Position numbers and translations under genes: made by a program
Shown here: positions 1 through 64,000 of the stretch, in pieces
Layout: every line of letters begins with the position of its first letter
Numbering within the stretch: position 1 is the first letter of the stretch
The notes under the pieces: model-generated
What the model was told of the DNA's origin: nothing
The model's database searches: none
What the model saw: the letters and a program-made list of their open reading frames with translations, nothing else
Assembly (NCBI GenBank): GCA_964649715.1
Contig: CAZYTH010000002.1
Coordinates: forward strand, 2,248 to 66,247
DNA: 64,000 nucleotides
Direction: 5' to 3'
Origin: an uncultured Candidatus Saccharibacteria bacterium
GTDB lineage: Bacteria; Patescibacteriota; Minisyncoccia; Phycocordibacterales; UBA12445

Positions 1-368
1 CTGATACAAATATTGGTATTGCCACAACTCTTGCAATAGCACTTCATGAGATACCACAGGAAATAGGTGATTTTGGGGTTCTTTTGTACGCGGGGTATGA
101 AAAGAGAAGAGCACTGTGGCTTAATTACTTGGTGGCGACAACTGTTATTATCGGTGGTGTTGTGGGTTATATATTTAATTTTTTTATAGAAGGTATTATG
201 CCATATCTTCTTCCATTTGCCGCGGGAGGGTTTATCTATATATCCGCCTCAGATCTTATACCAGAGATAAGAAAGGAATCAGATCACAAAAAGTCGCTAA
301 TAAATATAGGCATCTTTGTGCTGGGTGTATTATTAATGTTTGGTATTAAATTAATTCATTTTCATTAA
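1..368 (+). CDS. ZIP family metal cation transporter, C-terminal part (5' end outside window)
   Basis: Frame open from nt 3 with no stop before the listed ATG. HEIPQEIGDFGVL motif and TM-rich C-terminus typical of ZupT/ZIP. Confidence 0.55.
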   Translation, partial: DTNIGIATTLAIALHEIPQEIGDFGVLLYAGYEKRRALWLNYLVATTVIIGGVVGYIFNFFIEGIMPYLLPFAAGGFIYISASDLIPEIRKESDHKKSLINIGIFVLGVLLMFGIKLIHFH

Positions 369-437
369 TTTTGACTCTAAATACAGCTTTGTGTTACCGT
401 GTATTTAGAGAACATTTAAATAAATTTTTTAGGAGGG

Positions 438-815
438 TTGCGCTTGAATATTTTGGATATCGTGTTGATTCTCGTTTGTCTTTTTGCATATAGTTCTTCT
501 GGAGATAAAGAAAGAACCAATCAGCAGATATTTTCTCAAATAGTATCAAGTTCCTATTTGTTTTATCTGTCTTTGATTTTTAGTTTTATTTTTGTCTTTT
601 CTTCTGATCCACAAATACAGTATCGTTCGTTGCTTATGTCTGTTTATGCTCTATTTTGGTGGGTGATGATCGGTGTTGATAGTGAACAGCTGACAGAGAG
701 ATTTGCGAAAGAAAAAAAAGAGATTGAAGATAATCTCAAAAAAAATATCTTAGATTCTGTAAACAAAAAAGAGTCGGATAGTAAGAAGGAAGACGAACAG
801 AAAGGAGAAAAATAA
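438..815 (+). CDS. hypothetical small membrane protein with acidic/lysine-rich C-terminus
   Basis: ORF with N-terminal TM segments; no recognisable domain. Confidence 0.3.
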   Translation: MRLNILDIVLILVCLFAYSSSGDKERTNQQIFSQIVSSSYLFYLSLIFSFIFVFSSDPQIQYRSLLMSVYALFWWVMIGVDSEQLTERFAKEKKEIEDNLKKNILDSVNKKESDSKKEDEQKGEK

Positions 816-994
816 ATGTTTGGAAAAATATTTTTTGCATCATTGGTTGTCTTTTTTGTCATCTGTGTAATTCTAAATTTTCTAAAAAATAAGAAATCAC
901 TCAAGATCACAATTGAGCTTGATGAGATAAGAAAAAATGACGGATTCAATGAAATCCTATGAGTCACTGGCCTCGTTCTAAAAGAACGGGGTTT

Positions 995-1933
995 TTATTC
1001 GCGTGGTATTTTTATCGGATACAATTCTTTGTCTATCTTTCTCTCAAAACAATTTTTACCTGAAGTATGTTTCCAGTTTTCCTGGTTCACTGAGCGAGGA
1101 TAATATACTTCTTTATACATTATATTTTCGTCATCTTTTTGGTTTTCAAGATTAAATTCAGCACATAATTTAAATGTATCTTCTGAGATTATCTCATATT
1201 CATAATTATTTTTTGTGTCTGGGTCAACGGGAGGAATGAAACCAGAGATATCGTCCTTGAGTTCATCAAGCCTTTCTGGTATTTTGCCTTTGGTTTGCCA
1301 ATAATTAATTATTTGTGATTGTGTCTCCTGGAGATGCATTATTCTTGTTTCATCAAATCGCATCATTCTTTGTGTTGCGGGAGAGCCCATTGTATAGAAA
1401 CCAAGCAATATTGAAATAATCACTAGGGAGGTTGATATTCCGAATATTATTTTATTTAAAGAACGTTCATCTTTGAGGCTCAAGAGATAGTATTTTAAAG
1501 TGATAAGAAGTACCAAAAATAAAGATATTATCTTTAGAAAAAATCTCAAGGTTAGTTCACCACCAAGAAAAGTATTTAAAAGAATCACAATGTCTACTGT
1601 GATGGCTATGCCGACAATAAAGATCGTTAAGTATGAGAGCCACTTTCTGATTCCCAGATTTATTTTTTCGGGTTCAATTTCAGTGCTTTTGTTTAATACT
1701 CTCGTAATGTAAATAAAAAATGGGTAAATAATAATAAGACTTGCGATTGCCCATCTAATAGAGTCTGAGTTTGAATAATATGAATAGTAAGCAGGGTCTG
1801 GTATCGCTTTGTCTATGATTGAAAACAAAAGATTCAGAATATTTATTACCACTGAATATAATAGTATTGTCGCACCAAGATTTAGGAAAAAATCCTTGGG
1901 AGACGTTGGTTTTTTAATTGTTTGTGTGTCCAT
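995..1933 (-). CDS. hypothetical integral membrane protein
   Basis: 312-aa ORF with multiple hydrophobic helices in N-terminal two thirds and a soluble C-terminal region. Confidence 0.4.
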   Translation of the reverse strand: MDTQTIKKPTSPKDFFLNLGATILLYSVVINILNLLFSIIDKAIPDPAYYSYYSNSDSIRWAIASLIIIYPFFIYITRVLNKSTEIEPEKINLGIRKWLSYLTIFIVGIAITVDIVILLNTFLGGELTLRFFLKIISLFLVLLITLKYYLLSLKDERSLNKIIFGISTSLVIISILLGFYTMGSPATQRMMRFDETRIMHLQETQSQIINYWQTKGKIPERLDELKDDISGFIPPVDPDTKNNYEYEIISEDTFKLCAEFNLENQKDDENIMYKEVYYPRSVNQENWKHTSGKNCFERKIDKELYPIKIPRE

Positions 1934-2030
1934 TTTTATTTTTTAAAATTATATTTATTGATTAATATATACACCATTTATTTATAGTTGTTTTTCTGTT
2001 AGTATTTCATAATATTATATACTTATTCAT

Positions 2031-3350
2031 ATGAAAGAGATAGATTTAGAAAAAATAAAAAAAGTTCACTTTATCGGTATTGGCGGCATCGGTGTTTCCG
2101 CAATCGCACGGCTTATGCTCGCTAAAGGCAAAAAAGTTACGGGTTGCGACAAGAGTACCTCTATCATAACAGATAGATTGGCTAGTTTGGGTGCGGAAAT
2201 AACCCTTGGTCACAAAGCGGAGAATCTGAAAGAAGATGTTGACCTTGTTGTTTATACAATTGCCATTGAAGGAAACAACCCTGAATTTTTAAGGGCTAAA
2301 GAACTTGGGATTCTAACAATGTCTTATCCAGAAATTCTTGGATTGCTTTCTCGAGAAAAATACACCATAGCTGTTTCTGGCACACACGGCAAAACGACGA
2401 CTACCGCAATGATAGGAAAGATTCTTATTGATGCGAAAAAAGATCCGACTATAATTGTTGGCAGTCTTATGAATGGGCCAATGAGCAATCTTGTTGTTGG
2501 ACAGAGCGAATATCTTGTGGCTGAGGCATGTGAATACAGAAGGTCGTTTCTCAATTTGACCCCGAGAATTGTTGTCATTACAAATATTGATAACGATCAC
2601 TTAGATTATTACAAAGATATTGATGATATTAAAAGTGCATTCAGAGAATTTGCGAGGAAGCTTGGAAAGAGCGATTATCTTGTTTGCAATTTAAGTGATC
2701 CAACAGTACAGAGTATGGTAGAAAACATAGACTGTAATATTGTTGATTATTCAAAGAACGATATTGTTTCTAAATTAAAACTTAAAGTCGTGGGTGACCA
2801 CAATATAGAAAATGCGAAAGCTTCATTTTCTGTCTCCGAAATATTAAAAATTGACGCAAAAATAGCGAAAAATTCGCTTGAAGAATTCTCTGGAACATGG
2901 AGAAGGTTTGAATTCAAAGGAAGAACTGCAAATGGTGTTATGGTATATGATGACTACGCCCATCATCCGACAGAAATAAGAGCGACACTTTCTGGCGCAA
3001 GGCAGTATTTTAAAGACAAAAAGATAGCTGTCATTTTTCAGCCACATCTTTATAGCAGAACGAAATTACTTTTAAATGATTTTGCAAAAAGCTTTGATAA
3101 TGTTGATGCGGTTTTTCTTACAGATATTTATGCAGCGAGGGAGCCAAAAGATGAAAGTATAAGCTCAAAGATTTTGGCTGAAAAAATAAATGAACAGCAT
3201 GAAACAGGATACCATAAAGCTATTTGTGTCGGTAATATAGAAAACTCGGAAAAATATTTAAAGGAAAAAGAGAAAGATTTTGATGTGATAATTACAATGG
3301 GAGCAGGGGATGTATCAGGATTGTCAGACGTTTTGACAAACAAATTCTAA
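2031..3350 (+). CDS. murC: UDP-N-acetylmuramate--L-alanine ligase (Mur ligase family)
   Basis: N-terminal HFIGIGGIGVSAIA Rossmann motif and GTHGKTTTTAMI P-loop, typical of MurC; Mur ligase middle and C domains. Confidence 0.8.
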   Translation: MKEIDLEKIKKVHFIGIGGIGVSAIARLMLAKGKKVTGCDKSTSIITDRLASLGAEITLGHKAENLKEDVDLVVYTIAIEGNNPEFLRAKELGILTMSYPEILGLLSREKYTIAVSGTHGKTTTTAMIGKILIDAKKDPTIIVGSLMNGPMSNLVVGQSEYLVAEACEYRRSFLNLTPRIVVITNIDNDHLDYYKDIDDIKSAFREFARKLGKSDYLVCNLSDPTVQSMVENIDCNIVDYSKNDIVSKLKLKVVGDHNIENAKASFSVSEILKIDAKIAKNSLEEFSGTWRRFEFKGRTANGVMVYDDYAHHPTEIRATLSGARQYFKDKKIAVIFQPHLYSRTKLLLNDFAKSFDNVDAVFLTDIYAAREPKDESISSKILAEKINEQHETGYHKAICVGNIENSEKYLKEKEKDFDVIITMGAGDVSGLSDVLTNKF

Positions 3351-3364
3351 TTTTCAATTTTCAA

Positions 3365-3420
3365 ATACCCCCTTCACAAACGACAGACGATTGTCCGTTG
3401 TTTGTGAAGGGGGTATTTCA
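3365..3420 (+). terminator. long near-perfect hairpin (about 20-bp stem) downstream of murC
   Basis: Inverted repeat atacccccttcacaaacgacag / ccgttgtttgtgaagggggtat seen directly. Confidence 0.4.
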
Positions 3421-3580
3421 ATAATTATCCTCACGAGCTATGAAAATATATTATTTTTTAAATATTAATTTTATTTACTATGGTAATAGATATTTTTTAA
3501 GATTTTGTTTGGTGGGATGTGGTAGATTTTAATAATTTTTAAATATGCTACTATTAAAAAAAATTAATAAAACCATATAA

Positions 3581-4273
3581 ATGTCAATTTTATACGTAGT
3601 GGCAACGCCGATAGGCAATCTGAAAGATATAACATTTCGCGCGGTAGAAGTTTTGAAGTCCGTGGATTTTATAATTTGCGAAGATACCAGAGTTACAAAA
3701 AAACTTTTAGATGCATATGGGATAAATAAGCCAACCATCTCATATCACAAAGCAAGTAAGCTAGAGAGAATAGATAATATCATTGAAATGTTAAGAGAGG
3801 GTAAGAGTTCTGCTCTTGTTTCTGATGCTGGGACACCCACAATTTCTGATCCTGGAAGCTTCCTTATACAAAAGGCGAGAGAGGCTCTGGGTGATGAATT
3901 GTCCGTTGTGCCAATTCCAGGACCATCGGCCCTAATTACAGCAATTTCAGCAAGTGGATTTGGAGAAACAGCTTTTACCTTTTATGGATTCTTGCCACAC
4001 AAGAAGGGACGAGAAACCATTTTCAAAGAAATTGCCAAAAATGAAATAATCTCTGTTTTCTATGAATCGCCCCATCGCTTCATAAAAGCGATTGAGTCAT
4101 TAAAGAAATTTTTACAAGAAGGAAGGAAGATTTGTATCGCACGAGAGCTCACTAAGATTTTTGAAGAAGTGGTGTCCGGCACACCTGAAGATATTTTGAG
4201 ATATTATGCCGACAACCCTGACAAGATAAAGGGAGAGTTTGTTATTATTGTCAGTAGTGGATATAATGAGTAG
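3581..4273 (+). CDS. rsmI: 16S rRNA (cytidine1402-2'-O)-methyltransferase
   Basis: N-terminus LYVVATPIGNLKDITFRAVEVLKSVDFIICEDTRVTKKLL is the RsmI/tetrapyrrole-methylase signature. Confidence 0.85.
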   Translation: MSILYVVATPIGNLKDITFRAVEVLKSVDFIICEDTRVTKKLLDAYGINKPTISYHKASKLERIDNIIEMLREGKSSALVSDAGTPTISDPGSFLIQKAREALGDELSVVPIPGPSALITAISASGFGETAFTFYGFLPHKKGRETIFKEIAKNEIISVFYESPHRFIKAIESLKKFLQEGRKICIARELTKIFEEVVSGTPEDILRYYADNPDKIKGEFVIIVSSGYNE

Positions 4274-4339
4274 ATAGAAGGAAAGTAATCTTTAACCTTA
4301 TTTTTGCTTAATAAAACTTAGTGTTTAATTTATAATCAG

Positions 4340-4531
4340 ATGGAAAAGAAACAAAAAAGGAACAAAATCATATATTTAATTATCGGAATTTATCTCATAT
4401 TAGCCCCAACTGGTTTTATTGGTTTTCCTTCGGTTTTTAAAAATGCCCTATATGTCATTTCTGGTTCTATAATATTGTGGAAGAAATTTATAGAGCCTAA
4501 GGAAGACGAAGAAATTTCAGTCATAAGATAA
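4340..4531 (+). CDS. hypothetical small membrane protein
   Basis: 63-aa ORF with one or two TM helices. Confidence 0.25.
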   Translation: MEKKQKRNKIIYLIIGIYLILAPTGFIGFPSVFKNALYVISGSIILWKKFIEPKEDEEISVIR

Positions 4532-4547
4532 TTTGGGAAAATAAAAA

Positions 4548-5735
4548 ATGAATAAAAGCGGAGGACAAGCAAACTGGCGAAAGATTATGTTTTTGTTTGC
4601 TGTAATATTACTGTCTGCCTCTTTCTTTTATATAAAGTTTATTAAAACAGAAACAGTCGGATATCTCGCACCTCAAGAATTTAAAGAGGATTTATTGGCT
4701 CAAGCGGAAGATTTCAAGCCAGAAATACCCAAGAGGAAAGTTGTTCATGTAGAAACTCCGACCAGCGTTAAGGCGGTCTATATGTCTAGCTGGGTTGCGG
4801 GTACCCCGTCTTTTCGAAACCAGATTATAGAACTCATAGATAGCACAGAGCTAAATGCGGTTGTTATTGATGTAAAAGATTCAACAGGAGTGATTTCTTT
4901 CCCGATGGACGACCCTCTTGTGAAAAGCTACGAACCATTTGAAAACAGGATCAGAGATGTTGAAAATTTAATAGACACTCTACACGAAAAAAATATTTAT
5001 ATAATAGCAAGAGTAACCGTTTTTCAAGATCCGCTCCTTGCTAGTAAAAGAAATGACATTGCTCCTTTCAGAAAAAGCACAGGTGGGTTATGGAAAGACA
5101 GAAAAGGTTTGGCATGGGTGGAGACAGGTTCCACTGAGGTATGGGAGTACAATGTTGCTGTTGCAAAATATGCATACAAAATAGGTTTTGATGAAATAAA
5201 TTTTGATTATATAAGGTTTCCTTCTGATGGCGATATGAATGATATCGGTTATAGATTTTATGACCCCGCCACCACAACGAAAGCCGAAAAGTTGAGAGAG
5301 TTTTTTGAATATCTTCACGGTGAGATGAAGGCTATCGGTGCTCCAATTTCGGCCGATTTTTTTGGTATGACAATGACGAACAAAGACGACTTAAATATCG
5401 GCCAGGTACTTGAAAACGCTATCCCGTATTTTGATTTTATTGCTCCGATGGTTTATCCGTCACACTATCCTACGGGTTTTCATAATTACAAGAATCCTGC
5501 TTCTGTCCCTTATGAGATAATCAGAATATCTATGGATGAGGGAGTAAAGAGAGCTATCAGTGCAAGCTCTACTCCAAATAAACTTAGGCCATGGCTTCAG
5601 GATTTTAATTTGGGTGCGACATACACAGCAGAAATGGTGCGAGCACAGATACAGGCCACTTATGATGCGGGTTTGAATTCGTGGATGTTGTGGGACCCTT
5701 CAAATAAATACACAAGAGGGGCTTTGTTGGAGTAG
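4548..5735 (+). CDS. DUF4015-type putative glycoside hydrolase-like (TIM barrel) protein with N-terminal membrane anchor
   Basis: Signal/anchor then VKAVYMSSWVAGT...AVVIDVKDSTG, recalled as the GHL10/DUF4015 pattern. Confidence 0.45.
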   Translation: MNKSGGQANWRKIMFLFAVILLSASFFYIKFIKTETVGYLAPQEFKEDLLAQAEDFKPEIPKRKVVHVETPTSVKAVYMSSWVAGTPSFRNQIIELIDSTELNAVVIDVKDSTGVISFPMDDPLVKSYEPFENRIRDVENLIDTLHEKNIYIIARVTVFQDPLLASKRNDIAPFRKSTGGLWKDRKGLAWVETGSTEVWEYNVAVAKYAYKIGFDEINFDYIRFPSDGDMNDIGYRFYDPATTTKAEKLREFFEYLHGEMKAIGAPISADFFGMTMTNKDDLNIGQVLENAIPYFDFIAPMVYPSHYPTGFHNYKNPASVPYEIIRISMDEGVKRAISASSTPNKLRPWLQDFNLGATYTAEMVRAQIQATYDAGLNSWMLWDPSNKYTRGALLE

Positions 5736-5904
5736 TCTCATCTATTTTTTGAAGAAGCATGCTCAAGTGTGACGAGTCATTTCTTGGTGTATAATCAGTT
5801 GCAATTCTTTCTTTGACTCACCACCACTATAGTGGTAATATACTAAACTATGTTTAGTCTTTTTTGACTATATCCATTGTTGTTATTATAACTCCACTAA
5901 TTTT

Positions 5905-6849
5905 ATGCAAAAGATAATTTCAATAATCGTTCCGGTTTTTAATGAAGAAAAAAATATTCCTCTTTTAATCTCGGATATCTCAAAAGTTTTTTCTTCTTTG
6001 TCTTATGGATATGAGATTATTTTTGTAAACGACGGTTCAAAAGATAATTCACAACAGTCTATAGAAAGAGTTCTAAGAGAAAATGATCGTGTAAAAAGCA
6101 TAGAGTTTTCAAGAAACTTCGGCAAAGAGGCAGCTACTTCTGCGGGATTGAAATATTCAATTGGTGATGCTGTTATTATCATTGATGCTGACTTGCAACA
6201 TCCGACTTCTCTTATTCCCCAATTTATTGAGCGCTGGGAAAGTGGTTCTGATGTAGTAATCGGCTTGCGAACCAAAACAAAGGGACAATCTCCCATAGAT
6301 GCCTGTTGTTCTTTTCTATACTATAAAATAATCAATGCAATAAGTAGCACCCCCATTGTCCCTGGAGCTACAGATTTTAGACTAATAGATAGGAGGGTTG
6401 TGGATGAATTCAATAGGTTTACTGAACATGAGCGAATCTCTCGAGGGCTTATAGACTGGTTGGGCTTCAAGAGAGAATTTATTGAATTTAAAGCAGGAGA
6501 AAGAGCGAATGGCACAGCCTCTTACTCTTTTTCTAAGCGAGTAAAATTAGCCATGTCTTCTTTTATTATGCACAGCTTGTTTCCTTTAAAATTTGCCGGT
6601 TATCTTGGCATTTTCATTACTACTGCTTCTGGTATCGGTGGACTTGTCATTTTTTTAAATCGTTATGTATTTAATGAAGTTTTTAATTGGAATATTTCAG
6701 GAACAGCACAACTTGCAGTGCTTCTGGTTTTCTTCAATGGTATTATTCTATCTTGTCTCGGCCTTATCGCCCTTTATGTGGGCAATATTCACGATGAAGT
6801 ATTGGGAAGGCCTCTATATGTCATAAGGAGCTCTAAAAATATAAAATAA
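5905..6849 (+). CDS. GT2 polyprenyl-phosphate glycosyltransferase (DPM1/GtrB/ArnC-like) with C-terminal TM helices
   Basis: IISIIVPVFNEE, VNDGSKDNS and IIDADLQHP motifs plus two C-terminal TM segments. Confidence 0.75.
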   Translation: MQKIISIIVPVFNEEKNIPLLISDISKVFSSLSYGYEIIFVNDGSKDNSQQSIERVLRENDRVKSIEFSRNFGKEAATSAGLKYSIGDAVIIIDADLQHPTSLIPQFIERWESGSDVVIGLRTKTKGQSPIDACCSFLYYKIINAISSTPIVPGATDFRLIDRRVVDEFNRFTEHERISRGLIDWLGFKREFIEFKAGERANGTASYSFSKRVKLAMSSFIMHSLFPLKFAGYLGIFITTASGIGGLVIFLNRYVFNEVFNWNISGTAQLAVLLVFFNGIILSCLGLIALYVGNIHDEVLGRPLYVIRSSKNIK

Positions 6850-7944
6850 ATGAAAATCCTTTGGTTCACATGGAAAGATAGAAAAAATCCTTTAGCCGGA
6901 GGGGCGGAAGTGGTGAACGAGGAGCTGGCAAAAAGACTGGCGAATGATGGGCATAATGTCACCTTGCTTGTCGGTGGATTTGACGGATGCGAACCTGAGG
7001 AAAATATAGACGGCTACAAGGTGGTGCGTGTCGGGACCAGATGGACAGTGTATCTGCACGCATATAGATACTACAAGAAACATTTGAAAGGTTGGGCTGA
7101 TTTAGTAATAGATGAAGTAAATACTATTCCATTTTTCTGTAAATATTATGTAAAAGAAAAGAATATACTTTTTATTCATCAGCTGTGTCGTCAAATATGG
7201 TTTTACCAGATGTTTTTCCCTCTTAATATTTTTGGTTTTGTTTTGGAACCGTTTTATCTTTGGCTTTTATCCGATTTAAAGGTTATAACCATTTCAAATA
7301 GCACAAAGAAAGATTTGATGAGATTTGGTTTTAAGCAGGGGAATATAAACATTATAAGCGAAGGGATAGAGATTGAACCGATTAAGGATGTTTCTTTAAT
7401 AAGAAAGTTTGAAAAGCCGACATTGCTCGGGTTCGGAGCTTTTAGAGAGATGAAGCGCACCGATCATATTCTAAAAGCATTTGAAATTGCTAAAGAAAGC
7501 ATGCCTGATTTAAAACTTATTCTGGCTGGCGACTCGTCTGGCGATTATGGTAAAAAAGTGTTAAATTTGATAAAAAATTCAAAATATGCGGATTCTATAA
7601 AATATTTAGGAACGGTTACTATAGAAAAAAAGATAGAATTAATGCAGAGGTCGCACTTGATCGTAGTGACGTCTGTGAAGGAAGGTTGGGGTTTGATAGT
7701 TACCGAAGCTAATTCTCAAGGAACACCCGCAGTGGTCTATAATGTTGATGGTCTGTGCGATGCTGTAAAAGATAACGAAACTGGTCTCGTGTGCCAACAA
7801 AACACCCTTGAAAATTTAGCTGAAAACATGTTAAAGTTGCTAAACAATAAGGAAAAATATCAGAAGTTAAGAGTAAACGCATGGCAGTGGAGCAAAGAAA
7901 TAAATTTTGAAAATAGTTATCGGCAATTTATGGAGGCAATATAA
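6850..7944 (+). CDS. glycosyltransferase family 4 (GT-B fold)
   Basis: C-terminal EGWGLIVTEANSQGTPAVV...ETGLV (EX7E motif) of GT4 enzymes. Confidence 0.65.
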   Translation: MKILWFTWKDRKNPLAGGAEVVNEELAKRLANDGHNVTLLVGGFDGCEPEENIDGYKVVRVGTRWTVYLHAYRYYKKHLKGWADLVIDEVNTIPFFCKYYVKEKNILFIHQLCRQIWFYQMFFPLNIFGFVLEPFYLWLLSDLKVITISNSTKKDLMRFGFKQGNINIISEGIEIEPIKDVSLIRKFEKPTLLGFGAFREMKRTDHILKAFEIAKESMPDLKLILAGDSSGDYGKKVLNLIKNSKYADSIKYLGTVTIEKKIELMQRSHLIVVTSVKEGWGLIVTEANSQGTPAVVYNVDGLCDAVKDNETGLVCQQNTLENLAENMLKLLNNKEKYQKLRVNAWQWSKEINFENSYRQFMEAI

Positions 7945-7947
7945 AAA

Positions 7948-8757
7948 ATGAAAGAACCAAAAGTTTCGGTGATAATACCGACGAAAAATTCATCCAAAAC
8001 GCTTGAAGCCTGCTTGAGATCCGTCAAAGAACAGACATATAAAAATATTGAGATAGTTGTTGTTGATAATAATTCTACCGACAATACCAAAGAAATAGCA
8101 GGCAAATATGCGGATAAAGTTTTTAATAAAGGTCCGGAAAGAAGCGCACAGGTTAATTTTGGGGTTGAACAGGCGGATGGTTTTTTTGTTTATAAAGTTG
8201 ATTCGGACTTTATTTTGGATCAGAGAGTTGTTGAGGAGTGTATAAATAAGACAGAAGAAGGATATGATGCCATTGTCGTTCATAATTCTCCGGATATTAG
8301 GGTTTCGTGGATCGCTAGATTAAGAAAGTTTGAAGTTGATATGTATAAATACGACATTGTCCATTCATCGGCACGTTTTGTTGCAAAAGATGTTTATAAA
8401 AATATTGGCGGTTTTAATGAAAAAATTATAGCAGGAGAAGATTATGATTTTCAAAATAAGTTGAACCGTGGCGGATATAAGACGGGCTTTATCGATGCAG
8501 AGGCCCTTCATTTGGGCGAGCCGACCGAATTTTGGCCACATATGAAAAAATATTACGAATATGGAAAAGATTTTGTTAACTACGTAAATGAAAACAAATT
8601 TGAATCAGGGAAACAATTAGGCTTTTTAAGAGGTGTTTATATTAAAAATTGGAAAAAGTTTTTATTTCACCCCATTACTGGTCTAGGGTTTATTTTTTAT
8701 AATATTTCAAAATATGGATTCGGAGGGTTGGGGTATTTTATGTCAAAAATTAAATAA
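7948..8757 (+). CDS. glycosyltransferase family 2
   Basis: KVSVIIPTKNSSKTLEACLRSVKEQTYKNIEIVVVDNNSTD N-terminal GT-A signature. Confidence 0.7.
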   Translation: MKEPKVSVIIPTKNSSKTLEACLRSVKEQTYKNIEIVVVDNNSTDNTKEIAGKYADKVFNKGPERSAQVNFGVEQADGFFVYKVDSDFILDQRVVEECINKTEEGYDAIVVHNSPDIRVSWIARLRKFEVDMYKYDIVHSSARFVAKDVYKNIGGFNEKIIAGEDYDFQNKLNRGGYKTGFIDAEALHLGEPTEFWPHMKKYYEYGKDFVNYVNENKFESGKQLGFLRGVYIKNWKKFLFHPITGLGFIFYNISKYGFGGLGYFMSKIK

Positions 8758-8828
8758 ATGATTTTTCGATAAAACATTCTTTGGGAGAATTCTTTTTGTC
8801 GGCGTCGTAAAAAATTAATTGTAGATTT

Positions 8829-9851
8829 ATGAAAAAAGTTTCTATTTATGGTATCGGTAATTTTGGCTATGCGATATTGAAGCATTTAAGCAACAAAATT
8901 GATGGTGGGCAATTTTCTCTTTGTGTTTACGATAGAGACGAAGATTTAAGAGAGAGCATTAGAAATAAAAGGACACACACAACACACCATAAGGGGATAA
9001 GGATAAACGAAGGAGTGAAAGTGGCGGAATCCGTAAAAGATTTAATTTCTCAGACAGATATTTTAATCCTTGCGGTAGCATCTCCTGCCATAAAAAAGGT
9101 TTTAAAGGAGATTCGGAAGCACATAGACAAAAAGATAATAATTTTAAATACCGCCAAGGCCTTGGACTCTGTGAATGGAGAGAGATTCTCTGTTATCATC
9201 GAAAGAATATTGAGTGATGTTTCGCCCCAAATAAATGTGGCAGTTCTGTCGGGGGGTACAATAGCAAAAGATCTTTTTAACGAGAATCCTCTGGGAGTGG
9301 ATATTGCTTGCAAAGACATACAAATAGCGAAAGAGTTAAAAGATGTATTTATGTCCAACAATTTAAACGTTTACACAACAAAGGATATTGCTGGTGTTGA
9401 ATATGCGGGGGCTTTTAAAAATGTCGTGTCTATTTTGGCTGGTATAATGAATGGGGCGGGTTTTTCATATGGATCAGAAACCCATATAATATCTCGCTTA
9501 TCTGGAGAGATTAAAAATTTGTCTGTAACCAAGTTGGGGGCAAAAAATGAGACGTTTTCAATAGAAAGTCAATGTTGGGGGAACGATATGTTTATGAGTG
9601 CGACAGGAAATACAAGAAATAGAGAGTTTGGAGTTTTGATTGGTGGGGGATATAATACGAAAAATGCTCTTGAAAAAATGACGAAAGAAAACAAGACAGT
9701 TGAGGGAATAAACACCACAAAAGTTATAAAGAAGATTATAAAAAAGCATAATTTCAACGCACCTATACTTTCTGCCGTAAATGATATTATCCTTAAGAAC
9801 AAAGACCCAAAAAAGACGATATTGTCTCTAATGTCATCAAAAATTATTTAA
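8829..9851 (+). CDS. gpsA: NAD(P)H-dependent glycerol-3-phosphate dehydrogenase
   Basis: N-terminal Rossmann (VSIYGIGNFG). Central AFKNVVSILAGIMNG..., TRNREFG and VEG..TK blocks align with GpsA (ALKNVIAI.., SRNRRFG). Confidence 0.65.
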   Translation: MKKVSIYGIGNFGYAILKHLSNKIDGGQFSLCVYDRDEDLRESIRNKRTHTTHHKGIRINEGVKVAESVKDLISQTDILILAVASPAIKKVLKEIRKHIDKKIIILNTAKALDSVNGERFSVIIERILSDVSPQINVAVLSGGTIAKDLFNENPLGVDIACKDIQIAKELKDVFMSNNLNVYTTKDIAGVEYAGAFKNVVSILAGIMNGAGFSYGSETHIISRLSGEIKNLSVTKLGAKNETFSIESQCWGNDMFMSATGNTRNREFGVLIGGGYNTKNALEKMTKENKTVEGINTTKVIKKIIKKHNFNAPILSAVNDIILKNKDPKKTILSLMSSKII

Positions 9852-9859
9852 TTTTTAAA

Positions 9860-10258
9860 ATGGGAAAAACTATATTAACATACGGTACTTATGATTTGTT
9901 GCATGAAGGCCACATAAAGTTGTTAAAAAGAGCTAAGGCACTCGGTGATTTTTTGATAGTTGGTTTATCGACTGATGAGTTTAATAAAACGAAAGGTAAG
10001 AATAGTTTTATTTCCTATCAACAAAGGAAAATTGTGCTTGAGGCAATAAAATATGTTGATAAGGTAATACCTGAAAATGATTGGGTTCAAAAGATAAGAG
10101 ATATCAAAAAATACAAAGTGGATATTTTTGTGATGGGTGACGATTGGAAGGATAAATTTGATGATTTGAATAAATTTTGTAAAGTAAAATACCTTAAAAG
10201 AACTAAAAATGTTTCTACCACTGATTTAAAAAAAGATATTATTAATAAGAATAAATAA
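9860..10258 (+). CDS. tagD: glycerol-3-phosphate cytidylyltransferase
   Basis: ILTYGTYDLLHEGHIKLLKRAK (HxGH cytidylyltransferase motif), about 130 aa like TagD/TarD. Confidence 0.85.
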   Translation: MGKTILTYGTYDLLHEGHIKLLKRAKALGDFLIVGLSTDEFNKTKGKNSFISYQQRKIVLEAIKYVDKVIPENDWVQKIRDIKKYKVDIFVMGDDWKDKFDDLNKFCKVKYLKRTKNVSTTDLKKDIINKNK

Positions 10259-10262
10259 AATA

Positions 10263-10997
10263 ATGTTAGATAAAATCAAGACTTTTTTTCATGAATTATC
10301 GAGACCAATGCCGTTGGATAATAATTTTAACGATTACGATGAATATTGGAAGAATCGTGGTTTTCACGCACCCTCACAGCATAGGGCGGAAATAATATCA
10401 AAATATATTGAGCCCGGCTCAAGAATATTAGATATTGGTTGTGGCGATGGTACTATTATCGAATATTTAAGCAAGAACAATAAACCCAGGGAAATAGTCG
10501 GAATAGACATATCCAAAAGGGCCGTTGAATATGTAAAAGAAAAAGGATATGAGGCTTATGAAATGGATATTTTGTCGGAAGATTTTAATAAATTTTTAGA
10601 TGGTAAAAAGTTTGATTATATAATAATAACTGAAGTTTTAGAGCATATTATAGACCCAGAAAAGGTTATTGTTGCAGTAAAAGAAAAATTTAATAAATCA
10701 GTTTTTATCTCAATCCCGAATGCCGGTTTTTTTGTTCATAGATTAAGATTTCTATTTGGAAGATTTCCTGTTGTGATGGTTAACGAGCATGTAAAAGAAC
10801 ACATCCGCTTTTGGACGATGAAAGACTTTATTTATTGGGCAAAATATCATGGTTTTTCTGTCGAAAAAGTAATTGTTTCGGCTGGGTTAGGTTTTAGACC
10901 GCTCGTGTTTTTGGAAAATTTATTTCCTTCGTTATTTGGAAATCAGATAATTTATAAAATTATTTTAAAAGATGAAGATAAACAAGAAAGATATTGA
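10263..10997 (+). CDS. class I SAM-dependent methyltransferase
   Basis: ILDIGCGDGTII motif I; acidic residue after beta2. Confidence 0.6.
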   Translation: MLDKIKTFFHELSRPMPLDNNFNDYDEYWKNRGFHAPSQHRAEIISKYIEPGSRILDIGCGDGTIIEYLSKNNKPREIVGIDISKRAVEYVKEKGYEAYEMDILSEDFNKFLDGKKFDYIIITEVLEHIIDPEKVIVAVKEKFNKSVFISIPNAGFFVHRLRFLFGRFPVVMVNEHVKEHIRFWTMKDFIYWAKYHGFSVEKVIVSAGLGFRPLVFLENLFPSLFGNQIIYKIILKDEDKQERY

Positions 10998-11679
10998 CAG
11001 GGTTTATAATCAATCGATTATAAAGGAAGGTAATTCGGAAGGTTTTTTCAATGTTTTTATTTTTAGGAAGATTTCTATACATCTTTCTTGGTTATTGGCT
11101 TATTTAGATATTTCTCCTAATAAAATAACTATTTTTTCTTTTGTAATTGGTCTTATTGCTTCTTTTTTATTTTCTTTCGGTTTTTATTATTACACTTTAT
11201 TCGGTTTATTTTTTTATATTATCGCTAATATTTTGGATATGTCTGATGGAGAGGTAGCAAGATTGACGGGAAAGTTTTCGGAGTTTGGTCATTTTCTAGA
11301 TCCCTTTTTAGATAGAGTTCTTAATTTTATTTTTTTGGGTGGGGTTTCCTATGGTGTTTATGTTGAAAGTGGGAATAATTCAATTTTATTTTTGTATGTT
11401 TTTTATTTAATTTTCTCTTTTTTGAATTTATATTTAAACAGTGAATCTAAAAATCTTGGTGGTTTATCTGGAAAAGAATACCTTATAAAAACTACCCATT
11501 TTATTTCAAATGATAATATAAAAAAATATATAAGATGGGATGGTGGTTTTAGCTGTGTTATTTTAACTTTCTTTGTGCTTATAGACAAACTCTATTATTT
11601 CATTTTATTTTTATTATTTTTTTATATTTTTATTTTTTTAGCTTTATTTGTTGGGATTGTAAGAAAACTAAATGCTTAA
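10972..11679 (+). CDS. CDP-alcohol phosphatidyltransferase family membrane protein
   Basis: DMSDGEVARLTGKFSEFGHFLDPFLDRV matches the D-G-x2-A-R-x8-G-x3-D-x3-D motif; multi-TM. Confidence 0.6.
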   Translation: MKINKKDIDRVYNQSIIKEGNSEGFFNVFIFRKISIHLSWLLAYLDISPNKITIFSFVIGLIASFLFSFGFYYYTLFGLFFYIIANILDMSDGEVARLTGKFSEFGHFLDPFLDRVLNFIFLGGVSYGVYVESGNNSILFLYVFYLIFSFLNLYLNSESKNLGGLSGKEYLIKTTHFISNDNIKKYIRWDGGFSCVILTFFVLIDKLYYFILFLLFFYIFIFLALFVGIVRKLNA

Positions 11680-14600
11680 AAGGATTTTAGATGAATTAAT
11701 AAGATATAAATATATTTTATTTCTTTTAATTTTTACCATTTTAATCCATAATGTGTGGTTTTCTTTTGATAATATTTTAACGAGTACAGATTGGAGATAT
11801 TGGTTTAACGAATCAGCTAAAGAGGCATATTATTCTATTACGCCATGGATAGGTTTTTTTCATTTTGGTTATTTTAATGTACAAATGTATCTTTATTTTC
11901 ATATTTTTTTGTTTTCTCTTTTAGCTAATTTGGGTTTTGAAAGTGGTTTAACTTTAAAAATTGTTTATTTAATTCCGGTTTCAATAATGGGTTTTTTGTC
12001 TCCATATATCCTTGTCAAAAGATTGGTAAAAAATAATTTTATTGCTTTTGTTTCCGCATTATTTTACGGCACAACAACTTATTTTATTTGTAGACAGACA
12101 GCACATCTTTATATCGCTTTTATTTATTCTATTGCCCCATTGATATTTTATTTTTTTATTTCAGCTCTTTCTTCAAACAAAACAAAAGATTGGATATACT
12201 TCTTTTTGATTTCTTTTGTGGGTATTTGTTATGAGGCAAGGATAATGTTTATTGTTTTTTTTATTCTTCTATTCTATTTTATTTTTTTCCATGTTCTCGA
12301 GATAAAAAAATATTGTCGTGCTCTTTTTTTATTTTTTTGCTCCCTTTTGTTTTTTAACTCTTTTTGGTTGATTCCAACACTTCTCGGGGGCTCACAGGCA
12401 GGTATTGAAGAGATTACCGCTAGGGGTCTATTTGGTAATCATTTCTTTTCTTTGACTAACTCATTTACTATTCAAGAGTATGCGTGGACTGGTGGGGAAA
12501 TATTTGCTTTCGTAAAACAACCTGTCATTTGGTATTTTTGGTTTATACCATTATTCGCATTTTCAACCTTTTTATTTAAAAAAGCAAAGTATAAAAAAGA
12601 GTTGTTGTTTTTTGGGATATTGTCTTTGGTCGGCATATTTTTAACCAAACAATCTTCGGAGCCATTTACGGGGGTGTATCTGTGGTTATATAATAATTTT
12701 CCTGGTTTTTCTCTTTTTAGAGAAGCATCAAAACTATATTTAGTTACGTCTTTGGGATATCTTGGTTTAATATCTTATGGTTTAAGTATTTTCAAAGAGT
12801 CTAAAAATATTTACCTAAATAAGTATTTATTTTATTTTTTTTCTTTCTTGTTTATTGGAATAGCGTTTATTAATGTAAAACCTCTTTATACTGGAGAGAT
12901 GAAGAGAATGTTCGTTCCGAGAGAAATTCCGAAAGATTATTTAGTTTTTAAAGATTTTTTATTTAATCAAGAGAGTTTTTTTAGAACAGTCTGGGTTCCT
13001 GTGGTCTCAAGGTGGGGTTTCTTTTCTAATTCTTTTCCACGTGTATCTTTTGTTGACATGTTGAATAGTTCTTGGTCTGCGGTGTCAGATTATTCAAGCC
13101 CTAAAATGAAAAGGATAGCGAAGGAAGAAGCCATTTTGAATATATATAATAAAAATTTTGCTGATGAATTATTTGATATTTCTTTATTAAAATACATTGT
13201 CATTCCCATTAATGAGAAAGAAAATGATATTTATTTTTTTGATTCTTATGGTGGAAGAGAAAACCCTGGTGTAAGGCAATCGTATATTGAAAAACTGAAT
13301 GAAGTTTCTTGGCTCAAAAAGATAGATATCGGAACAAAGGATCTCGTGGTCTATGAAAACGAAGATTATAAACCACCAATATTTGCTTTTGATAATTTGT
13401 TTGGGTTAAATTATTTTTCCGACATTGATAAGAAATATGATCTTGCGTCTTCTAAACTTAAGAAAGAATTTTATTTTACTGTTGCAGATAAAAAAAATCA
13501 CGATGGCTCACCGTTATCTCCTCTTTTTGGTATTTTTGAAAATATTTCCGCAGATAATATTGGAAAAGATATTTCTTCAATCTTCCCTGGTCTTGGTCAG
13601 AGAGTTTTTAATTTATACAAGAAGAATACAAATGGTGTGGTCTTTTATTCTTTTGATGGTGATAAGGCGGTTTTTTACACAAAAGAGCGCGGAGTCTTGT
13701 CTCTAAATGGCATTAATGTCTCAGGGGCGGATGGTGAGAAAGATACCATTAGAACATTTTGGGCTATTCCTGGTGAGAAGTATTATATTTCCGAGGGTGG
13801 CACACTGTCTCCTTTGGTTAATGGAAAAGATTTTTATTTTGGAGATAACAAGAATGAAAAGACGATCAAAATATTTTCTGCAGGAGAGAATATATTGAAA
13901 AATGGTTCTTTTGAAGAAGGATTGTGGCAGGAAAAGGTTGGGGATTGTAATCGTTATGACAACAATTCAATAATGTCTATGAGTTTGGACAAAAAAAACA
14001 AAACCGATGGGGAAAATTCGCTAAGACTTGAAGCGACCACTCATATAGCATGTACTCTTACAAGGATACCTATCGTAGAATCAGGTAAGTATGTGTTCGG
14101 TTTTGATTATCAGAGTTCAAATTCTAAAATATCCGCATATCATCTTCGTTTCAATGACGCGGATAAAACATTGGTAAATGGCGTCCTGCCGATAGGCGAT
14201 AACAAATGGCATAGTTTTTTGAAGGAGATAGACATCCCTCCTGACGCAACTTCCGCCACTCTTCATATTTATGCTTATTCTTCAGACGGATTAATTAACA
14301 ATATTGTCAGATATGATAATTTTGAACTTCGTGAATTATATTTTGAGAAAAAATTAATTATTCCCGCCGAGAGGGGTGAATTTAAAAAGAGCAAAATAGA
14401 GATGGCGGAGGGGGGTAATGTTTTTAAATATGAAAGCAGTTTCTTTGACTATAAAAATTTATTTGCCAACGGTTCTTTTGAAGAAGGATTGTGGCAGGAA
14501 AAGGTTGGGGATTGCAATAATTACGACAAAGAACCGGTTATTGCTATGTCTTTGAGCGAAGCAACGAGCTCGGACAGAAGACGGTCGCTTCAGCTTGAAG

Positions 14601-15394
14601 CGGCGCGCCACATTGCTTGCACGGGCACGGCTACGAATATAGATGCCGGATCGACTTATTTTTTCATTTTTGATTATCAGAGCGATAATTCTAACACGGC
14701 TGGTTATCACATTGGTTTTAATGACAAAAAAAAGACAGTTATTGCGGAAAAGATAACTGTAAAAGATAAAAATTGGAATACTTTTTCTAATATCATAAAA
14801 GCCCCCGAAGGTGCGACCGCGTTTTCTCTTAACGTTTATGCTTACTCTAAGAATGAGAAAGAAAGAATGATAAACAGATATGATAATTTTAAGCTTATCA
14901 AAATTCCCGATTTGATTGGTTCTTATTACTTGGTTGGTGATCCCAGTATCAAGATTGAGAACCCTGCTTCTGTCGCCTTTGAACTTATAAATCCGACCAA
15001 GAAACTTGTACATATAAAGGGAGCATCGACACCTTTCTTTTTGGCTATGAGTGAAAGCTATCATCCGAAGTGGCAACTTCAAATGAATAATGACAAAGTG
15101 AACGGGTTTTTCAATTCATGGATGCCTTTCGTGGTTCCCGATAAAGTTTCCGATGACAGGCATTACAAATTGAACGATTTTTTGAATGCATGGTACGTGG
15201 ACACGGGGGTTATGTGTCATAATAATTCGGCTTGTGTAAAAAATGAAGATGGATCCTATGACATCGAGCTCGTTGTGGAATTTTTTCCCCAGAGATGGTT
15301 TTACTTAGGTCTTCTTATAAGCGGAATGACACTTACCGGATGTATTGGGTATCTGACGTATGAATGGAGAAAAAATAAAAAACAAATTGTATGA
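11672..15394 (+). CDS. large integral membrane protein: N-terminal multi-TM (GT-C-like) region plus two tandem CBM4/9-like beta-sandwich repeats and a C-terminal TM
   Basis: About 550-aa polytopic N-terminal region. Duplicated NGSFEEGLWQEKVGDCN...Y.YS domains at aa about 744 and 933; terminal hydrophobic helix. Confidence 0.5.
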   Translation: MLKRILDELIRYKYILFLLIFTILIHNVWFSFDNILTSTDWRYWFNESAKEAYYSITPWIGFFHFGYFNVQMYLYFHIFLFSLLANLGFESGLTLKIVYLIPVSIMGFLSPYILVKRLVKNNFIAFVSALFYGTTTYFICRQTAHLYIAFIYSIAPLIFYFFISALSSNKTKDWIYFFLISFVGICYEARIMFIVFFILLFYFIFFHVLEIKKYCRALFLFFCSLLFFNSFWLIPTLLGGSQAGIEEITARGLFGNHFFSLTNSFTIQEYAWTGGEIFAFVKQPVIWYFWFIPLFAFSTFLFKKAKYKKELLFFGILSLVGIFLTKQSSEPFTGVYLWLYNNFPGFSLFREASKLYLVTSLGYLGLISYGLSIFKESKNIYLNKYLFYFFSFLFIGIAFINVKPLYTGEMKRMFVPREIPKDYLVFKDFLFNQESFFRTVWVPVVSRWGFFSNSFPRVSFVDMLNSSWSAVSDYSSPKMKRIAKEEAILNIYNKNFADELFDISLLKYIVIPINEKENDIYFFDSYGGRENPGVRQSYIEKLNEVSWLKKIDIGTKDLVVYENEDYKPPIFAFDNLFGLNYFSDIDKKYDLASSKLKKEFYFTVADKKNHDGSPLSPLFGIFENISADNIGKDISSIFPGLGQRVFNLYKKNTNGVVFYSFDGDKAVFYTKERGVLSLNGINVSGADGEKDTIRTFWAIPGEKYYISEGGTLSPLVNGKDFYFGDNKNEKTIKIFSAGENILKNGSFEEGLWQEKVGDCNRYDNNSIMSMSLDKKNKTDGENSLRLEATTHIACTLTRIPIVESGKYVFGFDYQSSNSKISAYHLRFNDADKTLVNGVLPIGDNKWHSFLKEIDIPPDATSATLHIYAYSSDGLINNIVRYDNFELRELYFEKKLIIPAERGEFKKSKIEMAEGGNVFKYESSFFDYKNLFANGSFEEGLWQEKVGDCNNYDKEPVIAMSLSEATSSDRRRSLQLEAARHIACTGTATNIDAGSTYFFIFDYQSDNSNTAGYHIGFNDKKKTVIAEKITVKDKNWNTFSNIIKAPEGATAFSLNVYAYSKNEKERMINRYDNFKLIKIPDLIGSYYLVGDPSIKIENPASVAFELINPTKKLVHIKGASTPFFLAMSESYHPKWQLQMNNDKVNGFFNSWMPFVVPDKVSDDRHYKLNDFLNAWYVDTGVMCHNNSACVKNEDGSYDIELVVEFFPQRWFYLGLLISGMTLTGCIGYLTYEWRKNKKQIV
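13901..14514 (+). repeat. intragenic tandem duplication (two CBM-like domain copies sharing a 44-nt identical core)
   Basis: ggttcttttgaagaaggattgtggcaggaaaaggttggggattg at 13904-13947 and 14471-14514. Confidence 0.6.
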
Positions 15395-15837
15395 TATCCA
15401 ACAAAAAAAAATTACCACCTATAGGATGTTTTAAAAAGTTTATTGCTTTACTTATTTCTCGTACTCGTTGTATCGTGGAGCTGGTTAGGGGAGAACTCCA
15501 AAAAAAAAGAAGAAAGCTCGGCTATATTTTTTTGATCCCGATTATTATTTTGTTTTTAGGTATTACGATTTCCTTTTTTGTCGGCGCGAGGGGAGGAGTG
15601 TTGTGGGCAATGTTTTTTGCTTTTATCGTTTATGGCTGGGACAATAGAATTCCCGCCGCCCTTGCTTTGATATGTCTTTCTGTTTGTCCTCTTTTTATTG
15701 AGCTTGATATGAACGATCGTGCGGAAAATATCGCAGTATGGGCGTTCTTCTTTCTCACAATGACGGTAGCACTTCAGCTCATAGATATGTTTCGTCATCC
15801 AGATATTGAAATAACCGACCAAAATGAAAATTTATGA
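15391..15837 (+). CDS. hypothetical small membrane protein
   Basis: Start overlaps upstream stop (ATGA); three or four TM helices. Confidence 0.35.
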   Translation: MISNKKKLPPIGCFKKFIALLISRTRCIVELVRGELQKKRRKLGYIFLIPIIILFLGITISFFVGARGGVLWAMFFAFIVYGWDNRIPAALALICLSVCPLFIELDMNDRAENIAVWAFFFLTMTVALQLIDMFRHPDIEITDQNENL

Positions 15838-17491
15838 TAAAAATATCTTTCTTTTTGTTGTCGCCTCCATAGTTATCTTATGGCAGGCGCTTTTGCCTGG
15901 CTATATTTTAAGTTTGGATATGGTTTTTACCCCTGAAATGCACACAATCTCAGAAGCTGGTGGTTTTTTGAATACTTTACTCGTGGGCGGTTTACTCCGT
16001 TCGTTTTGTTTGGTTCTTCCCGCCTGGCTTATCCAAAAATTCATTCTTTTTTTTCTTTTCTTTAATATTGGTTACCTTGCTTACAAATTTTTGCCGGTCG
16101 GCGAAGACAAAAATACCCGTCTGTTTTCAGCACTAATCTATTTATCTAATCCTTTTGTTTATTCTCGTTTTTTAGCGGGTCACTGGATGCTTCTTTTTGC
16201 ATATGCTCTTCTTCCGATATTTATTTATTATCTTCTGGCACTGAAAGATAAATTTGATTTAAGATCAATGTTTAGGTTGTTTATAATTTTATTTGTGATT
16301 GGGCTATTTTCTCTTCATTTTCTTGTTATCTCATTCGCGATAACTTTCTTTTGGATATTTTATCTTTTGGCGAGGTTTTTGTATCAGAACGAAATTGCTG
16401 TGGCAAGGTCATTGTTTTTTAATTTTTGTATTGCTGTAATATTTTTTTTGATAGTTAGTGGTTACTGGATATTACCGGCTTTTTCAAGATCTGCGCCGAT
16501 AGAAGCGCGTTTTGGGCAAGAACACTGGAGTGCTTTTTCTGCGGGAAGCTATAATAACGTTGGCGTTCTTTTGAATATTGCTTCTTTGAACGGTTTTTGG
16601 GGAGAAAGGAATGTTTGGGCGGGATATTTCTTGTGGCCACAGGATAGTGCCGTTTTTTGGTTCGCTTTCTTGGCAGTTTTTGTTTTAGTGCTTTTGGGAA
16701 TATGTTTTGGATTAAGAAAAAAAGAGACGAGGCTCCTCACTGTTTTTTTTATGATTTTAAGTGCGTTTTCTTTTGTTTTCGCCACAGGGGTGTCGGATAC
16801 TGTCTTTAAAAATTTTAATTTATGGATGTATGAGCATATTTATTTTTGGTCGGGTTTTCGGGATAGTCAGAAATTTAGTGGTTTTCTCGCTTTAGGTTAC
16901 GCTTTTTTATCCAGCCTGGGATTTTCGCAAATATTTTCTTTTTTGGATGATAAAAAACCTGCTCTAAAAGAAAGGGTCCTGTCTTTTGTTTTCGTTATCC
17001 CAATTTTTTTCGGTCTTTTTGTGTGGGGAGGATTTCATGGGCAAATAAAATCTGTATGGTATCCTGCATCGTGGTTTGAGGTGCAAAATATTGTAAGAGG
17101 GGATATTACCGGTGGGCGTGTATTATTCTTGCCATGGCACGGATATTTGTCGTTTAAATTCAATAATAATTTGATCACCGCCAATCCATTTAGAACGTTT
17201 TTTGGAGAAAAAGTGGTTGCAGGACGAAGCGTTGAGATTGGGGATATTTATGATCAGGAAAACAATGAAGAGTATTCAGCGTTGGATAATCTGGTAAGAG
17301 AGAAGGTGTTTTTGTCTGCAAATGAGACGGTTGAATTATTGGCGAAGAAAAATATAAAATACATTGTTTATTTCCGTGACATTGAAAAGGTGGATAATTT
17401 GAAATATGAATTTTTAAATTCTGAAAAAATAGATTTGATATTAAACAAAGACGATCTCTCATTGTATGAAATAAAAGATTTACAGCGTTAG
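15824..17491 (+). CDS. polytopic membrane protein, likely paralog of the N-terminal domain of the 11672-15394 protein (GT-C-like)
   Basis: 555 aa with at least 10 predicted TM helices, similar layout to the upstream large protein. Start overlaps the previous gene. Confidence 0.4.
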   Translation: MKIYDKNIFLFVVASIVILWQALLPGYILSLDMVFTPEMHTISEAGGFLNTLLVGGLLRSFCLVLPAWLIQKFILFFLFFNIGYLAYKFLPVGEDKNTRLFSALIYLSNPFVYSRFLAGHWMLLFAYALLPIFIYYLLALKDKFDLRSMFRLFIILFVIGLFSLHFLVISFAITFFWIFYLLARFLYQNEIAVARSLFFNFCIAVIFFLIVSGYWILPAFSRSAPIEARFGQEHWSAFSAGSYNNVGVLLNIASLNGFWGERNVWAGYFLWPQDSAVFWFAFLAVFVLVLLGICFGLRKKETRLLTVFFMILSAFSFVFATGVSDTVFKNFNLWMYEHIYFWSGFRDSQKFSGFLALGYAFLSSLGFSQIFSFLDDKKPALKERVLSFVFVIPIFFGLFVWGGFHGQIKSVWYPASWFEVQNIVRGDITGGRVLFLPWHGYLSFKFNNNLITANPFRTFFGEKVVAGRSVEIGDIYDQENNEEYSALDNLVREKVFLSANETVELLAKKNIKYIVYFRDIEKVDNLKYEFLNSEKIDLILNKDDLSLYEIKDLQR

Positions 17492-17615
17492 GGGTATAAA
17501 AATCAACGATTTTAATTTGGAGTTGGGGATAAAATCACACTTTGCATTTGCATATTTTTTTTTTAGGTTTACAATAATACGAACAAGGATTAATGGATTG
17601 ATATCAAATAAATAA

Positions 17616-18197
17616 ATGAAAAAATTTCTTTTTTATTTTCCGGTTGTAGTCGCACTTTTTATTGTTGGCTCTTTGGGCGATGCTCGAGGAGATTTTTGGG
17701 GTGCTAAGTTGGCATTTGGTTATGGTGGAGGAGGTAGCGGAGGAGTTTGGTATGGAGGTAGTGATTCTATAGGGCAGACTGTAACATATCCTCAAATAAC
17801 TCCTGTGCCTCTGTCTATATTGCCAGCTAAACCGATAAGCGAGATGACACCAGTAGAGCTTCAGAGTGAAATAACGAGGCTTGTGAGTATTTTAGTTCAG
17901 TTGCAAACACAGTTGGGTTTGCCTGTCTCAATCCCTGGGGCGTACAATTTCTCAAGGAATTTGACTTTGGGTTCAACTGGTTCAGATGTGAGAGACCTTC
18001 AGAGGGCGCTCAATAGTGATCCTGATACTTTGGTTAATATTTCGGGTGCAGGTTCGCCTGGCAATGAGACTACATTCTTTGGTCCAGCAACAAGGAACGC
18101 TGTTTCTAAGTTTCAAGTTAAGCACAGAATATCTCCTTCTGTAGGATATTTCGGTTCTCTCACAAGGGCAAAGATGAATTCATTGTTTGCTCAATAA
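17616..18197 (+). CDS. secreted glycine-rich protein with C-terminal peptidoglycan-binding domain (PG_binding_1-like)
   Basis: Signal peptide and GYGGGGSGG tract. C-terminal G.TGSDVRDLQRALN...FGPATRNAVSKFQ..H.I pattern of PG-binding domains. Confidence 0.5.
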   Translation: MKKFLFYFPVVVALFIVGSLGDARGDFWGAKLAFGYGGGGSGGVWYGGSDSIGQTVTYPQITPVPLSILPAKPISEMTPVELQSEITRLVSILVQLQTQLGLPVSIPGAYNFSRNLTLGSTGSDVRDLQRALNSDPDTLVNISGAGSPGNETTFFGPATRNAVSKFQVKHRISPSVGYFGSLTRAKMNSLFAQ

Positions 18198-18212
18198 TAG
18201 ACATACATTTTA

Positions 18213-18246
18213 AAAACCAGCTCAAAAAAGGGAGCTGGTTTTTTTA
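18213..18246 (+). terminator. rho-independent terminator (ccagctc..gagctgg followed by a T run)
   Basis: Perfect 7-bp stem followed by tttttttaa. Confidence 0.5.
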
Positions 18247-18332
18247 ATTTAATTTGTGTTGTTATGGTTTTGCTAAAAGACCTTAGAAGTTCAAAAAATA
18301 AACCACCCAGAAACGGGTGGCAGTAAACTTTT

Positions 18333-18644
18333 TCAAATTATCAGATTTCTTCCTTTTTGGAGGAGGATCTGAAATTCTCTTTTTGTGAGCTCAATCATTC
18401 CTCCAGATTCGTCGATGATGTTTAGGGAGTCGTGCCCAGTTTGATATACCTTGACCACCCCGTCGTCTTTTTTGTTGAGGATGTTTTCAAACTGTTCTTT
18501 GGTGAATTCCACTTTTCCACCAGCATCATCAAAGATGACGTATGTCTCGTATTGAGTAGAGAACACGACAGGACATCTGTCAGAGCTGGGATTACGGAAC
18601 TTGAACTCCGATAGTATTTTTGCAAGAGCACTTTGTGTGAACAT
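18333..18644 (-). CDS. hypothetical protein with two internal about 40-aa repeats
   Basis: FDDAGGKVEFTKEQFENIL and IDESGGMIELTKREFQILL repeat units. Confidence 0.35.
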   Translation of the reverse strand: MFTQSALAKILSEFKFRNPSSDRCPVVFSTQYETYVIFDDAGGKVEFTKEQFENILNKKDDGVVKVYQTGHDSLNIIDESGGMIELTKREFQILLQKGRNLII

Positions 18645-18716
18645 TGGGAAGCTCCTTTCTTTTCAAGATACGAATTTATCTGAGGGTAAACATTTTTTTG
18701 GGCTTTGTCAAGTTTT

Positions 18717-18833
18717 TCGCGTTAGGATTCTTCCATTACGTGGACGGTATACCTTTTGAACATATTTTGTTCGTGCTTCGCACTTCAAAATATGCTCAAA
18801 AGGTCTTCGAACGTGGGACGAAGTTCGACAGGC
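18717..18833. repeat. structured dispersed repeat, copy A (family also at about 27511-27700 and 30205-30535)
   Basis: Shares aggattcttc..gacggta.accttttg.a.atatttt..aaaatatgctcaaaaggt..ttcgaa..acgaag with copies B and C. Contains an 18-bp inverted repeat around a gtgcttcgcac hairpin. Confidence 0.5.
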
Positions 18834-18913
18834 TATTATTATTAATGGTGGATGTAGTAAAAGTGAGGCCGTCTCGTTGAGAAAAATAAATAAGATATGA
18901 TACAATAATTTTC

Positions 18914-19396
18914 ATGAATAAAACCAATATTTATATCGATGGAAATAATCTTTATCGAAGCGCAAAAGATCTTGGTTTTGAAATTGATTATAAAAAATTT
19001 CGCGGTTGGCTCCGTCAAAAATACAATCCGGAATTTGTGTACTTGTTTATCGGGCTCGTACCTGAAAGAGCTAAATTTTACGAACATTTACAAAAATGTG
19101 GTTATATTTTGGTCTTCAAGCAAACAGTATCTGTAGGAGAAAAAATCAAAGGAAATTGTGATGCAGAACTTGTTTTAAAAACTGTATCAGATTTTTATAC
19201 TAAATCTTTTAATTCTTGCATTTTAGTGACGGGGGACGGAGATTTTGGTTGCTTGGCGGAATTTCTAAGAGAAAACAAATCCATGAATTGTATTGTTTCT
19301 CCCGATAAAAATAAGTGTTCAATTCTGCTCAGGAACAAAAATACTGAAATAATTTTTCTAAACGAACATTATCATAAATTTTCAAATAAGGCCTAA
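18914..19396 (+). CDS. NYN domain (LabA-like, PIN-fold) protein
   Basis: NIYIDGNNLYRSAK...VTGDGDF acidic residues of NYN/LabA nucleases. Confidence 0.6.
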   Translation: MNKTNIYIDGNNLYRSAKDLGFEIDYKKFRGWLRQKYNPEFVYLFIGLVPERAKFYEHLQKCGYILVFKQTVSVGEKIKGNCDAELVLKTVSDFYTKSFNSCILVTGDGDFGCLAEFLRENKSMNCIVSPDKNKCSILLRNKNTEIIFLNEHYHKFSNKA

Positions 19397-19551
19397 AAGA
19401 AAAAGCCCCCGGTGCAGACGTATCTGCACAAGGGTCTCTTTCATAATGATACCCATAGTGTATATCAGTAGCCTGTAGTAGTCAACATTTTTGTTATGGT
19501 TCAATAGCTTGGAAACAGAACATGGCAATGAGAAGGCAGAGAAAGATTGTT

Positions 19552-20202
19552 TTATTTTGGCCTTATGACGATGTATCTTTTGTTCCAGGCATTCATAAAG
19601 TCTTGAATTGATATAGACATATTTCCGTGTTCCATCGCAGGATCGTTGTAGCGAATGATATTATTTTGAATGTTATTAATTACTGCAAGGTGCGGTATCG
19701 GGCTTTGGGGGTCCATTTTGTAACGCACAGAGGCAATTACGGGCCCTTTTTTCAAAGATGACTCAAGTTTGGAAAAAGCTATTTCGTTTTCTTCTTTTGA
19801 GAGGTCGTAGGCTTCACCAACAAGGTCATATTTCTCCGAAAGAATCACAAGGTCTTTGTGTTTCCACCCAGCATCTTCCAGATATGCTCCGTTTGAAATT
19901 CCTTGCTCTAGAAGTTCGTTGACTGAAACAATTCCAGGTTTGTAATGTTCTATTATCATCGCAAGGCTTGCAATGCCACACCCTACCTTTTTCCACTTGG
20001 GTGATTCAATATCATCAAATTGGGAATAGAACGGTATTTGGGGGTTGGTTTGTAATATTTTCGGTGTTTCTGCTCTTATGTTTTGGGGGGTTGTGTAGGG
20101 TGGGGGAGTAACGTTTGAGCTGTTTGAAAAAGCGCCAGAAGCGCTGAAAATAAGGCTTAAAAATATTTTATTTATGTATAACACTAATATATAATTATAC
20201 AA
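19552..20202 (-). CDS. secreted papain-like cysteine peptidase domain protein (Peptidase_C39-like)
   Basis: Signal peptide. KKVGCGIASLAMIIEHY catalytic-Cys region and downstream His, as recalled for C39_2/BtrH-type domains. Confidence 0.45.
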   Translation of the reverse strand: MYNYILVLYINKIFLSLIFSASGAFSNSSNVTPPPYTTPQNIRAETPKILQTNPQIPFYSQFDDIESPKWKKVGCGIASLAMIIEHYKPGIVSVNELLEQGISNGAYLEDAGWKHKDLVILSEKYDLVGEAYDLSKEENEIAFSKLESSLKKGPVIASVRYKMDPQSPIPHLAVINNIQNNIIRYNDPAMEHGNMSISIQDFMNAWNKRYIVIRPK

Positions 20203-20339
20203 TATTTATTCTGATTTGGCAATGTTTTTCGGTGGGGTTTGTGTTGTCATTAAATACAGATGAACATTGTTTTTTTTTATTGAAAAAACAGCGGGCCCTA
20301 TTTTTAATTGAGCGGTTTTTGGAGTAAAATATTATAGTT

Positions 20340-20867
20340 ATGCCAATCGTGGAAAATAAGGATGATTTATCGTATCAGGAATCTGTGTCTCACAGGATTG
20401 GTTTTTGTGAGCAGTTGAGAGAGGGTTATATTGGTTCCATAGTTTTCGTATCTTTTTTCTTTTTGATGAAGTTGTGGGTGGAAGTGACATCTCCTTTATT
20501 TAGAATTGAAGATTTTAATGAGATGCTTGTTTTTTTCTCTTCTTTGATTGTTCCTGCTTATCTTTCTGTGTTTTTGCCTTTCAAGATACTAGGCGAGCTA
20601 AAGAATAATATACAAATAGAAAATGTTTTGGTAATACGAGATGCTTATTCTCACCATTTGGAAAAAGCTACACTTATCGTTTTTGTTTTGGCGCCGTTTA
20701 TATTAACTTTCTCAGAAGTTTTTGGGGTTATTATTTTTATGTCTTATTATACTTTCGTAATTGATACAATGCGTAAGCAAACATGGCAGGAAAGAACAAC
20801 ACTCTTGACTCGAATAGTTGCAATAATATCAATTTGGCTTTCTTTGGTGCTGTTTATTTTCAGGTAG
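20340..20867 (+). CDS. hypothetical membrane protein
   Basis: Four or five TM helices; no recognisable domain. Confidence 0.3.
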   Translation: MPIVENKDDLSYQESVSHRIGFCEQLREGYIGSIVFVSFFFLMKLWVEVTSPLFRIEDFNEMLVFFSSLIVPAYLSVFLPFKILGELKNNIQIENVLVIRDAYSHHLEKATLIVFVLAPFILTFSEVFGVIIFMSYYTFVIDTMRKQTWQERTTLLTRIVAIISIWLSLVLFIFR

Positions 20868-20975
20868 CATATCCCTGTGCGATTATTTTAAAATATTTTT
20901 TCATATTTAATTTATTTTCTTTTTTTGCCATATCCCAAAATGTGTCCTATCGTATGTTTTGTTTCTTAATTTTAT

Positions 20976-21004
20976 TTGCATAATATTTTTGTAACTTATA
21001 TAAT
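20976..21004 (+). promoter_or_regulatory. sigma70-like promoter TTGCAT-N17-TATAAT driving ncRNA copy 1
   Basis: -35 at 20976-20981, -10 at 20999-21004. Confidence 0.45.
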
Positions 21005-21010
21005 ATTTGT

Positions 21011-21124
21011 GAGGTTGATGGTTTGACAGGTTAGGTCGTGAGACATAACCACTCGGTTGCAACAGACCGATAGAATCATTCATCTTGTCAAATATCCTGC
21101 GCAAGTAGGATTTTTTGATTTTTG
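21011..21124 (+). ncRNA. candidate small RNA, copy 1 of a two-member family (second at 53178-53296)
   Basis: Own promoter. Conserved 5' ttgatggtttga.agg; hairpin with GTGA tetraloop showing compensatory changes between copies. Conserved cactcggttgcaacagaccgatagaatcatt, then GNRA-capped terminator stem plus T run. Confidence 0.5.
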
Positions 21125-21220
21125 GGCGAAAAAAATTACATCATCCGACGAGGGAGATGTAATTTTTTCAATTCAATATTTATATTATTATTTCGTTGTG
21201 GAGAGGTTGTGGGTTTTTTC

Positions 21221-22003
21221 TTAAATTCTTTTGCTCGTAAAAAATAAGCCAGACAAAAAAACAAAGAGACAGAATATTGTTGCTATGATTATCTCGTTGT
21301 ATTGTACCGCAAATCCTGCTTCAGATAGATGTTTGGCTAGTATTCCTAAGTAAGCCCATATTAAAACGAGGCCATATGCAACGTTTCTATCTTTAAACAT
21401 TCTTAAGCTACCGATAATTGTCCCCGCGAGAAGCGCCACGATGGTCCATGTTTGTTCGGTCAAACCAAAGCGATCCCATCCGATACTGACCAAGAAAACT
21501 GTAACGTTGGCGATGGTCGCCACCGTGATCCACCCGAAATAGATGCTGAATGGGAACAATATGAAAACTTTTTCTTTCAGAGAAAACTTTTCCTTGTTTA
21601 ATATGTTTGCGATTTTTATGAGAAAAAATAAAATCGCCACGATGCACAAGAGCGACAAGCCGATGACGTCGAAGTGCCATGAGAAGATCCACAGAGTGTT
21701 GGCAATTGAACTGAAAATAAAATTAATTCCTATTTTTTTGAAAAGGACTTCTCTGTCTGCGTCTTCTTTGCTTCGAAAAAAGCCAAATTGGTATAAAGAA
21801 TAAAATCCGAGCATCAGATAAATAAGACCCCAAATAGAAAAAGTGAAGGCTGAGGGAGCAAAAAGATTGGGATAATTATTGGAAACTTCTCCTGTCGTTA
21901 CTCCATTTAAGGGGATGATGTTTGCAAGCGAGTTCGTGGTGATCATCGCCAAATATGCAATGACAACTGATATTTTAATAAATAAATTATTTTTTTTAGA
22001 CAT
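21221..22003 (-). CDS. TspO/MBR-like tryptophan-rich polytopic membrane protein (extended)
   Basis: YPNLFAPSAFTFSIWGLIYLMLGFYSLY resembles the TspO N-terminal block; seven or eight TM helices. Confidence 0.35.
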   Translation of the reverse strand: MSKKNNLFIKISVVIAYLAMITTNSLANIIPLNGVTTGEVSNNYPNLFAPSAFTFSIWGLIYLMLGFYSLYQFGFFRSKEDADREVLFKKIGINFIFSSIANTLWIFSWHFDVIGLSLLCIVAILFFLIKIANILNKEKFSLKEKVFILFPFSIYFGWITVATIANVTVFLVSIGWDRFGLTEQTWTIVALLAGTIIGSLRMFKDRNVAYGLVLIWAYLGILAKHLSEAGFAVQYNEIIIATIFCLFVFLSGLFFTSKRI

Positions 22004-22124
22004 AATTTAATTTGTTATTTAATAATAAAAAAATTGGTGCTCAATTTGGATTTTTTGTTTATCTTTAAAATATTTTCTTGTTATTTTGGTTGGCCGAATT
22101 ACAGAATGATATCTTTCTTTGATT

Positions 22125-23078
22125 TTATTCTAATGCGGAAAAGGTGGAAAGCATTTTATTGTAAACTTCCTCACATTCTTGGTTGTTTAAGATGATTTGG
22201 AACGTTTTAAATTTTAATTGGCTATTTTGTCCTTGGGTTATTTTTTTGTTGTCAAAATAAGATATAGGCAGAGAAATTTTTTCTTGTCCGCTAAAATCCC
22301 TGTATGCCCATGTTGTTTTATAACCACTCAAACCTTTATCGGTCGTAATAGGTTCAATTGAATTTAATTTTTCATAATTTTGTATTTCTTCTTTTCCTGC
22401 TACCTTAACGTATTCATCAAAAGGTAAGTTGTAGTTTCTCTCTGCTGTTTCCCTTGCGTCAATCGTAATGCATTCAGATGCAATGTCATCTGGGCTATTT
22501 AGCGGTCTGAATCCCGATCCTGTACGGGTATCGGGGAATTCTCGAAAAGTCCAATCGCTAGGATAATTAATGCTGTAACCGAATTTGTTGTTTGTATAAG
22601 TCAGTTCACCCGTGTCTTTGGTGATACTGAAAGTCGCATCACTTTCGTCAGAGATGGGGTTGTTTATGGGTACTGATTCGTAACTTGTTATACCAAGGAT
22701 ATAATTGCCTTCAGGATACATTTCGGAAACGTTCCATTCTTTACTCCCTGTGTTTTCTAAGTTAACAAAAATGATTGGGTCAAACTCTTGTCCTTCTTCC
22801 TGTAGCGCGGGTGGAGCTACCCTTCTAATGGTAATGGAAATTTTGTTCGTTGTCGGCATGTTTCTGGTATCCCATTTTATGTTGTGGACAGAACCGCTTG
22901 CTAGAAGTTCACCTCCGTTTGGAGAGATAAGAGTAATAGATGGTTTGTCGCTCTCAATTTCTCTGTTTGCGTATTGTTGATAAGCTAAACTTCCTAAGCC
23001 AATAATGGCGATGAGGATTAAAAATAAAATTAGATTTTTTTTCATATTATATTTATTGCAGGGAGGGACAAATTCCAT
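22125..23078 (-). CDS. secreted hypothetical protein
   Basis: Signal peptide or N-terminal anchor; no recognisable domain. Confidence 0.35.
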   Translation of the reverse strand: MEFVPPCNKYNMKKNLILFLILIAIIGLGSLAYQQYANREIESDKPSITLISPNGGELLASGSVHNIKWDTRNMPTTNKISITIRRVAPPALQEEGQEFDPIIFVNLENTGSKEWNVSEMYPEGNYILGITSYESVPINNPISDESDATFSITKDTGELTYTNNKFGYSINYPSDWTFREFPDTRTGSGFRPLNSPDDIASECITIDARETAERNYNLPFDEYVKVAGKEEIQNYEKLNSIEPITTDKGLSGYKTTWAYRDFSGQEKISLPISYFDNKKITQGQNSQLKFKTFQIILNNQECEEVYNKMLSTFSALE

Positions 23079-23481
23079 TATAAAAATCTATTGTTGGACA
23101 TTCGGTACCGTCTTTGAAAGTGCAAACAGAATTTGGTACGGAAAAAGTTTGACCACCCGACCAGGCACAATAACTTTGATCAATGGTTTCAAAACCAGTT
23201 GTTTTGACTCCGCCTATCGGACAATCTCCTCGCATTAGCGCCCATTCTTCACAGGCTTTATTGTCTTCAAAATAACACAAACCATATTCACCCCCATCGC
23301 CACGTTTTTCTATTTTTAAAGTTCCTCCAACTTCCAAACAATTTGCTGAAGCGGGATTTGAAATATTTAAGACGTCTTTATCGGTGTCTATTTTTTGTGG
23401 GGTTTTTTGATAATAATAAGAGACATAAATAACTAACATAGCGACAATAACTACATAAAATACTTTTTTTGTTTTTTTCAT
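23053..23481 (-). CDS. secreted tandem DUF333-domain protein (putative hemolysin-like Cys-rich domain)
   Basis: N-terminal TM/signal. Two repeats of the ANPAS.NC...GG....G..G.C.F.D...C.EW pattern with conserved Cys. Confidence 0.45.
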   Translation of the reverse strand: MKKTKKVFYVVIVAMLVIYVSYYYQKTPQKIDTDKDVLNISNPASANCLEVGGTLKIEKRGDGGEYGLCYFEDNKACEEWALMRGDCPIGGVKTTGFETIDQSYCAWSGGQTFSVPNSVCTFKDGTECPTIDFYNGICPSLQ

Positions 23482-23681
23482 AAATTCAATTCTAGCATGA
23501 ATTAGGAAAAAATATTATTTTTCTTGCAATTAATTTTTATTTTTTTCACACAACATTCAAGCCATCAAAACTGGGGATAACATTTTTGTTTGAGATTAAA
23601 GCGAATGATATAATTTTAGACAAGAGTTTTTCTGCCTATGTTACAATAATATTTATGTTTTTATTATTTTTTTAAAAATAA

Positions 23682-24677
23682 ATGTCAAGATCATTTGAAC
23701 GATTCTCTCAAAAAGTAAAGAAAGATATCGAAAAAGCAACAAAAGGTTCCACTCAAAGATATTTTTTAGAAAAAATGTTAGAGGAGGAAAAAATAAAATT
23801 CGAAACATCTTCTAAGAAAGGAGGGTTTTCCCAAAAAACAAAAAGAGATGAATTGGAGGAGGCGAGAAGAAAAGTATCAGAGGAGTACGCGTCAATAAAA
23901 CAAACCGAAATCCAAAACGAAGGGGTGGAAGAACCGCCAGAATCATTATCTGAAGAATATGAAATAGAAAAAGAAGAAAATCTTATATATGGAGCTACTA
24001 AATATTTTAAAAAAACATTCAATAAACTGACTCAATTTTTTAAAGATAAATATGAATTTGGGTTTTTTGCCAATATTGATGAAGCAAAAGAAATTAAAAA
24101 AACAAGAAAAAAGCGAGTGGAAGAGATGAGGGGGTGTTTGGGTGAATCACTCAGTCTTATGGGGGAGGAGACATCTCTTGTGAGGGAGCACTTAGAACAT
24201 TTAAGTCTTATTCCAAGACGTTTTTTAGAAAAAATGAGAATTTTGGGTATTAGATTAAAGATAGGCAATGGTGATGTTATTGATCTAAGCGAAAGCGATG
24301 AATTAAGAAGAGAAGCGCCAAGGGGTTGGAATCAGGCTAATTGGGAAGGAGTCCCTGGTTGTTATGACGGGATAGAAAGAATGGTTTATATAGGAAAAGG
24401 ATTGCATGGTAGTGAAAGTTTTACTCTGCATGAATATGGCCACGGAGTAGGACATTTAATGGGGTTAAATAATTCCGATAAAACAATAGACGCACACATC
24501 AGGCTTTTTAAAAAATTGTCTTCGTATTACAGACAAGAAGGTCCGGGAGGTATAGCGGGAAGAGAGGAATTTGTAGCTGAATCATTTGCAAGTTATTTTA
24601 TGTTATCGGAAGAACAATTTATCAAAAGATATGATAAAGAGTGGCGTGAATATTTAACAGATAAAATAAACGTATAA
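23682..24677 (+). CDS. protein with C-terminal anthrax-lethal-factor-like (ATLF / Pro-Pro endopeptidase family) zinc metallopeptidase domain
   Basis: GIRLKIGNGDVIDL, W..VPGCYDG, TLHEYGHGVGH (HExxH) and downstream EEFVAESFASYF, as in the ATLF/PPEP family. Lysine/glutamate-rich N-terminal half; no signal peptide. Confidence 0.5.
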   Translation: MSRSFERFSQKVKKDIEKATKGSTQRYFLEKMLEEEKIKFETSSKKGGFSQKTKRDELEEARRKVSEEYASIKQTEIQNEGVEEPPESLSEEYEIEKEENLIYGATKYFKKTFNKLTQFFKDKYEFGFFANIDEAKEIKKTRKKRVEEMRGCLGESLSLMGEETSLVREHLEHLSLIPRRFLEKMRILGIRLKIGNGDVIDLSESDELRREAPRGWNQANWEGVPGCYDGIERMVYIGKGLHGSESFTLHEYGHGVGHLMGLNNSDKTIDAHIRLFKKLSSYYRQEGPGGIAGREEFVAESFASYFMLSEEQFIKRYDKEWREYLTDKINV

Positions 24678-24699
24678 TTTAATCAAATAAATTGAAAAG

Positions 24700-24864
24700 A
24701 TGCCTATAAAAAAATTAAAAAATGGTTCACTTGTTGTCCCCAAAAGAATAGAGAGCGAAAATGGAATAATTGGGGATACTGTAGAAATAATAAAGCAGGA
24801 TTCAGTAGAATATGAAAAATTTTTAAAAGATTACGAAAAAGAACAGAAAGATTTGATGAGTTAG
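24700..24864 (+). CDS. AbrB/MazE-type swapped-hairpin small DNA-binding protein (54 aa, below ORF-track cutoff)
   Basis: MPIKKLKNGSLVVPKRIESENGIIGDTVEI matches the SpoVT/AbrB N-terminal pattern. Confidence 0.35.
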   Translation: MPIKKLKNGSLVVPKRIESENGIIGDTVEIIKQDSVEYEKFLKDYEKEQKDLMS

Positions 24865-24985
24865 ATAAAATAAGATCTGGAAATTTATTTGAGTTTTATT
24901 TAATTACTTGACTTCACGATGTTTTTCCAATCACAATATCTTTGAACTTTTATATTGTGACCTTGGGGTGATTCGTCTCATATTT

Positions 24986-25888
24986 TTAAACTTCATATTT
25001 TTTTATATCTTCTTTCACCTTCTTTATTAATTTTCCAAATCGTTTGTCTTTGTTTCTTTTTTCAAAGTCTGTCATCTCGTAAAAATCAGCTTCCTTCTTT
25101 AGGCTAATATAATTGGAATATTTATGTTCATCTAATTCGCCAGATTTTACTTTTGCCAAAATTTCGCACCCTGGTTCGTGAGTGTGTGTGCAGTCGGAAT
25201 ACTTACATTTTGGAGCTAGCTCAATTATTTCTGCAAACAAATCATTTATACCGATATTCGTATCGGTCATGCCGATCCCGCGTACCCCAGGATTATCTAT
25301 TACAATGGCCCCATTTTCCAAAAAATACATTTCTCTTTTTGTGGTAATGTGTTTTCCTCTATTGGAGTTAGCGCCAATATTTTCAGTTCTTATGATATCT
25401 TTTCCTAGCAATTTGTTTATTAAAGATGATTTTCCAACACCAGAAGAACCCAAAAAACAATATGTTTTGCCCTTTGTTGTGTATTCTTTTAGTTCTTTCA
25501 ACCCCTGGTTGGTGGCAGTGCTGGTTAATATATAGTCAACACCACTAAATCTTTTTTTTATTTCAGACAATATCGTGTCTAATTCTTCTTTTGAGATTAA
25601 GTCTATTTTATTTAATATGATAACAGGTTTAACACCCCCAGCCTTTGCAATGGCAAAATATCTCTCAAAACGATTCAAATTATAATCTCTGCCAACAGAT
25701 TCAACAATAATCGTTACGTCCATGTTTGTTGCGATAATCTGTGCCTCACTTTTATTAATATCTTTTCTTTTTATTATTGTTTTTCTTGGAAGAATTTTCT
25801 GGATTACAGCCTGTTCTTTACCAAGTGGAACGATTGCAACCCAATCGCCGACCGCAGGATAATCTTCTCTTCTTGTGGCATCAAACAT
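24986..25888 (-). CDS. rsgA: ribosome small-subunit-dependent GTPase A
   Basis: VIILNKIDL (G4), GSSGVGKSSLIN (G1) and the C-terminal C-x2-C-x-H-x5-C zinc knuckle. The authentic N-terminus (MSNEIKKLENEDLGYDVF...) lies upstream in another frame, with the frame join at an A7 tract at 26014-26020. Confidence 0.75.
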   Translation of the reverse strand: MFDATRREDYPAVGDWVAIVPLGKEQAVIQKILPRKTIIKRKDINKSEAQIIATNMDVTIIVESVGRDYNLNRFERYFAIAKAGGVKPVIILNKIDLISKEELDTILSEIKKRFSGVDYILTSTATNQGLKELKEYTTKGKTYCFLGSSGVGKSSLINKLLGKDIIRTENIGANSNRGKHITTKREMYFLENGAIVIDNPGVRGIGMTDTNIGINDLFAEIIELAPKCKYSDCTHTHEPGCEILAKVKSGELDEHKYSNYISLKKEADFYEMTDFEKRNKDKRFGKLIKKVKEDIKKYEV

Positions 25889-26203
25889 TTGTCTTCCTGT
25901 TATTTTTGCCAGATATTCGCCCTCCGCGTTTTTAACTTTATAAGCTCCTTTGTGCTCTGTGGTGACTCTCGCAACAGGGAGATCTTTTAATCCCAGTTTT
26001 TTATAATTAGATTCAAAAAAACATCGTAGCCGAGATCTTCATTTTCTAGTTTTTTAATTTCATTACTCATTGTTTTATTTTAACATTTTTGTAAACGGTT
26101 CTAAAATATATTGTGTTTTAGTATCAAAAACTTTCTTATGTGAGGGATGGTGGACATGTATTATTGAATAATAAAATAATTTCTGTTATTTTTAGTTTTA
26201 ATT

Positions 26204-26548
26204 TTGAACTTTGAAAGGAGAAGGAAGATGATAAAGAATTATGATTTTTATTGTCCGCAATGTGGTAAAAAAGCGGAGACCGTAACCCCCGCATTTTTTA
26301 GATCTTACTCCCGGGCACGTCTTGATCTGGTTATCTTTTGTTGCGACACATGCCGAACAATTTATGTTGATAAGCCGACAATTCGTCGGATGATAAGTGT
26401 TTGGAGAAAAGACAATCCACAGACAATAAAAATAACTTTTGAAAATCAATGTCGAGAGTTCTATAAAGAATTGGAAAAGATGTTAAACGAGTATTGGATT
26501 CCAATTGGACGCTTTAGAAAAGCTCGCTTTCTAAGAGTTTTAAAATAA
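26204..26548 (+). CDS. hypothetical zinc-ribbon protein
   Basis: CPQCG...CCDTC four-Cys arrangement. Confidence 0.35.
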   Translation: MNFERRRKMIKNYDFYCPQCGKKAETVTPAFFRSYSRARLDLVIFCCDTCRTIYVDKPTIRRMISVWRKDNPQTIKITFENQCREFYKELEKMLNEYWIPIGRFRKARFLRVLK

Positions 26549-26655
26549 AACAAAATCCTGATAAATCATCGGGATTTTTTTATTTTATAGATGGAGATTT
26601 TTTCTAAAAAAAGAAAAACCTCCCTGGTGGGGGAGGTTGGTAACCTGTGATAGGG

Positions 26656-26907
26656 TTATTTTGCTGAAAACTCATCAAAGTCATAGGCGCCAACAGTGCC
26701 GTCGTTGTGTTGCACCCACCACACATCTCCGCCGTGTCCTGGAACCCAGCCCACAACAATGCCATTCTTATTGGGTTTTCGGACATCAAGATTCTTACGC
26801 GAAATAAGAAAACCTTTTGTATTTCCGAGTTTTTTGTTGGTTTTGACCCTGAGTCCAACTTTCACCTGATCACGTTTCATTTTTATTCCTCCTTTTTCAA
26901 ATATCAA
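26656..26907 (-). CDS. hypothetical small protein
   Basis: 83-aa ORF preceded by GC-elevated leader. Confidence 0.3.
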   Translation of the reverse strand: MIFEKGGIKMKRDQVKVGLRVKTNKKLGNTKGFLISRKNLDVRKPNKNGIVVGWVPGHGGDVWWVQHNDGTVGAYDFDEFSAK

Positions 26908-27129
26908 ATGCCTGTCTAGTTAGACAAACTACTATAGATTAGAAGACTTGCCAACCCCCACATGTGGACGAGTTCAACTTAGCCCTATGACGCAGCCGGA
27001 TAGGGAACTTTGAATTGGGAGAGATAAAGAGTGAATTGCGGATGATTGGAATTTTAACGATGGTTTGAAGCAAAAGAAAAACCACTAATCTTATGGGATT
27101 AGCGGTTCTATTAGATAAAAGATATTGTT

Positions 27130-27408
27130 CTACAAACAAAATTGATCAAAGGGAATTATTTTTCCCGTGATCTTCCTTTGGCTTTTATTGCGATTGGTGG
27201 ATGCGGGGTATAGTTTAACAGGAAATTCATATCGCCAACCGCATTTACGCAAATTGCGAATTGTTTCGGTGTTGTGAATAAAACCATCAAGTGGTTTCTT
27301 TTCGGGTGCCCACGTAAAACTGGCGGTTAAAAAGTTTCCCTTAGATCCTTCAACGATAAAACCTTTAATTATATTTTGATCTTTTGGGGAAATGTCTTGT
27401 TCGCTCAT
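27130..27408 (-). CDS. hypothetical small protein
   Basis: 92-aa ORF; no domain recognised. Confidence 0.3.
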   Translation of the reverse strand: MSEQDISPKDQNIIKGFIVEGSKGNFLTASFTWAPEKKPLDGFIHNTETIRNLRKCGWRYEFPVKLYPASTNRNKSQRKITGKIIPFDQFCL

Positions 27409-27510
27409 TTTTTCCTCCTCTTAAAGAACTAAGCCTGAAATTAAACTACCTTATCTATGGTAAATATTCAATCTTCGCGTAAGCAAAAATCACCATAGGG
27501 ACTTTATCAT

Positions 27511-27700
27511 TTTACTCCGCGGGTAGGAATTTCGGTCCTTACAGGACCAGTACCCCCGATGGATTTTTTGTTCGTGCAGAGCACTCTAAAAAATGCTCAT
27601 CGGGGCTTCGAATCCTGACGAAAGCCATGGGTAATGGCTTTCTCCCGCGTTCGCAAAAACAGAAAAAGCACCATAAAGGTGCATTTCTGTTTTTACTCCC
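27511..27700. repeat. structured dispersed repeat, copy B (begins with a 14-nt copy of the tRNA-Asn 3' end)
   Basis: tttactccgcgggtagga..., ttcgaatcctgacgaaagccatgggtaatggctttctccc (9-bp perfect hairpin), then hairpin plus ttttactcc. Confidence 0.5.
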
Positions 27701-27827
27701 CAAACAGGTTCAACAACGTTGCTCTCAAGCCATTGTAAGGGTCTTTGAGATGCTCATTGAGTGGGATCGGACGCAAACAGGTCGAAAAGATGCAGGTGAG
27801 AAATGAGACACCATAAAAGAGTTTGTA

Positions 27828-28304
27828 TTATTTTTTCTTCTCTTCTATTGCTTTTTTAGTTTTGGCCTCAAGTTCGTCTGAGTCGTCTGTTCCCATGCGA
27901 TAAATTTTTTGATTTTTCATTATTATTTCGATTGCATCAAAACCTGAGACATTATATATCCACATCCTGGGCCAAAGACAGAATCTTATTCCCCAGCCAC
28001 AATACCAATGGTTTTTTACTTTTCTAACCGAAACAATCTCTTCAAGCGGAAATGTCTTTTTAAAAATCCCATAACCAAACTTAATCTTAAGATATTCTTC
28101 ATTAATGGATGTTGTTAGTGTTGTAAATGATGCAAGAATAAAAAGGATTAAAAACATCACGGAAGTAACGGCAAAGTTTGTGCCGGAGTCGACTGATGGT
28201 GGTTCGGCTCTAGCTGTAATCTGAACCCATGTGAAAAGAATCAATACTGATAAGTTGACAATTATCATTAAGTAGCCAATTTGTGTGTGTTTATATGAGT
28301 TCAT
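27828..28304 (-). CDS. hypothetical membrane protein (two TM helices plus soluble C-terminal domain)
   Basis: Hydrophobic N-terminus; possible bacterial PH-like domain, not certain. Confidence 0.35.
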   Translation of the reverse strand: MNSYKHTQIGYLMIIVNLSVLILFTWVQITARAEPPSVDSGTNFAVTSVMFLILFILASFTTLTTSINEEYLKIKFGYGIFKKTFPLEEIVSVRKVKNHWYCGWGIRFCLWPRMWIYNVSGFDAIEIIMKNQKIYRMGTDDSDELEAKTKKAIEEKKK

Positions 28305-28363
28305 AAATAATTATTTTTATCTCCTTCTTTTGTCTGTGTAATCAATAGAAGATATTTTATCCA

Positions 28364-29140
28364 TTATTCAGTAGCCATTCGAATGTTGCCACATCTATCA
28401 TTCAAATTTTCTACTGCCTTAAATATGTCATCTATTTGGGGTTCATAAGCAATAATCTTATCGTCGTTTTTAAGTTTGAGGGTTATCAATTTATCGTGGG
28501 TTTGAAATATACTTTTTACTTCACAATTATTAAGGGCGGTTAAAACAATATTCCAGTCACTGTTGGCTTCGTTTATAAAGTTTTGACCATCAGGAGTGGC
28601 ACATTGTAGAGGATCAGATTTCATAATAGGAAAACCGGCGGTTACGCAATCGTTAAAATTTCTAATTCTAGCCAGCAGATCGTTACATTTTTCGTAGCTT
28701 GCCATATCGCTTTTTGGTAAACATTCTTTTAACTCATCTGCTAGAGTAGTTTCCTTTTTAATTAAATTTTCAGTAATACTCCACAAAGAATAATATCGAC
28801 TATAGTATCTATGAACAACAACTGCACCAACTCCCGTTTGTGACTCAAAGAAATATCCTGACCCCATTTGTTCGGTAAATTCATAACCCTTATCTTTCAT
28901 AAAGGACTTAATTATCCCAAGGTTATTACTTTTAGTAATGTACTTATTGTCTCCAATATCTAGTTTTATAATATCCTCATTGCCAAAAATTAACTTAGCT
29001 ATTCCTTTTATTTGTGGCCATGGATTACCTTCTTGGAAGATAATCGGGGAATAAAAAAAGATAAAAATACCTAATACTAAAATTATTAGCGAGGTAATAA
29101 GTAGAATCTTTTTGTTTTTTGAGGAGTGTTCAAAAATCAC
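28364..29140 (-). CDS. hypothetical membrane-anchored/secreted protein
   Basis: N-terminal TM anchor; Cys-containing soluble domain. Confidence 0.35.
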   Translation of the reverse strand: MIFEHSSKNKKILLITSLIILVLGIFIFFYSPIIFQEGNPWPQIKGIAKLIFGNEDIIKLDIGDNKYITKSNNLGIIKSFMKDKGYEFTEQMGSGYFFESQTGVGAVVVHRYYSRYYSLWSITENLIKKETTLADELKECLPKSDMASYEKCNDLLARIRNFNDCVTAGFPIMKSDPLQCATPDGQNFINEANSDWNIVLTALNNCEVKSIFQTHDKLITLKLKNDDKIIAYEPQIDDIFKAVENLNDRCGNIRMATE

Positions 29141-29819
29141 AGTGAATTATTTTAAATTATTTTTTATTTCTATCCCTAAACACAACAATAAAAGTGGCGA
29201 CAATTAGTATGAGTCCAATTCCTTGAGCACCGGGGCTGTCATCAAATTCACCAAATACAATAAAGAATACCCCTAATGGTATCGCTATAATTTTTGGAGT
29301 CCAGTATAGAATTTTACTTTTTATATTCATAGACCATTGATAACACACCGAAAAACAAAAAGGTTTTACGGCAAAAAGGCTTTAAGCTTCTCAACAAAAG
29401 GTTTTTCTGACTCTAATTCTTCCGCGACTGCTGTAAACATATCACAGGGAAGGTGCTCATCAAGCGCCAAGAAGAATTTTTTTATTTTTTGCATTTCTTT
29501 TTTATTACAAGTAATAAGTGAATTATACAGTGTAAATTTTTTACAGTAAATCAAAAATACACTGGTAGTTTATACAGAGTAACTTAAGGAGATAAAAGAT
29601 TAATTTTCTTGTAAACCTTTAATCCAAAAATAACCACACATAAAGGCGGTTATTTTTGGGGAGGCATAAATGTTCCTAAACCCAGTTTTGGGCGGGGATA
29701 GGTTGGATGACACTAAAATTATGAATTCCATTTAATAGATTCCATTCGAACCTGGAGACAGTTTGCTCTTGAGTGGTTTACACTATATCTAGAATCGGGG
29801 AGATGATATAATTGGACTC

Positions 29820-30173
29820 ATGAAAGATAATAGGGAAATTATTTTAATCAGAAATTCTCTGGGGATTATTGTGGCTGGACTTGTTCTGGCTAAATATTTA
29901 TTGGAATATCACATTTACAGTGACAATGAATCTTTGGTTTCTGAAATAGCTCGTAGCGTGTCTTTTTTATTCGTACCAATACTGATAGTCGGTTTGGCAT
30001 TCACGATGTTATATTTTTCATATGTAATAATAAAAAAATCAGAGAATCACGAAGAAATTTCCCAGAGATCCGGAACGTTAAGAAAACCATTTGCCTTGGC
30101 ATTGGTTATCATCCTCACTCTTCCGATAATTTTTATTATTTTAATGATCCTGCTCAAATATAATTTTCTTTAA
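29820..30173 (+). CDS. hypothetical membrane protein
   Basis: Three TM helices. Confidence 0.3.
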   Translation: MKDNREIILIRNSLGIIVAGLVLAKYLLEYHIYSDNESLVSEIARSVSFLFVPILIVGLAFTMLYFSYVIIKKSENHEEISQRSGTLRKPFALALVIILTLPIIFIILMILLKYNFL

Positions 30174-30204
30174 ATATAGGGGAAACAAAAAGGCACACAA
30201 AAGG

Positions 30205-30535
30205 GTGTTTTTTTGATTTACTCCGCGGGTAGAAGGATTCTTCGCTTACATCGACGGTAAACCTTTTGGATATTTTATTTCATCTTCGTAAACTCAGATC
30301 CATAAAATATGCTCAAAAGGTTATTCGAATCCTAACGAAAGCCATGGGTAATGGCTTTCTCCCTTGGAGGATTCTTTCTCTATGAGAACTGTATAGGTTT
30401 CCCATTTTTTCGGATTAAAAAATCCTCAAAAATATAGGAGAACCTTTTCGAATCCTACACGGAAACCAAGCAGTTGGTTTCCTCCACTCCGTAAAATGAA
30501 AAAGACCCTATAAAGGGGCTTTTTCATTTTACTCC
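30205..30535. repeat. structured dispersed repeat, copy C (compound; contains an 18/20 match to the tRNA-Asn 3' end)
   Basis: tttactccgcgggtagaaggattcttcg... plus two ttcgaatccta.acg-hairpin-ctcc modules and a terminal hairpin plus ttttactcc. Confidence 0.5.
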
Positions 30536-30657
30536 ACATCGTGAACGAAGTTATAACCTATTTTAAGACCACGGACCAATACCATTACATACCAGCCTTT
30601 TAATTAAGATAGCCCGTGTTTGCCCTAAAATGCCCTCGTGTAGGGCTTTTCAAGTGC

Positions 30658-31896
30658 TTATTTGATAGTCTTGAGGAGTTCTGAATTGTAACCCTTTAAG
30701 TCGACCTTTTTTGAGGCATCATATGCTATGTTTTCTACTTCTTTAAGATAAACGGTGTTTTTTGAATAATCAGAGAGTGTCATGTCATTCTCATTAAAAT
30801 CCATAACCACGTTACGATTTCTGTTTTGAGTTATTTGAGCATGACTATAAGCATCGATGTAGACCATATTTTGCCATTTATCGAGTAAGCGGAAATGATT
30901 TTGACTCTCAGACCAAGCAAGTGGCACAACGTGGTGTAATTCAAAGCCTTTAATTTTGTCTTTAATTTTATGGTTAACAAAGTACTGATATTTTTCATTG
31001 AGTGACCGATCAAGTCTTTTTGGTGATTCACTGCCACTGAAACTATTCTTACCAGTTCTCAAGACTAGTTGTTCACCCCTCTGCTCGAAATACACAGTCT
31101 GGTTTAATAAAGTGTAAACCTGTTGTGCCTCATTTCTCCAATTATGAAAATCTCTTTTCTTGATTTTATTTCCAGCGAACTTTTCTGGAACTAAATCATT
31201 TTTTAATGTTTCTAGTACAGCCTGTCTTTGTATGTTTGATAAAGCCCTATACGATTTTATTAATTCAACTGCCTCGTCTGGTGTTATGTTAAAAGTCGAG
31301 TCAACAACACCAATAGCGGATACAAAAAATTGATATTCAGACAGCGAGATACTATCTATTCCATAATCAGCGTCTCTGAGAATATCAAGGACCATATCGA
31401 TAGAACCACTCAACAAAGTATCAATAGCCTTTGAGAACACGAATTCTTGATCCAAGATAGTTTGCGCAGTTATTAATTTGTGACCAAGTTCAGAGAGTGC
31501 TACGTATTTAACACTAGATCGTGCAAATGGGTCTAGTGGCTTTTTATTTTTATCAAATCTATTTATTAGCCCCATTCGATGTAAATCAACGAATAGGTTT
31601 TTTCTCATAGCATCCTGTGTACCAATGCCCGATAATTCTTTTGCGGCATCACAGAATCGTGCGTAGACTGCTTCATCGGGAGTATTCTCTGGTCTCTTTG
31701 ATAGGTCTGCTGTTCTTATTGCCATCAAAGATAAACTTGGTGCGAATTGGTCCAACAATTTCAAAATACCCACAATTCTTGTCGAATCATATCTGTTGTG
31801 TTGCGAGAAATGAAGCCCACGATATTTATCATCGGCTATTCTCCTGGTTATGAATTCCAGTGATTTATTTCCTTGGTTAATATCAATTAATGCCAT
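30658..31896 (-). CDS. restriction endonuclease-like protein with C-terminal HNH nuclease motif
   Basis: GFELHHVVPLAWSESQNHF...DAYSHAQI (HH..N..H) at C-terminus. Operonic with two DNA methyltransferases, with 14-nt overlap. Confidence 0.5.
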   Translation of the reverse strand: MALIDINQGNKSLEFITRRIADDKYRGLHFSQHNRYDSTRIVGILKLLDQFAPSLSLMAIRTADLSKRPENTPDEAVYARFCDAAKELSGIGTQDAMRKNLFVDLHRMGLINRFDKNKKPLDPFARSSVKYVALSELGHKLITAQTILDQEFVFSKAIDTLLSGSIDMVLDILRDADYGIDSISLSEYQFFVSAIGVVDSTFNITPDEAVELIKSYRALSNIQRQAVLETLKNDLVPEKFAGNKIKKRDFHNWRNEAQQVYTLLNQTVYFEQRGEQLVLRTGKNSFSGSESPKRLDRSLNEKYQYFVNHKIKDKIKGFELHHVVPLAWSESQNHFRLLDKWQNMVYIDAYSHAQITQNRNRNVVMDFNENDMTLSDYSKNTVYLKEVENIAYDASKKVDLKGYNSELLKTIK

Positions 31897-32665
31897 ATTC
31901 TTTTAAGTTCTTTTTTGCTAATTCGACATACTTTTTATCTGCATCAGCACAGATAAAATTCCTCTTTAGTCTGTTTGCAGCAACTGCCGTCGTACCACTT
32001 CCAACAAAACAATCCAAAACAAGATCACCACGTTTTGAACTTGCCTTTATTATACGCTCAACTAGGTCGAGTGGCTTAGGCGTAAGATGCTCCATTTTCT
32101 GCGTCTTTCCGTTAACTTTTCTTTTATGTCTTTCGCTTGTTATATGCCACACTTCACCACAAAAACGACCGTCTGGATTTGGAAACCAACGTTTACCATT
32201 TTTTAAGATACCTTTTTCTGCTGCGTGTTGAATGCGATCGGTAGATTCATAAGGAATTCTTATATCGTTGTAATTAAAAACATGCTTATTTGATTTAGTA
32301 AAAAATAAAATAGTCTCTTGACCATTACTATATTTTCTTTTCGAAGCACCAAGACCATCTCTTTTATCCCAGGTAATCCAATTTTGAAATACCATTTTCT
32401 TTGATACAAGGTACTGGAGAATAAAAGCGGAGTTGAACGGCGTATTGAATACATACAAACTACCATTGTCCTTTAATTTTTCAATAACTAAATCTAACCA
32501 TGCGTACGTAAAATTCAAAAAATCTGATTGTGATTTGAAAGTATCCCAATCTGCTTTATGCATATTGTAAGGGGGATCAACCACAACCAAGTCAATTGAT
32601 TTATTATCAATTTTTTTCAAAAAATCAAAGCAATCCAAATTGTGTATTTTATTAATTTCCAACAT
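31883..32665 (-). CDS. DNA methyltransferase (N6-adenine or N4-cytosine, beta class), DPPY motif
   Basis: DLVVVDPPYNM (motif IV) then C-terminal FVGSGTTAVAA (motif I): ParB-like/N6_N4_Mtase order. Confidence 0.75.
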   Translation of the reverse strand: MLEINKIHNLDCFDFLKKIDNKSIDLVVVDPPYNMHKADWDTFKSQSDFLNFTYAWLDLVIEKLKDNGSLYVFNTPFNSAFILQYLVSKKMVFQNWITWDKRDGLGASKRKYSNGQETILFFTKSNKHVFNYNDIRIPYESTDRIQHAAEKGILKNGKRWFPNPDGRFCGEVWHITSERHKRKVNGKTQKMEHLTPKPLDLVERIIKASSKRGDLVLDCFVGSGTTAVAANRLKRNFICADADKKYVELAKKNLKEYGIN

Positions 32666-32667
32666 AA

Positions 32668-33528
32668 TTATTTTTTCAATTTGAGATTGATAACTTTCTC
32701 ATAACTCTTGGATATTTCATACCCAACATAGTCTCTGCCTAATTCTTTTGCTACTTTAAGTGTGGTTCCAGAACCAGCAAATGGGTCCAGGACCAACTCG
32801 CCAACAAAAGTAAACAACTTAACACAGCGTCGAACTATCTCCTCAGGCATAAGAGCAGAATGTTCACCAAAAGCAATGTCACCCTTACCTGGAATAGGGA
32901 TATTCCATATTTGCTTTGTAAGTTCAACCCACTCCTTTTGAGTTAACTTACTTTTTTCTTTAATATCTTTAGGAACATTATTTTCAGGTTGCCCATCCTT
33001 TACATAAACAGTAATAAATTCAATAGTGTTTTGTGCATAGAAATTACGAGGGTACGGATAACTTCCAAACATTAATTTTTTTGATGGGTTTGTGCGATTC
33101 CAGATATACACATCCATCAAAAAAAGACCCGTGCCATTAATAACAGAATGTTGAATATCACTATTGATATCAAAAATATGACGATTATAGTGAGTAATTA
33201 AATTCTTTTTAAGCATCGGCATTAACGGAGTGTTTATGATAAGTTTACCGTTTGGTTTTAATACTCTCTCACACTCTTTCCATACCTCTAACATTTCTTT
33301 TATGTATTTTGAGTAGTCTGGAATATCGCCGATTTGCCCTTTTGCTTTTGAAATTTTCTTTTTTTCTTGGCGACCATCCATGGAATAGTCTTTGATATTA
33401 AAATATGGTGGACTTGTTACGATCAATTGAACAGAGTTGTCTGGCAACTCCTTCATATCTCTCGCATCCTTAAAAAATACTTTGTTCTTATATTCCATAA
33501 AATTATTTTTTGTATTGCTTTTTTGCAA
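32668..33528 (-). CDS. DNA methyltransferase, SPPY motif (N4-cytosine type likely)
   Basis: LIVTSPPYFN (motif IV) and C-terminal FAGSGTTLKVA (motif I). Confidence 0.75.
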   Translation of the reverse strand: MQKSNTKNNFMEYKNKVFFKDARDMKELPDNSVQLIVTSPPYFNIKDYSMDGRQEKKKISKAKGQIGDIPDYSKYIKEMLEVWKECERVLKPNGKLIINTPLMPMLKKNLITHYNRHIFDINSDIQHSVINGTGLFLMDVYIWNRTNPSKKLMFGSYPYPRNFYAQNTIEFITVYVKDGQPENNVPKDIKEKSKLTQKEWVELTKQIWNIPIPGKGDIAFGEHSALMPEEIVRRCVKLFTFVGELVLDPFAGSGTTLKVAKELGRDYVGYEISKSYEKVINLKLKK

Positions 33529-33709
33529 TTTTTACATTCGAAGTTAGTTGCAAAAACTTCTCAAGGTCCTGTTCGTCAATTCTCCAATAACCGACCTTTG
33601 ATGCTTTTAGTTTACCTTCATGAATGTAGCGAAATACAGAGCGTTCACTCACACGGAGCACCTCTGCAACTTCTTTTGTATTAAGAAATTTTGTAGTCAT
33701 TTTTTTCAT
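33503..33709 (-). CDS. excisionase/MerR-type helix-turn-helix DNA-binding protein
   Basis: FLNTKEVAEVLRVSERSVFRYIHEGKLKASKVGYWRIDEQDLEKFL matches the Xis/AlpA HTH_17 pattern. Confidence 0.65.
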   Translation of the reverse strand: MKKMTTKFLNTKEVAEVLRVSERSVFRYIHEGKLKASKVGYWRIDEQDLEKFLQLTSNVKIAKKQYKK

Positions 33710-34022
33710 TTGGTCTCCTTGTTACATTTTAACTTTTATGAAAACTTATGTCAAAGTGTGTCATGTTGTTTCTTGATTAAATTATACAGTGGAGGTATAA
33801 TTGGAACGCTACCCATATAGTTTGTAATAATCCAAAACGGGCAAATGCCTTTTTGTGTCACGTAGTTGTGACCAGAGAAGGGCAGTTTGTCCCTGCCACA
33901 ACTACTGTCGCCCTTTTGGGTTACAGACTATGTGGGTAGCCAGGTGTACAGGCTGCCCCTTTCTTGTTTTTAGGCGCAGCATAAAGTCGAAAGCCTGAAT
34001 TAATAATTTAGGAAAAAACTAT

Positions 34023-34481
34023 ATGCTATTTAATGTAATTTTTGCACTTTCATTTTTATTTGTTGCAGACTTGTTATGGCGACGTCACAAGAAAAACAAA
34101 CAAACAAAACTTCTCAATAATCCTGATTTTTTAATAGAACAAATTGAGGAGAAAAAAAGTAAATTCATACCTGCTATTGCTAAATCGTCTGAAAACTCAA
34201 ATTGGGATGTGTATAGCGAGATACTCAAAGATATTGAACAGACAGATTCGCAATTTTTGCAACTAAAAGAAAGGTACGTACATGATAAAGAAAAACTGTT
34301 AAATATAATAAAGGATTATGATAACTACTTAGCAAGTCAGAGTACCTTGTATTGGGCGTGGAGAGCGCTGTATACGGACCTGGAGGATGGTGCTAGCGAC
34401 AGGTTCGATGAGGAGGCAAAAGAACCTAGAATAAGAATTGAGGAAATAAAAAAACGTTTTACTGTTTTGCTAAATAAGTAA
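34023..34481 (+). CDS. hypothetical membrane-anchored protein (island cargo)
   Basis: Single N-terminal TM, charged coiled-coil-like remainder. Confidence 0.3.
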   Translation: MLFNVIFALSFLFVADLLWRRHKKNKQTKLLNNPDFLIEQIEEKKSKFIPAIAKSSENSNWDVYSEILKDIEQTDSQFLQLKERYVHDKEKLLNIIKDYDNYLASQSTLYWAWRALYTDLEDGASDRFDEEAKEPRIRIEEIKKRFTVLLNK

Positions 34482-34538
34482 GTTGCCCCAGGGCAAATGC
34501 TCGATAAATAAGGCACAAAATGGTAAAATGTATTTACT

Positions 34539-35273
34539 ATGGTTTCAGAGTTGGAATTCAAAATTAAATTTGTTTTGGAGTATTTAAGGAATCAAATACA
34601 GGATGAAAATCAGCCTGAAACTTTTGAAATTGACCAACAAAAATTTGATTTTGATAATAGTCGTGGTGGCATCATTCCTAAGAATGTAGAGGTTAGAGAT
34701 ATTGTTCGGCAAATTACCTCAGGGAATGAACTGGGTGAAATACTTGATCACATATCAGATATAACAAATGGAGAATTTAAGTTAGTATCGATTGCGCCAA
34801 TAAGAAAGGTTGATTCAAGAAATCCAATAGAACTTACTTTTGGTACCAAAAAGTTGAAAGTGGCACCAGCCCATACTCAGTGGTCTAGTGGATATAATGC
34901 TTGGACCGTTGAATACCACCCCGAAAAGAAGCATTTACAAAAGAAAATCCTATCCAATAAGCAGGTTTTTAATTTTTACATAAACAAGGATCGAGAACTT
35001 ACCCAAGTGCTACCAGATAGACCTGAAAAGACAATTAAAATTACTAAAAAACAGTACGCATTTTTTGAATTACTCGTTGAATATGACCACTCCTATGCAC
35101 CAGCAAAAGACATTGCGGAAACTATTAAAAGCCCTACGAAGTATGTTCAAAATTTAGCACAACTACTTAAAAAGGAAATAGATAAAAACTTTGTCGGTAT
35201 TACAGGAAAAGAATTCATTGAATCGGATGATGGGTATAGGATAGGTAGAAAAGTGAAACTCATATTGAAGTAG
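34539..35273 (+). CDS. protein with C-terminal OmpR/PhoB-type winged-helix DNA-binding domain
   Basis: ITKKQYAFFELLVEYDHSYAPAKDIAETIKS...VQNLAQLLKKEID...GYRIG resembles Trans_reg_C. N-terminal 150 aa unassigned. Confidence 0.45.
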   Translation: MVSELEFKIKFVLEYLRNQIQDENQPETFEIDQQKFDFDNSRGGIIPKNVEVRDIVRQITSGNELGEILDHISDITNGEFKLVSIAPIRKVDSRNPIELTFGTKKLKVAPAHTQWSSGYNAWTVEYHPEKKHLQKKILSNKQVFNFYINKDRELTQVLPDRPEKTIKITKKQYAFFELLVEYDHSYAPAKDIAETIKSPTKYVQNLAQLLKKEIDKNFVGITGKEFIESDDGYRIGRKVKLILK

Positions 35274-35717
35274 TGCACAAAAATAAATTGTGGATAAGTA
35301 GAAAAAGCACAGGAAAATAAACCTGTGTTTTTTCTATTTTGTGCACCACTTCTGGTATTTATTGTGCACATTACTAACTCCTAGAATGAGTCATAGGAGT
35401 TGGATCCAACCTACAAACGTTCGCTTTGGTCCCAACTCCCAAGGCGAATTTTTGTTTTTCAGGAATCCGCCACTGAACAGAAATGTTCACGTCACCGAAC
35501 TCTTCGTACAAGAGAACCTAATGACGAAAATTGATAGGTGGCATGTACGCCAATACGGATACCTCATCAACGTGCAGAGGAAGCGGTGTCTGAGTGGAGC
35601 AGTAACCTCCACCACCCCTCCCAGCAACCAGTACCTAGAAAACACAAGCAAGAAAGTTGAAGTGAGTCGTGGATACCAAAAGTAACTACTTCCTACTGCA
35701 ATTGAAAGGAATACGGC

Positions 35718-35906
35718 TTGGGGGGTTCGGGCATTGCAATGGCAATAGCAAATACTATGCGAGACAAACATTATCCAAATAGGTCGATAAGACTATCAGA
35801 CGAAGTGTGGGAAACATTCAAGAGCCAAGTAAAACACTCTGGTAAGTCTTGGAATTTGTTTGTGCGTAATTTGTTAGCCAAGAACAAAAACAAGCAAAAG
35901 AAATAA
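35718..35906 (+). CDS. ribbon-helix-helix (CopG/Arc-like) DNA-binding protein
   Basis: RSIRLSDEVWETFKSQVKHSGKSWNLFVRNLL: beta strand plus two helices typical of RHH. Confidence 0.45.
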   Translation: MGGSGIAMAIANTMRDKHYPNRSIRLSDEVWETFKSQVKHSGKSWNLFVRNLLAKNKNKQKK

Positions 35907-36071
35907 GTTTTATGATTAGCCAGCAAACATTACAAGAATTCAAAGAGATCTTTGAAAAAGAACTCGGACCAATGCCAGACGAGGAAGTCTTGCTTGATTC
36001 GGCTTGTGATTTGCTGACACTGTTTGATAACACCTACAAACCCATAAAAAAGGAATGGGTTGAGAAATTTC

Positions 36072-36285
36072 CCCCAGGGCAAAAAGAAATGGTGGAAAAT
36101 GGACAATTTATTGCCCCAGGGCAAAAAATAAACCAAGAAAACCAAGAAAATAATTTCCCCAGGGCAAAAATAACAGGCAATAACAGATAAAATTATCTAA
36201 TAAATTGCCCCAGGGCAACAAAAAACGGTAGAAAACGGATAAATAATTCACCTTATGCAAATACACAATTATTGCCCCAGCGCAA
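36072..36285. repeat. iteron-like direct repeats, five copies of TT(G/T)CCCCAGGGCAAAAA; sixth copy at 34486-34496
   Basis: Cores at 36072, 36114, 36157, 36208 and 36275 (the last with one mismatch); spacing 42, 43, 51 and 67 nt. Confidence 0.55.
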
Positions 36286-36391
36286 AAAGAAGTGGTGAAT
36301 GTGGATAGTTTTATGTAAAAAGTCATTGGAGTCATGCCAATCCACTAGACTTCTATTAAAAATTAAGGCATGTTCGTAATAAGAAAACCCT

Positions 36392-36577
36392 ATGAAAAAA
36401 ACAAGCAAAGTAAGTCAATACTGGAAAAGTAGAGCAACCTTCATAAACCAACATTTAGGTGCTGAGGTACAACCACTTACTCCCTTAGAACTAAGAGAAA
36501 TGCATAGTCGAAGCATTAAGAGAGGAATTAGCCATAGAAAATTAAATCCAAAGTTATATGAAAACCCAACCAAATAA
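36392..36577 (+). CDS. small basic protein immediately upstream of and overlapping the recombinase start
   Basis: 61 aa, lysine/arginine-rich. Speculative recombination directionality factor or leader peptide. Confidence 0.2.
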   Translation: MKKTSKVSQYWKSRATFINQHLGAEVQPLTPLELREMHSRSIKRGISHRKLNPKLYENPTK

Positions 36578-38192
36578 CCCAATCAAGTACTTTATTTATG
36601 CCCGCAAGTCGAGCGAGGATAAAGAAAAACAAGTCGCATCTATTGAGGACCAGTTAGAAGTTCTTAATAAAATCGCAATACAAAATAACATTAAAATAGT
36701 ACATGTATATGAGGAATCACAATCAGCCAAAAAACCAGGCAGACCACAATTCACCGCCATGCTCGAACGGATTATTAAAGGCGATGCTAGTGGGATACTT
36801 TGTTGGAAACTTGATCGCCTGGCTCGCAATCCTATTGATGGTGGGCAGATAAACTGGCTACTTCAACAAGGAACAATACAAATTATTAAAACAAACGAGC
36901 GAGATTACTACCCAAGCGACAACGTTTTGATGATGCAAGTTGAACTTGGTATGGCTAACCAATACATTCGAGACCTTTCATCAAATGTAAAGCGTGGGCT
37001 CGCTAAGAAATTACGTGATGGCTGGTTACCAGGTCTTGCACCTATCGGATACTTAAACGATCGAACAAACGAAAAAGGAAATCGCACAGTTATGAATGAT
37101 CCTGATAGATTTGTACTGGTTCGTAGAATATGGGACCAAGCACTTACTGGTAATTACACAGTGCCTCAGTTATGGGAGTACTCGAGAAAAGAATTGAATC
37201 TAACAACCGTACTAAGACGAAAGTCTGGAGGTAAGCCATTATCAAAAAGCGCAATGTATTCATTACTCACTAACCCGTTTTATTACGGAATGATTCGGTA
37301 TCCTGAAAAGACTGGTGAACTACATCAAGGTAAACACGAACCAATGATAACGGTCCAAGAATTTGACCGTGTACAAGACATAATTGGCACTCGTAACGCA
37401 ATACGACCTAAGAATGAAGTGTTTGCTTTTACTGGTCTTATGAGGTGCGGTAACTGCGGTTGCTCAGTAACTGCTGAAAGTAAAATAAAGCGATGTAAGA
37501 ATGGAAATTCGCATTACTATACCTACTACCATTGCACTAAAAAGAAAGTCGACATTAAATGCGATCAAAAAAGTGTAGAGGTACGTAAACTAGAGACTAT
37601 GTTCAAAGAGAAATTGATGAACTTGCAAATCTCAGATGCGTTCAAAGCATGGGCAATAAAACATTTGCACGAAATAAGAACCACTGAGGCAGATAGCAAC
37701 AAAATAGCAATGAGTGTGGCATCCAAAGAACTCGCAACCGTGTCAGAGCAACTAAGAGCACTAACTTTGAATTACACATCACCACAGAACATAAACAGAT
37801 CGATAATGACCGAGAGTGAATACTTGGAATTTAAGAATGACCTATTAAAAAAGAAAGAGACCGCAGAGAGTCGAGTTAAAACAACATCAGACGAACTCGA
37901 GTCTTGGGTTGAACTTAGTGAAAAAACTTTTAATCTAGCGTTCTATGCGAGTGTTTGGTTTGAAAAAGGAACGAACGAACAACGTAAAGCAATAATGTCG
38001 TGTTTAGGCTCGAACCTCACACTGAAAGATGGAAAAATCCAACTATACATGCATCCTTTCATTGAAACGCTTATTCAAAACAAAAAATATGTCACTATTG
38101 AGAATCCAAAGGTTAGAACCTCTGAAAACTCAATGTACATAAGACAAAACGCCGCTTTAGGCGACGTTTCATCAAAGTGGCTCCGCGGGTAG
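36558..38192 (+). CDS. large serine recombinase (resolvase-domain integrase)
   Basis: YFIYARKSSEDKE...IEDQ resolvase N-domain with catalytic Ser. Recombinase domain and CGNCGC...YYHC zinc-ribbon. The 3' end overlaps tRNA-Asn. Confidence 0.85.
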   Translation: MKTQPNNPIKYFIYARKSSEDKEKQVASIEDQLEVLNKIAIQNNIKIVHVYEESQSAKKPGRPQFTAMLERIIKGDASGILCWKLDRLARNPIDGGQINWLLQQGTIQIIKTNERDYYPSDNVLMMQVELGMANQYIRDLSSNVKRGLAKKLRDGWLPGLAPIGYLNDRTNEKGNRTVMNDPDRFVLVRRIWDQALTGNYTVPQLWEYSRKELNLTTVLRRKSGGKPLSKSAMYSLLTNPFYYGMIRYPEKTGELHQGKHEPMITVQEFDRVQDIIGTRNAIRPKNEVFAFTGLMRCGNCGCSVTAESKIKRCKNGNSHYYTYYHCTKKKVDIKCDQKSVEVRKLETMFKEKLMNLQISDAFKAWAIKHLHEIRTTEADSNKIAMSVASKELATVSEQLRALTLNYTSPQNINRSIMTESEYLEFKNDLLKKKETAESRVKTTSDELESWVELSEKTFNLAFYASVWFEKGTNEQRKAIMSCLGSNLTLKDGKIQLYMHPFIETLIQNKKYVTIENPKVRTSENSMYIRQNAALGDVSSKWLRG

Positions 38193-38252
38193 GATTCGAA
38201 CCTACGACCAACCGCTTAACAGGCGGTCGCTCTACCACTGAGCTACCGCGGA
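38178..38252 (-). tRNA. tRNA-Asn (anticodon GUU), CCA encoded
   Basis: Reverse complement tccgcggtagctcagtggtagagcgaccgcctGTTaagcggttggtcgtaggttcgaatcctacccgcggagcca folds as a cloverleaf. 7-bp acceptor stem; ctgttaa anticodon loop. Confidence 0.85.
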
Positions 38253-38461
38253 ATATGTTTTATACAATAATACCAAATTAAAATTTACACTCAAATAATG
38301 AGCTCTGCCCAAGGCGGACAGGTACCATAGAATATATTTTTGTTTAAAAAGAACTGATAAGCATACTACCAAAAAAGTTAAAAAATGCAAAGAAATTAGC
38401 TCGGCTTTGTTTTTAGTTTTTTTTAGTATAGTATTTAGGTATTAAGAAATAAAGAAAATAT

Positions 38462-39730
38462 ATGAATTTTGAAGGACCGCAATCAATCCCAAGTAGTATA
38501 GAGAAAAAAAAGACTCAAGGGGAAAGGGAGCAATGGGAAGAAGAAATAAAAGATATTATTGAGATTGAGGATAATTTGGCGGAGATGCAGATATCCGAGG
38601 AATTAAAACAGAAATTATCTTTAAGTATTTCTAGGACAAAAGAAAAATATAAGAAGAATGTTTTGGACGTTGTTGAAAAACTAGGAAAGACCGAGAGGGA
38701 GGCCAGGGTAATGGTTATTGATAATTTAAAAAAGAAAATAGATTTTGTTAGAGAAAATGAAGAAAGGATATTGAGATTGTCTCGAGCAATAGAATCTTCC
38801 GTTGTTTTGGGTGAATTTATTGCTTTGAAATTTGAAATTACGGAATTACTTTCTAATGCTAGGGATGAATATAAGATAGAGAAAAACGAGGATATTTTTG
38901 AGTATCTAATATCTGATGAACTTGCTGAGTCAATAAAAAATCAATCATATAGTGTTTCAGAAAGGGAAACATATTTACCACTTGTTGATGAACGAGAGAC
39001 AGAAGATGGTGGTGATGGATGGTTACGAGGGGATGGTAATAGTGAGAGTTCGGTGGTATTGTTGGACACGTTGCATCACGGAGAAAAAGTTTTCTATCAA
39101 AAGGTAATGATAAGAAAGATGATAGAACTTTTCGAAGAGACACCAAAAGAAAAACAAGTCGAATCCCTTACAAACATCGATTTTTTTATAAACGCTATTT
39201 CCGATTCGTCTTGTAACGGTCTCAATTTTTCTTATGAGAGAATAAAAAAGAGAGATAAAAAAGATGCGACAGGGAATATTTTAGAAAAAGAGTTATCTAT
39301 TAGAATAAATGGAGATTCTGCTGTTTTAATTTTTGTTCCAGAGGAGGATATGATATATCAATGGGGTGTTACTGAGGACACAGAAGGTTTTGATTTCCTA
39401 ACACCGCTTAATAGCGAAAACCCACATAAAATAAAAGATATAAAAAACGGGTTTAAGTTGGGTTTTGGAATGTTGGAGTATGGTGAGAGGCTTATTGGTT
39501 CGGAAGGGGTTTTTAATTTTCCGAGTTCAGCTCAGGTTGTAATGGCGTCTGACGGTATTTTTGATTCCAAAAATATTTTGTCCGGAAATGAGAATACTGT
39601 TCAGAAATTAAAAAATTTTATTGAACAAAGCCGCTCGGGAGGGGACAACAACTTGGCTTTATATCTAAAGAAAATTTTCAGTGACCCGAAGACAAAATTA
39701 GAGGATGATACGACAATATTAGAAGTTTAA
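38462..39730 (+). CDS. coiled-coil protein with C-terminal PP2C/SpoIIE-like phosphatase domain
   Basis: DTLHHG (GHG-like), MASDGIFD and terminal EDDTTILEV match PP2C/SpoIIE motif order. Confidence 0.45.
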   Translation: MNFEGPQSIPSSIEKKKTQGEREQWEEEIKDIIEIEDNLAEMQISEELKQKLSLSISRTKEKYKKNVLDVVEKLGKTEREARVMVIDNLKKKIDFVRENEERILRLSRAIESSVVLGEFIALKFEITELLSNARDEYKIEKNEDIFEYLISDELAESIKNQSYSVSERETYLPLVDERETEDGGDGWLRGDGNSESSVVLLDTLHHGEKVFYQKVMIRKMIELFEETPKEKQVESLTNIDFFINAISDSSCNGLNFSYERIKKRDKKDATGNILEKELSIRINGDSAVLIFVPEEDMIYQWGVTEDTEGFDFLTPLNSENPHKIKDIKNGFKLGFGMLEYGERLIGSEGVFNFPSSAQVVMASDGIFDSKNILSGNENTVQKLKNFIEQSRSGGDNNLALYLKKIFSDPKTKLEDDTTILEV

Positions 39731-39953
39731 AAATAAATTATGATGATAGAAGGACCAGTAAAGGATATTGAGGGAGATAGAAATTTACCAAAAATAGAGC
39801 CCATACCCGGGGTTCCACCAATAGAACCGACAGAAAAGAAGGATGTGGATCATTCTACTGAAAACCCGAATGAAACTCCCAAAAACATTCATCCTTATTT
39901 GGGTCACAATATAGACATAAAAGCTTAGTTTATTTTAGAAGATAAAAATAAAT

Positions 39954-40166
39954 ATGGAACTAATAAATGTTTTGTATCTTTTGGTAACGGTTCTTTTTGG
40001 GGGTACTGTATTTGCATGGGTGAATGTTTTCTTGGAGTTCACTAAGGTTTGTAAAGCTTGCAATACAGAAGGGGTGAATATTTTTTGGTCAAAATGTTTT
40101 TGGGGTGCTATGTTTTTCACTCTATCTTTTATTCTGTCTGTTTATGCAACTTATCTCGTGAGATAG
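39954..40166 (+). CDS. hypothetical small membrane protein
   Basis: Two TM helices. Confidence 0.25.
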   Translation: MELINVLYLLVTVLFGGTVFAWVNVFLEFTKVCKACNTEGVNIFWSKCFWGAMFFTLSFILSVYATYLVR

Positions 40167-40200
40167 TTTTTTGCTTTAAAATATTTTTTGTGCTTTTATC

Positions 40201-40545
40201 TTGTTAGGATTGAATGTACATTATAACGGGGGTGTAAATATGGACACGAAAGATATTGATCTGCTTAAAATGCAAGAAGCAACCGGTTTGTCTGCCAAGA
40301 GATTGAGTCAAATACTTGAGCAAGAAGAATTTGATGAGACACCAAAATCTTTGAGCTTTGAAGAAGCAAGAGAGGAATATATATCTTGCAAGGTTGGTTG
40401 TGTTAAAAAAATAAAGACCCTAATCCACTGGATATGCCTTGCCAAGACATTGGATCAATTAGAAGAGGTTTTCGGACACACCATCTCTGGAACTTATGAA
40501 GAACAAATGGTTGTTATAAAGATGACCTATTTCTTTCGTAAATAA
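40201..40545 (+). CDS. hypothetical protein
   Basis: 114-aa ORF; likely true start at MDTKDIDLL (40240). Confidence 0.25.
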   Translation: MLGLNVHYNGGVNMDTKDIDLLKMQEATGLSAKRLSQILEQEEFDETPKSLSFEEAREEYISCKVGCVKKIKTLIHWICLAKTLDQLEEVFGHTISGTYEEQMVVIKMTYFFRK

Positions 40546-40640
40546 CCAAAAGACGCCATTTGCGCGTCTTTTTTAATTTTAGTTAATTTAAAATATCACC
40601 TAATATTCCAATAATTTTCTAGTTTCTAAATTAATTAAAT

Positions 40641-41207
40641 GTGCTATATTGGATAAGATTAAAATTTAATCAAAATAAAATGAAAAGATTATTTATTGCG
40701 TTGGAGGTTCCGGAGAACCTGAAATCAGAAGTCGTTGTTTGGAAGGATAAGCATTACAGCCTTCCTGTAAGGTGGATACCGAGCAGTGACTTACATATAA
40801 CAATTGTTCCCCCGTGGGATGAAGAGGACCCTGAGGGTGTTATAGAAAAATTGGACACAATTCAGGGAAAGACGGGATCGATAAGGGTTTCTTTTGATAG
40901 GGTCTCGATTGGTCCAAACAGGAGATTTCCGAGACTTATCTGGGCAACCGGAGAGGTGCCTCAGAGAATGCTTGTGCTTAGGGAATTGATCAAGAATACT
41001 TTAAGTAAGATTAGTGATAGGAATGTTTTTTTCACCCACTTAACAATGGGTAGGTTTGAGGAAAAGGATTTAGAAAAGTTTCCTGGGCAGAGATTAAGTG
41101 AAGATGTTGATTGGCTTTGCTTTTCTGAAAGTATACTTCTTATGGAAACTAAGATCGGGGATTCGGGCGTTCCTGAATACGAGATTTTGAAAAAAGTTAC
41201 AATATAG
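40641..41207 (+). CDS. thpR: RNA 2',3'-cyclic phosphodiesterase / 2'-5' RNA ligase (2H phosphoesterase)
   Basis: Two H-x-T/S-x motifs (DLHITIVPP and FTHLTMGRF). Probable true start at MKRLFIALEV (40680). Confidence 0.65.
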   Translation: MLYWIRLKFNQNKMKRLFIALEVPENLKSEVVVWKDKHYSLPVRWIPSSDLHITIVPPWDEEDPEGVIEKLDTIQGKTGSIRVSFDRVSIGPNRRFPRLIWATGEVPQRMLVLRELIKNTLSKISDRNVFFTHLTMGRFEEKDLEKFPGQRLSEDVDWLCFSESILLMETKIGDSGVPEYEILKKVTI

Positions 41208-41261
41208 TTTTTGAAAATAAATTAAAACAACCCCATTTATTTGGGGTTGTTTTAATTTATT

Positions 41262-41576
41262 TTAGTGATCTTTTTTTCTCCCTTTTCTCTCCCGCAATAT
41301 CTCAAGGGCCTTGTCTTTGGCTTTATCCATTGAGTAGATAAGACTGTCTCCCTCAGCTCGCGCCCTCATTACTTCATTGTCTATTCTAAAATTTAGTTCT
41401 GTGAAAAATATATTGCCTGATTTATGTTTGTTTGTTAATTTTCCTATCTCCGCATTTACATATGACCCGTCATCATCTTTCGTGAACTTCTCTAGGGCCT
41501 CAAGTTTTTTATCGAGATAATTACTAATGTCAGGGGTTAGTTCTATGTTTGACGCTTTAATATTTTTATTTATCAT
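41262..41576 (-). CDS. hpf: ribosome hibernation promoting factor (RaiA/YfiA family)
   Basis: MINKNIKASNIELTPDISNYLDKKLEALEKF matches the S30AE N-terminal pattern. Confidence 0.7.
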   Translation of the reverse strand: MINKNIKASNIELTPDISNYLDKKLEALEKFTKDDDGSYVNAEIGKLTNKHKSGNIFFTELNFRIDNEVMRARAEGDSLIYSMDKAKDKALEILRERKGRKKDH

Positions 41577-41659
41577 TTTTTAATTATTATTTTATAACTG
41601 TATAGATTTTAACAGATAAATTATTATTACCAAAATTTTTTTGTGTTATAATTCCAAGA

Positions 41660-43534
41660 ATGAACATCAGAAAGATGCCACTTATAAATTATACAATGGT
41701 TTTTGTCCTATCTTTTCTCTTGATGGTGTCTTTGTTCAATATTTCTTTTGATATAGAAATTTATATATTTTATTTAGCTCTTTTGGGTGCATTCCCAATA
41801 TTTAAAGATTCTGTAAAAGATATTTTTTTTGAACACAAAATAACACTCGATGTTTTTAACAGTTTCGTGTTAGTTGTCGCATTTCTGGTAGAGGAGCCCA
41901 GGTCAGCTGCTTTTATAGTTTTAATGCTTTCTTTCGCAGATATTTTGGAAGGCAAAACAATTTTTAGGGCCAAAAGGGCGATAGAGGAATTATTAAAACT
42001 CAATCCATCGGAAGCGATCATAGAAAAAGATGGTTCTCATGTTGTGGTAAATATAAAAGAAGTTCGGGGTGGCGATATTGTTGTGGTAAAAAATGGTTCA
42101 AGGATACCAGTTGACGGTAAAATAATATTTGGGAAAGCTATGATAAACGAGTCTTCTGTGAGTGGCGAATCAGTACCTGTTTTTAAGGTTGTCGGTGAAG
42201 ATGTTTTCGGGTCCACACTAATTGAGTCGGGTCTTATAAAAATATCAGCCACAAGAGTGGGGGAGGATTCTACACTAGAAAGAATGGCATTCCTCATAAA
42301 GAAGGCTTCTCTGTATAAATCAAAACCGGAAAAGATCGCCGATAGATTTGCCTCTTTTTTCTTACCATTTGTTGTTTTTTTGGGCATATTGGCTTTTTAT
42401 TTAACGGGAGATATAAAAGCTGTTATCTCAATATTTTTGGTTGCTTGTGCCGATGATATGGCAGTAGCTATTCCGCTTGCAATAACCGCATCTATGGGGA
42501 GAGCGGCAAAGAGAGGGGTAATAATAAAAGGGGGAGAGTGGTTGGAAAATATTTCCAAAATAGATTCTTTTGTTTTTGATAAAACAGGAACATTAACATA
42601 TGGAATTTTGAAACTCGAAGAATTTTATCTGAGTCCGGAAGTTTCAGAAGAAAAATTTTGGAAAAGTGTGGCCATTGCAGAAAAATTTTCAGAGCATCCA
42701 TTTGGGCGGGCTATTTTTAAAGAGGCGGTATCTAGGATTTCGGATATACCAGATCCAGAAAGTTTCGAGATTCATGAAAACAATGGCGTGTCTGCTTTGT
42801 GTGGTAAAGAAGAAGTCGTTATTGGTAATGAAAAGCTGTTTGATAAATTTGATATTAAGTTAGAAAAAGATATCAAGAGGATGATTGACCTGAGAATGGG
42901 TCTTGGCGGGAAAACCGTTTCTCTCGTGGCTCTTAATGGGGAGATCATGGGTTTTATTGTGGTGTCGGATGTTATTCACAATACAGCGAAAGAAAGCATA
43001 GATAGAATTAGGGGACTGGGAATAAGGGATATCATTATGTTTACAGGAGACAACGAGTCAACGGCAAAAGAAGTTTCCGAAAAACTTGGCATAGGAAAAT
43101 ATGAATATAAAATGACTCCGGAAATGAAATTAGAACTGTTAGACAAAATGATTAAGGATAAAAAAGTTGCAATGGTGGGAGATGGAATAAACGACGCCCC
43201 ATCGCTTGCAAGGGCTGATGTGGGTATTGCTATGGGTGGAAATGGTATAACTGTTGCCACGGAATCGGCAGACATTATAATTGTTGGCGGTCGGCTCGAT
43301 AGGATACCTGAAATGATAGAATTAGGAAGAAAGACCATGTCTGTCATAAGATTAGATATCGCAATATGGTTTGTGACTAATTTTGTAGGTTTTTCTCTTG
43401 TTTTTGCCGGTGTTATTGGTCCGATGTCAGCTGCTTTTTATAATTTTATAACAGACTTTATTCCTCTTATAAATTCGGCTAGATTATTCGGAGAAAAAAG
43501 GCAGGTTGAACAAAAAAACACCCAACCAATATAA
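41660..43534 (+). CDS. P-type ATPase with P1B-like core, lacking HMA domain; CPC motif replaced by A-D-D
   Basis: DKTGTLT, TGDN and MVGDGINDAPSLA motifs. VACADDMAVAIPLAITASMGRAAKRGVIIKGGEWLE aligns to the CopA [12 protein letters not shown]...[17 protein letters not shown]. Confidence 0.75.
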   Translation: MNIRKMPLINYTMVFVLSFLLMVSLFNISFDIEIYIFYLALLGAFPIFKDSVKDIFFEHKITLDVFNSFVLVVAFLVEEPRSAAFIVLMLSFADILEGKTIFRAKRAIEELLKLNPSEAIIEKDGSHVVVNIKEVRGGDIVVVKNGSRIPVDGKIIFGKAMINESSVSGESVPVFKVVGEDVFGSTLIESGLIKISATRVGEDSTLERMAFLIKKASLYKSKPEKIADRFASFFLPFVVFLGILAFYLTGDIKAVISIFLVACADDMAVAIPLAITASMGRAAKRGVIIKGGEWLENISKIDSFVFDKTGTLTYGILKLEEFYLSPEVSEEKFWKSVAIAEKFSEHPFGRAIFKEAVSRISDIPDPESFEIHENNGVSALCGKEEVVIGNEKLFDKFDIKLEKDIKRMIDLRMGLGGKTVSLVALNGEIMGFIVVSDVIHNTAKESIDRIRGLGIRDIIMFTGDNESTAKEVSEKLGIGKYEYKMTPEMKLELLDKMIKDKKVAMVGDGINDAPSLARADVGIAMGGNGITVATESADIIIVGGRLDRIPEMIELGRKTMSVIRLDIAIWFVTNFVGFSLVFAGVIGPMSAAFYNFITDFIPLINSARLFGEKRQVEQKNTQPI

Positions 43535-43564
43535 GGTTCGGTGTTTTTTTGATTTTTATTTTAG

Positions 43565-44128
43565 TTATATTATTTTCTCTATATCTCCAGACAAACCAGA
43601 AGCATCTCCTTCGACTCCATCGATGTTTCCTATTATGTTTGTGACGTCTCCTTTGAGGTTGGTAGCATTTCCGAATATATTACCCACATTTCCGCTTAGG
43701 TTTGTTATGTTTCCCGATAGTTTGCTTACGTCACCATATAAATCAGAAACATCACCGATAATTCTCGTGGTATCTCCGTCGATATGCGTAACATCTCCTC
43801 TTACGTTTGTAACATCTCCCTTGATGGTTGTAACGTCTCCGATTATCCCACTTACATCGCCACGTATTCCACTTACGTCGCCTTTTATGTTGCTAAGGTC
43901 TCCTACGATGTGTGTTACGTCTCCTCGTACGTTGCTTGCGTCTCCAAATACCCCACTTATATCTCCTTTGATATTACCCACATTTCCCTTGATTTTGTGA
44001 ACTCCTATGTCTCCATAAATATTTGCTACGCTTCCCTCCACTTCTCCGAAATTCCCCCAAATATTTTTGTGTAGGCCAGTTATTTTTTCTGTGTTCGTTT
44101 GATCTCTTTTGATTATTCTCGTTAACAT
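43565..44128 (-). CDS. tandem heptad-repeat protein, about 20 copies of [S/T]-x-I-x-G-[D/N]-[V/I]
   Basis: 21-nt DNA periodicity. Convergent with the ATPase and shares a hairpin terminator at 43535-43565. No signal peptide seen. Confidence 0.45.
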   Translation of the reverse strand: MLTRIIKRDQTNTEKITGLHKNIWGNFGEVEGSVANIYGDIGVHKIKGNVGNIKGDISGVFGDASNVRGDVTHIVGDLSNIKGDVSGIRGDVSGIIGDVTTIKGDVTNVRGDVTHIDGDTTRIIGDVSDLYGDVSKLSGNITNLSGNVGNIFGNATNLKGDVTNIIGNIDGVEGDASGLSGDIEKII

Positions 44129-44269
44129 TTTTTTGAATTAATTCATTAATTGTAGATATAAATATACCAGTAAGAGGTTTTTTTTTCAACAAAATTAAAT
44201 TAAAATTAGCAAATGAATAAATATTAAAAAAGTGCTATAATCTAAAGCAATTCAATTAGTTTAAAGAAT

Positions 44270-45805
44270 ATGAAAAAATTAATTTATATCCTTGTCCTTG
44301 TCGTTGTCGTTTCCGTTTCTTTCTTTGTTTATTACCGGAGCAATGAAAGTGATATCTATGATTACGTTGTCGCGGAAAAAGGTAGTGTGGTACAGGAGGT
44401 TAGTGTCACTGGAAAAGTTAAACCTGTTTCAAGTGTGTCTTTGGCTTTTGATAGAACAGGCAAGATAACCAAATTTAATTTTGATGTTGGAGACCATGTA
44501 GTTGCTGGTGATATTTTGGTAACAATAGACAACACAGAACTTTATTCAACCCTAAATGAATCTCTTGCAAGTTTAAGGGCATCGGAGGCGAGGTTATTGG
44601 AAATAAAGAAAGGTGCCAAAGAAGAGGAAATTATTGTGTCACAGGCAAGAGTGTCTGGGGCGGACAATTCCGTAAGAGATTCAAAAATAGGTTTGGTTAA
44701 TTTTATAAAAGACTCATACACAAAGGCGGATGATTCAATAAGGAATAAAATAGATAAATTTTTTAGCAATCCAAGAAGCGCTAATCCTTCTGTTAATTTT
44801 GTTATAACTGATACTGTTTTGGGTTATGAAATAGAATTCAATCGTTTTGTTGTGGAGGAAAGATTAAAGAAGTGGGCAACGTCGATTGGCAACCTCTCCC
44901 TAGAAAGTGATCTTTCTGTCGCATTATTTGAAGCGAAAGATAATTTAAGCTTGATAAAGGGATTTTTAGATAAAGTTTCTCTTGCTGTTAACTCGCTTGT
45001 GCCAACATCTGAATTATCTCAAGCGACAATAGATTCTTACAAATCAGATACGTCGACAGCTAGAACAAATATTAATGCTTCGATATTAAGTTTGGCCTCA
45101 GCCGATGAAAAGTTGAGTACCGCTGAATCATCTCTTTTGATTGCGCAAAAAGAACTTGCGTTAAAACTATCAGGGAGTACTCCCGAGCAAATAAAAGCGC
45201 AAGAAGCTAACGTGGAGCAGGCTAAGGCAAGAGCGGACAATATTAGATCTCAAATAAACAAAACCATACTAAAATCTCCGATAAGTGGAGTGGTTACAAG
45301 AAGGAATTATGAGGTAGGAGAAATAGTAGCGATAAACTCTTCCGTTATTTCTGTAATATCAGATTTAAGTTTAGAGATAGAGGCCAATGTCTCAGAAGCA
45401 GATATTGCAAAAGTAAAAATAGGAGATATCGCAAGAGTCACTCTCGATGCTTATGGAGAGGAGATTAACTTTCCTGCTACTGTTGCCAAAGTAGATCCCG
45501 CAGAGCTAGTTATCGAGGGGATTGCTACTTATAAGGTCAGTTTTAGATTGATTGATAATGACAATAGAATTAAATCTGGAATGACAGCAAATATTGATAT
45601 TCTTACAAACAAAAAAGACAACGTTCTGACTATTTCCCAAAGATCCACTTTTACAAGAGAACAGACGAGATATGTTTTGGTGAAGGGGGTTGACGGTGTT
45701 CCCGCAGAAAGAGCGGTTGTTGTTGGATTACGTGGCTCAGATGGTTTGTTTGAGGTTATCTCCGGTATATCAGAGGGCGATTTTGTGTTAGCTTTTCCAA
45801 ATTAA
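44270..45805 (+). CDS. HlyD/MacA-like periplasmic adaptor (membrane fusion protein)
   Basis: N-terminal TM, biotinyl-lipoyl-like, long coiled-coil, beta-barrel and MP domains. Followed by ABC ATPase and permease genes. Confidence 0.6.
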   Translation: MKKLIYILVLVVVVSVSFFVYYRSNESDIYDYVVAEKGSVVQEVSVTGKVKPVSSVSLAFDRTGKITKFNFDVGDHVVAGDILVTIDNTELYSTLNESLASLRASEARLLEIKKGAKEEEIIVSQARVSGADNSVRDSKIGLVNFIKDSYTKADDSIRNKIDKFFSNPRSANPSVNFVITDTVLGYEIEFNRFVVEERLKKWATSIGNLSLESDLSVALFEAKDNLSLIKGFLDKVSLAVNSLVPTSELSQATIDSYKSDTSTARTNINASILSLASADEKLSTAESSLLIAQKELALKLSGSTPEQIKAQEANVEQAKARADNIRSQINKTILKSPISGVVTRRNYEVGEIVAINSSVISVISDLSLEIEANVSEADIAKVKIGDIARVTLDAYGEEINFPATVAKVDPAELVIEGIATYKVSFRLIDNDNRIKSGMTANIDILTNKKDNVLTISQRSTFTREQTRYVLVKGVDGVPAERAVVVGLRGSDGLFEVISGISEGDFVLAFPN

Positions 45806-45808
45806 AAA

Positions 45809-46552
45809 ATGGATTTTGTAAATGGACACAAAGAACCAATAATTATTTGTGATAATATTTGTAAGGTTTATAAAGACGATGGGGTGGAAACACCCGCTCT
45901 TTCCGGTATTTCTTTTTCTGTAAAACCCGGGGAATTTTTAGCTGTAATGGGACCTTCTGGTTCGGGAAAATCAACGCTACTCCATATTTTGGGTTTTTTG
46001 GATAGACAGAGCGGGGGAAATTATTTTTTTGATGGAAGATCAATGGACGAATTGAATGACGAGGAGCTTGCTATGACCAGAAACAAAAAAATGGGTTTTA
46101 TTTTTCAATCTTTTAATCTTCTGCCAAGGACTACTGTTTTAGATAACGTAAAATTGCCACTTCTTTATTCTGGTATTGTTGAAAGCGAATGGGAAAGTCG
46201 AGCTATTCGTGCAATAGAATCCGTTGGTTTGTCTCACAGGATATATCATGAGTCTTCTCAACTTTCAGGAGGGGAAAAACAAAGAGTTGCCATCGCAAGA
46301 GCTTTGGTTCTTAAACCTCAGGTTATTTTCGCAGATGAGCCAACTGGCAATCTTGACTCAAAATCAGGGCAGAAGGTAATGGAAATAATTCAAAAACTTA
46401 ACGAAGAAGAAGGGCATACAATACTTCTCATAACCCACGAGACATATACGGCTGAGCATGCGGAAAGGATTATTCATGTTAGGGATGGTAAAATAGAGAG
46501 AGACGAAAAAGTTTTAAATAGATTAAGGGCGGATAATGGTTTTAAAAAATGA
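45809..46552 (+). CDS. ABC transporter ATP-binding protein (MacB/LolD type)
   Basis: GPSGSGKST Walker A, LSGGEKQRVAIARAL signature, IFADEPTGNLD Walker B. Confidence 0.8.
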   Translation: MDFVNGHKEPIIICDNICKVYKDDGVETPALSGISFSVKPGEFLAVMGPSGSGKSTLLHILGFLDRQSGGNYFFDGRSMDELNDEELAMTRNKKMGFIFQSFNLLPRTTVLDNVKLPLLYSGIVESEWESRAIRAIESVGLSHRIYHESSQLSGGEKQRVAIARALVLKPQVIFADEPTGNLDSKSGQKVMEIIQKLNEEEGHTILLITHETYTAEHAERIIHVRDGKIERDEKVLNRLRADNGFKK

Positions 46553-47784
46553 GAATAAGACACACCATTAAGACAGCGGCAAAAGGATTGAGTTCCAATA
46601 AACCAAGGTCTGGTTTAACGATTCTTGGTATTGTTATCGGAATCACTTCGATAATGATGGTTATGTCGTTGGGCCAAGGAGCTCAAGATTTGATTCTGGG
46701 CCAAATACAAGGTTTGGGCGCCAAGACTATTGCGATAGTCCCAGGAAGACAACCAACAGGAGCTGTTTCCGCAGCTCAAACAATGAGCGACTCTTTAAAA
46801 CAAAAAGATCTTGAGCTTCTTAAAAATAAATCAAATGTGCCATATGCGATCAATGTTGAGCCGATAAATATAGGAGGTGGCGTCGCTGCTTTTGAGAACC
46901 AAACTTTTCAGTTGAGTATTTTTGGTTCTTCTGAATTCGTCCAAAAAGTTTATGACATGTCTCTTGATAGTGGACGCTTTATTGACGATTATGATGTTAA
47001 GAATAAGTCTTATGTCGTGGTTATCGGTTCTAGGGTTAAAGAAGAATTATTTGGAGGTGATGAGGCTATTGGTCAAAAAATAAAACTAAAAGGAATAAAT
47101 TTTAAAGTTATTGGTGTGCTATCTAAAAAGGGGCAAGGACTTGTAAATTTTGATGAGGTGGCGGTTATTCCTTACTCTACTGCCCAGCAGTACATATTTG
47201 GGATAAAACATTTTAATAGAATAATTGTTGAAATTGATAATGAGATAAATTTAATGGCATCTGTCCGGGATATAGAAAATACACTAAGAAACTCTCACAA
47301 TATAACAGATCCCGAAAAAGATGATTTTTATTTAATGACACAAGATGCCGCTATGGAACAAGTGGCAACGATTATGGATGTTCTTACTCTTCTACTTGCT
47401 GCAATTGCTGCAATATCTCTTGTAGTTGGTGGTGTGGGAATTATGAATATTATGCTTGTATCTGTAACAGAGAGAACCAGAGAAATTGGTTTAAGAAAGG
47501 CGCTTGGAGCAACAAGTAAAGATATAATGTTGCAGTTTCTGATCGAAGCAATAATGCTTACGGGTGTTGGTGGTATTATTGGAATTATTCTTGGTTCCGC
47601 ACTATCTTTTGTCACCTCTGTATTTTTAAGTAATTATGCTGGTCTTAACTGGGTTTTTAATTTTCCTGTGACAGCAGCTATTTTGGGTATTGCGGTGTCA
47701 TCGGTCGTGGGGGTTATTTTCGGTCTTTATCCTGCGAGACAAGCTTCTTTAAAGAGCCCGATGGAAGCGCTGAGATATGAATAG
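46549..47784 (+). CDS. ABC transporter permease (MacB-like periplasmic domain plus FtsX fold)
   Basis: N-terminal TM, about 220-aa periplasmic domain, C-terminal FtsX-type three-TM bundle with ERTREIGLRKALGA. Confidence 0.75.
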   Translation: MRIRHTIKTAAKGLSSNKPRSGLTILGIVIGITSIMMVMSLGQGAQDLILGQIQGLGAKTIAIVPGRQPTGAVSAAQTMSDSLKQKDLELLKNKSNVPYAINVEPINIGGGVAAFENQTFQLSIFGSSEFVQKVYDMSLDSGRFIDDYDVKNKSYVVVIGSRVKEELFGGDEAIGQKIKLKGINFKVIGVLSKKGQGLVNFDEVAVIPYSTAQQYIFGIKHFNRIIVEIDNEINLMASVRDIENTLRNSHNITDPEKDDFYLMTQDAAMEQVATIMDVLTLLLAAIAAISLVVGGVGIMNIMLVSVTERTREIGLRKALGATSKDIMLQFLIEAIMLTGVGGIIGIILGSALSFVTSVFLSNYAGLNWVFNFPVTAAILGIAVSSVVGVIFGLYPARQASLKSPMEALRYE

Positions 47785-47921
47785 AAAAAATCAAAACTCA
47801 ATCATCAAAATTGTGAATATTTAATGGTCTGAATTTTGATACTATTTTATTTTTAATCATTTGTGTATTAGTATAAATTCGTATATTCGCATCTTTTATT
47901 TATTGGCTTTATTCTTTAATT

Positions 47922-48689
47922 ATGGATCACAAATCTTCTTTTAATAATACTTCGTGGGGTGGTGTTGCTGGTTGGTACGACGACCTACTGAAAGAAACTT
48001 CTAATTATCAAAAAGATGTTATTCTGCCGAATTTGCTTCGTCTTCTTGATATAAGAGGAGGAGAAAAAATTTTGGATCTTGCCTGTGGACAAGGTTTTTT
48101 CTCTGGCGAGTTTAAAAAAGCGGGAGCCTTGGTTACTGGTGTTGATATTTCCGCTGAACTTATTGAGATAGCTCGAAAAAATAATAAAGATATTGAGTTT
48201 TTTGTTTCATCTGCAGATGATTTGAAATTTATTAAAGAAAAAAGCCAAGACAAGGTTGTCGCTGTTTTGGCGATACAAAATATTCAGAATATCAACTCGG
48301 TGTTTAAGGAGGTAGAAAGAATTTTAGTATCAGATGGAAAATTTTATCTTATTCTCAATCACCCCGCATTCAGGGCGCCCAAGGCGACTTCGTGGTTATA
48401 CGATAACAATAAGGAAATTCAGTACAGGAGGGTTGATTCGTATATGTCAGAATCAAAGACCGAAATAGACATGACCCCGGGTGTTGAGATGGATAAAAAA
48501 TTCACAGTTTCTTTTCATAGACCGATACAATTTTATTTTAAGTCATTAAAAAATAACGGTTTTTGCATTACCAATCTTGAGGAATGGTTGTCGCACAAAA
48601 TTAGCCAGCCCGGCCTGAGAAAGAAGGCTGAAGATCGAGCCAGAAAAGAGTTTCCGATGTTTATGATGATAGAGGCGAAGAAAGTATAA
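47922..48689 (+). CDS. class I SAM-dependent methyltransferase
   Basis: ILDLACGQGFFSGEF motif I. Confidence 0.55.
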   Translation: MDHKSSFNNTSWGGVAGWYDDLLKETSNYQKDVILPNLLRLLDIRGGEKILDLACGQGFFSGEFKKAGALVTGVDISAELIEIARKNNKDIEFFVSSADDLKFIKEKSQDKVVAVLAIQNIQNINSVFKEVERILVSDGKFYLILNHPAFRAPKATSWLYDNNKEIQYRRVDSYMSESKTEIDMTPGVEMDKKFTVSFHRPIQFYFKSLKNNGFCITNLEEWLSHKISQPGLRKKAEDRARKEFPMFMMIEAKKV

Positions 48690-48734
48690 GGCGTGAAATA
48701 CTTACGAATTATTAGCAGAAAGTTGAATATTTAA

Positions 48735-49103
48735 ATGGACAAAAATATTAAGATTAATGCTAAGGTTTTTTATTTGCCGACAAGTAGAAGGCCAAAAAGT
48801 CTTGGCCCTGTCCCTTTGGGTATAAAAGAATATTGGCACGTTGGTATTCTTTACAACAACAAGGTTTATGAAAATTTTAGTGCCGGTAAGTATTTGGTTT
48901 CGGATGAGGCCAAAAGGAGACCTGAATTAGAAGAAATGGGTGCTGAGTGGCAAGATGTATTTTTGAAAGAGCCTGATGGTCTTGATAACTTTTTGAAAGA
49001 TGGATTGCCTTGCGATAATTATGTTGAAAAGGTTTTGGGGTTAACACTTACGGGTGGGAAAGCAGTTGTAAAAAGGAATTTAACCTTAGAGACAAGTAAG
49101 TAA
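48735..49103 (+). CDS. hypothetical protein
   Basis: 122-aa ORF; no domain recognised. Confidence 0.3.
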   Translation: MDKNIKINAKVFYLPTSRRPKSLGPVPLGIKEYWHVGILYNNKVYENFSAGKYLVSDEAKRRPELEEMGAEWQDVFLKEPDGLDNFLKDGLPCDNYVEKVLGLTLTGGKAVVKRNLTLETSK

Positions 49104-49138
49104 TCGATAGTAGTAAATTATAAGTTGTAAATTAAGAA

Positions 49139-49363
49139 TTGAAGATTTATATAAAAACAAAACCACAGGCAAGAGAAGCAAAAGTTGAAAAAATAGATGA
49201 AACCCACTTTATTGTGTCTGTAAAAGAGGTACCCGAAAAAGGGAAGGCAAACGAGGGGGTAAGGAGGATGCTTGCTGAATACTTCGGTGTTCCAAAGAGT
49301 AGTGTGAACATACTCGCAGGGCATACAGCACGCAATAAAATTGTGCAAGTTGTACAGTTATAA
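49139..49363 (+). CDS. DUF167 (YggU/UPF0235) family protein
   Basis: GKANEGVRRMLAEYFGVPKSSVNILAGHTARNKIVQV matches the DUF167 C-terminal pattern. Confidence 0.5.
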   Translation: MKIYIKTKPQAREAKVEKIDETHFIVSVKEVPEKGKANEGVRRMLAEYFGVPKSSVNILAGHTARNKIVQVVQL

Positions 49364-49444
49364 TTTGTTGTCATTTTCACCTTCGCGGTAATGACAACAA
49401 CACATTCAGCTGATTTATCTTAATGAATTTGTTATAATATTTTT

Positions 49445-50413
49445 ATGTCTAAAATTCGTGTCGCAGTTTTGCGTGGTGGTCCAAGTTCTGAATATGACGT
49501 TTCTCTTGTTACGGGCGGGAGTGTTTTAAAAGCACTACAGAACAAATATCATACAAAAGATATTCTTATAGACAAGCAAGGAGTGTGGCATATGGATGGC
49601 CTGCCTGTTCATCCGGAAAAGGTCTGTAGGGGTGTTGATGTGGTATTTAACGCAATGCATGGTGAATTTGGAGAAGATGGAAAAGTTCAACAAATTTTAA
49701 ACAATTTTTCAGTTCCCTATACAGGGTCGGAAGCCTTTCCTTCGGCTCTTGCTATGAATAAAGTTTTATCAAAGGAAGCGTTTAGAAGAAATAGTATAAA
49801 AACTCCCCTGCATGTTGTTTTTGGACAAGAGCATAGTCCTTCTGTCATATCAAATTTGGTTTTTAGGAAGATATCCCCTCCGTGGGTAATAAAGCCAGCA
49901 AACGGCGGTTCTTCGGTTGGAACGTCTTTGGCTAGAAGTTTAAAAGAATTAGAGAGGGGGATTATGAATGCTTTTGGTTTTGGAGAAAAAGTTTTGGTAG
50001 AGGAATATATTGCGGGTAAAGAGGCGACTTGTGGAGTCATAGATCATTTTAGGGGTCAAGAACATTACTCTCTTTTTCCCATAGAAATAATCAAACCCAA
50101 AGAAAGAGATTTTTTTGATTATGAGTGTAAATATGATGGAAGTACAAGGGAAATATGCCCGGGAAATTTTACAAAAGAAACAAAGAAAGAAATACAGAGA
50201 TTGGCTACTTTAATCCACAAAAAACTTGGTCTTCGTCATTATTCGAGATCAGATTTTATTATCCATCCAAAAAGAGGAATATTCGCGCTTGAGGTGAACA
50301 CTCTCCCGGGTCTTACTCCCGAATCACTTTTTCCAAAAGCGATAAAGGCTGTTGGAAGTAGCTATGAAGAATTTCTTGAACATTTAATAGGCCTTGCTTT
50401 AAAGGGCAATTGA
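49445..50413 (+). CDS. ddl: D-alanine--D-alanine ligase
   Basis: IRVAVLRGGPSSEYDVSLVTG N-domain and ATP-grasp central and C-terminal regions. Confidence 0.8.
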   Translation: MSKIRVAVLRGGPSSEYDVSLVTGGSVLKALQNKYHTKDILIDKQGVWHMDGLPVHPEKVCRGVDVVFNAMHGEFGEDGKVQQILNNFSVPYTGSEAFPSALAMNKVLSKEAFRRNSIKTPLHVVFGQEHSPSVISNLVFRKISPPWVIKPANGGSSVGTSLARSLKELERGIMNAFGFGEKVLVEEYIAGKEATCGVIDHFRGQEHYSLFPIEIIKPKERDFFDYECKYDGSTREICPGNFTKETKKEIQRLATLIHKKLGLRHYSRSDFIIHPKRGIFALEVNTLPGLTPESLFPKAIKAVGSSYEEFLEHLIGLALKGN

Positions 50414-50460
50414 TGTTACCTTAATTTGTAATTCGTAATTTTTAATTGGTAATTAATTCT

Positions 50461-50533
50461 GGGCCGTTAGCTCATCTGGTAGAGCACCACATTTGCAATG
50501 TGGGGGTGGCAGGTTCGAGTCCTGTACGGTCCA
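50461..50533 (+). tRNA. tRNA-Ala (anticodon UGC), no encoded CCA
   Basis: Cloverleaf with G3:U70 wobble in the acceptor stem (the Ala identity element); ttTGCaa anticodon loop. Confidence 0.85.
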
Positions 50534-50865
50534 CAAAATAACCACACAAATGAGAAGCATTTGTGTGGTTATATTTTTTGCGACCGTACAGGACTCGAAG
50601 CCCGATTGAGATATTTTTGGAGTTTACGAACAAAAATATCCAATTGGGTTGAAATGCGAAGAGTTGTAGTATTTCAAAGACGGAGCGATCGAATGTGAGT
50701 GAGTCGGGGTCGCGGAAATTTTGCATAGCAAAATTATCTGTGACACTGACCTCGTGGAGGTCGAGTCCAAGACGATATCGCTTGCTCAAATGCAGTTTAC
50801 CTGTCTATTTGTAAAGCACAGATTGTTTGTGGTAGAATTGAAATATTATCCTTATTAAAAAAATT

Positions 50866-51930
50866 ATGTCTATTCCCGAACTTTTGAATTATTTAAACTA
50901 TTTAATTGGTGTTGTTTTTTTAGTTTTTATTTTAGCAAACGCATATATACTTTATAGAACTGAATATTATTCACCGAAGGAGAAGAAAAGATGGATTTTA
51001 ATGTTTATAACGATATTCATCCTGTCTTTTTTTACTAAGGGCAATAATCTATTCAATGGTATTTTTGAGTTTTTGGATTTGTTTGGTCTAATGTTTATTC
51101 TTCCGATTTTGTTTTCTGCGAAAGTGGTTTCCATTCTCTATCACAGTTCTGATGATTTTAATTTGAATGAGAATGTGGAAAAACAACGAGCAAGGAAAAA
51201 AGACCTCTTTTCTGTTTATTTATTTATACTCATGTTGTTTTTTGTTCCCACTTATAATAGTGGTGGTAGTGTTACTGCGGGTAATTGTTTTTATTCTTAC
51301 CAAATAAGATGTAGTGGATTAACCTTGCCAGGAATTTTTGATAGCCCATTATGTATTGGCTTTATTGTAAGCAGTTCATATGGTGAGTCTAAAAATTGCG
51401 ATATAACGATACCCGAGTTGATGCCGATACCAACGATACTAAATGAATCCCTAAAACCAGGTGGTACTTCGGAAGATAAAAATCCAGATAATACTGTTGT
51501 TGATATTTCTAATTGGCAAACTTATAAAAACGATAAATTTGGTTTTGAGTTTAGATACCCAAACAACATGAAGATTGTTTTTGATGATATTAAGATGATC
51601 TATTCTGGTGGAAATGCTTGGTACAGACTACAAATAATGGATGGTGATTCTAATCAAAAACCTTTCTTATCTTTTGAAATTGATGCAGACGGTTATGGCC
51701 CACTGTCTATTCAAAAAAGATTTACACTAAAAGAATTGGACATCGGAGGATTTGTTGTTAATTCAATTGAAACAATAGAAGATGTGACTAGTATTGATAA
51801 TGATATGTGGATAGATTCCCACTACGCTAAAAATAATAAAAATTATTGGTGGCAGTTTGAATTTCAATCGGGTAACATAGATTATGATCTTATTTTTAGA
51901 GAAATATTGAAGTCTTTTAAAATTAAATAA
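50866..51930 (+). CDS. hypothetical membrane-anchored protein with Cys-rich extracytoplasmic domain
   Basis: Three TM helices then soluble domain. Confidence 0.35.
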   Translation: MSIPELLNYLNYLIGVVFLVFILANAYILYRTEYYSPKEKKRWILMFITIFILSFFTKGNNLFNGIFEFLDLFGLMFILPILFSAKVVSILYHSSDDFNLNENVEKQRARKKDLFSVYLFILMLFFVPTYNSGGSVTAGNCFYSYQIRCSGLTLPGIFDSPLCIGFIVSSSYGESKNCDITIPELMPIPTILNESLKPGGTSEDKNPDNTVVDISNWQTYKNDKFGFEFRYPNNMKIVFDDIKMIYSGGNAWYRLQIMDGDSNQKPFLSFEIDADGYGPLSIQKRFTLKELDIGGFVVNSIETIEDVTSIDNDMWIDSHYAKNNKNYWWQFEFQSGNIDYDLIFREILKSFKIK

Positions 51931-51946
51931 AAATTTTATTTTTCTT

Positions 51947-52159
51947 TTAAAATCTCCACCAAATACTCAACACTCCCTCGATAAATCTCTTCTTAATTAT
52001 CTTTATCCACTTTCGCGAAGAAACATCTTTCCGTTTTTTAATGCTAGATGATCTGCAATTTTTACAATACCACCTAGTTTTTCCTTTTTTGGTTTTGCCG
52101 TGTTTCCACATTGGTTTTTTGCACGACAAACAGAGTTTTTTGTGATGATTAAGGTTCAT
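51947..52159 (-). pseudogene. IS1595/ISXO2-type transposase N-terminal zinc-ribbon fragment (DDE domain absent)
   Basis: CLSCKKPMWKHGKTKKGKTRWYCKNCR pattern of the Zn_Tnp_IS1595 domain. Only 70 aa, with no DDE-encoding sequence adjacent. Confidence 0.35.
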
Positions 52160-52272
52160 GGAGCTTAATCATACACAAAAATAGAAAAACCCCCTTGAAT
52201 CTCAAGGGGTTTTCGGAAACGGAACTAACACTTTTTCTGTATTAACTCAATTTAGCAGAAGGGAAAGGGAAT

Positions 52273-52572
52273 GTGAGGATTGATTTCTATATTTTTGGTT
52301 CTTTGGTCGAGTCATCTGGTTGGAATGGTAAATGGACACTTCATTTAGATTGCCCCGCCGGTGTTACGAGTTCCGATGGTCCTTATATAAAATGCAACGA
52401 AACGGTTGATGGACAGCGTTGGTCTGATTTTACAAATCCTGGTGGATGGCTTAAAAACGCGACAGACAAAACAGCAGAAGTGCGGGCTACTGCTAAGCTT
52501 ATTGGAGAGTCGGGTGCCGAATTACTCGCAACTGATGAAGCGATAATAGTTGTCCCTCCAGCTCAAAATTAA
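52273..52572 (+). CDS. hypothetical protein
   Basis: 99-aa ORF. Confidence 0.25.
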   Translation: MRIDFYIFGSLVESSGWNGKWTLHLDCPAGVTSSDGPYIKCNETVDGQRWSDFTNPGGWLKNATDKTAEVRATAKLIGESGAELLATDEAIIVVPPAQN

Positions 52573-52647
52573 CCCTTTTTAAATAAGACTCGGGATAATT
52601 AATTAATTTTATCCATCGCTACGAGTATTGCTGATTTTTAATAAAAT

Positions 52648-53040
52648 CTAACCAGCCATCTTCTTATTGTGAGATGGTTTGTGTGCGCGAATCCCATCTT
52701 CGTCAAAGCCCAGATGGTGTCCGACCTCATGATAAACAACTTCAAAAATAATTTGTTTGATTTTTTCTGGTTTATTTTCAGCAATTAATTCAATTGGTTG
52801 TTGGAAAATTGTTATCTTGTCTGGCAAGACTCCAAAATACCCGGAACCGCGATTAAGCTTCGAGACCCCTTCATATAAACCAAGTAATAATTCACCTTTT
52901 TTAATACCAATTTCGTCTGCTTTTACTTCACGAACCTCTGGCTCAACGAAAAAAGCCACATTCTTCATAGCCGTTTGACCAGCGGGAGGTAGTGCTGAAA
53001 TTGCATTAGAAACTAATTGTTCAAATTCACGCTGTTTCAT
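52648..53040 (-). CDS. zincin-like metallopeptidase family protein (DUF1025-type)
   Basis: C-terminal VVYHEVGHHLGFDEDGI HExxH motif; about 130 aa, as in PF06262-type proteins. Confidence 0.5.
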   Translation of the reverse strand: MKQREFEQLVSNAISALPPAGQTAMKNVAFFVEPEVREVKADEIGIKKGELLLGLYEGVSKLNRGSGYFGVLPDKITIFQQPIELIAENKPEKIKQIIFEVVYHEVGHHLGFDEDGIRAHKPSHNKKMAG

Positions 53041-53142
53041 TTCTTACATTTTACCAACAAAAAGATTTATTGGCTATTTTTTTGCAATATTCTTGAAATC
53101 ATTGTCCAACATCTTTTTAAAAGTTATCCACAGCTAAATTAG

Positions 53143-53171
53143 CTTGATTTTTTTTATCACTACTTTATAAT
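53143..53171 (+). promoter_or_regulatory. sigma70-like promoter TTGATT-N17-TATAAT driving ncRNA copy 2
   Basis: -35 at 53143-53148, -10 at 53166-53171. Confidence 0.45.
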
Positions 53172-53177
53172 TATGAA

Positions 53178-53296
53178 TAGATTGATGGTTTGATAGGTTG
53201 TGTCGTGAGACACAGTCACTCGGTTGCAACAGACCGATAGAATCATTTTATCTCGTCGAGAAGTTCCGGGTCAAACCGGGGCTTTTTGATTTTTGG
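53178..53296 (+). ncRNA. candidate small RNA, copy 2 of the family at 21011-21124
   Basis: Same conserved 5' and central blocks. Hairpin tgtgtc-GTGA-gacaca versus ttaggtc-GTGA-gacataa in copy 1. Own terminator ccgggtcaaaccgggg plus T run. Confidence 0.5.
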
Positions 53297-53448
53297 ATAG
53301 AATCTACGAAATTAACCACATTATAAAAAATAGAAATTGAAATATTAATACATCTTTACTATCTCGATGCTTACATATTTTTTTTGTATTTTTATGATAT
53401 ACATGACAGGATAATTTAAGGGATTATTAAGTAAAGAATTTAAAATTC

Positions 53449-53994
53449 ATGAATAACAAAAAATACGAAGATTTAGGGGTTTTAACTCCGGAGATTTTAT
53501 TACCAAAAAAGGAAATTGATCTTAATACAACAAGGGGCAGGCTTTTTTCTAGTCTCTTTGCGTTTGTTGGAGTAATAATATTTATTTTTGGTGTTTATGA
53601 TTATAAAAACGCTCAAGCCAGTAAAGATTGGCCGTTTGTCGAAGGCAAAATAGTTTCCTCCGCCGTATACAAGTCATATAGTAATAAAAAATACATGTAT
53701 GAAGCAAAGATATCTTTTACGTATTATTTAAATAACACCCCACACACTGGAAACAAGGTATCTTTTAATGATTACAAGGCATCTTATTCATCTCGTGCCG
53801 AAGACGTTGTAAGTAGGTATCCCCAAGGAAGTGTTGTTCGTGTTTATTATAATCCCCAAAATCCAAACGAGTCCGTACTTGAGCCCGGATTAGGTTTTGG
53901 AAGTTTTTTTATAGTTATTGTGGGAGTAATCTTTGCATTTATTGGAACAACCCTGCTGTTTTTTCCTAATATATTTCCAATGTCAAATGCATAA
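53449..53994 (+). CDS. DUF3592 family membrane protein
   Basis: Two TM helices flanking a beta-rich domain (GKIVSS..YKSYS..YYNPQNP). Confidence 0.45.
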   Translation: MNNKKYEDLGVLTPEILLPKKEIDLNTTRGRLFSSLFAFVGVIIFIFGVYDYKNAQASKDWPFVEGKIVSSAVYKSYSNKKYMYEAKISFTYYLNNTPHTGNKVSFNDYKASYSSRAEDVVSRYPQGSVVRVYYNPQNPNESVLEPGLGFGSFFIVIVGVIFAFIGTTLLFFPNIFPMSNA

Positions 53995-54213
53995 AGAAAG
54001 AGTTATTCCTCTTAAAATCCCCGTCAGACAATCACGCTACCTAGTAAATCTGTTCCAAAAGTTAACCCCCTGGTCCACAAATCTTTCCATCAAGACAAAA
54101 CCATTTAATCAACAATCTTAATTATCGCTCATTGCTTTTTGTTGCCTGTTCTTGCTATACTGTTACCAAAATAGTTATTAATAGTTGAGGAATTAAGGAG
54201 AATAAATATAAAA

Positions 54214-54924
54214 ATGGAGAATGAAAATAAGCCAGAAGTAAATAATGAAGTCACAAGGAGCAGTAATTTGCCGATGGTGTTGTTTGTAGTGTTGCTATTG
54301 TTAACAGTTGGTTACTTTTTTATTAACAGTGACAAAAAGATAGATGGTGTGGCAGAGGTTAACGGAGTTTCAATTTCTTCGATAGATTATGATACACAGT
54401 TAAATTTTGTGTTGGAATCTTATAAGGGACAGGGTGATCTTGTAAATGAAGACAATCTTTTGAGAATTAGAAAAGAGGTTTTAGATAATCTTATAAATGC
54501 TGAATTATTATCTCAAAACGCGATTGCGTCTGGGGTGGAGGTAGACACAGAAGATGTGGAAAAACAATTCGAATTAATTTTAACGCAAGCAGGAGGTTCA
54601 GAGAATTTTGCTTCTGAACTTGCTAAAAATAATTTAACAGAAGAACAGGTTAGAAATAATATAATCAAACAATTTACAATCGATAAATATGTATTGCAGA
54701 ACATTAATTTGGACTCAGTGGTGGTTGATGAAGAAGAAATAAAGCAGTTTTATTCAGAATATGTTAAAGCACAAGAGGGTATTAGACACGAAGATCTTCC
54801 AGAAATAGAGGAAGTGAAGGAACAGATAAGGCAAGAAATATTAAACAACAAAAAACAAAATTTGCTTTTTGAATTTATTGGCTCGCTTAGAGAAAAAGCA
54901 AAGATTGAGATAGCAGGTGTTTAA
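54214..54924 (+). CDS. SurA N-terminal-domain-like periplasmic chaperone (no PPIase domain)
   Basis: N-terminal TM anchor and VNGVSISSIDYDTQLNFVLESYKGQ, typical of SurA_N/PpiD-like chaperone domains. Confidence 0.45.
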   Translation: MENENKPEVNNEVTRSSNLPMVLFVVLLLLTVGYFFINSDKKIDGVAEVNGVSISSIDYDTQLNFVLESYKGQGDLVNEDNLLRIRKEVLDNLINAELLSQNAIASGVEVDTEDVEKQFELILTQAGGSENFASELAKNNLTEEQVRNNIIKQFTIDKYVLQNINLDSVVVDEEEIKQFYSEYVKAQEGIRHEDLPEIEEVKEQIRQEILNNKKQNLLFEFIGSLREKAKIEIAGV

Positions 54925-55029
54925 TCGGTATTGTTTTTTAAAAAAGCCCGAATTATTTCGGGCTTTTTTAACAAGATTTAAATATGTTTAGTTTTTGAGA
55001 TAAATTTTTAAAGTGCTAATATTTATAGA

Positions 55030-56130
55030 ATGAATAGGTTGGTGCGAATAAATATTTTTTATGAAAGATATGAAAGCAAACTCTCATCTTTTTCTCTTTT
55101 GGCAGGTTTTTTGTTTGATATTTTTGTGTTGAATAGGATAGATCAACCGGCTGAAAATTTTTGGATTATTTGCCACATACTAATTGCCGTGTTTGGAATA
55201 TTTTTACTTAACAGGAAAGGAGGGTCTGCGCTGAGTTTTGAATCGTCGCTTTTTAATTACTATCATTGGCTTCTTTTAACTGTTCAATTTGCTTTTGGCG
55301 GAATTTTGAGCACCTTTTTAGTTTTTTATTTTAGAAGCGGAACTGTTTCAGAGAGTTGGCCGTTTCTTTTTATACTATCACTTGCTTTTGTTTTTAATGA
55401 AATTTTCAAGAAAAATTATTCGCAACTTACTTTTCAGGTGGGTTATTTATTTTTATCAGTTTTTGCTTTTGCAATCTATATAGTACCGATATTTTTTGAA
55501 AGAATGGGACCCGATGTTTTTATTTTTAGTGGTCTTTTGAGCCTGTTCTTTATTCTTTTATTTATTCTCTTTCTGTCTTTCGTCTCAAGGGAAGATATAT
55601 CTATAAATTGGCAAAAGATAAATTATAGTGTTTTTGGAATATATGCCCTGGTAAATTTATTCTACTTTGCGAATATTATTCCTCCAATACCTCTTTCTTT
55701 GAAAGATGTCGGTGTGTATCATAATATAAAAAAGGGTACTGATGGAAGCTATAATGTTTCGTATTTAGAAGGTGAAGGAAGGGCTTTTTTGAGTCGTCGG
55801 AATATCTTTTTCTACAACGAAGGAACGCCTGTCTATGTTTATAGCGCTATTTTTTCTCCAACGAAATTAAATACGATTATAATTCATGAGTGGCAAAATT
55901 ATAATAAAGAAGATGGCTTTTGGTTTACGATAAATGAAATAAGTTTGCCAATATATGGAGGGAGAGAATACGGCTACAGAACATATTCTTTATCAGAAAG
56001 AACTTTTCCAGGGATATGGAGGGTTAATGTAAAAACTTTAGACGGAAAAGTTATTGGTAGATTTAATTTTGAGATAGTCATTCCTTACCGTCTTGAAAAG
56101 ATATTTTTGTCAGAAACTAAAAATAATTAA
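55030..56130 (+). CDS. hypothetical polytopic membrane protein with C-terminal soluble domain
   Basis: Six or seven TM helices. Confidence 0.35.
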   Translation: MNRLVRINIFYERYESKLSSFSLLAGFLFDIFVLNRIDQPAENFWIICHILIAVFGIFLLNRKGGSALSFESSLFNYYHWLLLTVQFAFGGILSTFLVFYFRSGTVSESWPFLFILSLAFVFNEIFKKNYSQLTFQVGYLFLSVFAFAIYIVPIFFERMGPDVFIFSGLLSLFFILLFILFLSFVSREDISINWQKINYSVFGIYALVNLFYFANIIPPIPLSLKDVGVYHNIKKGTDGSYNVSYLEGEGRAFLSRRNIFFYNEGTPVYVYSAIFSPTKLNTIIIHEWQNYNKEDGFWFTINEISLPIYGGREYGYRTYSLSERTFPGIWRVNVKTLDGKVIGRFNFEIVIPYRLEKIFLSETKNN

Positions 56131-56310
56131 TCCTTACTTTTTAGTTTTGGCTTGTGTTGTGATTCATGGTATTGGTATTGAAAAAGGAATATGGGCAAGT
56201 GGCTTGAGTGTTTTTGCGTTTTATATATTTGACATTGGAGATTTGAAATAAAGTAGAGTAAACAACAAAAAACACCTCGGATAAATTACCGAGGCGTTTT
56301 TTATTTTTGT

Positions 56311-56508
56311 CTACTCCACTTTTCCAAGTGCAGGTATTCTTATTACGGCAGATATACCAACCAAGATGTAAACAATATTTTCTACCATTGGCCATGAACC
56401 AAAAAGGAGGTTTACAAGATTCCAATTTCCACCCATTAAGTTTCCTAGTCCGAATAGCCCCCAGTTGAGAGCCCCGACAATGACCAATACAAAAGCTAAT
56501 TTTTGCAT
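56311..56508 (-). CDS. DUF378 family small membrane protein
   Basis: LAFVLVIVGALNWGLFGL...LVNLLFG is the DUF378 signature. Confidence 0.5.
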   Translation of the reverse strand: MQKLAFVLVIVGALNWGLFGLGNLMGGNWNLVNLLFGSWPMVENIVYILVGISAVIRIPALGKVE

Positions 56509-56617
56509 TTCTTTATTTTTTTAAATGAATATAAAATCGACCAGATTTATTTGTGCTATTCTGATGTGAATTATAACTTTTATTTTATAAAAATTAAAAA
56601 TAGTTATCCACAGATAA

Positions 56618-57427
56618 TTAAAGATGGTTTGTGATTCGAGTGGGTGTATTTCTTTCCGCCTCAAGGACTATCTTTTCCATTATTTCAATAGTTTCAATCG
56701 GATATTTTCCAATAGCCGATTCTTCGGAAAGCATTACAGCATCTGCTCCTTGTATTATTGCATTGGCAACATCAGACACCTCGGCCCTTGTAGGCGTCGG
56801 AGAGTTAACCATCGAGAGCATCATTTGAGTCGCCACTATTACGGGCTTCTTGGATAAGTTGCACTTCTTTATTATGTTTGCCTGAATGAATGGTATTTTT
56901 TCTATTGGCACTGAGTTTCCAAGATCTCCTCTGGCCACCATTATTGCATCGCTTGATTCTATTATGCTGTCTATTTTTTCAAGTGCCTCCAGTCTTTCTA
57001 TTTTTGCAATTACAGGTCTTTCCTTTCCCATTTCTTTCATTAATGCTTTTAATTCAATTATATCCTGGGCTTTTTCAACAAAAGACATTGCGACATAGTC
57101 GATATCGTGTTCTAGGCCAAAATACAGATCCCTTTTATCTTTTTCGGTTATTATACTTAAGGAATTTTTGTCTAGTCCGTGACCCTCTGAGGTTGTTTCT
57201 CTTGGTCCTGATAGGTCTTGGATGATTGGTATTTTTTTATCATAGACAGAAGATGCTTCCTTTATATTTTTTATGTGTTCCGCGTGGTCGGCATATTCTC
57301 CGTGAGAAAAATTAAGCCTAACGACATCCATTTGCTTCTCTATCATTTTTTTTAGTATCTCAATATCTCGAGTGGACGGACCTAACGTTGCAATTATTTG
57401 GGATCTTGAACAATCTAATTTGAACAT
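56618..57427 (-). CDS. pyk: pyruvate kinase-like TIM-barrel protein lacking B (lid) and C-terminal domains
   Basis: [10 protein letters not shown]...[31 protein letters not shown]...[10 protein letters not shown] and [21 protein letters not shown]. Only 269 aa. Confidence 0.55.
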
Positions 57428-57533
57428 TTTTTTATTTTTTAGCTTAGTAAAATATTATTTTATATATAAATTTTTTATTTTTTGATTATTTTATTAAAAA
57501 TAAAAAATGGAGACCTTGGTCTCCATTTTAACA

Positions 57534-58769
57534 TCATGAATCGGTTTGTGGAAGAATTATTTTTTCAATAATTATTTCCTCGTCTCCTTGAGACTGATTG
57601 ATGTCTACTATCAGGTGGTCTCCGCTAACAATACCGCCAATCTTTCCTTTTCGGATCAGTGTTACGATTGGTCTCACGATCCTTTTCTCTATGATCCTTT
57701 CAATGGAAGATGCTCCCAGTTTTTTATTGAAGTCATCTTGGGCGTGTTTTACTAAAAAACCAAGAACACTTTCTGAAAATTCAACATGAACATCAGCCGA
57801 AGTGAGGTTAAGGGAAATATCTCTTAACTGTCTTTTTGTTATCTCCCTTAGCTCTTGATTTAAAAGGGATTTGTATATCAGTATATTTTCTTTGCCGATG
57901 ACTTTTATTAATTCAGGGATTAAGGTTGTCTTTGGAAGCACTGAACCGACAAGGGTTTCATAGGGGCTTTTCTTTTTATTATTATTTTCTTGCATCTTAA
58001 TGACGCCCTTGCCTGATATCTCGCAAGAAAGATCTTCCGAGAGAATATTGGTTGTCATAAAGATAAAACATCTTTTAAATGAGATGTTCTCTTGCTGTCC
58101 GAAAAGCATTCCTTGGTCGAGAATTTGTTTGAGGGTGTTTTGGAAAATACTATGCATTTCATCAACACCATCGATGAGAAGGATCGAATGATAACTACCG
58201 GGACGATATGGGTTTTTTTGAGATATCTTGTTTTTTTCTTTTTTGACAAATGCTAATTTTTTTATAATTTCAGACAATTGTTTTTCTGTTGCCGTTCTCT
58301 CTTCTCCTTGGGGGAGATCGAGCAACATACTCTTTAAGATATCTATGCTTTGTTCGGTGGTTTTTTCTTTCTCCGATATATCTTCGAGTTTGTTAATGAA
58401 TTTTTCATCCAGTTCAGCTTCGAAACCATATTTATCGATTTTGAATTGATCAAGAACGGATAGACCTCTTTCGAAGTCGGCTCCATTGATCCTAACAAAC
58501 GCGTTTGGATCACCAAAAAGCAATTCAGCGAAAGCTTTAACAGTAAGCGTTTTTCCTGTTCCAGGATCGCCAACCAAAAGGAACACTCCCAGCGGTTTAT
58601 TTGCTCTTGATAATCCGATATCGGAAGCTATTAGCCCTTCAAGTATTTTTTTCTTTGGAAAATTCTGTCCGACAATTAGTCTGTCTAAAAACTCTAGCAT
58701 TTTTAAGAAGTTTACATCTGGGGTTTTGTGGTCAAGTCTGATCTTTCCAGTCTCATCTTTTGTTTTCAC
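57534..58769 (-). CDS. Clp/Hsp100-like AAA+ ATPase (single AAA_2 module plus D2-small domain)
   Basis: VGDPGTGKT Walker A, LLIDGVDEM Walker B-like and C-terminal small-domain pattern of ClpB D2. Confidence 0.5.
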   Translation of the reverse strand: MKTKDETGKIRLDHKTPDVNFLKMLEFLDRLIVGQNFPKKKILEGLIASDIGLSRANKPLGVFLLVGDPGTGKTLTVKAFAELLFGDPNAFVRINGADFERGLSVLDQFKIDKYGFEAELDEKFINKLEDISEKEKTTEQSIDILKSMLLDLPQGEERTATEKQLSEIIKKLAFVKKEKNKISQKNPYRPGSYHSILLIDGVDEMHSIFQNTLKQILDQGMLFGQQENISFKRCFIFMTTNILSEDLSCEISGKGVIKMQENNNKKKSPYETLVGSVLPKTTLIPELIKVIGKENILIYKSLLNQELREITKRQLRDISLNLTSADVHVEFSESVLGFLVKHAQDDFNKKLGASSIERIIEKRIVRPIVTLIRKGKIGGIVSGDHLIVDINQSQGDEEIIIEKIILPQTDS

Positions 58770-58961
58770 TCAAAAACCTCCTTTTTTTAATTGGCTTTAA
58801 TTTTCAAAGAACCTTAGTTTAGCTTATTAAACACTAATACTTTTATTGAAATAAGGCAAAGTTCTTTGTTTTGAGATATAATCAACAGAGTGTTAAAATA
58901 GTTTTATTAATATTAGTATTATGGGGCGAAAATAGTTTTCTTTCGTTCTGTCTTTAAAAGA

Positions 58962-59963
58962 ATGAAGATCATATTTTTTGAAGTAAACGATGAAGAGCAG
59001 GGAATTATTTCTGACATGTTGTCAGAACTTGATAATACCGAGATTATTTTTAATAAAGGAGTGTTTGATATATCGCTTATTGATGGGGCTCAAATCGTTT
59101 CAGTATTTGTTAATTCTGAAATAAGAAAAGATTCAATTGATAAGATGCCTGGTCTGAAACTTATTACGACAAGGTCAACGGGATATGATCACATAGATCA
59201 TGAATATGCAAAAACCAAAGGCATTGGTGTTGCAACGGTTCCTTCTTATGGTGCTCATACGGTTGCTGAATTTACATTCGCCCTCATTTTGACTCTATCG
59301 AGGAAGATATACCCAGCTTATAATCAGTTGAGAGAGGGGAGTAATTTTGATATTTCTGGGCTTCGAGGTTTTGACCTTTTCGGAAAGACGCTTGGTGTGA
59401 TAGGTATGGGTAAAATAGGGAAAAATGTAATAAAGATGGCAAAGGGTTTTGGTATGAACGTATTGGCAAATGATATAAATCCTGATTTAATTTTTGCTAA
59501 AGAAACATGCACAAAGTGCGTTTCTTTAGAAGAAGTTCTTGCGGGTTCTGATATTATAACTATCCACACTTTTCTTTCCGACGCGACCCGTCATCTTATA
59601 AACAAGAACAATGTTTATAAGATTAAAAAGGGAGCTTATCTTATAAATACATCAAGGGGAGAGGTGGTTGATACAAGCGCTTTAATTTCGGCAATAACAG
59701 ATGGACATCTTGCGGGTGCTGGGTTGGACGTGCTTGAGGCGGAGAGGCAAATGAAAGAGGAGGTAGAGCTTCTTAAAGACGATAAAGAGAGAATTAGGGA
59801 TTTTAAGGTGCTTTACGAAAATCATGTCCTCATAGATCTTCCCCAGGTAATAGTTACTCCTCATATCGCTTTTTGCACCAAAGAAGCCGAAGAAGAGATA
59901 CTTAGAATCACGATTGATAGCATAATTGGTTTTGCGAAAGGAGAAGTAAGAAATATTATTTAA
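58962..59963 (+). CDS. D-isomer-specific 2-hydroxyacid dehydrogenase (NAD-binding)
   Basis: GVIGMGKIGKNV Rossmann motif, catalytic R (TSRGEVVD), E and H (VTPHIAF). Confidence 0.7.
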   Translation: MKIIFFEVNDEEQGIISDMLSELDNTEIIFNKGVFDISLIDGAQIVSVFVNSEIRKDSIDKMPGLKLITTRSTGYDHIDHEYAKTKGIGVATVPSYGAHTVAEFTFALILTLSRKIYPAYNQLREGSNFDISGLRGFDLFGKTLGVIGMGKIGKNVIKMAKGFGMNVLANDINPDLIFAKETCTKCVSLEEVLAGSDIITIHTFLSDATRHLINKNNVYKIKKGAYLINTSRGEVVDTSALISAITDGHLAGAGLDVLEAERQMKEEVELLKDDKERIRDFKVLYENHVLIDLPQVIVTPHIAFCTKEAEEEILRITIDSIIGFAKGEVRNII

Positions 59964-60130
59964 ACATTTTTTAAATAACCCCATTTCTTTTGTTCATTTA
60001 TTTGGTAAAGTGATAAAATTCTAAAATTGTCAAATTGTCAAAATCCCGATTTATCATTAAAATAGTTTTTATATTTTGTGGAGGTGTTTTCTTAAAGAAT
60101 TATTAATATTAAACATAATTTAGATAATAT

Positions 60131-62125
60131 ATGTCTATCATAACTTTATCTGTGGTTGCGTCCTGCATCTCTCTTCTGTATGGAGCCTTTCTTACCAGAT
60201 CAATCATGCAGAAGTCGGCAGGTGATGAAAAAATGGTCAAGATCCAGCAAGCCATTGAGGCTGGAGCTAGAGCTTATCTCTCAAGGCAGAATAAGACTGT
60301 TTTTTTTGTTGGCACTGTTGTCGCCATTATTTTGGCGATTTGGCTTGGTAGAATGGTTGCTTTTGGATTTGTTGTCGGTGCGTTATCTTCGATGCTAGCT
60401 GGTTTCATAGGAATGATAGTGGCTGTTAAATCAAACTCCCGCGTGGCAGAAGAGGCAAAGAAGGGTTTATCTGAAGCTTTCTCTCTCGGGTTTAAAGGAG
60501 GTGCTGTTACTGGATTCTTTGTTGTTGGACTCGCGCTTTTGTCCCTCACTATTTTTTACTCATGGACAAAGGATGTTGATGCTCTTATCGGTTTGGGTTT
60601 TGGAGCTTCTTTGATATCTGTTTTTGCCAGACTTGGAGGAGGAATATTCACGAAGGGTGCGGATGTTGGAGCTGATCTTGTCGGAAAAGTTGAGGCGGGT
60701 ATTCCCGAAGACGACCCAAGAAACCCAGCTGTTATCGCAGATAACGTTGGTGATAATGTGGGCGATGATGCTGGTATGGCAGCCGACCTTTTTGAGACAT
60801 ATGTTGTTTCGGCTCTTTCTGTGATGCTTTTGGGTGAACTTCTTTATCCTGGTAATCAGTCAATAATTGAATTTCCTCTTTTAATAGGCGCGATATCTAT
60901 AATCGCTTCAATTATAGGTTCTTTCTTTGTGAGACTCACAGGAGGGATTATGGCTGCCCTTTATAAGGGACTCGCGGTAACTATTATTCTTCAACTTATT
61001 TTCTTTTGGTTTATTTCTAAGCCGAATAGTTTTGTTGACTTTTCTTCTGCGGGTGTAAATGTTTTGTGGCCACTTGTTATCGGGGTTATCGTTACTGTTC
61101 TTATGGTCATTATTACAGAATATTATACTTCAAAAAGTTTCAGTCCTGTTCAGCGAATAGCCAAAGCTTCCACGACAGGTCACGGGACGAACATAATCAC
61201 AGGATTGGCTGTTTCTATGCAAGCGACCTCTCTTCCTATATTGGTTATTTGTTTGGCAATATATTTTGCATATTTTTTCGCAGGGCTTTATGGAATTGCT
61301 CTTGCAACTATGAGCATGCTTTCTTTGGCTGGGATAATTGTGGCAATCGATGCGTTTGGTCCAATAACGGACAATGCGGGAGGTATTGCAGAAATGGCTG
61401 GTCTTCCTGAATCAGTAAGAAACATCACAGATCCTTTAGATGCTGTTGGGAATACGACAAAAGCCGTTACAAAGGGGTACGCGATAGCATCTGCGGGACT
61501 TGCAGCATTGGTGCTTTTTGCCTCTTATACACAGGAAATTTCGGCTGTATCTGGTGGGGTTCCTATGTTGTTTGACCTTTCTGACGTAAATGTTTTAATT
61601 GGCCTTCTCTTAGGAGGAATGATGCCTTATCTTTTTGCATCAATCGCGATGGAGGCGGTGGGAAGAGCTGCTGGTTCTGTGGTTGAAGAGGTTCGAAGAC
61701 AGTTCAGGGAAATAAAAGGAATAATGGAGGGTGAAGCTTTGCCTGACTATGCGGAGTGTGTTGATATCGTTACGAAGGCTGCTCTTAAGGAGATGATCCT
61801 TCCTGCCCTTATCCCCATCGTCTTTCCAATTCTCGTTGGATTTTTGCTCGGACCACAGGCTCTTGGTGGTCTCTTGGTTGGTTTGATTGTCACTGGTATT
61901 TTCGTAGGACTCTCTATGACTTCTGGTGGTGCCGCTTGGGATAATGCCAAGAAATACATAGAAGCTGGTAATTATGGGGGAAAGAAATCTTTCGCTCACC
62001 AGTCTGCAGTTACAGGAGATACTGTTGGTGACCCTTACAAAGATACAGCTGGACCCGCGATAAACCCGATGATAAAAGTTGCGAACATCGTGGCGTTGCT
62101 TATTGCAAAATTCATAGTTAGGTAA
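60131..62125 (+). CDS. hppA: membrane-bound proton/sodium-translocating pyrophosphatase
   Basis: [19 protein letters not shown] and [25 protein letters not shown] signature blocks; about 16 TM helices. Confidence 0.85.
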
Positions 62126-62201
62126 TTATAAATAGACAATAAAGCAAAATTAGAATGTAATTGAACAATAACATTCTAATTTAATTCTAACTCTCAAAAT
62201 T

Positions 62202-62438
62202 ATGTTTAAAGAATTTTTTATGAAGCAAGTAGCCAAAAAAGCACTTAAAAATGCACCAGTCTCTGACGAGCAGAAGAATATGATGATAGAGATGGTTTCC
62301 AAAAATCCTGAATTGTTTCAAAAAATAGCCCAAGAGTCTCAAGCGTTAATGACCGAAAAGGGGATGGACCAAATGACTGCTGTGATGCAAGTTGCGGGAA
62401 AATACGAAAGTGAGCTTAAGGGTTTGATGGGAAAATAA
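62202..62438 (+). CDS. hypothetical small protein
   Basis: 78-aa ORF. Confidence 0.3.
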   Translation: MFKEFFMKQVAKKALKNAPVSDEQKNMMIEMVSKNPELFQKIAQESQALMTEKGMDQMTAVMQVAGKYESELKGLMGK

Positions 62439-62509
62439 TCAAAGTATTTCTGACCGTAAATTCTAAGCCCTATAAATTAGATATTAACCGATAAGCCATA
62501 ACGGTGTGC

Positions 62510-62538
62510 TTGACATTTGTTGTATTAGATGATATACT
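62510..62538 (+). promoter_or_regulatory. consensus sigma70 promoter TTGACA-N17-TATACT
   Basis: -35 at 62510-62515, -10 at 62533-62538; about 40 nt upstream of the 62575 gene. Confidence 0.4.
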
Positions 62539-62574
62539 TAAAGAAGTTCTTTAGTATATAAAAACGACGGAGGT

Positions 62575-62901
62575 TTGGATATGAAGAAGTCTTTGTTTCT
62601 GGTGTTCTTGGTAAGTTTGTTGTTGATTCAGGGATGTCTCAGCTCTTTCAACCCAATATCCCCGTTTTCTCCTGAGACCTTGGCCAACAATGAAGTTTTG
62701 GCTACCCCCACCCCCGTTCCCGTCGTCGATGCTTCATCGGAACCAGCTACATGTACGGTTACGATGGTTATTACCGACATCGTTCCGGATGAACCCTCTT
62801 CTCCTTTAGATCCTTCAGACCTTACTCCGAAGATGGAGGAATATTACGAAAAAACTCCAAAGGTAAAGACAGTGGGATTTAGGTTAGTTTTTCCGAAGTA
62901 A
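62575..62901 (+). CDS. putative lipoprotein / secreted small protein
   Basis: Signal peptide with LIQGC lipobox-like Cys; proline/threonine-rich linker. Confidence 0.35.
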   Translation: MDMKKSLFLVFLVSLLLIQGCLSSFNPISPFSPETLANNEVLATPTPVPVVDASSEPATCTVTMVITDIVPDEPSSPLDPSDLTPKMEEYYEKTPKVKTVGFRLVFPK

Positions 62902-63031
62902 AAACAAAACAGAAAAAGCATCAAGCCACCGCAAGGTGGCTTTTATCTTTTATAAAAATTAAATTTTTAGGGCGAAATTTTTGCTTTTTTAGTGTATAAT
63001 CCATAGTTAATACAGAAGGTAAAAAATAAAT

Positions 63032-64000
63032 ATGGAAAAGAAATCTTTAAATAAAAATTTACATAAAGCAAACCAAGCAAAAAAAGATGAGTTTTATACT
63101 CAGCTTATTGATATTGAAAAGGAGTTAAAACACTATAAAGAGCAGTTTAAGGGTAAGGTTGTTTATTGTAACTGTGACGACCCTTTTGAGAGTAATTTTT
63201 TTAAGTATTTTGCTTCAAACTTCAATGCCCTTGGATTAAAAAGACTTATTGCCACCAGTTACAAGCCATCGCCAATTGCCAATACTCAACTAGGATTATT
63301 TGGTGATGATAGTACGCTAACCGTACCAAAGGGTCGCCCAAAAGCAACAGCAAATAAATTCATTATCAACGAAGTTCGCGATCTAGATGGTGATGGTGCG
63401 TTTGATTTGCGTGACATTGCGATACAACTCAAGGCCAACAAAAATAACGAATGGTCACCTCTAGAAGGCGAGGGAGATTTTAGAAGTGAAGAAAGTATAG
63501 AACTTTTAAAACAAGCAGATGTTGTAGTCACAAATCCGCCTTTTTCATTGTTTAGAGAATATGTAGATCAGCTGATAGAACACAATAAAAAATTTCTGAT
63601 TCTCGGTGATCAAAATGCTATTACTTATAAAGAAACTTTCAAATTAATAAAGGAAGATAAATTGTGGCTTGGTTATGATAATGGTGGAACAAAATGGTTT
63701 CAAGTTCCTATGGATTATGATATTCCAACAGAAACTAGAAAGAAAATTGAAAATGGGATTAAGTATTTTAGTATGGGCAGAATTATGTGGTTTACAAATA
63801 TGGATACAACAAAAAGGCACGAAGACCTTACTTTATATAGAAAATATTCTGCAAAAGACTATCTCGGTTATGATAATTATGACGCAATTGAGGTATCACG
63901 AGTTTTAGAAATTCCCATGGATTACATCGGGAAGATAGGTGTTCCAATAACTTTTCTTGATAAGTACAACCCAGCGCAGTTTGAAATTATTGGATTGTTA
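63032..64000 (+). CDS. N6-adenine-type DNA methyltransferase (NPPF motif), 3' end outside window
   Basis: ATG at 63032 with open frame to window end. DEFYTQ near N-terminus, then ADVVVTNPPFSLF catalytic motif IV. Confidence 0.5.
   Translation, partial: MEKKSLNKNLHKANQAKKDEFYTQLIDIEKELKHYKEQFKGKVVYCNCDDPFESNFFKYFASNFNALGLKRLIATSYKPSPIANTQLGLFGDDSTLTVPKGRPKATANKFIINEVRDLDGDGAFDLRDIAIQLKANKNNEWSPLEGEGDFRSEESIELLKQADVVVTNPPFSLFREYVDQLIEHNKKFLILGDQNAITYKETFKLIKEDKLWLGYDNGGTKWFQVPMDYDIPTETRKKIENGIKYFSMGRIMWFTNMDTTKRHEDLTLYRKYSAKDYLGYDNYDAIEVSRVLEIPMDYIGKIGVPITFLDKYNPAQFEIIGLL

Follow-up and report, generated by a model that had tools for sequence, protein, structure and literature searches.

A dyad-and-doublet repeat array beside the large serine recombinase gene of a small CPR island, most likely a docking platform derived from a replication origin

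Five composite repeat units are packed into 240 bp upstream of the large serine recombinase (LSR) gene of an 8-kb integrative island, and one solitary copy lies elsewhere in the element. The arrays of related elements adjoin a replication initiator gene that this island has lost, and the array is therefore most likely a docking platform inherited from a replication origin, that is, a variation on a known theme. We tentatively favour, at somewhat less than an even chance, the more specific reading that it is a multi-site platform, evolved from an origin, for a dimeric element protein, possibly HTH_17, which controls the LSR gene. This reading builds on direct observations, namely the anatomy of the array, its conservation, its dyad symmetry, a motif shared by two sites, an ancestry resembling that of an origin, and the lack of an initiator gene.

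The array is located inside an island at positions 30217-38192 of the window (the whole 64-kb stretch of DNA that was analysed), which was integrated at a tRNA-Asn gene by an LSR. The LSR gene (36558-38192, + strand) encodes the Resolvase, Recombinase, and Zn_ribbon_recom domains, with matches to PF00239, PF07508, and PF13408, and its 3' end overlaps both the att core and the 3' end of the target, tRNA-Asn(GTT) (38178-38252, - strand). The core CTCCGCGGGTAG occurs at 30217 and 38177, the left one (30217-30232, + strand) being given as TTTACTCCGCGGGTAG and the right one (38177-38192) lying within the tRNA-Asn 3' end. The three domains and the short repeated core at a specific target identify the island as an LSR-type integrative element. 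The same target is used in L108, L109, L111, L115, L122, L128, and L133, and more than 6000 database proteins match the LSR at E <= 1e-30. A further copy of the att core, at 27511-27526, forms the boundary of a second element without a recombinase.

With at most one mismatch, the core CCCCAGGGCAA was found at 34486, 36072, 36114, 36157, 36208, and 36275, always on the + strand, and the rest of the window has no further copy. Only 0.40 copies were expected, and none of 100 shuffles reached six. The sequence-only reading had reported six copies at exactly these positions, with irregular array spacing of 42-67 nt, and had asked whether the motif might be common at random positions. Within the 64 kb it is confined to the element, and the measured spacings are 42, 43, 51, and 67 nt. 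The placement of the array downstream of a ribbon-helix-helix (RHH) gene and upstream of the recombinase was also given correctly, as was that of the sixth copy at the stop of gene 34023, the copy lying 2 nt past the stop codon. However, the full TTGCCCCAGGGCAA by which the repeat had been named is carried by only three of the six copies, and its description as direct rather than palindromic was wrong: every copy is a 6-2-6 inverted repeat, forming a 14-bp dyad of the general form TTGCNC-NN-GNGCAA. The dyads at 34483, 36111, and 36205 are perfect, and those at 36069, 36154, and 36272 are paired at 5/6 positions. The public databases were scanned for two CCCCAGGGCAA copies 28-58 nt apart, which gave 7 viral and 99 genome loci; among the matches listed, almost all were from unrelated, mostly high-GC taxa and none from CPR bacteria, consistent with chance or with Pro-Gln-Gly coding repeats.

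While the core and its positions had been recognised, a second component of the array had been overlooked. After the dyad, every array unit has two direct sub-repeats of ~9-10 nt phased by A-tracts, and the variable core of this doublet is identical inside one unit and different between units. Unit 1 (36069-36110, + strand, as are all the units) consists of the dyad TTCCCC-CA-GGGCAA (36069-36082) and the doublet AAATGGTGG/AAAATGGAC. The perfect dyad TTGCCC-CA-GGGCAA occurs both in unit 2 (36111-36153; dyad 36111-36124), where the doublet is AAACCAAG/AAAACCAAG, and in unit 4 (36205-36271; dyad 36205-36218), where AAACGGTAG/AAAACGGATA is followed by a long spacer. Unit 3 (36154-36204) has the dyad TTTCCC-CA-GGGCAA (36154-36167), the doublet AACAGGCA/ATAACAGATA, and an AT-rich spacer. 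Unit 5 (36272-36308), which is promoter-proximal, has the dyad TTGCCC-CA-GCGCAA (36272-36285) and the doublet AAGTGGTG/AATGTGGATAG, and is homologous to the last unit of the relatives (..AAATAAACGGTGAAAAyGG..). The dyad is the most homogeneous portion of the array. AAA tracts recur over the array with a periodicity of 10.5 nt, ranking first among 981 windows and at about the 99th percentile of shuffles.

Several simple assignments of the repeats were considered and rejected. The units show no likeness to the att core or its flanks, as would be expected of recombinase att or accessory sites. Intrinsic terminators do not fit: the + strand has an A-run behind the hairpin, the - strand has a T-run ahead of it, and the solitary copy alone was flagged, weakly. 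A host LexA-type box was also dismissed; we take the Fibrobacter motif to be TGCNC-N4-GNGCA, the spacing of which does not fit. GC skew gave no information at the scale of an 8-kb island.

The solitary composite unit (34483-34529, + strand) is composed of a perfect dyad (34483-34496) and a promoter-like site (34501-34529) upstream of gene 34539. The latter is sigma-70-like, TCGATA-17-TAAAAT with a TG, and its -10 region overlaps a doublet, AAATAAGGCAC/AAAATGGTAAAA. Four nucleotides separate the end of the dyad from the -35 hexamer downstream, and this arrangement is kept in eight elements, whichever gene comes next; the relatives that retain the dyad with the promoter-like site are L107, L108, L109, L111, L191, L192, and L194. 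Between the array and the recombinase start codon, a block (36320-36394, + strand) that contains an ancestral ATG at 36392 is conserved in all close relatives. From this conservation, a putative recombinase promoter was assigned as TAGACT (36346-36351), 17 nt, and CATGTT (36369-36374). L153 has TTGACT-17-CATTTT at the equivalent place, and a promoter scan made no call at the putative site, whose -10 element CATGTT is weak. The array units lie ~95-310 bp upstream of this presumed promoter, and promoter adjacency is only weak for the array itself.

Next, the array was compared among related elements. Arrays directly 5' of the recombinase are kept in L107, L108, L109, L111, L112, L191, L192, L193, and L194 at a recombinase identity of 71-90%, and in these relatives a conserved block of ~80 nt runs from the array to the recombinase start codon. 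The ten related elements with a similar array upstream of the LSR are probably from Parcubacteria. The relatives carry between one and five units. Compared with L191, its closest relative, the window shows drift in the left dyad arms, where position 3 is G, C, or T in units 1, 3, and 5, and unit 1 of L191 has a perfect dyad as against 5/6 pairing in the window. Symmetry is nevertheless kept through two-sided changes, as in TTGCCC/GGGCAA, TTCCCC/GGGGAA, TTTCCC/GGGAAA, TTACCT/AGGTAA, TTCCCT/AGGGAA, and TTGTTCC/GGAACAA. Complementary cells amounted to 90% versus 76% in shuffles, and two-sided changes to 18 cells versus 5.5 expected; neither value was reached in any of 500 shuffles, with the reservation of an ascertainment bias, as pairing had played a part in the choice of the units. 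In the L193/L194 lineage, the site type has changed to TTGCGC..GCGCAA in concert at the promoter site, in the array, and at one further place, and L107 holds both the TTGCGC.. and the TTACCT.. dyad types.

The nature of this symmetry was then examined. The mismatches in the imperfect copies are C.C, U.C, A.C, and G.G, none of which is a wobble pair, and the array folded as RNA was no better than its shuffles (z = -0.85). These results suggest that the symmetry is a duplex-DNA feature of the kind read by a dimer.

The relatives also point to where the array came from. An initiator gene matching the PHROG family 'replication initiation O-like' and Pfam HTH_36 is present in L108, L113-L141, L145, L146, and L153. 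In ~25 loci (L113-L141), the arrays lie within the 3' half of this lambda-O-like gene, with units of the form CCxTTTATAAAx'GG..AAAAx'GG; in L153, L145, and L146 they lie just downstream of it, and in L108 the array comes after an intervening gene, p82. The repeat sequence varies from clade to clade among three clades. The codon phase of one motif is not fixed, with 15 loci in one phase and 9 in another, indicating that it is constrained as DNA and not through the encoded protein. Outside the close clade, the repeat density upstream of the recombinase has a median z of 3.8 with the O-like gene versus 0.7 without it (Mann-Whitney P = 5e-5, a test that ignores the kinship of the loci, so that there are effectively three O-positive clades). 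Within the dyad-bearing clade, the initiator is absent from nine of the ten sampled lineages, all but L108. Eight of ten lineages, seven of them without an initiator gene, retain ATAAACGGTGAAAA, the first half-site of the last unit; this argues for an array function independent of an initiator in cis. In the window itself, tblastn with the O-like proteins encoded at 5329-5865 in L108 and at 4986-5975 in L128 found no O-like initiator in the 64 kb, and Pfam and PHROG scans of the island ORFs of at least 60 aa found no replication protein.

On the docking-platform reading, the five units on duplex DNA would each offer a 14-bp dyad operator suited to a dimer and two helically phased A-tract half-sites, arranged on intrinsically curved DNA upstream of the putative LSR promoter. 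As the composite unit is also present once at the 34501-34529 promoter-like site, a single element-encoded protein probably occupies both places. Such a protein would couple the expression of the recombinase, as an excision/integration switch, to that of the rightward genes, and the output may be control of recombinase transcription. The platform would have descended from an iteron origin following, or embedded in, the lambda-O-like initiator gene of the related elements; having lost this initiator, the island can probably not start its own replication from the array.

The best candidate for the binder may be the invariant excisionase/AlpA-like protein HTH_17, whose gene (33503-33709, - strand) heads the leftward cargo operon. 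Its DNA-binding segment is invariant in all close and intermediate relatives, where neighbouring proteins are 27-90% identical, and it co-occurs with the dyad, a correlation that suggests a role as dyad binder. The protein is unchanged where the site shifts from TTGCCC to TTGCGC, and in the distant clade it was not detected within ~6 kb of sequence upstream. AlpA activates intA in CP4-57, and arrays of phased repeats at a promoter as well as at the int/att region are bound by P2 Cox and by 186 Apl. By analogy, the island may share their excision-control logic, with a small winged-helix Xis/AlpA-type protein encoded by the element and helically phased repeated sites at a promoter and beside the recombinase gene. 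However, their integrases are of the tyrosine type, their sites are direct repeats (cox boxes) instead of dyads, and large serine recombinases are not known to need arm-type sites.

The sequence-only reading had proposed the RHH and winged-HTH proteins as binders, both of which proved to be poor candidates, as their distributions do not match that of the dyad. The Arc-like RHH gene (35718-35906, + strand) is present only in the window, L191, and the L109/L110 lineages, i.e. in only three of the ~10 related lineages that keep the array. The other gene (34539-35273, + strand) encodes a 244-aa protein with a C-terminal OmpR/PhoB-type winged helix, the structure model of which matched OmpR-type winged helices only. 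In L107, L108, L192, and L194 it is swapped for an unrelated gene of 276-294 aa, so that two unrelated gene types follow the same dyad; autoregulation by the downstream winged-helix gene was rejected because an unrelated gene follows this dyad in L107 and L108.

Some features sit less easily with the docking-platform reading. Five operators 42-67 bp apart and 95-310 bp from the promoter are unusual for simple repression, and the differing dyad types within L107 are awkward for one specific binder. Furthermore, an operator model gives no account of the identity of the doublets within a unit, for which we offer slippage-driven homogenisation as a suggestion.

Multiple binding sites for a DNA-binding protein, whether as iterons of an origin or as an array of operators, had already been put forward from the letters of the DNA; this notion holds up, and these two possibilities are still the leading ones. 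The main rival to the docking-platform reading is a functional origin with dyad-symmetric iterons. Their O-like initiator would come in trans from a sibling element sharing the cell, or the island would itself encode an initiator that has escaped recognition, and the 8-kb circle could replicate once excised. The ancestry of the array and its association with the initiator in relatives (P = 5e-5, effectively from three O-positive clades because relatedness is ignored) suit an origin equally well, and the iteron part of the earlier proposal gains support from the relatives, whose homologous arrays lie in or next to a lambda-O-like HTH_36 gene. Differences in repeat sequence among the three clades would be expected of iterons co-evolving with their initiator, and both the two codon phases and the 10.5-nt phasing of the A-tracts fit this explanation, as does the precedent of the lambda ori, whose iterons are imperfect inverted repeats (PMC7466680). 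The initiator-less L192, L193, and L194 are down to one or two units, resembling decay. On the other hand, neither an O-like nor another replication gene is present in the element or the 64 kb, and no AT-rich unwinding element seems to stand out near the array, where one had been suggested as a check: the best 40-nt window (at 36167) reaches 82.5% AT, compared with 80% and 87.5% for the 95th and 99th percentiles of the 64 kb. These two points make an autonomous origin function doubtful. In addition, an ordinary promoter-like site bears the dyad too, the dyad is restricted to a clade with no initiator in nine of its ten sampled lineages, and the array is kept in such lineages and here even expanded to five units. 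We thus consider a functional origin unlikely, while taking it seriously. A rather unlikely variant is that the island is an origin-only hitch-hiker within an undescribed CPR family of small integrative-replicative elements, whose hybrid iteron/operator array was kept and expanded after the loss of the initiator. With the array the island could then capture the initiator made by its siblings, or act against them through incompatibility by titrating that protein, and the private, internally duplicated doublets would reflect a constraint unseen in classical iterons. It is quite improbable that the array is a mere relic, an ancestral origin decaying with no present function and retained because too little time has elapsed. 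The loss of the initiator, the drift of the left dyad arms between the window and L191, and the variable unit number would agree with a relic, whereas the persistence of the array, its position, and the ATAAACGGTGAAAA half-site at 71-90% recombinase identity, the perfect dyads kept via two-sided changes, the five intact units of this lineage, and the motif shared with a conserved promoter-like site speak against it.

The array was also compared with known replicons. In lambda, the ori occupies the middle of gene O and consists of 4-6 iterons, which are imperfect inverted repeats of 19 bp (PMC7466680). The island resembles lambdoid origins in having direct copies of a short imperfect inverted repeat on bent, A-tract-rich DNA and, in its relatives, an array in or next to an O-type initiator gene. 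It differs in having neither an initiator gene nor a clear AT-rich unwinding tract, in the length of the dyad (14 bp, 6-2-6, versus 19 bp), and in that its units are composite (dyad and doublet) and irregularly spaced, with the dyad also at an unrelated promoter-like site. The Vibrio cholerae satellite PLE is an LSR-integrated island in which non-coding semi-palindromic direct repeats are the origin for an island-encoded initiator (PMC7145576). PLE and other RepA_N replicons thus share with this element a small, LSR-integrated chromosomal island and a non-coding semi-palindromic repeat array; however, the initiator of our relatives is HTH_36/O-like instead of RepA_N and is missing from the island itself, the element resides in a CPR bacterium with tRNA-Asn as its target, and neither evidence of a helper phage nor relatives in viral contigs were seen here. 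A third comparison is with the iteron plasmids pPS10, F, P1, and R6K, in which Rep autoregulation places the recognition sequence both in the array and in a single operator. The same sequence in a multi-copy array and in one symmetric promoter operator is a shared property, but their operator is located at the rep promoter, whereas the gene behind the operator is variable here and is not an initiator, and their array units are direct, asymmetric, and 17-22 bp long with ~22-bp spacing.

The mobile elements of CPR bacteria are barely characterised, and the organisms are hard to handle genetically. The present analysis defines a widespread family of small LSR-driven islands that target tRNA-Asn, the conserved core of which is a small unknown protein (ORF92-like), an O-like initiator, a repeat array, and an LSR. 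The array illustrates how an origin may be retained and rebuilt once the initiator has been lost, and its defined DNA sites (the 14-bp dyad and the phased doublets), together with candidate binders, are perhaps useful for CPR replicons or switches. If it is merely an operator cluster, it represents ordinary regulation of a mobile element.

Readings of the array as RNA, including a TIGR array, as a centromere, or as part of a repeat protein find little support. Small hairpins in the recombinase leader or an upstream 3' UTR could serve in binding, processing, or stability, or the units could form a TIGR-like stem-loop guide array. The units are indeed palindromic and variable and directly follow stop codons (of gene 34023 here and of p82 in L108 and L112), and TIGR arrays, which occur in CPR bacteria and mobile elements, combine variable palindromes with two short spacers (PMC12045711). 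The tandem arrangement of variable yet palindromic segments with two short variable segments is thus common to both. An RNA role is nonetheless very improbable: the 2-nt centre permits a stem of 5 bp at most, the mismatches are not wobble-biased, and the fold energy is ordinary. The repeat is 14 nt (23-50 nt in CRISPR), the unit lengths are irregular at 42-67 nt, no conserved box C/D (UG...CCA) motif is present, the paired 'spacers' duplicate one another within a unit, and no Nop/Tas-like or Cas protein was detected, the 244-aa structure model included. Doublet k-mers are shared with the tRNA/att region no more than with random window segments (P = 0.82-0.96 for chance matching at least as well). 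At Rfam gathering thresholds only two tRNAs were found; a sub-threshold scan of 33400-36700 gave BSnc120 and MIR408 at 35239-35387, far below gathering scores, and nothing in the array, and the non-coding block of L192 had no hit. Even less to be expected is a role in partition, as a kind of centromere, or in packaging, as a pac/cos-type site, with the RHH protein or a DUF5681-like small protein as the binder. RHH proteins of the ParG/ParR/omega type bind repeat arrays adjoining their own genes, and in relatives a gene of 82-111 aa (p82), with a DUF5681 match only and below threshold, ends exactly at the first unit. However, no partition NTPase, terminase, or structural gene is present in any of the elements, the RHH gene is missing from most array-bearing relatives, the DUF5681-like gene is absent from this island, and no relatives of the element were found among IMG/VR viral contigs. 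Finally, it is barely credible that ORF92 (35912-36190, + strand) encodes a genuine repeat protein (PPGQK/APGQK/FPRAK). The frame does extend into the repeats, as had been noticed, spanning units 1-3, and L191 has a 92-aa product of identical length; L191 is near-identical in DNA and gives no independent support, and outside it the tail is not conserved in homologs. The ORF does not reach units 4 and 5. In L107, L108, L109, L111, L112, L192, L193, and L194, another gene separates the ORF92 homolog from the array; the array is non-coding, after the stop of the preceding gene, in L108, L112, L192, and L193, and in L107, L109, and L194 the preceding gene enters the first dyad by its last codons only. 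Residues 1-52 (35912-36067) are a conserved small protein, without a Pfam, PHROG, or PDB sequence match, that is always found beside this recombinase family, and its homologs stop earlier with unrelated tails; the last 40 codons (36068-36190), i.e. the 'repeat protein' tail, are read-through into the array.

A search of the 64 kb, allowing up to one mismatch, returned six copies of the core CCCCAGGGCAA, all on the + strand and none elsewhere, against 0.40 expected matches; none of 100 shuffles reached six. They lie at the positions given by the sequence-only reading. Five form an array (36069-36308) with spacings of 42, 43, 51 and 67 nt, and the sixth is solitary at 34486. That reading had described the repeats as direct rather than palindromic, which does not hold: every copy has a 6-2-6 inverted-repeat structure (TTGCCC-CA-GGGCAA), fully paired at 34483, 36111 and 36205 and with 5/6 pairing at 36069, 36154 and 36272. 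In each array unit, the dyad is followed by an A-run and then by two direct sub-repeats of ~9-10 nt, whose variable cores are alike inside a unit and unlike between units (ATGG/ATGG, ACCA/ACCA, ACAG/ACAG, ACGG/ACGG, and GTGG/GTGG). The AAA tracts of the array recur with a 10.5-nt period; this signal ranked first among 981 windows and reached about the 99th percentile of shuffles.

The array precedes the large serine recombinase gene (36558-38192, + strand) of an 8-kb island. The 544-aa recombinase has Resolvase, Recombinase, and Zn_ribbon domains, and its gene terminates inside the 3' end of tRNA-Asn(GTT) (38178-38252, - strand). Its homologs number in the thousands, the few named ones coming from Parcubacteria (Brennerbacteria, Taylorbacteria, and Zambryskibacteria), and these names are the sole ground for the tentative host assignment. 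The core CTCCGCGGGTAG is present in three copies, at 27511, 30217, and 38177; therefore, two elements stand in tandem: one at 27.5-30.2 kb that lacks a recombinase, and the repeat-bearing island at 30217-38192. The - strand operon of the island comprises an excisionase/AlpA-like gene (HTH_17, 33503-33709), two N6_N4 methylases, and a 412-aa ORF. On the + strand, the order is a 152-aa membrane protein, the solitary dyad, a 244-aa protein, an Arc-like RHH protein, ORF 35912-36190, the array, and the recombinase.

Ten lineages (loci L107, L108, L109/L110, L111, L112, L191, L192, L193, and L194/L195), with a recombinase identity of 71-90% where the contig includes the gene, were taken as close relatives. 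In all ten, an array of 1-5 units lies directly upstream of the recombinase, with five units in the window and in L191, and a conserved block of ~80 nt connects the array to the recombinase start codon where contigs reach that far. Between a variable gene and the counterpart of ORF 35912-36190, some relatives carry a GC-richer non-coding block of ~430 nt (L192, 7560-7990; L194, 5030-5450; L107, about 7855-8318), which showed complementarity over long range, with changes that look compensatory when L192 is compared with L194. This block is a candidate structured RNA, and it had no Rfam match. The window, L191, and L109 have in its place a different non-coding block of ~365 nt (window 35353-35717) and the RHH gene.

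In about 25 loci with a recombinase identity of 55-65%, the counterpart of ORF 35912-36190 is followed by a protein of ~300-330 aa, the recombinase, and tRNA-Asn. An HTH_36 domain was recognised in the middle protein, whose PHROG matches are 'replication initiation O-like'. The 3' half of this initiator gene contains three or four 24-nt units, CCxTTTATAAAx'GG..AAAAx'GG, and other palindromes; AAACGG, AAATGG, and AACAGG, which are the direct half-sites here, are of the kinds also seen in the doublets of the window. Because the motif CCCGTAATA(A/G)CGG in the O-like gene is read in two codon phases (15 vs 9 loci), it is constrained as DNA, not via the encoded protein. The phases are exemplified by L113 (5784) vs L115 (5794), plus 22 other loci, and the C-terminal half of the protein accepts shifts of frame, the DNA motif staying intact. 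A third clade (L153, L145, and L146; 44% identity) has the small ORF, an O-like gene (198 aa in L153), and the recombinase, with a non-coding array upstream of the recombinase consisting of 5-7 units with 9-nt doublets such as (CCCCAACAC)x2 and (CCCTAACAC)x2. These arrays, located between the short O-like gene and the recombinase, are very regular (L153, 5590-5880; L146, 5584-5854; units of about 45 nt), and their tandem doublets are perfect or near-perfect with first bases varying by unit (CCCCAACAC, CCCTAACAC, CTCCAACAC, and TTCGGACA, each x2). Half-sites alike within a unit and differing between units are present in all three clades; slippage repeatedly rebuilding a selected two-copy state could keep the halves alike, which we offer only as a suggestion.

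Outside the close clade, the density of repeats upstream of the recombinase was higher where an O-like gene was present (median z of 3.8 vs 0.7, P = 5e-5), in a test that ignores relatedness and in which the O-positive clades are effectively three. Ori-lambda has its 4-6 iterons, which are imperfect inverted repeats of 19 bp, within the central part of gene O (PMC7466680), much as the arrays of the relatives lie in or beside the O-like gene. Iterons of RepA_N are semi-palindromic too, and the PLE satellite combines an iteron origin with a large serine recombinase (PMC7145576). Across the family, an origin is the best reading of these arrays. In a 46%-identical relative (L147), the neighbour of the recombinase is a 357-aa protein (4626-5699) that, on visual inspection of its sequence, resembles a RecA-fold RepA-type (AAA_25) helicase in place of the O-like initiator; if so, the recombinase family would be linked there to a different kind of replication module.

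Dyads of close relatives are unlike in sequence yet symmetric (TTGCCC/GGGCAA, TTCCCC/GGGGAA, TTTCCC/GGGAAA, TTACCT/AGGTAA, TTCCCT/AGGGAA, and TTGTTCC/GGAACAA), and clearly different ones stand side by side in one array in L107, L108, and L109. Among 22 distinct 14-mers, complementary cells amounted to 90% (76% in shuffles) and two-sided changes to 18 (5.5 expected), neither value being reached in 500 shuffles, although the units were partly chosen for pairing, an ascertainment that bears on both figures. An RNA or TIGR-like array (PMC12045711) is very improbable, because the mismatches of imperfect copies (C.C, U.C, A.C, and G.G) are not wobble pairs, the array folded as RNA no better than shuffles (z = -0.85), and an Rfam search gave no match for it. 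The symmetry is therefore a feature of double-stranded DNA, as it would be for a protein that binds as a dimer.

A true repeat protein encoded in part by the array deserves next to no credence. The first 52 residues of ORF 35912-36190 are a small protein conserved beside the recombinase family in about 40 loci, with no match in Pfam, PHROG, or PDB sequences, and the tails of its homologs are unrelated. Eight relatives (L107, L108, L109, L111, L112, L192, L193, and L194) have an extra gene of 82-111 aa, weakly DUF5681-like, between this ORF and the array. The array starts past the stop of that gene in L108, L112, L192, and L193, and only its last codons enter the first dyad in L107, L109, and L194. 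The gene is deleted in the window and L191, which lets the ORF read on into units 1-3. Because of this deletion and the unrelated tails, the PPGQK/APGQK/FPRAK tail is an artefact of read-through rather than a conserved repeat protein.

The array is a real, conserved cis-element, a new variation on the iteron/operator theme, and belongs to a family of CPR islands about which little is known; its present function in the initiator-less window copy is uncertain. The choice first proposed, origin iterons or an operator array, is favoured on the origin side by the arrays tied to O-like genes in relatives. Against it, no O-like gene was found anywhere in the 64 kb; in the close clade, only L108 has one (178 aa). 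No outstanding AT-rich tract adjoins the array. An origin fired in trans by the initiator of a sibling element is conceivable but rather unlikely, a functionless relic is distinctly less likely, and a centromere or packaging site is scarcely probable. We lean, tentatively and short of even confidence, towards a docking platform of origin ancestry, because the array persists in lineages without an initiator, 8 of the 10 close lineages retain the half-site ATAAACGGTGAAAA of the unit nearest the promoter, and the dyad, the most uniform part of the array units in the window and L191, is common to the promoter site at 34483. A dimeric element protein would dock on the array, on curved DNA, about 95-310 bp upstream of a putative recombinase promoter (TAGACT, 36346-36351; 17 nt; CATGTT, 36369-36374; TTGACT-17-CATTTT at the same place in L153). 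Docking would coordinate expression of the recombinase with that of the rightward genes, and the array would descend from a replication origin.

The solitary dyad stops 4 nt short of the -35 of a downstream sigma-70-like site, TCGATA-17-TAAAAT with TG, and dyad and promoter-like site are kept in L107, L108, L109, L111, L191, L192, and L194. The gene behind it is of two unrelated kinds among the elements, and an autoregulatory site of the downstream product was therefore ruled out. The RHH and winged-HTH proteins, earlier proposed as binders, are both disfavoured. The 244-aa protein has a C-terminal OmpR/PhoB-type winged helix in its predicted structure (mean pLDDT 75; best match, AdeR DNA-binding domain; target-normalised TM-score, 0.77), but its distribution mismatches that of the dyad; the RHH gene is confined to the window, L191, and L109/L110. 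The TTGCGC..GCGCAA type is seen in the L193/L194 lineage at the array site and at a third site in a cargo gene, and also at the L194 promoter site; this joint change of type argues for one trans-acting binder. The third copy (TTGCGC-CA-GCGCAA in L193) lies within a ResIII-type restriction gene (L193, 320-333; L194, 285-298), far from the promoter and array sites. Among the proteins, HTH_17 tracks the dyad best, being present in nearly all sampled dyad-bearing elements; it was not detected in L112 or L193, nor in the distant clade within ~6 kb of upstream sequence. Its helix-turn-helix segment does not vary among these elements, against an identity of 27-90% for the proteins around it. HTH_17 is a candidate dyad binder by correlation only.

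Several further features of the two elements were observed. The recombinase-less element (27511-30232) is bounded by the att core of the island (TTTACTCCGCGGGTAG at 27511 and 30217), shares with it a 40-nt left-end block of 98% identity (27607-27646 vs 30324-30363), and codes for small membrane-like ORFs only. The island cargo (30658-33709, - strand) is a restriction-modification-like operon with HTH_17 at its head, whose 412-aa ORF had no family match; behind the same HTH_17 gene, the cargo of relatives is also of restriction-modification type but differs, with a single N6_N4 methylase of 585-624 aa and a ResIII/DEAD/RE_endonuc protein. The divergent promoter region of HTH_17 and the 152-aa gene contains a 20-nt inverted repeat (33808-33827/33921-33940; 90% complementary, arms separated by 93 nt), which is conserved in L194 (3770-3900). 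The conserved, ancestral recombinase start codon is at 36392 and the actual start at 36558, with 166 nt between them that relatives lack. Positions 36553-36589 repeat 36376-36412 at 70%, and the resulting 61-aa ORF (36392-36577 region) overlaps the recombinase start in another frame.

Follow-up and report, generated by a model that had tools for sequence, protein, structure and literature searches.

A conserved gene for a glycine-aspartate heptad-repeat protein in a Patescibacteria genome and the large, unnamed family around it

An open reading frame built almost entirely of seven-residue repeats raises three questions: which strand of the locus is coding, what kind of fold the repeat adopts and what the product does. 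The locus lies in a 64,000-nucleotide stretch of DNA, called the window hereafter. The minus-strand frame has a start codon, as the sequence-only reading had stated; it is ATG, and 187 residues follow from it. The encoded protein is small (19 kDa), acidic (pI 4.8), free of cysteine and proline, and cytoplasmic. A short N-terminal cap is followed by 23 heptads of the form G-[DN]-V-[ST]-x-[IL]-x and then by a tail of four residues. The features of the locus are the following.

43565-44128, minus strand: coding sequence of the heptad-repeat protein, from the ORF list and its translation; stop codon at 43565-43567.
44048-44098, minus strand: N-terminal lead-in ("N-cap") motif NTEKITGLHKNIWGNF, residues 11-27, common to a subset of the family.
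43580-44062, minus strand: array of 23 heptads [ILV]-x-G-[DN]-[VIA]-[ST]-x, residues 23-183, from column counts and lag-7 autocorrelation against shuffles.
43994-43999, minus strand: two-residue insertion His-Lys, residues 44-45, which creates one nine-residue unit in the heptad layout.
43568-43579, minus strand: C-terminal tail EKII, from the translation, lacking the cysteine-containing C-terminal motif of phage-type relatives.
43506-44000, plus strand: antisense open reading frame of 164 residues with repeats rich in proline, serine and threonine; TTG start within the ATPase gene.
About 43511-43551, serving both genes: bidirectional terminator-like hairpin set between an A-run and a T-run.
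44161-44189, minus strand: promoter-like TTGAAA-17-TATATT with a TG extension, from a consensus scan, 33 nt upstream of the ATG.

The regularity of the array is pronounced. About 20 nearly pure heptads with a 21-nt period had been claimed, and 23 were counted. Residues seven positions apart are identical at a rate of 0.41, against 0.10 ± 0.024 in 5000 shuffles (maximum 0.20), and the identity at lags of 14, 21 and 28 is 0.38-0.36. The columns read [I14 V5 L5]-x-G(23/23)-[D16 N6]-[V12 I5 A3]-[S8 T8 G4]-[N9 G5...], so that glycine is invariant. In the DNA, identity at lag 21 is 0.51, and Tandem Repeats Finder recovers only 2.5 copies at 84%. At the nucleotide level the repeats are old and diverged, and the 21-nt periodicity is real. 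Read by eye, the N-terminus MLTRIIKRDQTNTEK contains no hydrophobic stretch, in agreement with the earlier remark that no signal peptide is evident.

The first question can be answered by comparing sequences. Because divergence is concentrated at third codon positions, dS is saturated against a dN of 0.25 and a syntenic orthologue aligns without gaps, the minus frame is, as judged from these comparisons, a real gene that codes for protein and evolves under purifying selection, and the earlier choice of the coding strand is upheld. Among 19 repeat units, identity at the three codon positions is 0.55, 0.69 and 0.37, the third being lowest, and serine is encoded by AGY as well as TCN codons within the repeats. 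The orthologue, from Patescibacteria bacterium UBA12445 (DOAO01000006.1), is 66% identical and has the same 23 heptads; the His-Lys insertion is also present there, as "RIHKIKG". Nucleotide differences between the two genes are distributed 52/28/111 over the codon positions. The neighbours of the orthologue match as well (HlyD-like, ABC ATPase, MacB permease, P-type ATPase), at a nucleotide identity between the two species of 65-71%. A second sample, SRR11845623, contains an identical protein at 99.9% nucleotide identity. Copy-number variation of the repeat had been proposed as a check; in the orthologue and the second sample the number of heptads is fixed and in frame, with no slippage. A scan of GTDB genomes with the single protein returned one close orthologue only, an exact-sequence cluster look-up had no entry for either protein, and no record was found on look-up of the HlyD-like neighbour. 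At least two Patescibacteria species thus have the repeat gene by vertical inheritance.

The alternative that the repeat is non-coding DNA, or that the plus-strand frame is the true gene, has in its favour that the 164-aa antisense frame is open. That frame begins with TTG inside the ATPase gene, and the third-position divergence is confined to the minus frame. Compared with the orthologue, the antisense frames contain stop codons in one genome or the other (4-21 codon pairs had to be dropped) and their dS is finite, at 0.19-1.14, whereas the sense frame has no stops and a saturated dS. Moreover, every homologue conserves the G-D-V frame and not the plus-strand frame. The orthologue comparison thus rules this alternative out, with practically no probability left to it, and the plus-strand frame is an artefact of the repeat, as had been supposed.

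On one side of the repeat gene lies the convergent P-type ATPase gene (41660-43534, plus strand); the ATPase stop codon (43532-43534) falls in the loop of the hairpin. The RNA fold of the hairpin has an energy of -21.9 kcal/mol (z = -5.55), which none of 200 shuffles matched, and a terminator scan places a site that overlaps it. The sequence-only reading had the two genes sharing a terminator, and this hairpin between them bears it out. The promoter scan performed no better than chance (2 sites against 4.3 expected). No Shine-Dalgarno sequence was seen at any of 19 inspected genes in the window, and its absence at the repeat gene is therefore uninformative.

On the other side, divergent from the repeat gene, lie genes for an HlyD-like protein (44270-45805), an ABC ATPase (45809-46552) and a MacB/FtsX permease (46549-47784). 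They suggest that the protein might be an RTX-like, Gly/Asp-rich beta-roll exported by these adjoining genes to act extracellularly, for instance as an episymbiont's adhesin. The arrangement is preserved around the orthologue, and the protein is acidic with neither cysteine nor signal peptide. Type I secretion substrates share these traits. The transporter is, however, of the MacB type, with a separate ATPase, a MacB periplasmic core domain and FtsX, and not an HlyB-type exporter. Synteny would be expected anyway between two species at this nucleotide identity, and no transporter genes stand beside the phage relatives described below. The repeat is a heptad and not the RTX nonapeptide GGxGxDxUx, and no RTX model matched in Pfam at E<=1. 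Export is accordingly a very improbable explanation.

Searches place the protein in a large, unnamed family of heptad arrays, a membership that is read from sequence. Homologues had been suggested as a check, and they were found in number: 33 close matches, all keeping the G-D-V frame, within a family of 3294 cluster representatives at E<=1e-3 (447 at E<=1e-10). Members range from 95 to 1540 aa with many architectures, and at least 104 of 176 fetched relatives have one glycine per heptad. The family was defined by at least six tandem heptads with an invariant Gly, then Asp/Asn, an aliphatic residue, Ser/Thr, any residue, an aliphatic residue and any residue; the 187-aa protein has 23. Across the family the columns contain G in 100%, D/N in 100% (by construction of the search pattern), V in 62%, S/T in 92% and I/L in 82%, with Gly also making up 30% of one further heptad position. 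The net charge of the arrays averages -0.6 per heptad.

The termini divide the family further. The 187-aa protein carries the lead-in type N-T-E-K-[IV]-x-G-[LI]-H-x-x-[IV]-W-G-[DN]-F, with counterparts in the relatives P0002 (NTEQVTGLHPNVRGDF), P0025 (ITGLHDGVWGNF), P0063 (NTEKVEGLHPEVWGDF) and P0130 (NTKNVRGIHYAIWGDF), and also in P0060 and the orthologue. Small phage-type members end in G-N-x-D-x-C-E-[IL]-T-x-x-E-R-x-x-G-[IV]-x-[IV]-x-D-L-I, as seen in P0013, P0016-P0019, P0021-P0023, P0025, P0028, P0029 and P0032. This motif is missing from the 187-aa protein (...GDIEKII) and its orthologue (...GNIEEIAK). Because their termini differ from it, the protein can be placed, by sequence, in a subgroup that lacks the C-terminal module, together with P0002, P0012 and P0030.

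No Pfam or NCBIfam model reaches its cut-off for the 187-aa protein, and PADLOC, searched with its defence models, returned nothing for it or for four relatives. Pentapeptide (PF00805) and hexapeptide (PF00132) repeats are absent at E<=1 in Pfam, the period being 7, and the earlier statement that this is no pentapeptide, hexapeptide or ice-nucleation repeat holds in that search. In PHROGs, phrog_19577 ("minor head protein" of SPO1-like Bacillus phages) matches at E = 1e-17, along profile positions 40-180 only, the heptad region; the match does not extend over the whole profile of 378 positions, which includes a non-repeat C-terminal part. Its Goe3 member, at 425 aa, contains few glycines and ends in a C-terminal domain of large size. 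Literature searches with repeat strings such as GDVSGI and with the terms heptapeptide and beta-solenoid found no description of the family.

One sub-threshold match led to a further candidate, namely that the protein is the repeat precursor of a radical-SAM-modified ribosomal peptide, like TigB. The NCBIfam model RiPP_TigB (NF047709) gives E = 3e-8 for the 187-aa protein and 9e-17 for P0034, and an ABC transporter adjoins. The score of 33.5 bits is far under the cut-off of 70, though, and the radical SAM motif CxxxCxxC occurs in no ORF of at least 150 aa in the window. TigB itself is 60 aa long, repeats a TIGSVS motif up to five times and needs the radical SAM enzyme TigE (PMC10878394), whereas the present family has the wide range of lengths and architectures given above. 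The candidate is effectively refuted and hardly credible.

Small members of the family are common among phages. In IMG/VR, a related subfamily of small proteins accounts for at least 87 matches, spread over 79 loci, and some contigs have several copies. Their neighbours include DNA polymerase, ParB, SSB, RecT, DnaB, methyltransferases, helicases and repressors, and virion genes are absent from the top neighbour families. Each phage member is a standalone gene, located among early, replication, recombination or regulatory genes. When 599 ORFs were clustered all against all, no recurrent partner gene emerged; the commonest neighbour family occurred in 4 of 60 loci.

The second question concerns the fold. 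With about even confidence, the array is taken to be an elongated rod, rich in beta structure and without helices. In each heptad, V-S-x-I-x would make a short strand and the invariant Gly-Asp/Asn a tight turn; Val and Ile/Leu would be buried, leaving the two variable positions on show as a regular surface. Helices are disfavoured because of the invariant glycine, the very poor helix propensity, a proline-bearing relative and insertions or deletions of one residue. Three real coiled coils have helix penalties of 0.44-0.48 kcal/mol per residue; that of the array is 0.61, and the helix propensity of the array is worse than that of every comparator, a beta-roll included. A, L, E, K, Q and R sum to only 15% of the array and Gly makes up 20%. 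The relative P0091 has a proline in every heptad (GDIxPFx). About 97% of spacings in the family are multiples of 7, and the 17 irregular ones in 97 proteins are +1 (12), -1 (4) and +2 (1), never +3 or +4.

Structure prediction points the same way at low confidence. Two AlphaFold runs (pLDDT 59.7 and pTM 0.35; pLDDT 58.7 and pTM 0.37) both gave strands and no helix in the array. The second model has a five-residue strand every seven residues with G-D in between, and the first a short helix at residues 183-185. Foldseek, run twice against PDB and once against BFVD, returned no structural neighbour at E<0.04 (TM-scores 0.1-0.3). The weak neighbours are mostly beta-solenoids: AlbG, MfpA, Qnr, SV2 luminal domains, tailspikes, pectate lyases and RTX. 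The regular beta-solenoid predicted by the sequence-only reading is not established: the models are strand-rich and helix-free, but at such low pLDDT values, and no neighbour reached that threshold.

Several observations count against the beta rod. Val and Ile within one five-residue strand would face opposite sides, which is awkward for a two-sheet solenoid. No super-period of 14, 21 or 28 residues exists in the 187-aa protein, and a comparison of 53 arrays (569 heptads) with shuffles revealed none either, whichever heptad position was taken. Against PDB, the family profile matches trimeric coiled coils best, and both models are, as stated, of low confidence.

The strongest rival is therefore weighed in some detail. 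The array could be a long homotrimeric alpha-helical coiled coil of about 24 nm for its 161 residues, serving as a fibrous rod or spacer like the stalks of phage tail needles, fibritin, Lpp or S-layer SlaB, with Val at a, Ile/Leu at d, Gly at f and Asp/Asn at g. The hydrophobic positions keep a perfect 3/4 spacing throughout, as in an a/d core. Beta-branched or aliphatic residues at a and d favour trimers, and both core positions are of this kind. The heptads are all equivalent, with no super-period and nearly all spacings multiples of 7. The best sequence matches among solved structures are all trimeric coiled coils: the gp26 tail needle (1e-8) and SlaB (1.9e-8), then cavin (cavin-1), sigma-1 and fibritin. 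Sub-threshold Pfam matches (Baculo_PEP_C, DUF1664, LPP, Laminin_II) are to coiled-coil families, the Bacillus-phage member of phrog_19577 has K-[SAG]-D-V-[ST]-x-L heptads, and SlaB has Gly at the equivalent position in several heptads. Related G-D-V-T-T-L-Q arrays occur at the stalk site of a trimeric autotransporter adhesin and before the BclA C-terminal domain.

The a/d periodicity is thus present, but a helix-compatible composition and prediction are not, and neither are stutters or stammers. Glycine is invariant in the array and in the whole family, and makes up 30% of one further position; an exposed position has no cause to be invariant, and the invariance tells against the coiled coil. 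The helix propensity lies below any comparator and the six residues named above are scarce. AlphaFold usually renders coiled coils as long helices, and neither run gave one. The relative with a proline in each heptad is difficult to reconcile with a helix. Stutters (+4) and stammers (+3) account for 0 of 17 irregular spacings; the 187-aa protein has a +2, and this two-residue His-Lys insertion is conserved in the orthologue. On balance, a coiled coil is rather unlikely, although it is the leading competitor of the beta-rich rod.

The equivalence of the heptads would also suit an intertwined oligomeric beta-fibre, a triple beta-helix or something like a beta-bracelet, with one short strand per chain per layer and a Gly-Asp turn between layers, which single-chain modelling cannot capture. 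The low-confidence pattern of five strand and two turn residues in the second model is what inter-chain contacts would give, and related arrays are found in trimeric fibre proteins. A precedent exists in the delta fibre of Orsay virus, with five-residue strands and three-residue loops that have a conserved central E/D/N (PMC7565637). In a beta-bracelet, however, strand positions 1, 3 and 5 are hydrophobic, while in the array positions 1 and 4 are; no structural match was obtained, and the phage relatives lie outside virion modules. Such a fibre is quite improbable. A bolder version, also unlikely though less so, is that the heptad is an undescribed repeat fold, non-helical despite its coiled-coil-like spacing, as a solenoid of equivalent units or an intertwined beta-fibre. 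Phages would make wide use of it as a small, soluble, acidic early protein that binds a host macromolecule or mimics one, for instance as a nucleic-acid mimic or anti-defence decoy, and the Patescibacteria gene would be a version of it inherited vertically on the chromosome.

As for the third question, the beta-rich rod may act by binding, either as a rigid acidic scaffold or as a decoy that engages a partner protein, nucleic-acid-handling or otherwise; this part of the reading is doubtful. Pentapeptide-repeat proteins such as MfpA, Qnr and AlbG are right-handed quadrilateral beta-helices that mimic DNA, and a binding role like theirs is conceivable here. Phages would use heptad proteins early in infection, and the copy on the Patescibacteria chromosome would serve in housekeeping or in phage interaction. 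No conserved partner gene accompanies the family, which counts against a binding or decoy role. Taken as a whole, a conserved coding gene for a non-helical, beta-rich rod with a binding role is the best explanation, held at slightly less than even confidence.

In its own genome, this is an ordinary conserved hypothetical gene. Its value is that it exposes a family of thousands for which Pfam, NCBIfam and PADLOC have no repeat-specific model and PHROGs has only the partial phrog_19577 match. The heptad sequence lies midway between trimeric coiled coils and 7/14-residue beta-rolls, both of them well-understood repeat classes. One solved structure from the family would locate the boundary between them and reveal whether a single invariant glycine per heptad switches the fold. 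Since they recur in early and replication regions of phages, often in several copies per genome, the small members are candidates for a part in host takeover or anti-defence; they are short, and testing them would be easy.

Compared with known systems, the protein resembles trimeric coiled-coil stalks (P22-like gp26, 4LIN; Sulfolobus SlaB, 8QOX; Lpp; fibritin; the Bacillus SPO1-like phage protein in phrog_19577) in its period of 7, with Val at a, Ile/Leu at d, Asp before the a position and Ser/Thr after it, and these stalks are its best sequence matches in PDB and PHROGs. It differs in that Gly makes up 3-4% of the stalks and occurs in every heptad here, and in that helix-favouring residues amount to 35-42% there against 15% here. 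Furthermore, the stalks are extracellular or virion fibres with additional domains, whereas this is a small stand-alone cytoplasmic protein.

The YadA head (Hep_Hag, PF05658) and the beta-roll of grass ice-recrystallisation-inhibition proteins (PF21300, 3ULT) likewise have seven-residue sub-repeats with one Gly in seven and small polar and aliphatic residues. The distant phmmer matches P0174, P0055, P0153 and P0062 are true YadA_head arrays, the G-D-V-type relative P0081 scores 27.8 bits against PF21300 (cut-off 30), and the family profile matches 3ULT weakly (E = 0.13, 15 bits). The 187-aa protein itself matches neither Pfam model: it gives no hit to PF21300 or to the 27-residue double-repeat model of YadA_head, and the 14-residue super-period is absent. 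Their unit is one of 14-15 residues with two unlike halves and hydrophobic residues at i and i+2, whereas the heptads here are all alike with hydrophobic residues at i and i+3/i+4.

MfpA, Qnr and AlbG are also small, acidic and cytoplasmic, and short repeats, each with Asp/Asn and an aliphatic residue, make up nearly the whole of their sequences. Foldseek ranks them first for both models, non-significantly so (TM-scores 0.15-0.24, E>0.1), but their period is 5 and the Pfam Pentapeptide model does not match. TigB has short repeats with Ile, Gly, Val and Ser and the sub-threshold NCBIfam match, but it is a 60-aa protein with a repeated TIGSVS, in contrast to 187 aa of heptads with no radical SAM partner. 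The Orsay delta-fibre beta-bracelet gave no sequence or structural match to the heptad-repeat protein, and its period of 8, its hydrophobic residues at 1/3/5 and its place as a pentameric part of a eukaryotic virus capsid set it apart; the likeness lies in many equivalent units of a five-residue strand and a short loop with a central Asp/Asn/Glu (PMC7565637).

The heptad protein is encoded by a chromosomal gene of a large heptad-repeat family, uncharacterised so far and clearly connected with phages. The features of its locus are as follows:

43565..44128, minus strand: heptad-protein gene, ATG start, 187 residues
43506-44000, plus strand: antisense ORF, beginning with TTG within the P-type ATPase gene
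about 43511-43551: hairpin between the two convergent genes (heptad gene and P-type ATPase), -21.9 kcal/mol, z = -5.55
33 nt upstream of the heptad-gene ATG: promoter-like TTGAAA-17-TATATT, a consensus match whose frequency is no higher than in shuffled sequence

The tandem heptads noticed in the sequence-only reading were borne out. Residues 23 to 183 form 23 consecutive heptads, broken once by a two-residue His-Lys insertion (residues 44-45). The lag-7 amino-acid identity of 0.41 compares with 0.10 ± 0.024 after shuffling (maximum 0.20; 5000 shuffles). Counted from the first aliphatic residue, the array is composed as follows:

Position 1: I14, V5, L5
Position 2: variable
Position 3: G in 23 of 23
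Position 4: D16, N6
Position 5: V12, I5, A3
Position 6: S8, T8, G4
Position 7: N9, G5 and others

At the DNA level the repeats are old: lag-21 identity falls to only 0.51, and just 2.5 copies were detected by Tandem Repeats Finder. The protein is acidic (net charge -8, pI 4.84), lacks Cys and Pro, and shows no signal peptide or membrane segment as read from its sequence.

The minus strand was correctly taken as the coding one. Pairwise identity among 19 in-register repeat units is 0.55, 0.69 and 0.37 at the three codon positions, and single columns mix AGY with TCN codons for Ser and GAT with GAC codons for Asp. The low third-position identity and the mixed codons therefore indicate that the repeat is maintained at the protein level. 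One scan of species-representative genomes yielded just one close relative, from Patescibacteria group bacterium UBA12445 (DOAO01000006.1). This orthologue has 188 residues, is 66% identical without internal gaps, and keeps the same 23 heptads and His-Lys insertion, with one additional C-terminal residue. Its locus is collinear with the window, with an HlyD-like gene, an ABC ATPase and a MacB permease on one side and the P-type ATPase on the other. The two genes differ at 52 first, 28 second and 111 third codon positions. The sense frame gives a dN of 0.25 with saturated dS, whereas the remaining five are interrupted by stop codons and have finite dS (0.19-1.14), with dN/dS between 0.27 and 2.8. 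The gene is thus shown to be conserved under purifying selection. In an independent sequencing run (SRR11845623), a contig 99.9% identical encodes the identical protein, so that, together with the gapless orthologue, there is no slippage or out-of-frame variation in heptad copy number. The plus-strand ORF, suspected from the outset to be an artefact, arises as a side effect of the repeat's codon composition.

The terminator hairpin that the two convergent genes were said to share was recovered, flanked by an A-run and a T-run, one per side. The P-type ATPase frame enters the hairpin, its last codons forming one stem arm and its stop codon lying in the loop. No Shine-Dalgarno sequence was found upstream of the heptad gene or of 18 other window genes inspected; the leaders of these 19 genes, whose starts lie from 2031 to 60131, are A/T-rich and lack a Shine-Dalgarno-like purine run. 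Judging from these leaders, the source genome seems to initiate translation without it. A large serine recombinase gene (36558-38192, plus strand; Resolvase, Recombinase and Zn_ribbon_recom domains) lying some 5 kb from the heptad gene reaches 15 bp into an oppositely oriented tRNA-Asn gene (38178-38252, minus strand), a junction that may mark one edge of an integrated element. The equivalent position of the UBA12445 locus (L008 10844-12502) holds a 552-aa ORF. Nearby plus-strand ORFs of 122-422 aa (38462-39730, 34539-35273, 50866-51930 and 48735-49103) had no Pfam match at E<=1e-5.

Pfam gave the heptad protein nothing beyond sub-threshold coiled-coil families, led by Baculo_PEP_C (32.9 bits; cut-off 38) and followed by DUF1664, LPP and Laminin_II, and PADLOC had no match. 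NCBIfam returned nothing but RiPP_TigB, below threshold, and a TigB-like peptide precursor was rejected. A word-indexed search found 33 proteins, all of which keep the G-D-V frame rather than the plus-strand frame. When 1.84 billion cluster representatives were searched exhaustively, 3294 matched at E<=1e-3, of which 447 also reached E<=1e-10 and 19 reached E<=1e-30. Of 176 sequences fetched, at least 104 carry one-Gly-per-heptad arrays, the remainder being ordinary Gly-poor heptad proteins. In a profile of 80 proteins, in which the Gly and Asp/Asn columns were fixed by the search pattern, the latter is D in 78% and N in 22%. It is followed by an aliphatic column (V 62%), a Ser/Thr column (S 59%, T 33%), a first variable column (Gly in 30%), a second aliphatic column (I 47%, L 35%) and a second variable column, mainly R, S or K. 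Heptads carry a net charge of -0.6 on average, and members span 95 to 1540 residues.

The lead-in NTEKITGLHKNIWGNF of the heptad protein is also found in P0002, P0025, P0063, P0130 and P0060. The C-terminal motif GNxDxCE[IL]TxxERxxG[IV]x[IV]xDLI, common to many small members, is absent from the heptad protein and its orthologue. The 1305-aa relative P0034 contains at least three long arrays separated by Lys/Glu-rich linkers, the first two each following a shared lead-in, L-[IV]-N-D-[ED]-N-I-T-G-D-K-S-N-I-Y-G-D-A. In P0036, P0098, P0121 and a podovirus protein (L003:5953-6354), Cys replaces Val in every heptad (GDCSxLx), a column that could form a metal-binding or disulfide ladder. P0060 (377 aa) combines an N-cap and array with a Cys-rich CxxCxGxG zinc-finger-like segment (sub-threshold BSD2_CRD match) and a hydrophobic C-terminus, and may be membrane-anchored.

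An IMG/VR scan with an alignment of small members gave 87 confirmed matches in 79 loci, some viral contigs being multi-copy; one of 115 kb has six loci. Three to six separate heptad-array genes sit together on single large viral contigs, as in IMGVR_UViG_3300049009_000811 (115.7 kb; L069, L070, L071, L075, L076) and IMGVR_UViG_3300009503_000022 (110 kb; L060, L065, L067), which suggests expansion into paralogues inside phage genomes. Heptad-array genes often lie at both contig ends (L017/L021 on IMGVR_UViG_3300032893_000155, L015/L038, L062/L068), the pattern expected if the assembly of a circular genome breaks within the repeat. A complete 40.5-kb podovirus genome carries one member near a single-stranded-DNA-binding protein gene. 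The phage relatives are standalone genes in early and replication regions; the contexts read in detail hold:

DNA polymerase A, ParB, HNH endonucleases, methyltransferase, integrase
DUF5906 protein, PD-(D/E)XK nuclease, DEAD helicase
SSB, RecT
DnaB, ribonucleotide reductase
long stretches of small unidirectional ORFs

The commonest PHROG families among 124 neighbouring ORFs were methyltransferases, helicases, ligase, repressors/regulators, exonuclease VIII, Bet and endolysin/holin, with no head or tail family in the top 25, and no neighbour family recurred in more than 4 of 60 loci. The family therefore appears to act alone, inside the cell.

As for the fold, we give an even chance to a monomeric beta-rich rod. 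Two AlphaFold2 runs with different alignments placed no helix in the array, at low confidence (pLDDT 59.7 and 58.7); the second shows a five-residue strand (V-S-x-I-x) per seven residues and a Gly-Asp turn. Foldseek neighbours of the models were weak and mostly beta-solenoids, none of them significant. The beta-solenoid predicted earlier is thus plausible and unproven. The array lacks a super-period of 2, 3 or 4 heptads, which counts against the rod. A trimeric coiled coil is a serious rival, possible if somewhat improbable: the 3/4 spacing of the two aliphatic positions is exactly that of a and d, the best solved-structure matches of the family profile are trimeric coiled coils (the P22-like tail needle gp26, 1e-8; the Sulfolobus S-layer stalk SlaB, 1.9e-8; then cavin-1, sigma-1 and fibritin; the grass antifreeze beta-roll 3ULT reached only E = 0.13), and G-D-V-T-T-L-Q arrays sit where a trimeric autotransporter adhesin has its stalk and ahead of a BclA C-terminal domain. 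However, besides the helix-free models, the array has an invariant Gly at one position and a frequent one at a second, and its Pace-Scholtz helix penalty, at 0.61 kcal/mol per residue, exceeds those of a YadA-head array (0.52) and of SlaB, gp26 and a Bacillus phage protein (0.44-0.48). The relative P0091 carries Pro in every heptad (GDIxPFx), and the 17 irregular spacings in 97 family proteins are all +1, -1 or +2, with none of the +3/+4 typical of coiled coils. In P0091, a 996-aa subtilase-family protein, about 19 such heptads (G-D-I-x-P-F-[HYW], residues 40-172) open the chain, each retaining the Gly-Asp-Ile start and adding a proline and an aromatic residue. An intertwined beta-fibre is improbable. 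Distant matches with SHAEG-type repeats are true YadA-head beta-rolls. Given these and the coiled-coil matches, the array therefore lies, in sequence space, between trimeric coiled coils and 7/14-residue beta-rolls.

An RTX-like exported product tied to the adjacent HlyD/ABC genes is unlikely, as the transporter is MacB-type and the phage relatives lack transporter neighbours. The protein would rather be a rigid repetitive rod acting through binding, as a scaffold or decoy for another macromolecule. This is a guess, more doubtful than credible, made because of its acidity, its Cys/Pro-free composition without a signal peptide, the purifying selection and the standalone phage relatives. The closest functional analogy is with the pentapeptide-repeat DNA mimics.

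Follow-up and report, generated by a model that had tools for sequence, protein, structure and literature searches.

A short segment of the window, by which we mean the whole 64,000-nucleotide stretch of DNA analysed here, lies between a Zincin_1 gene, which adjoins it in divergent orientation, and a gene for a DUF3592 protein downstream. Is this segment a gene for an RNA in its own right or the leader of the gene that follows, and what might such an RNA do? A sequence-only reading of the DNA had taken it to be the second of two paralogues (copy 2; copy 1 lies elsewhere in the window) of a stand-alone small RNA gene. As far as we know, non-coding RNA has hardly been described in the Candidate Phyla Radiation (Patescibacteria), episymbiotic bacteria whose genomes measure about 1 Mb and encode few transcription factors. 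The proteins flanking copy 2 have their best homologues in Patescibacteria/Parcubacteria MAGs, and the window also encodes murC, a Na+-pyrophosphatase and similar genes.

Two paralogues, each with a promoter and a terminator

The hexamers of the predicted copy 2 promoter match the sigma-70 consensus at 10 of 12 positions (Table 1). They are the hexamers named by the sequence-only reading, but the spacer between them measures 16 nt rather than the 17 nt given there. At their 3' ends, copy 1 and copy 2 each carry a terminator-like hairpin followed by a T run, and the 15-bp stem of copy 2 does differ from its counterpart in copy 1, as had been described. The distance of about 150 nt to the DUF3592 gene was likewise accurate.

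When aligned with positions 21009-21126, copy 2 showed 83% column identity. The conserved 5' and central blocks noted earlier could both be recovered: the 5' block TTGATGGTTTGAYAGGTT is common to the two copies, while a 30-nt block, CACTCGGTTGCAACAGACCGATAGAATCAT, is identical in both, has no third site in the window and would be expected zero times by chance. Relative to copy 1, the GTGA-capped hairpin of copy 2 (53196-53217) shows a single true compensatory change, from A-U to G-C, together with wobble changes, in keeping with the compensatory changes claimed for it.

On the 3' side of copy 1 there is a second hairpin and then a convergent gene (21221-22003, minus strand). This hairpin (window 21128-21168, AAAAAAATTACATC...GATGTAATTTTTT) lies directly 3' of the copy 1 terminator and is likely to be the terminator of the convergent gene, so that the two would form a back-to-back terminator pair.

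Table 1 Features of copy 2, its paralogue and their surroundings. Positions are those of the window unless a locus (L number) is named.
Feature	Position	Strand	Description
Copy 2 of the small RNA	53178-53296	+	predicted transcript of ~118 nt; ends deduced from promoter and terminator
Copy 2 upstream promoter motif AGTTATCCACAG	53122-53133	+	10 nt upstream of the -35 hexamer; contains a perfect DnaA box, TTATCCACA
Copy 2 promoter	53144-53171	+	sigma-70-type; TTGATT 53144-53149, 16-nt spacer, TATAAT 53166-53171
Copy 2 three-way-junction domain	53179-53253	+	~75 nt; from folding and alignment
Copy 2 P1a	53179-53182 / 53250-53253	+	
Copy 2 P1b	53184-53191 / 53240-53247	+	
Copy 2 J1/2	53192-53195	+	GAUA
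Copy 2 P2	53196-53204 / 53209-53217	+	9 bp; GUGA loop 53205-53208
Copy 2 J2/3	53218-53219	+	AC
Copy 2 P3	53220-53225 / 53232-53237	+	6 bp; loop GCAACA 53226-53231
Copy 2 J3/1	53238-53239	+	UA
Copy 2 intrinsic terminator	53255-53295	+	15-bp stem 53255-53269 / 53276-53290, loop GUCAAA, U tail
Promoter-like site	53370-53398	+	between copy 2 terminator and DUF3592 start codon; CTTACA, 17-nt spacer, TATGAT; consensus match only
DUF3592 gene	ORF 53449-53994		153 nt downstream of copy 2; Pfam E = 1.7e-14
Copy 1	21010-21124	+	paralogue of copy 2; same three-way junction, different terminator top
Copy 1 promoter	20975-21004	+	TTTGCA, 18-nt spacer, TATAAT
Copy 1 P1a	21011-21015 / 21082-21086	+	
Copy 1 P1b	21017-21024 / 21073-21080	+	
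Copy 1 P2	21029-21050	+	
Copy 1 P3	21053-21070	+	
Copy 1 terminator top	21087-21119	+	unlike that of copy 2
(A)GTTATCCACAG sites	window 53122-53133, 56602-56613; L004 3609, L005 5283, L006 2657, L010 8114(-), L023 13608, L021 3130		

A multi-copy family in a narrow group of Patescibacteria

Relatives of the two copies were found by three routes. A 19-mer scan of a genome collection holding one genome per species returned two copies in the Patescibacteria MAG UBA12445, together with one chance match in Pseudomonas (L003). Four more, more divergent copies came from metagenomes with a purine/pyrimidine-degenerate pattern, and a covariance model (R1) revealed a third copy in a UBA12445-type genome, 6 kb from another copy. 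Scored with a covariance model, copy 2 itself reached 135.7-137.2 bits. In a related genome we identified an ortholog of copy 2 (L010/L025) as well as a second copy (L023/L024). The family thus comprises 11 distinct copies in at least seven Patescibacteria genomes or populations, with two to three copies per genome. The earlier proposal of a multi-copy regulatory family is therefore borne out as regards copy number, which extends to other genomes; its regulatory half we infer rather than observe.

Searches further afield brought no additional members. A second-generation model (R2) run over 282 kb recovered no distant members, only terminator-like partial matches, and the RNA was absent beside Zincin_1 homologues of 69-72% identity (~107 kb, L011-L020). 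At gathering thresholds, Rfam 15 found two tRNAs and nothing else in the whole window; at E values up to 10 it gave sub-threshold chance matches only in region 52900-53500 and, at three homologous loci, none on the RNA, so that none of its 4227 models matches the family. Our search of the literature on Patescibacteria sRNAs turned up no relevant description. The family is previously undescribed, and its known members are so far confined to a narrow set of ultra-small Parcubacteria/Patescibacteria.

The 3' strand of P1 reads GAAUCAUU in both window copies, as against GAACCGUU in two UBA12445 copies. Paralogues within a genome share derived states (window copies versus L001/L002), a pattern suggestive of gene conversion or of parallel constraint among them.

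The RNA folds into a covarying three-way junction

In the predicted fold (Table 1), three helices meet at a junction whose joiners read GAYA, AC and UA across the family and are 4, 2 and 2 nt long. P1 is long and split into P1a and P1b, its first pair taking in the predicted 5' end, and in copies 1 and 2 a gap of 2-3 nt separates the junction from the terminator hairpin. The block cactcggttgcaacag, previously read as single-stranded, in fact spans the J2/3 joiner, the 5' strand of hairpin P3 and the greater part of its loop. On the plus strand, the fold energy is -44.2 kcal/mol for copy 2 (z = -4.4) and -38.1 kcal/mol for copy 1 (z = -4.3), whereas the minus-strand folds of both give z values of about -2. 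Since the helices contain many G-U pairs, which on the opposite strand would be C-A mismatches, the plus strand can be assigned as the transcribed one.

Comparison of the 11 copies lends strong support to this fold. Standard pairs fill 97.3% of the 437 cells of the covariation alignment, and 10 pairs (19 cells), distributed over P1, P2, P3 and the terminator, show double changes, that is, changes on both sides. For the terminator helix (helix 5) the paired share of cells is 97.5%, with double changes in three pairs, and the lower stem, UCRARRAG / CUUUUUGA, is kept across the family. No column shuffle out of 500 matched the observed pairing and double changes, and when the 3' partners were slid by 1-3 columns as a control, at most five double-change pairs and at most 57% pairing were obtained. 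Taken together, these data establish that the conserved RNA structure is genuine.

Sequence conservation is concentrated in the loops and the joiners. The P2 loop varies within the GNRA pattern only (GUGA, GCAA or GUAA in the 11 copies), and the apical loop of P3, UUGCAACAGA, is near-invariant, such that the junction and UUGCAACAGA are unchanged in 10 of the 11 copies. The sole variant of the P3 loop, UUGUAACAGA in L023, carries a C-to-U change with which pairing to a partner G would still be possible and with which the UUGCAA palindrome remains self-complementary through G-U pairing. With only 11 sequences from a narrow clade, however, positions that look invariant may merely be young.

These observations bear on the idea that the segment is a repeat element without RNA function (MITE-like, or a promoter/terminator cassette) or else a gene for a tiny protein, as its multiple copies, its inverted repeats and a 42-codon TTG-initiated ORF overlapping copy 2 might suggest. 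Compensatory double changes in all helices, together with the conserved GNRA loop, argue instead for selection at the level of RNA. Moreover, the copies occupy stable orthologous positions across genomes and no repeated flanks were seen between paralogues, which, along with the compensatory substitutions that separate the copies, led us to reject a MITE. Neither exact-pattern scans of viral contigs nor blastn of the RNA against phages and plasmids produced a match. The 42-codon ORF is broken by in-frame stop codons in homologues, no conserved ORF was found in the family, and a mini-ORF at the 5' end (AUG/GUG GUU UGA) was dropped as not conserved. We consider this explanation largely refuted and very improbable.

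Several known classes of RNA were also considered and rejected. A hammerhead or other small self-cleaving ribozyme is contradicted by the absence of the core CUGANGA ... GAAA, by the joiners GAYA, AC and UA, and by the lack of a match to any ribozyme family. For a T-box leader there was no RF00230 match and the genes downstream have nothing to do with amino acids; all that recalls a T-box is the UGGU of P1 and a GCA triplet within the P3 loop. Housekeeping RNAs (SRP RNA, 6S, tmRNA, RNase P RNA, 5S rRNA), the genes for which are normally single-copy, gave no Rfam/ARAGORN match, and this family has two to three copies per genome. SRP helix 8, a tRNA-like structure, group II domain 5 and the 11-nt receptor each fail on their defining sequence features.

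The RNA gene is predicted to be independent of the gene downstream

Could the junction be a riboswitch or attenuator acting in cis on the next gene, whether this encodes DUF3592, a P-type ATPase, VIT1 or another protein, and possibly sensing a cation? Its architecture is of a suitable kind, in that a P1-closed three-way junction of ~75 nt is directly followed by an intrinsic terminator, and in 7 of the 11 copies a co-directional gene lies within 10-200 nt. Cation transporters are encoded directly downstream in L002 and L007, and MgtE and Na/Pi genes are adjacent in L008 and L023.

The genomic contexts, however, speak against a leader. In four of the 11 copies there is no co-directional downstream mRNA: copy 1, L005b and L008 run towards convergent genes and L006 towards a tRNA. 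Where a co-directional gene does follow, it differs from one copy to the next (type IIA P-type ATPase, VIT1, VF530, DUF2238, an unknown membrane protein). Even at orthologous loci the downstream gene changes; in L010/L025, the ortholog of copy 2 keeps Zincin_1 as its divergent neighbour, yet the gene downstream encodes DUF2914, and both the DUF3592 gene and a SurA-like gene are absent. Conversely, orthologues of the L002 P-type ATPase in three other genomes lack the RNA on their upstream side: it is absent in L021, L022 and L026-28, and in L023 the RNA lies ~1 kb downstream of the ATPase orthologue rather than upstream of it. Promoter-like sequences of their own precede the downstream genes of L002, L007, L023 and copy 2, the last of which (53370-53398) could serve as a separate promoter for the DUF3592 gene. 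In the cases of the P-type ATPase (L002 4925-4965) and VIT1 (L007 1020-1046), a -10-like hexamer ends 6 nt before the ATG and there is no Shine-Dalgarno sequence, a spacing that suggests leaderless mRNAs in these Parcubacteria.

Nor did the RNA show the switching elements expected of an attenuator. P1 shares no nucleotides with the terminator, and when transcripts cut before the 3' strand of the terminator were folded, the three-way junction was the lowest-energy fold in 8 of 11, with no antiterminator shared among the truncated folds of the 11 copies. One potential antiterminator or pseudoknot, a 6-bp pairing between J1/2 (UUUGAY) and the 5' strand of the terminator (RUCAAA), was rejected, being mismatched in 3 of 10 sequences and showing no convincing covariation by eye. 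No riboswitch model of Rfam matched even at E values up to 10. We therefore consider a cis-acting riboswitch or attenuator decidedly improbable.

Of the 22 genes immediately next to the 11 copies, 4 are for ion transport (the type IIA P-type ATPase in L002, VIT1 in L007, MgtE in L008 and a Na/Pi cotransporter in L023), and in L005 a TerC gene is found at a distance of two genes. This excess is greater than expected but was noticed post hoc; it could hint at a cis role or an ion-related one.

In contrast to the picture expected for a leader, the RNA has its own promoter, its own Rho-independent terminator and a distribution independent of the flanking genes, and it neither occupies a consistent place in the 5' UTR of related genes nor carries a terminator/antiterminator that overlaps the aptamer-like domain. 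Promoter hexamers (-35 and -10) and terminator keep a fixed register in all 11 copies, and in each of them 6-7 nt separate the -10 hexamer from the base at which P1 pairing starts. With this register, covariation in every helix and independence from DUF3592, the earlier view of two paralogues of a stand-alone small RNA gene is upheld, and the evidence favours a gene predicted to be independent of the DUF3592 gene. Thus, we infer a stable RNA acting in trans, rather than a leader of the downstream gene.

A DnaA-box-like motif upstream of about half of the promoters

Upstream of the -35 hexamer of copy 2 there is a motif that contains a perfect DnaA box (Table 1). Six of the 11 copies, copy 2 among them, have the motif AGTTATCCACAG at a distance of 7-10 nt from the -35 hexamer, on its upstream side. 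Across 332 kb of retrieved DNA, only 10 unique sites of GTTATCCACA occur, six of which precede the -35 hexamer of an RNA copy, and the DnaA-box-like motif GTTATCCACAG also stands before one other promoter, in L021. Proximity to oriC was considered as the source of the DnaA box and rejected, since the window has no GC-skew switch and the motif is thus not part of a replication origin. In all likelihood, (A)GTTATCCACAG serves as an operator for a transcription factor. Three other copies (copy 1, L001 and L007) share a different upstream region of ~95 nt. As these paralogue-specific promoters are conserved across species, the paralogues appear to be old and separately maintained.

The additional site in L021 precedes a region (3130-3745; ENA ERZ27248911 k141_620393) in which the motif is followed by a promoter (TTGACA, 17-nt spacer, TATACT) and then by ~560 nt in which ORFs do not exceed 53 aa and the G+C content is above that of the surroundings. 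This ~560-nt region contains many tetraloop hairpins and a G6/C6 terminator, has a fold z of -9.45 and gave no match to Rfam, tmRNA or R1, which makes L021 3130-3745 a candidate large structured ncRNA. No homology between it and the small RNA was detected, even with filters off.

How the RNA might act

Our leading reading, put forward tentatively, is that 53178-53296 (+) encodes a stand-alone, non-coding structured sRNA that acts in trans, most plausibly through pairing of its P3 loop. Transcription would start from the near-consensus sigma-70 promoter at the first base of helix P1, and the 5' end would as a result be buried in a helix. At the other end, the long terminator hairpin, for which there is no conserved alternative pairing, is read as constitutive. 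The functional surface would be the invariant junction core and the P3 apical loop, which may base-pair in a kissing interaction with an RNA partner, be it an mRNA or another copy of the same RNA; UUGCAA, being self-complementary, would allow self-kissing, and the rest of the fold would act as a protective scaffold. In about half of the copies, expression would probably be controlled via the DnaA-box-like operator just upstream of the -35 hexamer. The slight preference for loop pairing is due mainly to the behaviour of the P3 loop. Small RNAs that work without a chaperone generally use loop seeds, and these bacteria are for the most part not known to have Hfq.

It is nearly as likely that the junction works by binding a protein or a small ligand. 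An invariant-core three-way junction with a GNRA loop is commoner among protein- or ligand-binding RNAs than among base-pairing sRNAs. The RNA might accordingly act in trans as a sponge, scaffold or aptamer-type molecule, with its function residing in the three-dimensional core of the junction rather than in target pairing. The covariation of the whole junction, the invariant joiners and the constancy of the GNRA loop are consistent with this, as are the sequestered 5' end and long terminator hairpin, which are typical of stable RNP-type RNAs, and the fact that complementary targets were not detected. On the other hand, no conserved neighbouring protein gene emerged from the 11 contexts, and the RNA is without repeated protein-binding motifs such as GGA loops. 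Taken as a complete account, an RNA of this type seems to us possible but on balance unlikely.

The proposal that the conserved block is complementary to ribosome-binding regions found no support in the window, where duplex energies between 64 translation-initiation regions and the P3 loop or conserved blocks equalled those of shuffled seeds, a weak test that covers 64 kb of genome. Complementary 10-mer sites occurred at chance density. A 9/10 target site at +57 of the adjacent ATPase gene in L002 was discarded, as it is not conserved in orthologues.

A more specific proposal combines an aptamer- or RNP-type sRNA of ultra-small Parcubacteria, binding a protein, an ion or a metabolite, with a small regulon of structured RNAs under the DnaA-box-like GTTATCCACAG operator. 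We think this improbable. If it were true, the cation-transporter neighbours (noticed post hoc) would hint at a part in ion homeostasis, and the operator would tie RNA-based regulation to the replication initiator, or to some other global factor, in bacteria that have very few classical regulators.

Relation to known RNA families

Among the closest known systems are the multi-copy sibling sRNA families Qrr1-5 (Vibrio), csRNAs (Streptococcus) and LhrC1-5 (Listeria). As in these families, there are several paralogues per genome, each with its own promoter and intrinsic terminator and with a conserved core, and some of the promoters share an upstream operator, here GTTATCCACAG. The RNAs of the sibling families, however, are hairpins of simple form whose seeds are C-rich or anti-Shine-Dalgarno and whose target regulons are known, whereas the present RNA has a covarying three-way junction and a GNRA loop, carries no anti-SD motif, shows no similarity to them and had no detectable targets.

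In overall shape, the RNA is reminiscent of three-way-junction aptamers of the purine riboswitch class, which are likewise P1-closed domains of ~70-75 nt with an invariant core and a terminator directly after. It is unlike them in having no Rfam match, joiners of 4, 2 and 2 nt and no terminator/antiterminator overlap, as well as in not being found consistently in the 5' UTR, the genes downstream being mutually unrelated. The riboswitch-containing or sponge sRNAs EutX/Rli55 and SreA contain known aptamers (AdoCbl, SAM). These resemble the present RNA in placing an aptamer-like domain within a small, independently terminated, trans-acting transcript, but no known aptamer is present here.

Orphan stand-alone structured RNA motifs have been identified by comparative genomics (Weinberg et al. 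2010, PMC2864571). Like these, the present family is short, lineage-restricted and covarying, with its own promoter and terminator; unlike these, it comes from another phylum (Patescibacteria/Parcubacteria), and it differs from them in both fold and sequence. It is thus a new, narrowly distributed and covariation-supported family of Parcubacteria sRNAs, of a general kind, the stand-alone bacterial sRNA, that is already known.

The retention of two to three paralogues in a streamlined genome implies a function important enough to be kept. The RNA is short and easily synthesised, and so offers a concrete molecule for structure probing and for screens of ligands or partners, while the DnaA-box-like element common to some of the promoters opens a testable route into how Parcubacteria regulate RNA genes. 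Should it turn out to be an ordinary base-pairing sRNA, the family would be a useful annotation and unsurprising.

Finally, elsewhere in the window (36558-38252) a gene for a large serine recombinase (544 aa; XisF/CcrB-like) ends at tRNA-Asn (38178-38252, minus strand), and AT skew shifts strongly across 34-40 kb. The recombinase at tRNA-Asn may mark an integrated mobile element.
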